NCBI RefSeq assembly: GCF_000195975.1 | Contig: NC_005070.1 | Span: 570,001 to 602,000 of the forward strand | DNA length: 32,000 nucleotides | Origin: Parasynechococcus marenigrum WH 8102 | GTDB taxonomy: Bacteria; Cyanobacteriota; Cyanobacteriia; PCC-6307; Cyanobiaceae | Direction: 5' to 3' | Part shown: positions 1-32,000 of the stretch, piece after piece | Layout of the letters: every line of letters starts with the position of its first letter | Position numbering within the stretch: the first letter of the stretch is position 1 | The notes under the pieces: model-generated | What the model was told of the DNA's origin: nothing | Databases searched by the model: none | What the model saw: the letters and a program-made list of their open reading frames with translations, nothing else | Position numbers and translations under genes: made by a program

Positions 1-821
1 GCACCTACCGCGGTCGCTACGCCCCCTCGCCGACGGGCGCCTTGCATCTCGGCAATCTCCAGACCGCCCTGTTGTCCTGGTTGCAGGCGCGCCAGGCCGG
101 TGGTGTCTGGCTGTTGCGCATCGATGATCTCGACACCCCCCGCAACCGGCCCGGTGCCGTTGAGGCGATCCAGGCCGATCTGCACTGGCTCGGGCTCGAC
201 TGGGACGGGGAGCCGATTCTGCAGAGCTGCCGCCGTGGGCTTTATGCCTCCTGGCTCTCCTGGTTCCGCCGCAGCGGCGCCCTGTTCCCCTGCCGTTGCT
301 CACGACGGGAGCTGGCAGGTCTGGCGCGTTACCCCGGCACCTGCCGTGATGGCGGCGCTGGCTGGGGGTGGCGTGATCGCCGGTTGCCGAGCTGGCGGTT
401 GCGGGTTCCCAGCCGTGATCCAGATGGCAGCGGTGATGTGGTGGTGCGCCGTGCCGACGGGTTCATCGCTTACCAGTTGGCCACCGTGATCGATGAACTG
501 GCCCTGGGCATCACTGATGTAGTGCGCGGTGAGGACCTGCGCGAGGCCTTGCCCGCTCAGCGGAGTGTGTATCGGGCCCTGCAGCAGCAACCCCCCCGCT
601 TTCACCACGGTCCGTTGCGTTGTGACGCCGAGGGAAGGAAGCTGTCGAAACGTGAAGCCAGCAGCGGACTGATGGCCTTGCGTGAGCTGGGTCTGGATGC
701 CCCTGCAGTGGTTGGTCTTCTGGCCTCTGGTCTGGGTTATGGGCCGCCTGGGGCCAGGCTCTCGGCGATCGAATTACTGGAGGACTTGACTCAGAAAGGG
801 ATCCGTGCTGGTCATTCTTAA
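1..821 (+). CDS. gluQ: tRNA glutamyl-Q(34) synthetase (GluQRS), 5' end cut by window edge
   Basis: The frame is open from base 3 and reads TYRGRYAPSPTGALHLGNL, a class I GluRS-type HIGH motif. A KLSKR (KMSKS-like) motif lies later. At about 260+ aa it is a truncated GluRS lacking an anticodon-binding domain. The TTG at 42 in the ORF track is internal. Confidence 0.85.
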   Translation, partial: TYRGRYAPSPTGALHLGNLQTALLSWLQARQAGGVWLLRIDDLDTPRNRPGAVEAIQADLHWLGLDWDGEPILQSCRRGLYASWLSWFRRSGALFPCRCSRRELAGLARYPGTCRDGGAGWGWRDRRLPSWRLRVPSRDPDGSGDVVVRRADGFIAYQLATVIDELALGITDVVRGEDLREALPAQRSVYRALQQQPPRFHHGPLRCDAEGRKLSKREASSGLMALRELGLDAPAVVGLLASGLGYGPPGARLSAIELLEDLTQKGIRAGHS

Positions 822-887
822 GGAAGGCTTCGGGATCGTTCGGCTCAATTAGCCTCACACTCATTTCAACGATCCAGCGCACCGGTT

Positions 888-1076
888 ATGAGCACCTGCA
901 CCATTTGCGGAGGCAGCGGGATTCAACGCGTGTCCGGCCAGCGTTTCCGTACTTGTCTGGCCTGCCTCGGGCAGGGTCAGCTCAGTCCTGCGATCCAGGC
1001 GGCTCCCATGAATCAGCTGTCCACTTCGGACATGACCGTGACGCCGTTGAGTGGTCTGGTCCGTCAGCAGTCCTGA
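888..1076 (+). CDS. small hypothetical protein with a DnaJ-type CxxCxGxG zinc-finger motif
   Basis: 62-aa ORF with an ATG start. It contains CTICGGSG (CxxCxGxG) followed by CLACLGQG. It sits in its own intergenic slot after gluQ, and its third-position GC is consistent with coding. Confidence 0.45.
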   Translation: MSTCTICGGSGIQRVSGQRFRTCLACLGQGQLSPAIQAAPMNQLSTSDMTVTPLSGLVRQQS

Positions 1077-1088
1077 CCAGAGCCGCGT

Positions 1089-1226
1089 TCAGCCCAGCGG
1101 GGCCTTCTGCTTGTTGCGCACCACGAAGAAGGTCGCCGTGCCGACAACAACGACCAGCGGCACGGCGGTGAACAGCAGCAGAGCGATCGCGGTCCAGTCG
1201 GTGTACACGGCTGAGCTCAGGGTCAA
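1089..1226 (-). CDS. possible very small single-pass membrane protein (start uncertain)
   Basis: The 3' two thirds of ORF 1089..1274 encode a hydrophobic helix, WTAIALLLFTAVPLVVVVGTATFFVV, followed by a basic tail RNKQK, with strong GC3 bias. The 5' part looks non-coding, so I chose the TTG at 1226. No family was recognised. Confidence 0.3.
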   Translation of the reverse strand: MTLSSAVYTDWTAIALLLFTAVPLVVVVGTATFFVVRNKQKAPLG

Positions 1227-1267
1227 AGTTGAGTCATCATCACAGCAAACCGCCTCCTGGTTTCGTG

Positions 1268-1582
1268 ATGGCACGACCCGTCACAGTCGTTGCATCTCTG
1301 ATTGTTCTCAGCGGCGCTGGCGAAGTTCAGGCTGTCGGCCTGGCCTCTGTGCAGGCTGAAGCCCGCCTCTGCCTGCAAGGCAGGCTGCCAGCCGCCTGCG
1401 AACGGGCGCTGGATCAAACGGAGCAGCTTCAGCGCCGAGCGGCGGACATCGAGGCCTATCCCTGTCAGACCCTGCTGCTGGCTCTGCAGGCCGATGTGAT
1501 TCTCCAGCAGCTGGGCCATGGGCGCGGAGAGCGAGCCCTGGCCGATCTCAGTGCTGCCGGCCGCGGATGTGTTGGGTTGTGA
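1268..1582 (+). CDS. hypothetical secreted protein (signal peptide, 4 Cys)
   Basis: The ATG at 1268 gives MARPVTVVASLIVLSGAGEVQA, which is signal-peptide-like. The remainder has coding-like codon usage. It is convergent with sdhB. No family was recognised. Confidence 0.45.
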   Translation: MARPVTVVASLIVLSGAGEVQAVGLASVQAEARLCLQGRLPAACERALDQTEQLQRRAADIEAYPCQTLLLALQADVILQQLGHGRGERALADLSAAGRGCVGL

Positions 1583-1600
1583 GCACGTTGATGACGACGC

Positions 1601-2329
1601 TCAGCCCCGCCGCTCCCGGTGCATCCAGCTGATCCAGTCCGCTGAGATCTCCTGCGGACAAACGGCTTCACATTCCAGATTGCTGCTGCAGTTGCCGAAG
1701 CCTTCGGCCACCATCTGATCCTGCATCGCCCTGGCGCGCGAAGCCCGTTCCGGCTGGCCCTGGGGTAACTGACCGAGGTGCGCCAATTTGGCCGCCACGA
1801 ACAGGCTGGCGGACGCATTCCTGCAGCTCGCCACACAGGCTCCGCAGCCGATGCAGGTCGCGGTGCTGAAGGCGCTGGTGGCCTGGTCGCGTCCTACCGG
1901 CAGGGCATTGCCATCCGGGGCCTGGCCGGTGCCGGTGGAGCAATAGCCACCGGCGGCAATCAAGCGGTCCAACGAGGAGCGCTCCACCATCAGATCCTGA
2001 ATGGCAGGGAAGGCCTTGGCCCGCCATGGCTCAAGCGTCAGTTCCGCGCCATCGCTGAACTCCCGCAGATAGAGCTGACACACCGACGTGGCACGACGGG
2101 GGCCATGGGCCTGGCCGTTCACGAGGAAGCCGCAACTGCCGCATATGCCCTCCCGGCAATCGTGCTCAAAGCTCACCGGTCGTTTCCCGGCGCTGATCAG
2201 CTGCTCGTTCAGTTGATCGAGGGCCTCCAGCAACGACACCTCCGGCGAAACATCGGCAAGTGCATGGCGCTCGTACCGGCCGGGCTGGTCTGCGGCGGCT
2301 TGGCGCCAGATGCGCAGGGTGATCTTCAT
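1601..2329 (-). CDS. sdhB: succinate dehydrogenase/fumarate reductase iron-sulfur subunit
   Basis: 242 aa with 2Fe-2S and 4Fe-4S Cys clusters ([27 protein letters not shown]). Its ATG overlaps the sdhA stop (ATGA at 2326-2329). Confidence 0.93.
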
Positions 2330-4242
2330 CGGTAGCTGCGGGTGCTCGGTTGCAGGGCGGTGAACTGCAACGTTTCGCTGTGGCGGATCGGCTCCGCACC
2401 ATCCTGGTGTTCCCAGGCTGCGATGTGGGCGAAGTTGACGTCATCACGCCGGGCTTCACCCTCCGGGCTCTGGTGCTCCTCACGGAAGTGGGCACCGCAA
2501 GATTCCTCTCGCGCCAGGGCATCGCGCAGCATCAGCTGTGCCAACCCGAAGAAATCACTCACCCGCAGCGCTTTCTCCAGTTCCGCGTTGGGCCCTGCCG
2601 CTTCTCCCGGCACCCGCACTTCACCGTGGAAGCGCTTCTCCAAGGCCTCCACCTGGCTGAGTCCGTCCCGGAGACCTTCGGCATCGCGGCTGATGCCGCA
2701 GCGATCGATCATCACGGCCCCAAGTTCCCGGTGGAAGCTGTCCACGGGAGTTGTGCCTCCACTGGCCAGCATCGTCTCGATCCGACGGCGGGTGCTCTCC
2801 AGGGCTTCGCAGCAGGCTGGATTATCAGGTGTGACGTCCGGGGCCGCGTTGCCAGCCAGCCAGGCGGTCACCGTGGACGGGGCTATGAAATACCCGTCGG
2901 CCAATCCCTGCATCAACGCACTGGCCCCCAGGCGGTTGGCGCCGTGTTCGGAGTAGTTCGCCTCCCCCAGCACGAACAACCCCGGGATCGAGCTCATCAA
3001 CTGGTAGTCCACCCACAGGCCGCCCATCGTGTAATGGGGGGCGGGGTAAATCCGCATCGGTTTGCGGTAGGGATCGTCGCCGCTGATCCGCTCGTACATC
3101 GTCATCAAGTTGCCGTAGCGGGCAGCGATGGCCTCGCGGCCTTCCGTCTTGATCGCATCGGTGAGATCCAGATACACCGAGCGGCCACCGGGGCCAACGC
3201 CCCGCCCTGCATTGCACAGCTCCCGCGCCCGGCGGGAGGCCACATCCCGTGGCGCCATGTTGCCGTAGCTGGGATAAAGCCGCTCCAGGAAATAGTCGCG
3301 CTCCTGTTCCGGGATGGCCTCGGCGGACCGCTTGTCGCCAGTTTCGAGCGGCAGCCAGATGCGGCCGTCGTTGCGCAGGCTTTCGCTCATCAGCGTCAGC
3401 TTGCTCTGGAAGGCATCACCGCTGGGAATGCAGGTGGGGTGGATCTGGGTGAAGCAGGGGTTGGCGAACAGGGCGCCCTTGCGGTGGGCCCGCCAGATGG
3501 CGCTGGCGTTGGATTTCAGCGCATTCGTCGAGAGGAAGTAGACGTTGCTGTAGCCCCCGGTGCAGAGCAGTACCGTGCGGGCGGTGTGAACTTCCAACGC
3601 ACCGCTGAGCAGATGGCGGGCCACCACGCCCCGCGCGACACCATCAACGGTGATCAGCTCGAGCACATCACGGCGGGTGAGCATTCGGACCCGGCCAAGC
3701 TCCACCTGACGCATCAACGCCTGGTAAGCGCCATAGAGCAACTGCTGACCGGTCTGGCCGCGGGCGTAGAAGGTACGGCTCACCAGGGCGCCGCCGAAAC
3801 TGCGGGTGGCCAGGCTGCCGCCGTATTCCCGGGCGAAGGGCACGCCCTGGGCCACGCATTGATCAATGATGCCGCTGCTGATTTCCGCCAGCCGCTGGCA
3901 GCCGCTTTCCCGGGCTCTGAAGTCACCTCCCTTGAGCGTGTCGGTGAACAGGCGGCTGACGCTGTCGCCATCCACGGCCAACGATCGCGCCGCATTGATG
4001 CCGCCCTGGGCCGCCACCGAATGGGCCCGCCGCGGGCTGTCGTGGAAGTTCAGCACCGTCACCCGGTAGCCCTGCTGGGCCAGGGTGGCGGCGGCAGAGG
4101 CACCCGCCAGGCCGGTGCCCACCACCAGCACATCGATCTGGCCTTTGCGCAGGGGGCTGATCAAGGGCAGCCACTCCTTGGTGCGCTGCCAGGCATCGGC
4201 GATCGGGCCGGCAGGAATGCGCGGGTCTGGCAAGCCGCTCAT
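2326..4242 (-). CDS. sdhA: succinate dehydrogenase/fumarate reductase flavoprotein subunit
   Basis: 638 aa with an N-terminal FAD-binding fold ([15 protein letters not shown]), the HSVAAQGGI histidyl-FAD region, and HYTMGG. It shows full-length SdhA/FrdA similarity. Confidence 0.95.
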
Positions 4243-4931
4243 GCGACACCTCTAAGGGCCAGCAGCACACTGATCATCAGGAAACCGCCGCCGATCAGGG
4301 CGGCGAGAACGCCTGCTCCCGCGCGCAGGGCGCTGCTGTTGGCGGGTGTCAGCCAGCCGAGGCTGCGGTGGGCGGCTTCGGCGCCGTGCAGCAGATGCAG
4401 GGCCAGGGCCACTGCCGCAGCGGCATAGAGGACAGCGTTCCACGGCTGTTGCAGCACCTGGATCAACGTGGCGGCTTCGTCGCCAGCTGCGGGGCGGGGC
4501 CAGCGCAGCTGGCGCAGGTGCATCACCAGAAAACCCAGGGTCACCAGTCCGGCCACCACCGTGCTGCGGCTAGCCAGGGCTGCCAGGGGGGATTGGCGAC
4601 GACTTCGGAGAGTCGCGGTGTTGCCCGCTCTGCGGTTGGCCATGGCCTTGACCAGGGTGAGGCTGATGTGAACGACGGCCATCAGCAGCAGGCCGCTCTC
4701 CACCACAGGCAGCCATGGGCTGCTGTGCAGGGCTGTGGCGTAGGCCTCGAACTGCTCAGGTGCCAGCACCGCGGGGAGCAGGCCAATCAGATGCACCAGC
4801 ACGAACAGCACCAGCAGCAATCCACTGAAGGCGGCACCCAAGCGGACAAGGGCTGCAGGGACCGTGGCTGCAGGGATGGTGACCAAAGCAGGCTCGACAC
4901 GTCCGTGAATCGATCCATGCTCCCTGATCAC
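4239..4931 (-). CDS. sdhC: succinate dehydrogenase membrane anchor, cytochrome b558-type (start uncertain)
   Basis: A polytopic hydrophobic protein of about 230 aa with conserved His in its helices. Its stop overlaps the sdhA start (ATGA at 4239-4242). Its position as first gene of an sdhCAB arrangement matches the Bacillus-type three-subunit enzyme. Confidence 0.7.
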
Positions 4932-5004
4932 GGCAGCCGTTGTGATTCCTCAACGGCGTTGTCATGGTGGGTTGAGAGCAGAGTCGCCGCAGCTCGTGCC
5001 CGTT

Positions 5005-6051
5005 GTGCCGCATCGCCATCGTTGGTGGATTGCCCTGGTTGCCGCAGCATTTGCCCTCACGCTGGCCCTGGGGTTGGGGCAGCCGTCGCAGGCGCCACCC
5101 CCCGTGGCCTGACGTTCCGATGCTCCTGCGGCAATTGACTGGGGCACTTTGAAGGCTGCGCCGACTGCTCCAGCTGAGCCGCTGCAGCAGGTGGGTGCCT
5201 ACATCACCAACATCAGCGACATCGACCTGATGGATGACCAGTTCTCCATCGAACTGCTGCTTTGGACCATGTGGCATGGGGACCAGGATCAGAACCCCAG
5301 TGATCAGTTGCGCGTCCTCAACGGCATCTACAACGGAGATATTCAGCGCTTTGAACGGATCCGCCGGGATCAGACGGATGGTCACAGCTGGAGCCTCTAC
5401 AAGGTGCGTTCACCGGTGGTGAAGCGCTGGCGCCTGCAGCGCTATCCCTTCGACGACCAGCTCCTCCACGTTCAGATCGGTCTGGATGATCCTCTGCAGC
5501 CGGTGAATCTGGATGTGGTGCCCAAGCAGCCCTTCAGCGTGACTCCCAGCCTGCTGCTGCCGGGTTGGACCCTGAAGGATCCGACGGGTTATGCCTCCAG
5601 CATCAGTCTGATGAATGATCTGGGCCGTCCTCTCGCCGACGGTGTCGCTGTACGTCGGCAACCCACCGTGTCGTTTGACCTGCCGATCCAGCGACGCAGC
5701 CTGCTGTTCGTCGCGCCCGATTTCCTGGGTTACCTATTGGCGATCGGCCTTTGCTGCATGAGTCTGCTGATCACCCGTAGCCGGGATGATCTGATCCTCG
5801 CGGCGGTGGTGTCCGCCGGCGGTAACTACGTGTTCATTGCCGGCAATCTTCCGGTGACGGCGATGACGGGCTTCATCGGCAATCTGCAATTGATCATTTT
5901 TCTGGGGATTCTTTATGTCGTTGCTGCTGATGAATTGATCGACAATCAACTCAGTCTGATTAGTACCAGGTTTGCCAAGGGGCTGCGGGTGCTGTTGCTG
6001 CCTAGTTATGTGGCGATGACCTTGCTGGGGATCTGGTGGATCATTCCATGA
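5005..6051 (+). pseudogene. pentameric ligand-gated ion channel (GLIC/ELIC-like, Cys-loop superfamily) interrupted by in-frame TGA at 5110-5112
   Basis: ORF 5149..6051 has the pLGIC signature RYPFDDQLLHVQI (5443-5460 encodes YPFDDQ). It also has a beta-rich N-terminal domain and four C-terminal TM helices with a short M3-M4 loop. In the same frame, 5005-5109 encodes a textbook signal peptide, VPHRHRWWIALVAAAFALTLALGLGQPSQA/PPPVA, which ends at the TGA at 5110. Confidence 0.75.
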
Positions 6052-7118
6052 CGCAAACGAATGCGCCCCACCCATCCGATTACTGGACATTGTTGACGTC
6101 CGGACTCACCATTGTCATTGCTCTGGTGGGCGCATTGTTGATTCTACCGCGTCTGAGTGAACGTCGGCTCAAGATCGACGATCAATCCATTCTCACTGCA
6201 ACCGAAGTGCGATCTTTGCCTGCGGGAACCCTCGCGGTGGTCTTGGATCGTTCGCCAGGCGAGGACCACAACGATTTCAAATATCGACTGCTGGAGCTGA
6301 TGCTCAAGAGCAGTGGTCGTCCGTTCGCCCTTGGGCTCAGCGAAGTGGTGATCGCACAGGATGAAGCCGTTGCGGCATTGGAACAAGACGTCGCCAGCTC
6401 CAGCCGCAATCCCTTTGCCTTGAGCGTTGGGGTCTACGGGGCTGGCGTGGATCTGAACCGGCGTCTGCGACCGGTGCCCATTCCCGTCACCGGAGGCATC
6501 CTCGGCCTGCGCAGCGGTTGGACCCATCGGAGTTAGATCGCGCGACTGGCCACGATCCGAACCCGGCAGGATCTCGAGGACATCGTTCTGCTCCAGGGGC
6601 TGGGCTGGAGTGATGTGGACATTTTTGATGCGGCGGGCCTGCGCACCTTCACCGCACGCTCGGAAGATCTGTTCCGTCTGGTGGATCACCAACGGGTGCA
6701 GTTGTTCCCTAGGGGCATTGCAGAGTTGGAGCGGGAGGCGCAGCTGATGGCGTCATCGACATCGGACACTGCCCTGGATCCACATCTGCTGCTTGCTTAT
6801 CCCTTCGCCGGCTTCTTTTATGTCAGCCCTAACAATCAACTGCTGGCGGATGCGATCCAAACGGGGTTTGAACGGGCGATTGCTGATGGCTCCTATCAGC
6901 GGTTAGTGGAAGAGCTGATTTTCAGCCCCTGGTTGCGCCGCACGCTCGTGCTCAAGAATCGCCGTGTGATCGTTCTGGCCAATCCGGTGGCGGCTGATGT
7001 TCTTTCCGCGGTGGACAGTCGCCATTGGATCGTGCCCTGGCCTGAGCTGTTGAACGGGGAGATCGAGACCGGAGAGCAGTTGTGTGCTGCGCAAAAGTTG
7101 AAAGCTCTTTGTTCTTGA
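6048..7118 (+). pseudogene. membrane-anchored family-3 solute-binding-like protein interrupted by in-frame TAG at 6534-6536
   Basis: The ATG at 6048 overlaps the channel gene stop (ATGA). An N-terminal TM anchor reads YWTLLTSGLTIVIALVGALLILP. ORFs 6036..6536 and 6615..7118 share one frame, and hand translation across the TAG is continuous (..GGILGLRSGWTHRS*IARLATIRTRQDLEDIVLLQGLGWSDVDIF..RVQLFPRGIAELE..). This resembles a single periplasmic-binding-protein fold. Confidence 0.65.
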
Positions 7119-7304
7119 AACGGATGTGAATCTGATTCCCGTAATTGATTGAATTTCAATATTTTTGTGTTAGGTAATCAGGTAAATATGTTTTTCTGGC
7201 CATGCAAGTCGTCGGGTCTTAAGTTGTCAAAGATGGTGGAATTCACGGGTAAATACGATATAAAGTTATTAAGCCAGGGCTGATAGTTGCCCTTGTTTGT
7301 TAGA

Positions 7305-7377
7305 AGCCGATGACCTGACTTGAACAGGCGACCCACGCTTTACGAAAGCGTTGCTCTACCGGCTGAGCTACATCGGC
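7305..7377 (-). tRNA. tRNA-Thr (anticodon CGU)
   Basis: The minus strand folds by hand into a cloverleaf. Acceptor stem GCCGATG/CATCGGC, D arm GCTC-AGCCGGTA-GAGC, anticodon arm ACGCT-TTCGTAA-AGCGT (CGT), variable loop GGGTC, T arm GCCTG-TTCAAGT-CAGGT, discriminator T. No CCA is encoded. Confidence 0.9.
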
Positions 7378-7396
7378 GGTAAAAGCAATTTAACAT

Positions 7397-7708
7397 TTGA
7401 GACTGTGCATTGCCGCCGTTTTGGACGAGAACCCAACATCACGGAAAGAATTGGACCCGGCGTTGCGGGACCGTTTGATTCGTGAATCACGCACCCCCTG
7501 GCGGGGACTCCGGCGTTTGGTCTGGTTCGCGTTGTTCGCTTCCGCAGGCCTGGGACTGTTCACCATGCTCTTCCGTGCCTCCGCTGGCGACAGCGTCGAG
7601 ATCTCCGACTTCGGGATCCAGGGGGGTGCTCTCCTCCTCTTCAGCAGTCTGCTCTGGTTCGACCGCAGCCGTGATGTCGATGTCGATCAGGGCGGAGGCG
7701 ACGGCTGA
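7397..7708 (+). CDS. small two-TM conserved cyanobacterial protein (DUF3493-like by recollection); start uncertain (TTG 7397 or 7421)
   Basis: Contains PWRGLRRLVWFALFASAGLGLFTMLF and a second helix GGALLLFSSLLWF. This layout is typical of a small thylakoid or membrane protein family. It overlaps the 3' tail of the convergent ORF 7487..8440. Confidence 0.5.
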   Translation: MRLCIAAVLDENPTSRKELDPALRDRLIRESRTPWRGLRRLVWFALFASAGLGLFTMLFRASAGDSVEISDFGIQGGALLLFSSLLWFDRSRDVDVDQGGGDG

Positions 7709-8440
7709 GTCGTCATCGCTCGTTGTTAAGTCGATGGATGCTGTGTCTTCCGGGAGATCGGAAGTTGGTTCCTGATCCGGCGCGTTGGTTGGCTCCGGTT
7801 CCGTTTCGTTGGTTGGTTCCGGAGTGGGCGAGGGGGTCGGTTCCACTGGCTCCGGCCAGGTCAGGGGGGCGAATCGCAGGACCTGAAGGCCAAAGCTGGT
7901 GCGTTCCTGCCGAAGCTGATCAAGGCTCCACGGTTCAGCGGCGGAGTCGTTCTGTGGTGCTTGGACCAGCAGGAGCACCGCCTGCACCAGTTGCTGGATC
8001 TGCCAGACTAGTAAGGCCAACAGTGGCGCCGTCAGCAGCAAGCTCACCAGTCGTGAGCTGTCCTGCAAAGGCGAGAATTCGTGGATCATCCCTGCAGATT
8101 CATCCAGCCACCACAGCAGCGGTAGCAGCAGAACAGTGCAACCCACCAGCGCTGAGCGGCTTCCCCATTGGCTCTCGGAGGCGCTGAGCCTCAGCTGATC
8201 GCTGCTGCGAGATGCCAATGGAAGGCGCAGCAGCAGCAGGGATCCCCAGTCCGCCGGACGTTTCCACAGCGCGATAGCAGGCGCCACAACGCCGACTCCC
8301 CAGATCAGCAGACGCTCCACGATCGGCACAGGGCCTGGATCCGCCCCTGCCAAAAGGAGGCGGATCTGCAGCAATTCCAGGGGGATCACGCCGATGGCCA
8401 GGCACTGAAGCCAAAGCAGGGGTTCGCGGTGGGATTGCAC
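7487..8440 (-). CDS. multi-pass membrane protein with acidic Pro/Thr/Glu low-complexity C-terminal tail
   Basis: 317-aa ORF immediately downstream of infB. The N-terminal 190 aa or so contain several hydrophobic helices. The C-terminal part is PEPTPSPTPEPTNETEPEPT... and acidic low complexity. The true 3' end is uncertain because the last 222 nt are antisense to the 7397..7708 ORF. Confidence 0.6.
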   Translation of the reverse strand: MQSHREPLLWLQCLAIGVIPLELLQIRLLLAGADPGPVPIVERLLIWGVGVVAPAIALWKRPADWGSLLLLRLPLASRSSDQLRLSASESQWGSRSALVGCTVLLLPLLWWLDESAGMIHEFSPLQDSSRLVSLLLTAPLLALLVWQIQQLVQAVLLLVQAPQNDSAAEPWSLDQLRQERTSFGLQVLRFAPLTWPEPVEPTPSPTPEPTNETEPEPTNAPDQEPTSDLPEDTASIDLTTSDDDSAVASALIDIDITAAVEPEQTAEEEESTPLDPEVGDLDAVASGGTEEHGEQSQACGSEQREPDQTPESPPGGA

Positions 8441-8454
8441 GGCGGAACGGTGCC

Positions 8455-11400
8455 TTAGGTGGTGAGTTTGCGGCGCTGGGTGACCATCTTGAAGGCCTCA
8501 ATCCGGTCGCCGTCTTCCCAGTTGGCAAAGCGATCGGTGCCGACACCACACTCGAAGCCGGTGGCCACCTCCTTGACGTCGTCCTTGTTGCGGCGCAACG
8601 AGTCGAGGTCGCCGTCGTACACCACCTGGGAGCCGCGATGGACACGCACCTTGCAGTTGCGTTGCAACTTGCCGGTGGTGACGTAGCAGCCCGCAACAGC
8701 GCTCTTACCAATGGTAAACACCGCCCGCACTTCGGCTTCGCCGAGGGCTTCCTCCACCAGTTCGGGCTCCAACAAGCCCTCCATCGCCAACTGGATGTCC
8801 TCCAGCAGCTTGTAGATCACGTCGTAATCGCGCACATCCACGCCGGTGGCATCTGCTGCCTTCTTGGCGCCCGAGGCCATCGAGGTGTTGAAGCCAACGA
8901 TCACGGCGCCGGAGGCGGCCGCCAGGTCGACGTCTGTTTCGGTGACCTCACCCGGTGCCGAGAGCAGCACACGAACCTGGACCTCGTCCTTGGGCAATTG
9001 TTCAAGGGAGCCAAGGATTGCTTCCACAGAGCCCTGGACATCCGCCTTCAGGATCAAGTTCAGCTCCTTCAGCTCGCCTTCATTGGCCTGACCTGACATC
9101 GCTGTGAGCGACACCCGGCGCGAGGCCATCTGCTGCGCCAGGCGTGTGGCGCGTGCATCCGACGCACGATCTCCCACAACAGCCCGTGCCGATTTCTCGT
9201 CGGGATACACCTCGAATTCGTCGCCAGCGGTCGGAACCTCGCTGAAACCGAGAGCCTCAACGGCAAACGAAGGACCAGCCTCTTTGAGACGTTGGCGGTT
9301 GTCGTCGACCATGGCTCGCACCTTGCCAAGCACCGGCCCGGCCGCCACGACATCGCCGGTCTTGAGGGTGCCGTTCTGCACCAGCAGTGTGGCCACAGGA
9401 CCCTTGGCCTTGTCGAGGTGAGCCTCGATCACAGTGCCGCGGGCCAGGCGATCCGGATTGGCCTGCAGGTCTTCCACTTCGGTGACCAGCAGGAGCATCT
9501 CCAGCAACTTGTCGATGTTCTCGCCCTTGATGGCGCTCACCGGCACCATCACCACATCGCCGCCCCAGTCTTCCGCCAGAAGGTTCTGCTCGGACAGCTC
9601 CTGCTTCACCCGGTCAGGGGAAGCCCCTTCCTTATCGATTTTGTTGATCGCTACCACAATCGGTACCTCTGCAGCCCTGGCGTGGCTGATGGCTTCCAGC
9701 GTCTGGGGACGCACGCCGTCGTCAGCGGCGACTACCAGAACGGCCACATCCGTCACCTTGGTGCCGCGGGCCCGCATGGCCGTGAAGGCTTCGTGGCCCG
9801 GGGTGTCGAGGAAGGTGAGCTTGCGCGCTTCGTCGTTGTGGTCGATCTCGACCTGATAAGCACCGATGTGCTGGGTGATGCCGCCGGCCTCGCCGGCAGC
9901 CACCCGCGCCTTGCGGATCGCATCGAGAAGGCTCGTTTTGCCGTGGTCGACGTGACCCATGACCGTGACCACGGGTGGACGACGGATGAGGTGTTCCTTG
10001 TCGGCCTCTTCGATCATCTCGACGGTCTTTTTGGCCGCCTCCTCCACGTCGTCCTGGAGCACCGGCACGCCGAATTCTTCGGCCACCGTCTCGATGGTGT
10101 TCATGTCCAGGGTCTGGGTGACCGTGGCAATGATTCCCTTGAAGAACAGAGATTTGATGATCTCGGAGCTTTCGACACTGAGCATGTCGGCGAGCTCCTG
10201 CACCGTGAGGTTGTCCTCCGGAACGATGAGCATTTCCGGCCGCACCTGCTTGGCCTCGCGGGCAGCGCGCAGTTCCATCGCCCGACGCCGCTGGCGTTGA
10301 CGGGTGGTTTCCTTCTTCCGCTTCCGCATCGCCGCCATCGGCTTGGGAGCGGCCTTTCTCTGCGACTTCGGCTTGGCGGGGCGAGCCAGGCTGGCGGACA
10401 GGACCATGGCTTGCTGTTCGCCGGCGAATCCTCCGGTTTCAGCGGTCAGCGCATCGTCGTTCTCGCCGATGATGTGGACCTTCTGGCGCTGCTTCTGTGG
10501 CGAACGGCTGCGCAGGGCTTCCAGCTTGGCGCTGTCATCCCAGTCCGGACGTCCAGGCGGCGTTGACCGCCGGGGGCACCGGGACGGAAACCCCCCGGGC
10601 GACGCGGTGCGGTTGGGGGTGTGGGCCGGGCCACCGGTGGCGTGGCAGTTCCGGCACCGTCGCCAGCTTTGGTGGGGGCATCGGGTCGGCGGGGGGCAGG
10701 CGCCGCGGGGCGTCCAACGGGCTTCTGAAGTTGCATGAGCTCGCCCGGTGCCACGGGTTTGCGCATGCCGCTTGGCATGCCAGGGCGTTGCGGGCTACCG
10801 GCACCGGGGCGTGTTGGTGGGGCCGGACGACCGCCGCTTCCAGTGGAACTGCCGTCCCGGCGGATGGGCTTGCCCACCAGCTCCAGGGTGTTGCCGCCGC
10901 TGCGGGCCGGAGCGCCGGGTCGTGTCGGACGCCCAGGACTGCCGGGACGCTGAGGGACACCGGTTCCGGGGCGTTGCGGTGCACCAGCTCCACTGCGGGT
11001 GGGTGCACCGGTGCCTGGACGTCGTGGAACAGGCTTGCCCACCAGCTCAGGGCGAGGTGTGGGGCGCGTGGGTGGCCCCGCTTTGACGGGTGCTCCTGGA
11101 CGCGCTGGTGCTGGAGCCCCTGGACGGGTTGGAGCACCGGGGCGAGGTGCTGATCCGGGGCGGGAAACGATCTGTGGCTTCTGGCCAGCGCCTGGCGTTG
11201 GGCGGCTGGGGGCAGCTGCAGGCCGAGGTTTGGGTTGATCGGCTGAGGGACGCGCGGGTGCTGGACGGGCCGGAGCCGGTCGTGCCGGGGCTGGTTTGGC
11301 GGCAGCGGGTTTTGCTGGCGCGGGTTTTGCGACCGTTGGCTTAGCAACCGTTGGCTTAGCAACCGTTGGCTTAGCAACCGTTGGCTTGACGACTGTTGGG

Positions 11401-11936
11401 CGAGCAGGTGGAGCCGTTGGTTTCGACGGCGCAGAAGCCGTGGCGGGCGTGGCCGGCTTCGGCTTGCTGACGACCTCAGGTTTGGCCGGCTGAGGACGCG
11501 GTGGCGGAGCGGCGGCAGGCCTCGGCACTGGTTTGGCCGGTGCTGCTGGGGCCGCTGCCCTCGCTGGTGCTGGACGGGCCGGTGCTGCTGGGGCTGCAGG
11601 CTTCGCTGGTGCTGCTGGCTTAGACGCTGATGCTGCAGGCTTGGCTGGTGTTGCGGGTTTCGCCTGAGCCGGTGCCGGTTTGGCGGGAGCCGCTTTTTTG
11701 ACCGACAGGATCGCCTTGCCAGGAGCTGGTTTGGCCGGTGCAGGGGCAGACGCTTTGCTGCCGTTGCCTTTCGACTTCAGCAGGCTGCGGATCTGTCCGG
11801 CTTCGGCGTCACTGATGGAGCTGCTGTGGCTCTTCGCTGCGATCGAAAGCTTCTCGGCCGCATCCAGCACGTCCTTGTTCTCAAGGCCCAGGTCCTTGGA
11901 CAACTCGTAAATTCTGACTTTGCCGCTGCTGGTCAT
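8455..11936 (-). CDS. infB: translation initiation factor IF-2, split into two ORFs by an apparent 1-nt frameshift near 10551-10562
   Basis: ORF 10446..11936 carries the IF-2 N-terminal domain ([30 protein letters not shown]) plus a long Pro/Ala-rich linker. ORF 8455..10407 carries the G domain ([21 protein letters not shown]) and C-terminal domains. The C-terminal frame reads as good protein upstream of its ATG ([49 protein letters not shown]), whereas the N-terminal frame degenerates after GGQRR. Confidence 0.9.
11326..11400 (-). repeat. 15-bp in-frame tandem repeat inside infB (PTVAK units)
   Basis: ttagcaaccgttggc occurs three times without mismatch at 11341-11385, flanked by one degenerate copy on each side. 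It encodes [22 protein letters not shown] in the IF-2 linker. Confidence 0.85.
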
Positions 11937-12005
11937 TCAGGTCGGATCTCCGGTCGGGCCGGGCACGGTGTGCCGCGGTGGCCACACGCAATGTGGAGCC
12001 AATGT

Positions 12006-12284
12006 TCAGTTTGCCTCAGCGGTCACGTCCGTTGCATTACGGAGCCGCTGTTCCAACGCTGCGAGGACGTCATCGGGCACCTGACATCGCAGGGCTTTCT
12101 GAAGTCGTTTGCGGCGCCTGGCCTCCTCGAGGCATGCCTCGCGTTGACAGAGGTAGGCCGATCGGCCCATCCCCCCGTCAACACGGACCCCATCCTGATG
12201 GTCTCGGATCACCCTCCAGAGGGAGCGGCGATCCAGAAGCTGGCGGCATGCCACACAACGACGCAGGATAGGGTGTTGACTCAC
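12006..12284 (-). CDS. ylxR: YlxR/RnpM family (DUF448) RNA-binding protein
   Basis: 92 aa with RRCVACR...GRSAYLC motifs. It occupies the canonical position between nusA and infB. Its GTG start overlaps the nusA stop (GTGA at 12281-12284). Confidence 0.85.
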   Translation of the reverse strand: MSQHPILRRCVACRQLLDRRSLWRVIRDHQDGVRVDGGMGRSAYLCQREACLEEARRRKRLQKALRCQVPDDVLAALEQRLRNATDVTAEAN

Positions 12285-13708
12285 CGGGCAACCTCGCCGT
12301 CGTCCTCAGGGGCAGGTTCCTCGCTGGTCGGCTCCTCTCCGGGCATCTCTTCAGAAGCGGTGGCCTCGGTTTGCTCGCTTTCGCCCAACTGGTCTCCCTC
12401 CACGTAATCCTCATCGTCTTCAGGCAGCGGATAGAGCTCCCGCAGGCGAGCATCTTCTTCGGCCCGTGCGGCCTGCTCAGCAGCCAGCCGTTCCTCCGCT
12501 TCCATCTGCAGCGCCTCTTCCTGTTCCCGTTGAGAGATCAGTTCGGCAACCACGGCGTCTTCCGCGGACTGGTCGTACTCGGTGGAGTTTTTGATGTCGA
12601 GTTTCCAGCCCGTCAACCGTGCCGCCAGCCGCACGTTCTGCCCTTCACGACCGATGGCCAGGCTGAGTTGGTCGGGGGGAACCAGCACATGGGCGTGCTG
12701 ACCGACAGGATCCACCAGGCGAACCATTTCAACCCGCGCCGGACTGAGGGAGTTGGCGATGTACTGGCCGGGGTCCTGGGACCAGCGGATCACATCGATC
12801 TTCTCGCCGCGCAGTTCGTTCACCACCTGCTGAATGCGTGAACCGCGGGCGCCGATGCAGGCACCCACTGGATCCACTTCCCGTTCGATGCTGTCCACCG
12901 CCACCTTGGTGCGGGGGCCGACGGACCGTGATGGTGGGTTGGCTTCCCTTGCCACCGCCACGATCCGGACCGATCCCTCCTGGATTTCGGGCACCTCGTT
13001 TTCAAAGAGGTAAACGACCAAACCCGCATTGGAGCGGCTGACGAAAAGCTGCGGGCCGCGCCGCGGCACCTCGCTCACCTCTTTGAGGAACACCTTGAAG
13101 GTGGCATTGGCGCGGTAGTTGTCGTTGGGTAGCTGATCGCGGCGAGGCAGTTCGGCTTCCACTTCAGGCCGGCCCAACCCTGAGCTCACGGCCATGATCA
13201 CGGATTGACGCTCAAACCGAATCACCCGTGCGGTCAGCACAGGGTCTTCCAGATCGGCGAACTCCTCCTGGATCATGCGGCGCTGTTGATCCCGCAGCTT
13301 CTGGGCCAGCACCTGCTTTGTGGTGGCAGCCGCCATGCGGCCGAAATCCTCCTTCTCCGGAGTGACGTCAAGCACCACGGTGTCGCCCTCCTGGGCGTCG
13401 TCCGCCACCTGCATCACCTCCTGCAGGGCGATCTGGTGGTCTTCGCTTTCCACCTCCTCCACGATGATTTTGCTCGCCAGAACCCGGTAGCCCTCTTCCT
13501 CCAGGTCGAGTCCGACATCGAAATTGCTGAAATACTCCTCGTCAAAGGGGTCTTCGCTGATGCCCAAATACATGGTGCGCCGATAACGCTCATAGCCCTT
13601 CAGCAGGGCTTCGCGCAGGGCTGCTTCCACCACCTGAGGCGGCAACTTCTTCTCTTCGCTGATGTCGTCGATCAGGTTGCTGAGGCCTGGAAGCAGAACG
13701 AGAGCCAT
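12281..13708 (-). CDS. nusA: transcription termination/antitermination factor NusA
   Basis: 475 aa with full-length NusA similarity: N-terminal domain, S1 domain, KH domains ([24 protein letters not shown]), and an acidic C-terminal tail. Confidence 0.95.
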
Positions 13709-13754
13709 TGGGTCGAGGTGTCAGAGGTGATGAAAAGCTGTTCGGTTCGACTGG

Positions 13755-14255
13755 TTACGAGCCGGGACTTGTGAGGCGGACACTGAGCACGTGATCGCGG
13801 GGCAGGCGTTTGATCCGGCCGCGGATGTTGATCTGCAGCGTGTCCTCGTCTCGCTCCAGCAGCAGCCCTTCCAGCCGCTGTTCCGTGTCATCCCTGTCGC
13901 GATGCACGACTTCCACGGGGAAACCCCGGAAGGTCTGGAAGTCGCGATCGCTGGACAGAGTCTCCCCGATCCCGGGACTGCTGATCTCCAGAACATAGGC
14001 CTCGGTCAGCAGCTGGGCGCTCTCAAGGGCCTCTCCAAGGGTTCCACTGAAGCCGGCGCAATCATCCATGTTGACGTCAACACCGTTGCTGCGGCGGATG
14101 TGGACCTCCAACGTCATCGGGGCCAGATGCGTGAGCAGCTGGATGCCGCAGAGTTCAAAGCCCTGATCTGCGGCCACGGATGTGGCCAGGGTCTCGAGTT
14201 CAGGAAGCAGGGGATGCGGCAATGGAAACTGAGGTCGGGCCAGCCCGACGTGCAT
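13755..14255 (-). CDS. rimP: ribosome maturation factor RimP
   Basis: 166 aa with an EISSPGI motif typical of RimP, located directly upstream of nusA. Confidence 0.88.
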   Translation of the reverse strand: MHVGLARPQFPLPHPLLPELETLATSVAADQGFELCGIQLLTHLAPMTLEVHIRRSNGVDVNMDDCAGFSGTLGEALESAQLLTEAYVLEISSPGIGETLSSDRDFQTFRGFPVEVVHRDRDDTEQRLEGLLLERDEDTLQINIRGRIKRLPRDHVLSVRLTSPGS

Positions 14256-14328
14256 TCAGTTGTGGCCGATCTCCCTCGGGAGCTGCGCGTCGGACACAAA
14301 TTCAATGTATCCGACGGCCTGACGAACG

Positions 14329-14586
14329 TCAGCTCTTCGGCAGGTCAATGGATGGTGCATCGGGGAAGGCGTCACCCTTCTGCTCAACACCCCTAAGCTC
14401 GGGATCCTGATTGATGCACTGGCGATGTTGATCAGGCGTTTTAAGGTACTGGCAGACCCGGCTCCAAAGCTTGCTGCGGGTCCCTTTCGGACCATTGCTG
14501 AACTGAACGGCATCCAGCGTTCCGCCATTGGATTCAATCGACACCTGGCAGAGAGGGCAGCGAAGGATCTCCGGTGTGGCGGTCAC
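14329..14586 (-). CDS. small hypothetical 4-Cys (zinc-ribbon-like) protein
   Basis: 85-aa ATG ORF with CPLC near the N-terminus and C-x12-C (CQYLKTPDQHRQC) later. It lies 73 nt upstream of rimP on the same strand. No family was recognised. Confidence 0.45.
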   Translation of the reverse strand: MTATPEILRCPLCQVSIESNGGTLDAVQFSNGPKGTRSKLWSRVCQYLKTPDQHRQCINQDPELRGVEQKGDAFPDAPSIDLPKS

Positions 14587-14604
14587 GGTTCAATGGCAAA
14601 GCAC

Positions 14605-14630
14605 GACGGGACACTAATCAGTGCCCCGTC
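14605..14630 (-). terminator. terminator-like hairpin downstream of the RiPP cassette
   Basis: Minus strand GACGGGGCAC-TGATTA-GTGTCCCGTC forms a 10-bp stem with one mismatch, followed by GTGCTTTGCC, a weak U tract. It begins 16 nt after the stop of the 14646..15113 gene. Confidence 0.3.
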
Positions 14631-14645
14631 TGTTGCGCTGGTTAA

Positions 14646-15113
14646 TCAGTTGCAACCTTGAACGGAAATGCGGTAACTAAAACCAGTGGCTTTCGGGTCT
14701 TTGTTGGCCCCAATTTTGAAGTTCACCTGGCTGATGCTTTTGCCCTGAACCTGTGAAAAGGGCCCGAACATGCGGCCGGTGCCCAGTGGAGGCTGCAGCT
14801 GCTCATCCACAACCTTGAGGTTGCTGCCGTCACTGAATTTGAGGAAGACTTCGATCGGGTAGCTGGTGGAGTCGCTGGAATCGGCGGTGAAGAACAGCTT
14901 GAAGCTGCTGTAGGGCCGGTCCACCACGAAATCGGTGTTCCAGTTTGTGCGTCCGACTGTGTTTCCGATCAAACCCTTGGGGCGCTGCACTTTCTTTTTC
15001 ACGATGGCTTCGCCACCGCCAACGGGCTTGAGAAATGTGCAGGCCGCTTCTGAGGTGACGGGAGCCAGCAGCAGCAGAGCAGTGCCGCTGAGCAGTGAGA
15101 TCAAGCGAGACAT
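14646..15113 (-). CDS. secreted hypothetical protein co-oriented with and 8 nt downstream of the radical SAM maturase
   Basis: The ATG at 15113 gives MSRLISLLSGTALLLLAPVTSEA/ACTF, a Sec signal with an AXA-like site. The mature part of about 130 aa has beta-strand-like composition, with Cys at mature position 2 and at the penultimate position (..VQGCN). The ORF-track extension to 15248 overlaps the maturase and is discounted. Confidence 0.6.
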   Translation of the reverse strand: MSRLISLLSGTALLLLAPVTSEAACTFLKPVGGGEAIVKKKVQRPKGLIGNTVGRTNWNTDFVVDRPYSSFKLFFTADSSDSTSYPIEVFLKFSDGSNLKVVDEQLQPPLGTGRMFGPFSQVQGKSISQVNFKIGANKDPKATGFSYRISVQGCN

Positions 15114-15121
15114 GGATCGAT

Positions 15122-16306
15122 TCAGTGGGTTGGTTGGTGGGTGAGCGGAGGTCCGGCTTCGAAGCGTTCCAACAGCACCTGAACAGGGATCTGGGTGCCG
15201 AAGCGGCAGGCGTTGGTCTCGCTGGAGGCGAGGCTGCCGTGTTCCCAAAATTTGTTGCTGCCGTTTCCGCCACCGCAGAGGCCGAAGTATTCACAGCCGT
15301 TGTGGCAGGTCTCCACACCGCGGCTCATGTTCGTGAAGAGGCGCTGGAACTGATCGGTCTGGGTGGACTCCACCAGGGACACGTCCTTCAGGTTTCCCAG
15401 GTTGAAGGTGCCGTAGCGATCGCTTGCTACCGACAGGAGCTCAGGGTCGAAGGTGGAGAAGTTGCCCTGCCAGTCGACGCTGAGGATGGAGAAGGGGCGG
15501 TTCAGTTCGTTCTGGGTCATGCGTTGGTTTCCCTGGATCAGGCTGATCACCTGCTGGAACTCGCGCAGAACCACGGGATAGCCGTCCTGTTCACTGAGGT
15601 GCCAGAAGGCCCTCAGAAAATCGCGGTACTTGGCTTCCATGGCTGAGCCCTGCATGGAGGAGCTGGTGTGAATGCCCTCCTGCTCTTCCACGTTGAAGCC
15701 GACATCGTTGATGCCGTGATCGCGGAAGAAGCGGTACATCAGCTCCGGCTGCTCCATGGCATCGGCGGTGAGCACCGAAATGCAGTGGAAGGGCACATTG
15801 TTGCGATGCAGAGCTTCAATCCCCTTCATCGCCAGGGCGTGGGAACCGCGCCCGTTGCGGAAGCGGCGGTGGGCGTCGTGAATCTCTTCAGGACCATCCA
15901 CGCTGATGCCCACCACGATGCGGTTGGGGTGGAAGCAATCGCACCAGGCGTCGTTGATCAGCGTGGCGTTGGTCTGCACGTGCTGGGTGAACTCCAGCCC
16001 TTCGGCACCACGCTCAGCAAGGCTGCACTGCAGGATTACCGTGGCCTCGTCGTACCACCCCGTGGGCAATGTGAGGGGTTCGCCGGCGTGCCACACCAGC
16101 GAAAACTCGGGGCCGGCGTAGGGGCTCTCGAGGATGCGCTGCACCAGTAAAGGCAACAGCTCGAGATAGAAGACCCGTTTCTTCTGCCGATCAGGCAGAT
16201 AGCAGTAGGAGCAATCGAGATTGCACAGCGAGGTGGATTGCACCACCACCAGACCGATGGGCCCGAACCGGTTGAGGTCGGGCCCAGATTTCAACGAACT
16301 GATCAC
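15122..16306 (-). CDS. grrM: radical SAM/SPASM peptide maturase, GrrM/OscB-type (cyclophane-forming)
   Basis: The CNLDCSYC radical SAM motif (Cx3Cx2C) lies at 16202-16225. The C-terminal Cys cluster CHNGCEYFGLC-x22-C is consistent with an auxiliary Fe-S (SPASM/twitch) domain. The gene is adjacent to a Gly-rich repeat precursor. I chose the GTG at 16306 as the start. It overlaps the precursor stop as GTGA and places the Cx3Cx2C about 28 aa from the N-terminus. Confidence 0.88.
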   Translation of the reverse strand: MISSLKSGPDLNRFGPIGLVVVQSTSLCNLDCSYCYLPDRQKKRVFYLELLPLLVQRILESPYAGPEFSLVWHAGEPLTLPTGWYDEATVILQCSLAERGAEGLEFTQHVQTNATLINDAWCDCFHPNRIVVGISVDGPEEIHDAHRRFRNGRGSHALAMKGIEALHRNNVPFHCISVLTADAMEQPELMYRFFRDHGINDVGFNVEEQEGIHTSSSMQGSAMEAKYRDFLRAFWHLSEQDGYPVVLREFQQVISLIQGNQRMTQNELNRPFSILSVDWQGNFSTFDPELLSVASDRYGTFNLGNLKDVSLVESTQTDQFQRLFTNMSRGVETCHNGCEYFGLCGGGNGSNKFWEHGSLASSETNACRFGTQIPVQVLLERFEAGPPLTHQPTH

Positions 16307-16710
16307 CAGTTGACGAATCCGCCGCCGCCGTTGCCCCAGGCACCGCCGCCGTTGCCCCAGGCACCGCCGCCGTTGCGCCAACCACCGTGGTAGCCGCCAT
16401 TCCCCCAGGTGTTACGGCTGTTGCTCCACTTATTACCGCCTTTGCCGTTCTTCCATTTTCCACTGCCGTAGCTGTTGCTGAATTTGTGGCCGCCGCCATT
16501 GCCCCACTTGCTCTTGGCCACCAGTTCACCGTCGTTGTCGATGGTCTTCAGCAGGGAGCTCCAATCACCGTTGCGAACGGAATCAATGCGGGCCTCGATG
16601 CTGTTGTTCAGCTGATCAGGTGAGCTGTACGTCGCGCTGGCTTCAGCGGTTTGGCAGAGAACGGCGCTGGAAGCAATGAGGGCCTGAAAAGCGATGAGCG
16701 AACGGTTCAT
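16303..16710 (-). CDS. grrA: rSAM-associated glycine-rich repeat RiPP precursor (GrrA/OscA-like)
   Basis: 135 aa from the ATG at 16710. It has a signal peptide MNRSLIAFQALIASSAVLCQTAEA, a leader-like region of about 44 aa, and a 67-aa core WGNGGGHKFSNSYGSGKWKNGKGGNKWSNSRNTWGNGGYHGGWRNGGGAWGNGGGAWGNGGGGFVNW. The core has nine (W/F)-X-N motifs. Confidence 0.85.
   Translation of the reverse strand: MNRSLIAFQALIASSAVLCQTAEASATYSSPDQLNNSIEARIDSVRNGDWSSLLKTIDNDGELVAKSKWGNGGGHKFSNSYGSGKWKNGKGGNKWSNSRNTWGNGGYHGGWRNGGGAWGNGGGAWGNGGGGFVNW
16322..16380 (-). repeat. 21-bp in-frame tandem repeat in the precursor core (WGNGGGA units)
   Basis: gttgccccaggcaccgccgcc at 16330-16350 is repeated exactly at 16351-16371, with partial copies on both sides. 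Confidence 0.8.
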
Positions 16711-16756
16711 GACAAAGGAAGAAGTGATGTTGAAAGGCTTGTGTCGAGGTGTTTGT

Positions 16757-18852
<2,096 letters not shown>

Positions 18853-18889
18853 AACCCTTGCTACGGTCGCGCCCAACCAATCCGGTTCG

Positions 18890-19609
18890 ATGGCCGATCT
18901 CCAGACCCAGATGAAGCAAGCGGTGGCCGATGCCGCCGTCGAGCAGATCAAGGACGGCATGGTTCTGGGTCTCGGGTCCGGTTCCACGGCTGCCCTAATG
19001 ATCAAAGCCCTCGGGGCAAAGCTGGCCAGTGGTGAGCTGAAGGACATCGTTGGTGTCACCACCTCCTTCCAAGGTGAGGTTCTTGCCGCTGAGCTCAACA
19101 TTCCTCTGCTCAGCCTCAATGCGGTGGATCGCATCGATTTGGCCATTGATGGCGCCGATGAAGTGGATCCAGGCTTTCAACTGATCAAAGGCGGCGGTGC
19201 CTGTCACGTTCAGGAGAAGCTGGTGGCGGCTCGCGCCGATCGGTTCGTTGTGGTGGTGGATTCCACCAAGCTCGTGGAGCGGTTGAACCTGGGATTTCTG
19301 TTGCCGGTGGAAGTATTACCCGGTGCCTGGCGTCAGGTTCAGCAGCAGCTGGCAGCTCTCGGCGGCAAAGCCGAACTGCGCATGGCCCAGCGCAAAGCTG
19401 GTCCGGTGGTGACCGATCAGGGCAATCTCGTTCTCGATGTGACGATGAACGGAGGGATTTCCGATCCGGCGGCACTGGAATCAACGGTGAACAACATTCC
19501 CGGTGTTCTGGAGAACGGCCTGTTCGTTGATCTCGTTGATGAGGTGCTGGTTGGTGAGATCACCGATGGGTCTGCGGGGGTTCGCAGCCTGGAGAAGCGG
19601 CTCAGCTGA
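18890..19609 (+). CDS. rpiA: ribose-5-phosphate isomerase A
   Basis: 239 aa with GLGSGST, DGADEVD and KGGGACH(V)QEK motifs. It shows full-length RpiA similarity. Confidence 0.93.
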
Positions 19610-20915
19610 GCCGCTTGCGGACGGACTCCGCATGGCTGTGCAGTCCTTCGCTTTCCGCCAGTTCACACACCGCTGAGGCGGTGGCATCCAGAGCTGCACG
19701 GTTGAACTGGATCATCGAGGTGTGGCGCATGAACGTCTCCACGCTGAGGGCACCGCTGAACCGGGCCGCGGCGCATGTGGGCAACGTGTGGTTTGGCCCA
19801 GCCAGGTAATCGCCAACGGCCTCCGGTGACCAGGGGCCCAGAAAGATGGCTCCGGCATGTTGGATCCGATCGGCCAGGGCCTCCGGACGCTCAACCAGCA
19901 GCTCCAGGTGCTCGGGAGCAAAGCTGTCACTGAGCTGGGCGCAGGTCTCGAGGTCGTCACAGACCACCACCAACCCCCAATCTCGAAGCGAGGCTTCGCA
20001 GATCTCGCGGCGGGGATGATCCTCCAGCTGTTGTGCGATAGCGCTGCTGATCCCATCAGCGAGCTGGTGTGAGGTGGTGATCAGCACGGAGGAGGCAAGG
20101 GGATCATGCTCCGCCTGAGCTAGCAGATCGGCCGCCACCTGCTCCGGTTGGGCGCTCTGGTCAGCGATTACGAGAACTTCGCTGGGACCAGCCAGCGAAT
20201 CGATGCCCACCTGGCCGTAGACCGCCTGCTTGGCCAGGGTGACGTAGATGTTGCCCGGGCCGCTGATCACGTCCACCTTGGGAACGCTTTCAGTGCCGAA
20301 AGCCATCGCAGCAATGGCCTGAGCGCCACCGATGCGCATCACCGTGTGAACGCCGGCCAGATGCGCGGCTGCGAGCACGACGGGATTCACTTGACCATTG
20401 GACCCGGCGGGGGAGCAGATCACAACCTGTTCAACGCCCGCCACACGGGCCGGGACAGCATTCATCAGAACGGTGCTGGGGTAAGCAGCCCGTCCACCGG
20501 GCACGTAGAGACCTGCCCGCTGCACCGGTCGCCAGCGCCGTCCCAACTGCTCGCCGTGAGCCCCTTCCATCCGGATGTCCTCCGGACGCTGCCGCTGGTG
20601 AAACTCGCTGATGCGGCGATGGGCCAGTTCCAGCGCATCGCGCAGGTTCTCCGGCAGGGCCTTCCAGGCTTGTTCGAGCTGGTGTTTGGGGACCGCGACT
20701 GGATCGGGCCGGAATCCGTCGAAGCGTTCCGTGAAGTCGCACACGGCAGCATCGCCCCGTTCACGAACCGCCTTGAGAATGACGTCGACCCGGCCCTGAA
20801 CATCCTTTTGTTGGCTGGTCTGGGTCCGGCGCGTTAACCGTTGCAACTCAGCCTCAGCCTGCTGTCGATCCCGGACGCAGCGCAGAGGGAAGGCCAGAGA
20901 TCGGCTCTCGGACAA
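19602..20915 (-). CDS. hisD: histidinol dehydrogenase
   Basis: 437 aa with full-length HisD similarity ([34 protein letters not shown]). Its 3' end overlaps rpiA convergently by 8 nt. Confidence 0.95.
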
Positions 20916-20971
20916 GACGTGTATTAATAGTCGATTCGCACAAGCTATAGCCCGGACTGATCACCAGCTGA

Positions 20972-21307
<336 letters not shown>

Positions 21308-21355
21308 TCGACCAAAGCCGGCAGAATGGGGGCTGAAAGCGCGTTTTAGCCCCCT

Positions 21356-22144
21356 GTGTCGTCCATTCCAACGTTGATTGACAGTCACTGTCACATCGTT
21401 TTTAGAAACTTCGACGACGACCTCGATGAGGTGGCCTCCCGCTGGCGGGAAGCAGGGGTCAAGGCCCTGTTGCATGCCTGCGTGGAGCCGTCCGAAATTC
21501 CTGCGATCCGGGCCCTGGCTGATCGCTTTCCTGAGATGCGCTACTCCGTGGGGGTTCATCCCTTGGATACGGAGCACTGGCGAGACGACACGATTGCGGT
21601 GCTGAGACGGGCGGCGCTGGCAGACAAGCGGGTCGTTGCCATTGGCGAACTGGGGCTCGATCTGTTCCGTGACAAGAACCTCGAGGAACAATTGCAGGTG
21701 CTCCGTCCGCAGCTGGACCTGGCGGTGGAGTTGGATCTGCCGGTGATTATTCATTGCCGTGATGCCGCTGAGCCGATGCTCAACGAGCTGCGTGCCCGCG
21801 TTCCCGAAGGCCTATGCCCACGTGGGGTCATGCACTGCTGGGGCGGGACGCCCGACGAAATGGACGGCTTCCTGGAGCTCGGGTTGTACATCAGCTTCAG
21901 TGGCACAGTCACTTTCCCGAAGGCAGTCCCCACCCATGACTGCGCGCGTCAGGTGCCTGAGGATCGCTTTCTGGTGGAAACGGATTGCCCATTCCTGGCG
22001 CCGGTGCCCCGGCGGGGTAAACGCAACGAACCGGCTTTTGTGGCGTCGGTGGCCAACCGGGTAGCTGAACTCCGCGGCGTCGATCTCGACACGGTTGCGG
22101 CCAGCAGCACCTCCAACGCCCGTCGTTTGTTCGGTCTTCCCTAA
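21356..22144 (+). CDS. tatD: TatD-family metal-dependent hydrolase/DNase
   Basis: 262 aa with the IDSHCH metal-binding N-terminal motif, AIGE(L)GLD, HCR and ETDCPFL motifs. Confidence 0.9.
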   Translation: MSSIPTLIDSHCHIVFRNFDDDLDEVASRWREAGVKALLHACVEPSEIPAIRALADRFPEMRYSVGVHPLDTEHWRDDTIAVLRRAALADKRVVAIGELGLDLFRDKNLEEQLQVLRPQLDLAVELDLPVIIHCRDAAEPMLNELRARVPEGLCPRGVMHCWGGTPDEMDGFLELGLYISFSGTVTFPKAVPTHDCARQVPEDRFLVETDCPFLAPVPRRGKRNEPAFVASVANRVAELRGVDLDTVAASSTSNARRLFGLP

Positions 22145-22300
22145 CTGGGGTGGAAAGCATGCGAGGGTGATGTGTAAGATGTTGTATTGGCCTGGCCATG
22201 GATCCGGTTCGCCGAATCCGTGGAGCCCGAAGCGTCCATTCCCTTCCGGTGCACTTGTCGTCGTCAGCTGATCTGACCCTCGATCTCTGAGCTCAATTGC

Positions 22301-22345
22301 GGCGCTGCCGGTCCCTTCATCGGGACGGGCAGCCGCCGCTTTTGC
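22301..22345 (+). terminator. terminator/attenuator-like hairpin in the tatD-rpoB spacer
   Basis: GGCGCTGCCGGTCCC-TTCATC-GGGACGGGCAGCCGCC forms about 14 bp with one bulge and one mismatch, followed by GCTTTTGC. It lies about 155 nt after the tatD stop and about 77 nt before the rpoB ATG. Confidence 0.3.
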
Positions 22346-22421
22346 TGTGTCGGAGCGATGTGGTTGCGCTGATGGTGTTCGTCCAGGTCGTGTCCCTTTC
22401 GTCCTCTCTGCCGGTCCCCGC

Positions 22422-25400
22422 ATGAGCAGCAGCGCGATTCAGGTCGCCAAGACCGCCACTTATCTCCCCGATCTGGTGGAGGTGCAGCGGGCCAGCTTCA
22501 AGTGGTTCCTGGATCTGGGCCTGATCGAGGAGCTGGAGAGCTTCTCCCCCATTACCGACTACACCGGCAAGCTGGAGCTGCATTTCATCGGTAGCGAGTA
22601 CCGACTGAAGCGCCCTCGTCACGATGTGGAAGAGGCAAAACGCCGTGATGCAACCTTTGCGTCGCAGATGTATGTGACCTGCCGCCTGGTAAATAAAGAG
22701 ACCGGTGAAATCAAGGAGCAGGAGGTCTTCATCGGTGAACTGCCGCTGATGACCGAGCGGGGCACCTTCATCATTAATGGTGCTGAACGCGTGATCGTGA
22801 ATCAGATCGTGCGCAGCCCCGGTGTCTATTTCAAGGATGAAATGGACAAAAACGGACGACGTACATACAACGCCAGCGTCATCCCCAACCGCGGTGCCTG
22901 GCTGAAGTTCGAAACCGACAAGAACAGCCTTCTCCACGTCCGCGTCGACAAGACCCGCAAGATCAACGCCCACGTGCTGATGCGTGCCATGGGTCTGTCA
23001 GACAACGACGTGCTCGATAAGTTGCGTCACCCGGAGTTCTACAAAAAGTCGATTGATGCCGCGAATGATGAGGGCATCAGCTCGGAAGACCAGGCCCTGC
23101 TGGAGCTTTACAAGAAACTGCGTCCTGGTGAACCACCCTCGGTGAGTGGCGGTCAGCAGCTCTTGCAGACCCGCTTCTTCGACCCCAAGCGCTACGACCT
23201 CGGCCGGGTTGGTCGCTACAAGATCAACAAAAAGCTCCGCCTCACCATCCCCGACACGGTGCGCACCCTCACCCATGAGGACGTGCTCTCCACCCTCGAC
23301 TATCTGATCAACCTCGAACTGGATGTCGGTGGCGCCAGCCTCGACGACATCGATCACCTGGGCAACCGCCGTGTTCGTTCCGTGGGCGAGCTGCTGCAGA
23401 ACCAGGTGCGGGTGGGCCTCAACCGCCTCGAGCGAATCATCAAGGAGCGGATGACGGTCGGCGAGACCGATTCGCTCACCCCGGCGCAGCTGGTGAACCC
23501 CAAGCCACTGGTGGCGGCGATCAAGGAGTTCTTCGGCTCCAGCCAGCTGAGCCAGTTCATGGATCAGACGAACCCTCTGGCAGAGCTGACCCACAAGCGC
23601 CGCATCTCTGCCCTTGGACCGGGCGGTCTCACACGGGAGCGCGCCGGCTTTGCTGTCCGTGATATTCACCCCTCCCACTACGGCCGTCTCTGCCCGATCG
23701 AGACGCCGGAAGGCCCCAACGCCGGTTTGATCAACTCCCTGGCCACCCACGCCCGGGTGAATGAGTACGGCTTCATCGAGACCCCGTTCTGGAAGGTGGA
23801 GAACGGAGTGGTGATCAAAGACGGTGATCCCATCTACCTGTCTGCTGACCGTGAGGACGAAGTGCGGGTGGCCCCTGGTGACGTCGCCACCGAATCCGAT
23901 GGACGCATCAAGGCCGATCTGATTCCTGTTCGCTACCGCCAGGACTTCGAGAAGGTGCCGCCTGAGCAGGTGGATTACGTCGCCTTGTCTCCGGTTCAGG
24001 TGATTTCGGTCGCGGCTTCCCTTATTCCCTTCCTGGAGCACGACGACGCCAACCGCGCCCTGATGGGGTCCAACATGCAGCGCCAGGCTGTGCCCCTGCT
24101 GCGTCCTGAGCGTGCCCTGGTGGGGACCGGTCTCGAGACCCAGGTGGCCCGTGACTCCGGCATGGTGCCGATCTCAAGGGTCAACGGCACCGTGATTTTC
24201 GTGGATGCCACCGCCATCGTCGTTCAAGACGAGGACGGCCAGGAGCACACCCATTACCTGCAGAAATATCAGCGCTCCAACCAGGACACCTGCCTCAACC
24301 ACCGTCCGATCGTTCGTTGCGGCGATCAGGTGATCGTTGGTCAGGTGATGGCGGATGGCTCCGCCTGCGAGGGCGGTGAAATCGCCCTGGGTCAGAACGT
24401 GCTGATCGCTTACATGCCCTGGGAGGGTTACAACTTCGAGGACGCCTTGCTGGTGAGCGAGCGTTTGGTCACGGACGACCTCTACACCTCGGTGCACATC
24501 GAGAAGTACGAGATCGAAGCCCGTCAGACCAAGCTCGGACCGGAGGAGATCACCCGCGAGATCCCCAACGTCGCTGAGGAGAGTCTCGGCAACCTTGACG
24601 AGATGGGCATCATCCGCGTCGGTGCCTTCGTTGAGAGCGGCGACATCCTGGTGGGCAAGGTCACGCCGAAAGGCGAGTCGGACCAGCCGCCGGAAGAGAA
24701 GCTGCTGCGGGCGATCTTCGGTGAGAAGGCCCGCGACGTTCGCGACAACTCCCTGCGGGTGCCCGGTACCGAGCGTGGACGTGTGGTCGACGTACGGATC
24801 TACACCCGTGAGCAGGGGGATGAACTGCCTCCCGGCGCCAACATGGTGGTGCGGGTCTATGTGGCGCAGCGCCGCAAGATCCAGGTGGGCGACAAGATGG
24901 CCGGGCGCCACGGCAACAAGGGCATCATTAGCCGCATCCTTCCCCGGGAGGACATGCCCTACTTGCCGGACGGCACCCCCGTTGACATCTGCCTCAACCC
25001 TCTGGGTGTTCCGAGTCGGATGAATGTCGGTCAGGTGTTCGAGCTGCTGATGGGCTGGGCTGCATCCAACTTGGATTCCCGGGTCCGGATCGTGCCGTTT
25101 GACGAAATGCATGGTGCCGAGATGTCGCAGGAAACCTGCGAAGCCTTTCTCAAAGAAGCGGCCAAGCAACCAGGTAAGGCCTGGGTGTACAACCCCGACG
25201 ACCCCGGCAAGCTGGTGCTGCGTGACGGCCGGACAGGTCAGCCCTTCGACCAGCCTGTGGCCGTGGGCTATTCACACTTCCTCAAGTTGGTGCACCTGGT
25301 GGATGACAAGATCCACGCCCGCTCCACCGGTCCCTACTCCCTGGTCACTCAGCAGCCCCTGGGTGGTAAGGCTCAGCAGGGCGGTCAACGTCTTGGTGAG

Positions 25401-25715
25401 ATGGAAGTGTGGGCTCTCGAGGCCTATGGCGCTGCCTACACCCTTCAGGAACTGCTCACCGTCAAGTCCGACGACATGCAGGGTCGCAACGAGGCGCTCA
25501 ACGCCATCGTCAAGGGCAAGCCGATCCCCCGCCCCGGCACGCCGGAATCCTTCAAGGTGCTGATGCGCGAACTCCAGTCCCTGGGTCTCGACATCGCGGT
25601 GTACACCGATGAAGGCAAGGAGGTGGATCTGATGCAGGACGTGAACCCACGCCGCAGCACTCCAAGCCGTCCCACCTACGAATCCCTCGGCGTCGCGGAT
25701 TACGACGAGGACTGA
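22422..25715 (+). CDS. rpoB: DNA-directed RNA polymerase subunit beta
   Basis: The ATG at 22422 gives [30 protein letters not shown], a conserved cyanobacterial RpoB N-terminus. At 1097 aa it shows full-length similarity. Confidence 0.97.
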
Positions 25716-25765
25716 CGGACCGAACGGATCAAAACGACTGACACCCCTTCCTCCAACCGCCGTCC

Positions 25766-31812
<6,047 letters not shown>

Positions 31813-31847
31813 TCACCGCCTCCTGTCATTCCATCGCCGAATCACCG

Positions 31848-32000
31848 ATGCTTGAGCCCACTGACATCCCCCAGCGTCGTCTGCCGCGGTTTGGCTTCCA
31901 CGGTCACACCGAGAAGCTCAATGGACGTGCCGCCATGCTTGGTTTCATCGCCCTGCTGGCGGTGGAGATCAAGCTTGGCCATGGTCTGCTGATCTGGTGA
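31848..32000 (+). CDS. hli: high-light-inducible protein (HLIP, CAB/ELIP/HLIP family)
   Basis: 50-aa ORF MLEPTDIPQRRLPRFGFHGHTEKLNGRAAMLGFIALLAVEIKLGHGLLIW. It has the E-x2-NGR-x-AM-x-GF chlorophyll-binding helix motif. The stop is the last codon of the window. Confidence 0.8.
   Translation: MLEPTDIPQRRLPRFGFHGHTEKLNGRAAMLGFIALLAVEIKLGHGLLIW

Follow-up and report, generated by a model that had tools for sequence, protein, structure and literature searches.

A grrP-grrA-grrM locus with an interrupted grrP gene beside rimP and nusA in Parasynechococcus marenigrum WH 8102

Genes of the locus

Which genes belong to the compact radical SAM peptide cassette beside rimP-nusA-infB in Parasynechococcus marenigrum WH 8102, and in what condition is the system in this strain? 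These questions were addressed for a window of 32,000 nucleotides of the chromosome (contig NC_005070.1, positions 570,001 to 602,000), to which all coordinates below refer. An earlier note, made from the sequence by itself, had taken three packed minus-strand genes as the cassette. A check of the open reading frames and their translations revealed these closely packed genes, namely grrA (16710->16303), grrM (16306->15122) and P3 (15113->14646). The neighbourhood annotation also confirmed the site next to rimP-nusA-infB. The gene order is htrA-grrP-grrA-grrM-P3-nblD-rimP with a broken grrP, so that the GRRM genes are placed between htrA and P3, and nblD-rimP-nusA follow downstream. The minus-strand gene for an nblD-family small protein (14329..14586; NF053522, 84.1 bits, cut-off 80) is context outside the system. 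The same holds for the housekeeping genes rimP (14255->13755) and nusA (13708->12281), both on the minus strand; their Pfam domains (RimP_N and NusA) were recognized on contig L001, which is identical. The rimP and nusA flank (12281..14255) is kept in related loci. As a separate observation, infB of the window contains a 1-nt deletion causing a frameshift, which is missing from contigs L001 and L003 and may be an error.

The gene grrA (16303..16710, minus strand, ATG start) encodes a protein of 135 amino acids. An NCBIfam profile search yielded 82.6 bits (cut-off 31, E = 3.1e-23) for TIGR04260, the GrrA/OscA1 precursor family. GrrA contains seven W-x-N and two F-x-N motifs within residues 69-134 (16506->16309), and the glycine content of its C-terminal half (residues 70-135) is 39%. 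The N-terminus (residues 1-24) resembles a signal peptide, with MNR followed by a hydrophobic stretch and A-E-A; this charged-hydrophobic-AxA pattern is common to 14 GrrA homologues. Alternatively, or additionally, it could be a leader recognized by GrrM. Besides the N-terminus and the glycine-rich half there is a conserved region of about 45 amino acids. The TGA stop codon of grrA is overlapped by the GTG start codon of grrM (GTGA), and this 4-nt overlap was seen again in at least nine related loci.

The gene grrM (15122..16306, minus strand, GTG start) encodes 394 amino acids. The protein matched TIGR04261, the GrrM/OscB family of cyclophane-forming maturases in the NCBIfam naming, with 574.6 bits (cut-off 310, E = 7.9e-173), and positions 1-362 of the 363 model positions were aligned. 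Both families had been named in the earlier note, and the HMM search that it proposed as a check bore them out. PF04055 was also matched, and the radical SAM motif CX3CX2C is present as C28-x3-C32-x2-C35 (16225->16202). Four further cysteines are located at the C-terminus (residues 334, 338, 344 and 367; 15307->15206). The stretch aligned to the cysteines of the first auxiliary cluster of the anaerobic sulfatase-maturating enzyme anSME contains no cysteine, and the same holds for the triceptide synthase ChlB. Therefore, GrrM does not appear to be a canonical seven-cysteine SPASM enzyme, and its four C-terminal cysteines are consistent with a single auxiliary cluster instead of the canonical two. 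An N-terminal extension of the size of an RRE is absent from GrrM. An identical GrrM is present on 25 contigs, and a RefSeq Synechococcus homologue with 85% identity already carries the name GrrM/OscB. Samples containing the genotype of the window include Kiel Fjord and estuary material.

Directly upstream of grrA lies a pseudogene (16757..17635, read 17635->16757, minus strand), a single frame of 292 codons that is interrupted twice: codon 128 is TGA (17254-17252) and codon 243 is TAA (16912-16910). With the stops masked, its translation reached 310.4 bits (cut-off 190) against TIGR04262, the model for GrrP, an orphan substrate-binding lipoprotein and the curated third GRRM component. The lipobox L-S-A-C is found at residues 15-18. 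A frameshift was rejected, as the tblastn similarity consists of one single-frame HSP (17635-16769) and the frame is interrupted by two nonsense substitutions. A sequencing error was also rejected because contigs L001 and L003, which come from other samples, carry the identical stops. In the sibling contig L085, whose grrP is intact, sense codons stand in place of the two stops, namely TCA (Ser) and TAC (Tyr). Furthermore, all other GrrM loci that cover this stretch have an intact grrP immediately before a grrA, with the exception of the fully decayed L008. The flanking gene had previously been described as a decayed transporter gene outside the cassette; it is indeed decayed, but it is grrP, and no ABC permease or ATPase genes were found in its neighbourhood.

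We consider it likely that this locus represents the GRRM system curated for cyanobacteria, with its genes arranged as grrP-grrA-grrM. All three proteins scored above the NCBIfam cut-offs, and the translational coupling between grrA and grrM is likewise shared with that system. The window differs from it in that grrP is a pseudogene and that GrrM has three unique replacements at conserved sites. The gene set to be tested is corrected from grrA-grrM-P3 to grrP-grrA-grrM.

State of the system in this lineage

The sibling contig L085 is 99.3% identical to the window. Comparison of the two revealed 14 nonsynonymous and three synonymous differing codons in the Grr genes, versus 0 nonsynonymous and 12 synonymous ones in the flanking genes nblD, rimP and nusA (Fisher p = 1e-5, based on small counts). 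GrrM differs at five residues, one of which is derived in L085 and not in the window. The four remaining replacements are specific to the window, three of them at conserved sites and the fourth at a variable site. Homologues were compared for the 120 closest picocyanobacterial relatives among the matches listed. In this set, neither Y47 nor P127 of the window recurs in any of the 119 other clusters; N326 is likewise unique, the other clusters having Asp (116) or Glu (3). GrrM of the L085 type carries D47, R127, R189 and D326. Since the codon pattern differs in this way between Grr genes and flanks and since the replacements at conserved GrrM sites are unique, the data suggest that the GRRM system is being lost in the lineage of the window. 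Judged from these sequences, selection on the system is probably relaxed in this strain, and its function may already have been lost.

It is a serious possibility that the entire cassette of this strain is a relic which yields no mature product, so that the locus would display gene decay and not an active pathway. The two nonsense codons in grrP, the excess of nonsynonymous differences in the Grr genes and the window-specific GrrM replacements, three of which affect sites conserved in 116-119 of the 119 clusters among the matches listed, all point in this direction. In the related single-cell genome L008, grrP, grrA, grrM and P3 contain stops or frameshifts while the flanks are intact; this close relative would thus show where such decay ends. 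In addition, the cassette is missing from nine genomes that retain P3 upstream of rimP, and the close relative L056 shares the htrA-P3-nblD-rimP frame of the window. On the other hand, grrA and grrM of the window are free of stops and frameshifts, and none of the altered GrrM residues is a cluster-binding cysteine. The one GrrM difference derived in L085 and the small counts also weaken the case for a relic. Moreover, GrrP may be dispensable for peptide production, and the grrA-grrM pair may still work without it.

P3 and the unit of gain and loss

The gene P3 (14646..15113, minus strand) encodes 155 amino acids, and its ATG is located 8 nt past the grrM stop codon. P3 has a signal peptide ending in S-E-A and two invariant cysteines, Cys25 and Cys154. 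No Pfam or NCBIfam match was obtained for P3, and none of ten distant members scored above threshold against Pfam. A protein search found 585 homologues, and a profile search of 1.84 billion representatives yielded only 181 clusters. The AlphaFold model (pLDDT 81.9) exhibits nine strands in an all-beta sandwich fold. Comparison of the model with solved structures gave only generic beta-sandwich or jelly-roll matches with TM scores of at most 0.5 (tailspike, the carbohydrate-binding module of AlgX, APC10). These matches are weak, and no function can be assigned to P3.

According to the earlier note P3 was the third gene of the cassette, and a picocyanobacterial survey of the synteny of grrA, grrM and P3 had been proposed there. 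Co-inheritance of P3 with the other two genes did not hold. Among 74 informative P3 loci, GrrM was found directly upstream of P3 in 22 and at a distance of 3.7 kb in one; nine are rimP loci without any Grr gene, and 42 are located elsewhere without GrrM. The order is nblD-P3-rimP in L011, L013 and L017, and nblD-grrP-grrA-grrM-P3-rimP in WH7803 (L023). The close relative L056 has the order htrA-P3-nblD-rimP, which is the frame of the window minus the grr genes. Modules of grrP and grrA are duplicated jointly in L005, L007, L016 and L042, which points to a cognate pair, and an orphan grrP-grrA pair is present in L029 and L031. Thus, the unit gained or lost between genomes is GrrP-GrrA-GrrM, P3 excluded.

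A functional cassette of grrA, grrM and P3, in which P3 would be a dedicated accessory that serves modified GrrA, for instance as a chaperone in the periplasm, as a receptor or as a processing factor, is unlikely. The close spacing of grrM and P3 recurs as overlap or abutment in L006, L007, L009, L012, L014 and L051. GrrM directly precedes P3 in the 22 loci counted above, the two genes have stayed adjacent in L016 and L042 despite rearrangement, and the orphan grrP-grrA pairs of L029 and L031 have a P3 paralogue at a distance of 2.7-4.5 kb. However, P3 is kept at 61-67% identity in the nine genomes whose rimP locus lacks Grr genes, it persists at the 42 other sites, and extra copies occur in genomes such as WH7803 (L023 and L033). 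The family spans the cyanobacteria and includes relatives with neither a radical SAM nor a binding-protein neighbour in Cyanobacterium aponinum, Leptothermofonsia and Synechococcus PCC 7502. An NCBIfam model linking a protein to GRRM exists for GrrP, but none exists for P3. The decay of P3 together with grrP, grrA and grrM in L008 would be equally well explained if P3 had no promoter of its own there. P3 is a resident neighbour, belonging to a family of secreted beta-sandwich proteins that is spread across the cyanobacteria, and no defining part of GRRM; it is probably co-transcribed with the grr genes.

A stem-loop (14605..14630, read 14630->14605, minus strand) with an 11-bp stem and a 4-nt loop was found between P3 and nblD. 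It had been described before as a terminator-like hairpin. The hairpin itself is real: its minimum free energy is -24.7 kcal/mol (z = -3.8), a value that 200 shuffled sequences did not reach in a single case. The term "terminator-like" is only partly justified because a U-tract is absent after P3 and a scan of 14200-18000 for promoters and consensus terminators yielded no sites. Stem-loops with z <= -2 occur at the matching position in four of six relatives, including L056 without Grr genes. The element may mark the end of a transcript, or it may act as a processing or stabilizing element.

Relation to known enzymes and possible function

OscB cross-links residues i and i+2, joining Trp-C7 to the C-beta of Asn or Asp and Phe-C4 to the C-beta of Asn, according to PMC11002830. 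The same paper, citing Nguyen et al. 2020 for OscA/OscB of Oscillatoria, assigns OscB to IPR026357, the enzyme family of GrrM, and gives Trp-x-Asn and Phe-x-Asn as the type of substrate motif. Both features are shared by the pair in the window. Together with the family match, this upholds the earlier assignment of an OscB-type triceptide system.

The triceptide synthases ChlB, XncB and MscB resemble GrrM in having a radical SAM core and a C-terminal cysteine cluster. They differ in their motifs, in which the aromatic residue is Tyr, His or Phe and the acceptor is Arg, Ser or Asp. Among solved structures, anSME (4k36-4k39, 85 bits) was the closest to GrrM; ChlB (9gm3), also among the best matches, is distant (66.9 bits, E = 1.4e-17). 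Like GrrM, anSME has no N-terminal peptide-recognition domain. It catalyzes the formation of formylglycine instead of a C-C cross-link and has two auxiliary clusters, whereas GrrM has cysteines for one. That GrrM is itself an anaerobic sulfatase-maturating enzyme unrelated to GrrA is highly improbable: apart from the top structural match, one source gives that name to its close homologue P0149, but GrrM scored 154.1 bits against TIGR03942 (anaerobic sulfatase maturase; cut-off 349.45) versus 575 against TIGR04261 (cut-off 310), lacks the first-auxiliary-cluster cysteines, has no sulfatase gene in its neighbourhood and shares the 4-nt overlap with grrA in at least nine loci.

By analogy to OscB, GrrM would act in the cytoplasm, where a 5'-deoxyadenosyl radical would take a hydrogen from the C-beta of Asn. 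This carbon would then be joined to C7 of the Trp, or C4 of the Phe, two residues upstream. GrrA would in this way gain up to nine three-residue cyclophanes, each corresponding to a loss of 2 Da. The enzyme anSME is cytoplasmic although its substrate bears an export signal, and in parallel to anSME and sulfatases the modification of GrrA is predicted to precede Sec export. The final form may then be an extracytoplasmic, stapled glycine-rich protein of about 110 amino acids instead of a short peptide released from its leader. GrrP, an orphan binding protein with a predicted lipid anchor and no associated transporter, is a candidate for the extracytoplasmic partner of GrrA.

We propose, tentatively, that GrrA is a Sec-exported, multiply cyclophane-stapled protein and the cognate ligand of the receptor GrrP, that the two form a signalling or envelope-structural pair, and that this pair is dispensable and is repeatedly being lost in coastal Synechococcus. 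A literature search yielded no experimental work on GrrA or GrrM from picocyanobacteria. In agreement with the earlier note, it also yielded no publication dealing with the physiology of the GRRM system, the fate of its products or the reason for the constant company of an orphan binding protein.

The locus of the window is an ordinary member of the already catalogued cyanobacterial system GrrP-GrrA-GrrM. The chemistry of OscB-family enzymes is already known, and this locus leaves the overall picture unchanged; its value is routine for annotation and modest for experiments in triceptide biology. If the proposed ligand-receptor pair were true, every grrA would be transferred and duplicated jointly with a grrP of its own, the two products forming a periplasmic or cell-surface pair. 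The window with its broken grrP, L085 with its intact grrP and L008 with all genes broken would then represent three natural stages of loss. These near-isogenic natural variants with intact and broken grrP, together with a fully decayed relative, are usable for studying the relevance of the system in the field.

The GrrA/GrrM pair and its gene environment

The three minus-strand open reading frames were found at the positions which the earlier note had assigned to them: the precursor gene grrA (16710->16303, 135 aa), the radical SAM gene grrM (16306->15122, 394 aa, GTG start) and the gene of the signal-peptide protein P3 (15113->14646, 155 aa). The GTG start codon of grrM and the TGA stop codon of grrA overlap in the shared sequence GTGA. 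The pairing with TIGR04260 and TIGR04261 proposed in that note was borne out by profile searches against NCBIfam, in which both proteins exceeded the curated cut-offs. GrrA matched TIGR04260 ("GrrA/OscA1 family cyclophane-containing rSAM-modified RiPP") with 82.6 bits (cut-off 31) and GrrM matched TIGR04261 over its full length with 574.6 bits (cut-off 310). Every other radical SAM maturase model of NCBIfam scored GrrM below its cut-off, and an assignment as anaerobic sulfatase-maturating enzyme (anSME) was rejected at 154 bits versus 349. Pfam detected only the radical SAM core. The RefSeq label "GrrM/OscB" is already carried by a Synechococcus homologue with 85% identity to GrrM.

Residues 69-134 of GrrA, 39% of which are glycine, contain seven W-x-N and two F-x-N motifs. 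According to a review (PMC11002830), OscB, the characterised Oscillatoria homologue of GrrM, links residues i and i+2 (Trp-C7 to Asn/Asp C-beta, Phe-C4 to Asn C-beta) and so forms three-residue cyclophanes of the triceptide type. The repeat region differs among near-identical strains (window 16303-16400; related loci L003, 4425-4811, and L085): GrrA of L003 has 128 instead of 135 aa and is short of one 7-aa WGNGGGA unit, and L085 has GWRN at the position of AWGN in the window. In GrrM the CX3CX2C motif spans residues 28-35, and four further cysteines (334, 338, 344 and 367) lie towards the C-terminus. In contrast to anSME, GrrM has no cysteine in the stretch aligned with the first auxiliary cluster; the solved triceptide synthase ChlB (9gm3) likewise lacks these cysteines. 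GrrM begins about 20 residues ahead of the radical SAM core, which leaves no space for an N-terminal peptide-recognition domain.

The hairpin described as terminator-like after P3 exists as a strong stem-loop (14630->14605, minus strand; MFE -24.7 kcal/mol, z -3.8), but it has neither a U-tract nor a terminator consensus. A consensus scan of 14200-18000 detected neither terminator nor promoter. Between P3 and rimP an 85-aa open reading frame (14329-14586, minus strand) matched the NblD family NF053522 with 84.1 bits (cut-off 80). NblD is a small protein tied to phycobilisome degradation. Its gene lies upstream of grrP in WH7803-type genomes and downstream of P3 in the window.

Two further features were recorded. 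At 10557 the deletion of 1 nt from a run of C residues (CGCCG-CCTGG versus CGCCGCCCTGG) splits the infB gene (minus strand) into two open reading frames (11936->10446 and 10407->8455). Two related contigs (L001 and L002), otherwise identical to the window, retain the additional C, and their infB is one long frame; infB of relatives is a single gene of 1113-1149 aa. Most likely, the deletion is a sequencing or assembly error in the source of the window, or a rare variant. The sole Rfam/ARAGORN match in the window was a tRNA-Thr (anticodon CGT; 7305-7377, minus strand).

GrrP as the third component and P3 as a resident neighbour

The neighbouring gene that had been taken for a decayed transporter gene is indeed decayed, but it encodes GrrP. 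It occupies one 292-codon frame (17635->16757, minus strand), encodes an L-S-A-C lipobox and is interrupted, without any frameshift, by two in-frame stops (TGA at codon 128, TAA at codon 243). With the stops masked the protein matched TIGR04262 ("extracellular substrate binding-like orphan protein GrrP") with 310 bits (cut-off 190); the intact WH7803 homologue reached 382 bits. Thus, the curated system is GrrP-GrrA-GrrM, and the window carries all of it with GrrP inactivated.

A P3 profile scan with one genome per species yielded 252 loci. The best 80 of these, nearly all labelled as picocyanobacteria or other cyanobacteria, were kept and their open reading frames were annotated by BLAST against the window proteins. 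In GrrM loci with the stretch covered, an intact GrrP (286-380 aa) lies immediately upstream of a GrrA, except in the window lineage and in L008, a related single-cell genome (Synechococcus sp. AG-670-A05). The 4-nt grrA/grrM overlap recurs in at least nine loci. Beside a single grrM the grrP-grrA module is duplicated as a unit in four loci: L005 and L007 have the copies in tandem, and in L016 and L042 they flank grrM-P3, with the second module across P3. Prochlorococcus MIT 0707 (L020) has one grrP, two grrA and P3 3.7 kb off. Two loci (L029, 821-7113; L031, 3652-8094) hold an orphan grrP-grrA pair with a P3 paralogue 2.7-4.5 kb away across unrelated genes, and grrM is absent from the sequence covered.

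P3 had been regarded as the third cassette gene. This view was not upheld: among 74 informative genome loci, P3 stays at the rimP locus without any Grr gene in nine and occurs elsewhere without GrrM in 42. GrrM is directly upstream in 22 and 3.7 kb away in one. The order nblD-P3-rimP (L011, L013, L017) corresponds to nblD-grrP-grrA-grrM-P3-rimP in WH7803 (L023), and htrA-P3-nblD-rimP (L056) to htrA-grrP*-grrA-grrM-P3-nblD-rimP in the window, where grrP* is the broken gene. Both comparisons show grrP-grrA-grrM being gained or lost as a unit, with P3 remaining. Near P3 relatives in three genomes outside the picocyanobacteria neither a radical SAM nor a binding-protein gene was found. Since P3 occurs without Grr neighbours in other loci and genomes, it is a resident neighbour beside which the GRRM genes were placed. 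In the window it is probably co-transcribed with them, because its start follows the grrM stop after an 8-nt spacer.

A functional link of P3 to the GRRM system is improbable. The tight grrM/P3 junction in the clade of the window would fit such a link, as would the P3 genes that still adjoin grrM in L016 and L042. In L008 P3 has decayed along with the Grr genes; however, this is explained equally well by P3 losing expression when the operon did.

As a protein, the resident neighbour P3 has a signal peptide ending in S-E-A, and the invariant Cys25 and Cys154 lie at the two ends of a mature chain with a well conserved core. The structure model, which is confident (pLDDT 81.9), is a nine-stranded all-beta fold that gave only generic beta-sandwich matches to solved structures. 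The family is small (181 clusters among 1.84 billion representatives) and cyanobacteria-wide, including Cyanobacterium, Geminocystis, Hydrococcus, Leptolyngbya and Synechocystis. Distant relatives (P0302, P0321, P0325) are tandem two-domain proteins which keep the N-/C-terminal cysteine pair in each copy; no Pfam family covers these tandem proteins. Synechococcus sp. RSCCF101 (L004, 6001-7451) has two P3 paralogues about 550 bp apart with one small gene between them, a prepilin-type N-methyl-domain gene about 1.6 kb upstream and no radical SAM gene nearby.

Decay of the system in the window lineage

Over window 12752-17939 the metagenome contig L085 shows 99.3% identity; the two differ by 35 substitutions and by no indel. 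At the codons where the window grrP reads TGA and TAA, L085 reads TCA (Ser) and TAC (Tyr). Both stops recur in contigs from other samples, and an assembly error was therefore rejected. Between window and L085, grrP, grrA and grrM together differ by 14 nonsynonymous and 3 synonymous codons, whereas nblD, rimP and nusA differ by 0 and 12 (p=1e-5, Fisher's exact test). With 12 outgroups used for polarisation, the window has the derived state at four of the five replaced GrrM sites (D47Y, R127P, R189L and D326N). D47 and R127 are invariant in 119 other homologue clusters; at position 326, 116 of these clusters have D and the other 3 have E. In L008 (7570-10462) stops or frameshifts interrupt grrP, grrA, grrM and P3, with htrA, nblD, rimP and nusA intact and no ambiguous bases in the sequence. 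Together, the grrP stops, the codon contrast, the derived GrrM residues and the decay in L008 point to a cassette under relaxed selection that has repeatedly been lost in this group. The window grrA and grrM are still intact open reading frames, and the pair may be active in the strain.

Proposed maturation and standing of the locus

Family membership, motifs, export signals, gene order and decay are direct observations; the chemistry would follow that of OscB. GrrM would generate a 5'-deoxyadenosyl radical and take the Asn C-beta hydrogen, and this carbon would then be bonded to the ring of the aromatic residue two positions upstream; at up to nine motifs of GrrA, each such bond would cost 2 Da. 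The signal-peptide-like N-terminus of GrrA, kept in 14 homologues, and the GrrP lipobox point to a product acting outside the cytoplasm. Judging from the sequence and from anSME, GrrA would be modified in the cytoplasm and exported by Sec afterwards, and would mature into a stapled, glycine-rich protein about 110 aa long. GrrP, a lipid-anchored orphan binding protein, would be the partner of stapled GrrA, mainly because the grrP-grrA modules co-duplicate.

The locus is a member of the known GRRM/triceptide kind, recognisable from curated models. A literature search turned up no paper that deals with the role which GRRM products play in cyanobacteria. For this role the locus brings no new testability other than through the natural grrP-intact and grrP-broken variants which it offers.

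Follow-up and report, generated by a model that had tools for sequence, protein, structure and literature searches.

A GrrA/OscA1-family precursor with nine aromatic-X-Asn motifs and its adjoining GrrM/OscB radical SAM maturase in Parasynechococcus marenigrum WH 8102

The grrA-grrM gene pair

The window analysed, a stretch of 32,000 nucleotides of WH8102 DNA, carries on its minus strand a precursor gene (grrA), an adjoining maturase gene (grrM) and a further gene on either side of the pair. The following features were delineated:

14646..15113, minus strand: conserved protein of 155 aa, hydrophobic in a segment at its N-terminus, directly downstream of grrM (synteny)
15122..16306, minus strand: grrM, GrrM/OscB radical SAM maturase, 394 aa from GTG (TIGR04261)
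16303..16710, minus strand: grrA, 135-aa GrrA/OscA1-family precursor, stop included (ORF translation and TIGR04260 match)
16306..16506, minus strand: core of GrrA, residues 69-135, Gly-rich, with nine [W/F]-X-N candidate cyclophane sites and ending in FVNW (counts, shuffle test, conservation)
16322..16387, no strand assigned: 21-bp tandem repeat, two perfect copies and one diverged copy (TRF, codon-register comparison)
16507..16638, minus strand: leader/pro-region, residues 25-68 (alignment)
16639..16710, minus strand: predicted Sec-type signal peptide, residues 1-24 (MNRS, hydrophobic stretch, AEA), with cleavage after A24 (sequence pattern)
16910..17635, minus strand: grrP, third gene of the GRRM system, for an orphan lipoprotein resembling periplasmic substrate-binding proteins (TIGR04262 read-through match)

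On the minus strand, the grrA reading frame opens with an ATG at 16710, closes with a stop at 16303-16305 and specifies a peptide of 135 aa. A longer frame from a TTG at 16773 (156 aa) was dropped, as the ATG agrees with the N-termini of all homologues. GrrA scored 82.6 bits (E = 3.1e-23, profile positions 3-113 of 118) in NCBIfam against TIGR04260, an equivalog model named "GrrA/OscA1 family cyclophane-containing rSAM-modified RiPP" with a curated cutoff of 31 bits, while Pfam held no model matching the precursor. In addition to passing this cutoff, GrrA has the Gly-rich C-terminal half with aromatic-X-Asn repeats of the family and a grrM gene adjoining its own. Its exact database match, CAE07120.1/WP_011127472.1 from WH8102, is already labelled GrrA/OscA1 family. 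The finding is ordinary in the sense that public databases already assign this exact protein to a known family; GrrA is a known cyclophane precursor and not a new one, with protein, family and chemistry on record, and the main value of the analysis is confirmation.

GrrM scored 574.3 bits against TIGR04261 (cutoff 310, profile positions 1-362 of 363), whereas Pfam returned the generic Radical_SAM domain only. Both proteins thus lie far above curated NCBIfam cutoffs, in agreement with the sequence-only reading of a precursor for an OscB-type enzyme. Five other maturase models each scored under their own cutoffs. The second best, AmcB (NF041718), describes a cyclophane-forming maturase and aligned over the full length, but at 281 bits against a cutoff of 425, and GrrM is therefore not an AmcB. 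The remainder were YhhB (145/445 bits), DynA (136/450 bits), DarE (86/650 bits) and XyeB (59/450 bits), the last representing a different enzyme subfamily. The nearest member retrieved from a non-picocyanobacterial cyanobacterium, that of Xenococcus, is 38% identical to GrrM.

The GTG start of grrM overlaps the grrA stop (TGGTGA). TGGTGA was located in 15 picocyanobacterial loci, and in 14 of them, all except locus L022, its GTG lies in the grrM frame. RefSeq places the start at a TTG at 16294, four codons later, giving 390 aa (WP_011127471.1, labelled GrrM/OscB). Besides cyanobacteria, Verrucomicrobia, Alphaproteobacteria and Planctomycetes also have a GrrA-like precursor encoded directly upstream of their GrrM homologue. 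The order htrA-grrP-grrA-grrM...rimP is conserved among the marine Synechococcus genomes that were retrieved, which puts the grr system in a syntenic position in abundant organisms.

Two sets of Cys in GrrM are invariant in 37/37 sequences, namely the CX3CX2C motif (C28-NLD-C32-SY-C35, nt 16202-16225) and the candidate auxiliary-cluster ligands C334/C338/C344/C367 (nt 15206-15307). The closest solved structure is anSME (PDB 4k36-4k39, E = 3.7e-23), and the solved radical SAM domain of ChlB (9gm3, E = 1.4e-17) is likewise homologous. GrrM resembles anSME in its radical SAM core and in having CxxxCx5C...C near the C-terminus but lacks the fourth Cys of CX2CX5CX3C and the Cys of the first auxiliary-cluster region, which are absent family-wide; only the four C-terminal Cys are invariant. 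On account of these missing residues GrrM appears to have the Cys for one auxiliary cluster and not the canonical two. Since the single-cluster set is common to all homologues examined it is no argument against GrrM/OscB membership, and it may be of use to specialists.

The core and its repeated motifs

The core contains 26 Gly, 11 Asn and 8 Trp in 67 aa (W69-W135), as had been counted by hand beforehand. Nine aromatic-X-Asn triplets were found in the translation at the residues previously proposed: WGN 69, FSN 77, WKN 86, WSN 95, WGN 102, WRN 111, WGN 118, WGN 125 and FVN 132. They are spaced by 8, 9, 9, 7, 9, 7, 7 and 7 residues, which reproduces the suggested period of 7-9, and the last residue of GrrA is indeed a Trp, W135. 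The coordinates first given for the core, 16306-16508, were right at 16306; W69-W135 is encoded by 16306-16506, however, so that the upper end was placed 2 nt too far and a direct translation of 16306-16508 is therefore out of frame.

Shuffled versions of the 67-aa core had 1.62 [WF]xN triplets on average and never more than 7, compared to the 9 observed; none of the 200,000 shuffles had nine. Among 98 GrrA homologues, Asn follows at +2 for 763 of the 767 core Trp and Phe residues. X2 between them is free, with 11 different residues occupying it. The W/F and N columns, whose conservation in orthologues had been put forward as a check, were accordingly invariant or nearly so. Core residues without any exception in a 22-sequence alignment were W69, N71, N97, W102, N127, F132, N134 and W135. 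Two Tyr triplets, Y81-G-S and Y107-H-G, were considered as additional sites and dropped because a Gly in position 3 offers no Cβ side chain and because Y81 is variable, being Arg in many homologues.

The 21-bp repeat was recovered by TRF with 3.1 copies and 93% matches. The last three units had been thought to be encoded by a perfect duplication. Two copies are perfect, each encoding GGAWGNG (residues 115-128, motifs 7 and 8), but the third, which encodes the WRN unit, has diverged, and FVN at the end falls outside the repeat. The anticipated variation in repeat number between strains was found, as homologues carry 5 to 13 motifs (mode 8 among the 98). The WH8102 allele has one 21-bp unit more than its nearest relatives, where A15-28, ARS1019 and PH41509 show a clean gap, and hence nine motifs where close relatives most often have 8. 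This natural pair of 8- and 9-motif alleles, one 21-bp unit apart, is a ready test of site counting and processing by GrrM. Substrate motif, site count and repeat polymorphism had in this way all been read correctly from the bare sequence.

Predicted cross-linking and export

Family membership, gene arrangement and motif conservation are observed for the pair, and the stretch flagged at the outset is very probably the core of GrrA, a triceptide precursor modified by GrrM in WH8102. The tail may serve as substrate for the adjoining radical SAM enzyme, with up to nine cyclophanes predicted on it. Triceptides are defined by Ω1-X2-X3 motifs (PMC11499958), and OscB joins residues i and i+2, linking Trp-C7 to the Cβ of Asn or Asp and Phe-C4 to that of Asn (PMC11002830). 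The aromatic-to-Cβ link between residues 1 and 3 that the sequence-only reading had ascribed to OscB-type enzymes agrees with this chemistry. OscA/OscB from an Oscillatoriales cyanobacterium, with OIP69445.1 as OscB, is the founding characterised GrrA/GrrM pair (Nguyen et al., Nat Chem 2020, via PMC11002830). The WH8102 pair falls under the same two models, TIGR04260 and TIGR04261, and shares the Gly-rich precursor with repeated W-X-N and F-X-N; the chemistry of OscB, with Trp-C7 or Phe-C4 joined to Asn-Cβ, is compatible with all nine GrrA motifs. According to a paper title in the reference list of PMC11851443, OscB accepts diverse Gly-rich precursors. The WH8102 pair differs in its marine unicellular Synechococcus host and in a broken grrP. 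A full-text literature search on SYNW0603-0606, the names GrrA/GrrM, and cyclophane combined with Synechococcus returned nothing specific to WH8102.

Maturation could proceed as follows. Both genes would be translated from one message, and since the grrM GTG overlaps the grrA stop, translation is probably coupled. GrrM would recognise the leader in the cytoplasm, probably via the motif IEARIDSV (residues 38-45, nt 16576-16599). A [4Fe-4S] cluster on C28/C32/C35 would cleave SAM to give a 5'-deoxyadenosyl radical that takes H from the Cβ of the Asn closing a W/F-X-N motif. The resulting carbon radical would then add to the aromatic ring of residue 1, at Trp C7 or Phe C4 by analogy to OscB, and the ring would re-aromatise, with the single auxiliary cluster at C334/C338/C344/C367 as the likely electron acceptor, leaving a strained three-residue cyclophane. 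The reaction would repeat at up to nine sites between Gly-rich spacers, after which the Sec-type signal would export the modified GrrA with cleavage after A24.

Both the chemistry and the sites used are predictions, and it is possible, if somewhat doubtful, that cyclisation reaches a part of the nine motifs and not all, or that the linkage is unlike that of OscB in ring carbon or in a C-terminal-dependent order, giving fewer or different macrocycles. Modification of several sites is itself documented for related enzymes, which install 3-5 cyclophanes on repeated motifs of one precursor (three cross-links by PauB and WprB, five by FwwB), and this favours the main reading. Differences among these enzymes lend the alternative some weight: WprB and PauB modify sites independently, FwwB depends on the position of the C-terminal motif, and ChlB and MicB are hierarchical. 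GrrM is moreover distant from non-picocyanobacterial members, as seen from the identity to Xenococcus, and the invariance of the C-terminal FVNW suggests that the last motif has a role of its own. On the other hand all nine motifs are W-X-N or F-X-N, types that OscB reportedly accepts, and every motif column is conserved, which argues that each motif is used. These enzymes act on fewer sites than predicted for GrrM and on other motifs (WPR, YDR and others), and some need partners, e.g. WprC. Among multi-site triceptide synthases, an enzyme serving nine sites in a single peptide would rank high. XncA/XncB (XyeA/XyeB) and MscA/MscB also form radical SAM three-residue cyclophanes on Ω1-X2-X3, but belong to other enzyme subfamilies and differ in ring carbon (XncB uses Trp C6), in X3 residues (Arg, Ser) and in their short precursors, which lack a Gly-rich multi-repeat tail.

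The putative recognition element, of the form φ-(E/Q/D)-x-(R/K)-φ-x-x-φ, was present in all but one of 18 precursors (17), which came from four phyla, and P31, R41, I42, W50, L54 and A65 are invariant in the leader region. The signal peptide was called from the sequence pattern: residues 6-21 are hydrophobic, A24 is kept in 98/98 homologues and only small residues (A/V/G/T/S) occur at position 22. C19 is also invariant, but a lipoprotein reading of it was dropped because Leu at -1 misfits a lipobox. That the precursors carry Sec or Tat signals and that GrrP is a lipoprotein both point to a role of the product outside the cytoplasm. We tentatively suggest that GrrA might be a general-secretion substrate and not a classical small RiPP freed by a dedicated protease and transporter. 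It would be modified in the cytoplasm and cleaved by signal peptidase only, giving a persistent periplasmic or extracellular product of ~110 aa whose Gly-rich tail is stiffened by up to nine cyclophane staples, with GrrP as binding partner outside the cytoplasm. With comparable caution, the export would be by Sec in picocyanobacteria and by Tat in the planctomycete and alphaproteobacterial homologues, the GrrP partner having been lost in WH8102. The review and later papers covered here do not mention such an export route.

grrP and the surroundings of the pair

Upstream of grrA, an in-frame TGA at 17252-17254 interrupts grrP. Both this TGA and a candidate lesion in infB (near 10550-10565) may be either real or errors of the 2003 assembly. 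Its N-terminal 127-aa ORF scored 101 bits against TIGR04262, below the cutoff of 190, while reading through the TGA raised the score to 255.9 bits. The interrupted gene stays in a single frame. Orthologues are intact, with Ala, Pro, Thr, Arg or a gap at the TGA position, and the WH8102 record (CAE07121.1) is annotated 'Possible pseudogene'. In WH8102 grrP is thus probably a pseudogene, and as a result the GRRM system may be partly decayed there. Taken further, this would mean that grrA and grrM are intact ORFs in a locus that became non-functional or silent after the loss of grrP, in line with two metagenome proteins (P0088 and P0070) that resemble deletion fusions of grrA with the C-terminus of grrM or with the downstream gene. 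We regard this as unlikely, in view of a grrM that matches its profile end to end with all seven invariant Cys kept and of an in-frame 21-bp duplication that kept a perfect motif. The same alleles also recur, that of grrA on 16 contigs and that of grrM on 25, and GrrP is without a known catalytic role. That GrrA is an ordinary secreted Gly-rich structural protein, not cross-linked and with an incidental radical SAM neighbour, would fit its signal peptide, its low-complexity Gly/Asn-rich tail and the lack of a Pfam model, but is highly improbable for a protein that passes a curated equivalog model, is paired across phyla with a maturase, the stop codon of one overlapping the start of the other, and keeps its aromatic and +2 Asn positions strictly while the remainder varies.

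Whether the 155-aa protein downstream of grrM belongs to the GRRM system is uncertain. Of 21 loci from marine or related picocyanobacteria, 9 have its gene in the syntenic position; it is missing from others (L012, L021) and from Cyanobium-type loci. Profile searches gave no family match. Scans of 14400-17800 for sigma-70 promoters and intrinsic terminators found nothing, these being simple scans that are weak for cyanobacteria. Rfam likewise gave nothing near the grr locus, and its only match in the window was a tRNA at 7305-7377.

Core motifs of GrrA and their conservation

The precursor gene and the tandem repeat within it are located as follows.

16773 to the stop codon at 16303-16305, minus strand: grrA open reading frame from translation, first ATG at 16710
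16322-16387: 21-bp tandem repeat in grrA, 3.1 copies with 93% matches

Translation from the ATG at 16710 yields a 135-aa protein (MNRSLIAFQALIASSAVLCQTAEASATYSSPDQLNNSIEARIDSVRNGDWSSLLKTIDNDGELVAKSKWGNGGGHKFSNSYGSGKWKNGKGGNKWSNSRNTWGNGGYHGGWRNGGGAWGNGGGAWGNGGGGFVNW). The core, residues 69-135, contains 26 Gly, 11 Asn and 8 Trp, the same counts as in the sequence-only reading, and is encoded by 16306-16506, placing the core end of 16508 claimed there 2 nt too far. The triplets WGN, FSN, WKN, WSN, WGN, WRN, WGN, WGN and FVN start at residues 69, 77, 86, 95, 102, 111, 118, 125 and 132, exactly as had been read by eye, with spacings of 8, 9, 9, 7, 9, 7, 7 and 7 that reproduce the described 7-9 residue period. 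They hold 9 of the 11 Asn and 9 of the 10 Trp/Phe in the core, the tenth aromatic being the C-terminal Trp, likewise already noticed, that has no +2 residue. Shuffling of the 67-residue core gave a mean of 1.6 triplets and at most 7 over 200,000 trials, meaning that the nine observed are not due to composition.

The last three units had been described as a perfect 21-bp duplication. This holds for motifs 7 and 8, where two perfect copies each encode GGAWGNG (residues 115-128); the third copy is diverged and spans the WRN unit while the final FVN unit falls outside the repeat. DNA alignment showed that grrA of WH8102 carries exactly one 21-bp unit more than that of A15-28, ARS1019 and PH41509. 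As the 135-aa allele was found on 16 contigs, it is not an assembly artefact.

A protein search with GrrA gave 209 homologues (E ≤ 0.001), and a GrrM scan of species-representative genomes gave 80 loci. Among 98 full-length close homologues, Asn occupied the +2 position of 763 out of 767 core Trp/Phe, the middle residue took 11 identities (G, R, K, S, V, A, I, Q, N, L, H) and the number of motifs per precursor ranged from 5 to 10, most often 8. In an alignment of 22 GrrA sequences W69, N71, N97, W102, N127, F132, N134 and W135 were invariant and F77, N79, N88, N104, W111, N120 and W125 at least 90% conserved. Distant precursors whose genes immediately precede a GrrM homologue in Cyanobium, Verrucomicrobia, Alphaproteobacteria and Planctomycetes retain 5-13 copies of an Ω-X-N repeat, where Ω is W, F or H. 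Conservation thus falls on the W/F and N columns, and the number of repeats is variable, both of which had been anticipated.

The leader motif φ-(E/Q/D)-x-(R/K)-φ-x-x-φ was observed in 17 of 18 precursors from four phyla and reads IEARIDSV in GrrA (residues 38-45), with R41 and I42 invariant; it is probably the recognition element. Two GrrA-like metagenome proteins look like fusions. In P0088 the N-terminal part of GrrA runs on in frame into the last ~30 GrrM residues, and in P0070 GrrA continues into the C-terminus of the 155-aa protein encoded downstream; these are either natural deletion alleles removing grrM or chimeric assemblies.

Family assignment and predicted cyclisation

GrrA matched the NCBIfam model TIGR04260 (GrrA/OscA1 family cyclophane-containing rSAM-modified RiPP) with 82.6 bits (cutoff 31), and GrrM, encoded directly downstream, aligned end to end with TIGR04261 (GrrM/OscB) with 574.3 bits (cutoff 310), in support of the proposed OscB-type cyclophane precursor. 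GrrM fell under every cutoff of the NCBIfam maturase models for AmcB, YhhB, DynA, XyeB and DarE. Pfam holds no model for the GrrA peptide and detects only the generic Radical_SAM domain in GrrM. Exact-sequence look-up identified GrrA as CAE07120.1/WP_011127472.1 of Synechococcus (Parasynechococcus marenigrum) WH8102, and GrrM as CAE07119.1/WP_011127471.1, for which RefSeq already uses the respective family names. The feature is thus already known, as the family is curated, its chemistry was characterised on the OscA/OscB pair and RefSeq names the exact protein. What this analysis shows directly is the family to which each protein belongs, how the genes are arranged and that the motifs are conserved.

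The cross-links reported for OscB run from Trp-C7 to Asn/Asp Cβ and from Phe-C4 to Asn Cβ (PMC11002830). The title of a 2024 article, as it stands in the reference list of PMC11851443, describes uniform topology and tolerance of diverse Gly-rich precursors for OscB, and related enzymes form three to five rings on each peptide. By homology, GrrM would bind the GrrA leader and generate a 5'-deoxyadenosyl radical that would take hydrogen from Asn Cβ, whereupon a C-C bond would form to the aromatic ring two residues upstream, with recurrence at up to nine sites. Regiochemistry, occupancy of all nine motifs and the sequence in which the rings close are presumed by analogy; as related enzymes vary in site independence and order, there is a real possibility, if the lesser one, that modification of GrrA is partial or different from the OscB type.

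The GrrM maturase and its locus

16202-16225 and 15206-15307, minus strand: cysteine regions of GrrM
14646-15113, minus strand: 155-aa protein directly after grrM, hydrophobic in an N-terminal segment and with Cys close to either end
16910-17635, minus strand: grrP, orphan periplasmic-binding-like lipoprotein of the GRRM system, upstream of grrA

The stop codon of grrA overlaps a GTG that is in frame with grrM, as TGGTGA at 16303-16308 on the minus strand (4-nt GTGA overlap). This junction occurs in 15 picocyanobacterial loci, with the GTG in the grrM frame in 14 of the 15, which points to translational coupling and to a GrrM of 394 aa. RefSeq starts grrM at a TTG four codons downstream (390 aa) and may leave it too short; other gene callers take the GTG.

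GrrM has an intact radical SAM motif (C28-x3-C32-x2-C35) together with invariant C334, C338, C344 and C367. These seven, CX3CX2C plus CX3CX5C...C, are the only cysteines conserved in 37 aligned sequences (GrrM and 36 homologues). The closest solved relatives are anSME (anaerobic sulfatase maturase, E = 3.7e-23) and the radical SAM domain of the triceptide synthase ChlB (E = 1.4e-17). Cysteines aligning with the first auxiliary cluster of anSME are absent from all 37 sequences, so that this 'SPASM' family probably binds a single auxiliary Fe-S cluster.

The order htrA / grrP-grrA-grrM-(155-aa protein) ... rimP-nusA-infB is conserved in marine Synechococcus, the 155-aa protein, which has no family match, being syntenic in many but not all of these loci.

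The in-frame stop in grrP and possible export of GrrA

An in-frame TGA at 17252-17254 interrupts grrP in WH8102. The N-terminal frame of 127 aa scored 101 bits, under the cutoff of 190, while the read-through translation scored 255.9 bits. Orthologues are intact (241-296 aa) with Ala/Pro/Thr/Arg or a gap at the TGA position, and the WH8102 record annotates two pieces separately, the second as a "possible pseudogene". The broken grrP raises the prospect that the grr system is functionally decaying in this strain, but this is improbable since grrA and grrM appear fully intact.

Residues 1-24 of GrrA have a Sec-like pattern: a basic N-terminus, a hydrophobic stretch at 5-19 and finally A22-E23-A24. 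All 98 homologues share A24 and have a small residue at position 22. Cyanobacterial precursors are Sec-type whereas those of Alphaproteobacteria and Planctomycetes (four loci) begin with the twin-arginine signals SRRxLLR or DRRRFLK, the Gemmata precursor passing the Tat model TIGR01409 (18.2 bits, cutoff 16.7). Together with the canonical lipobox LLSAC at the GrrP N-terminus and the absence of a dedicated protease or transporter from the grr locus, these signals suggest modification in the cytoplasm followed by general-pathway export. Such signals are unusual for an rSAM-modified peptide family, and the review and later papers examined make no mention of this route for GrrA. Tentatively, GrrA could be a Sec/Tat-exported, multiply stapled protein with GrrP as partner. 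It is very unlikely to be a secreted glycine-rich protein that stays unmodified, as its pairing with the GrrM enzyme spans phyla.

Elsewhere in the window, infB (IF-2) lies in two frames, 10446-11936 and 8455-10407, that break at about 10550-10565 on the minus strand. Relatives read straight through and the window is apparently one C short in CGCCGCC(C)TGG; the IF-2 records of WH8102 and WH8103 alike comprise only the 650-aa C-terminal piece. A genuine lesion, a split gene or a sequencing error shared by the two in this essential gene could each explain the break. At gathering threshold, Rfam matches the window only once, at a tRNA gene (7305-7377, minus strand).
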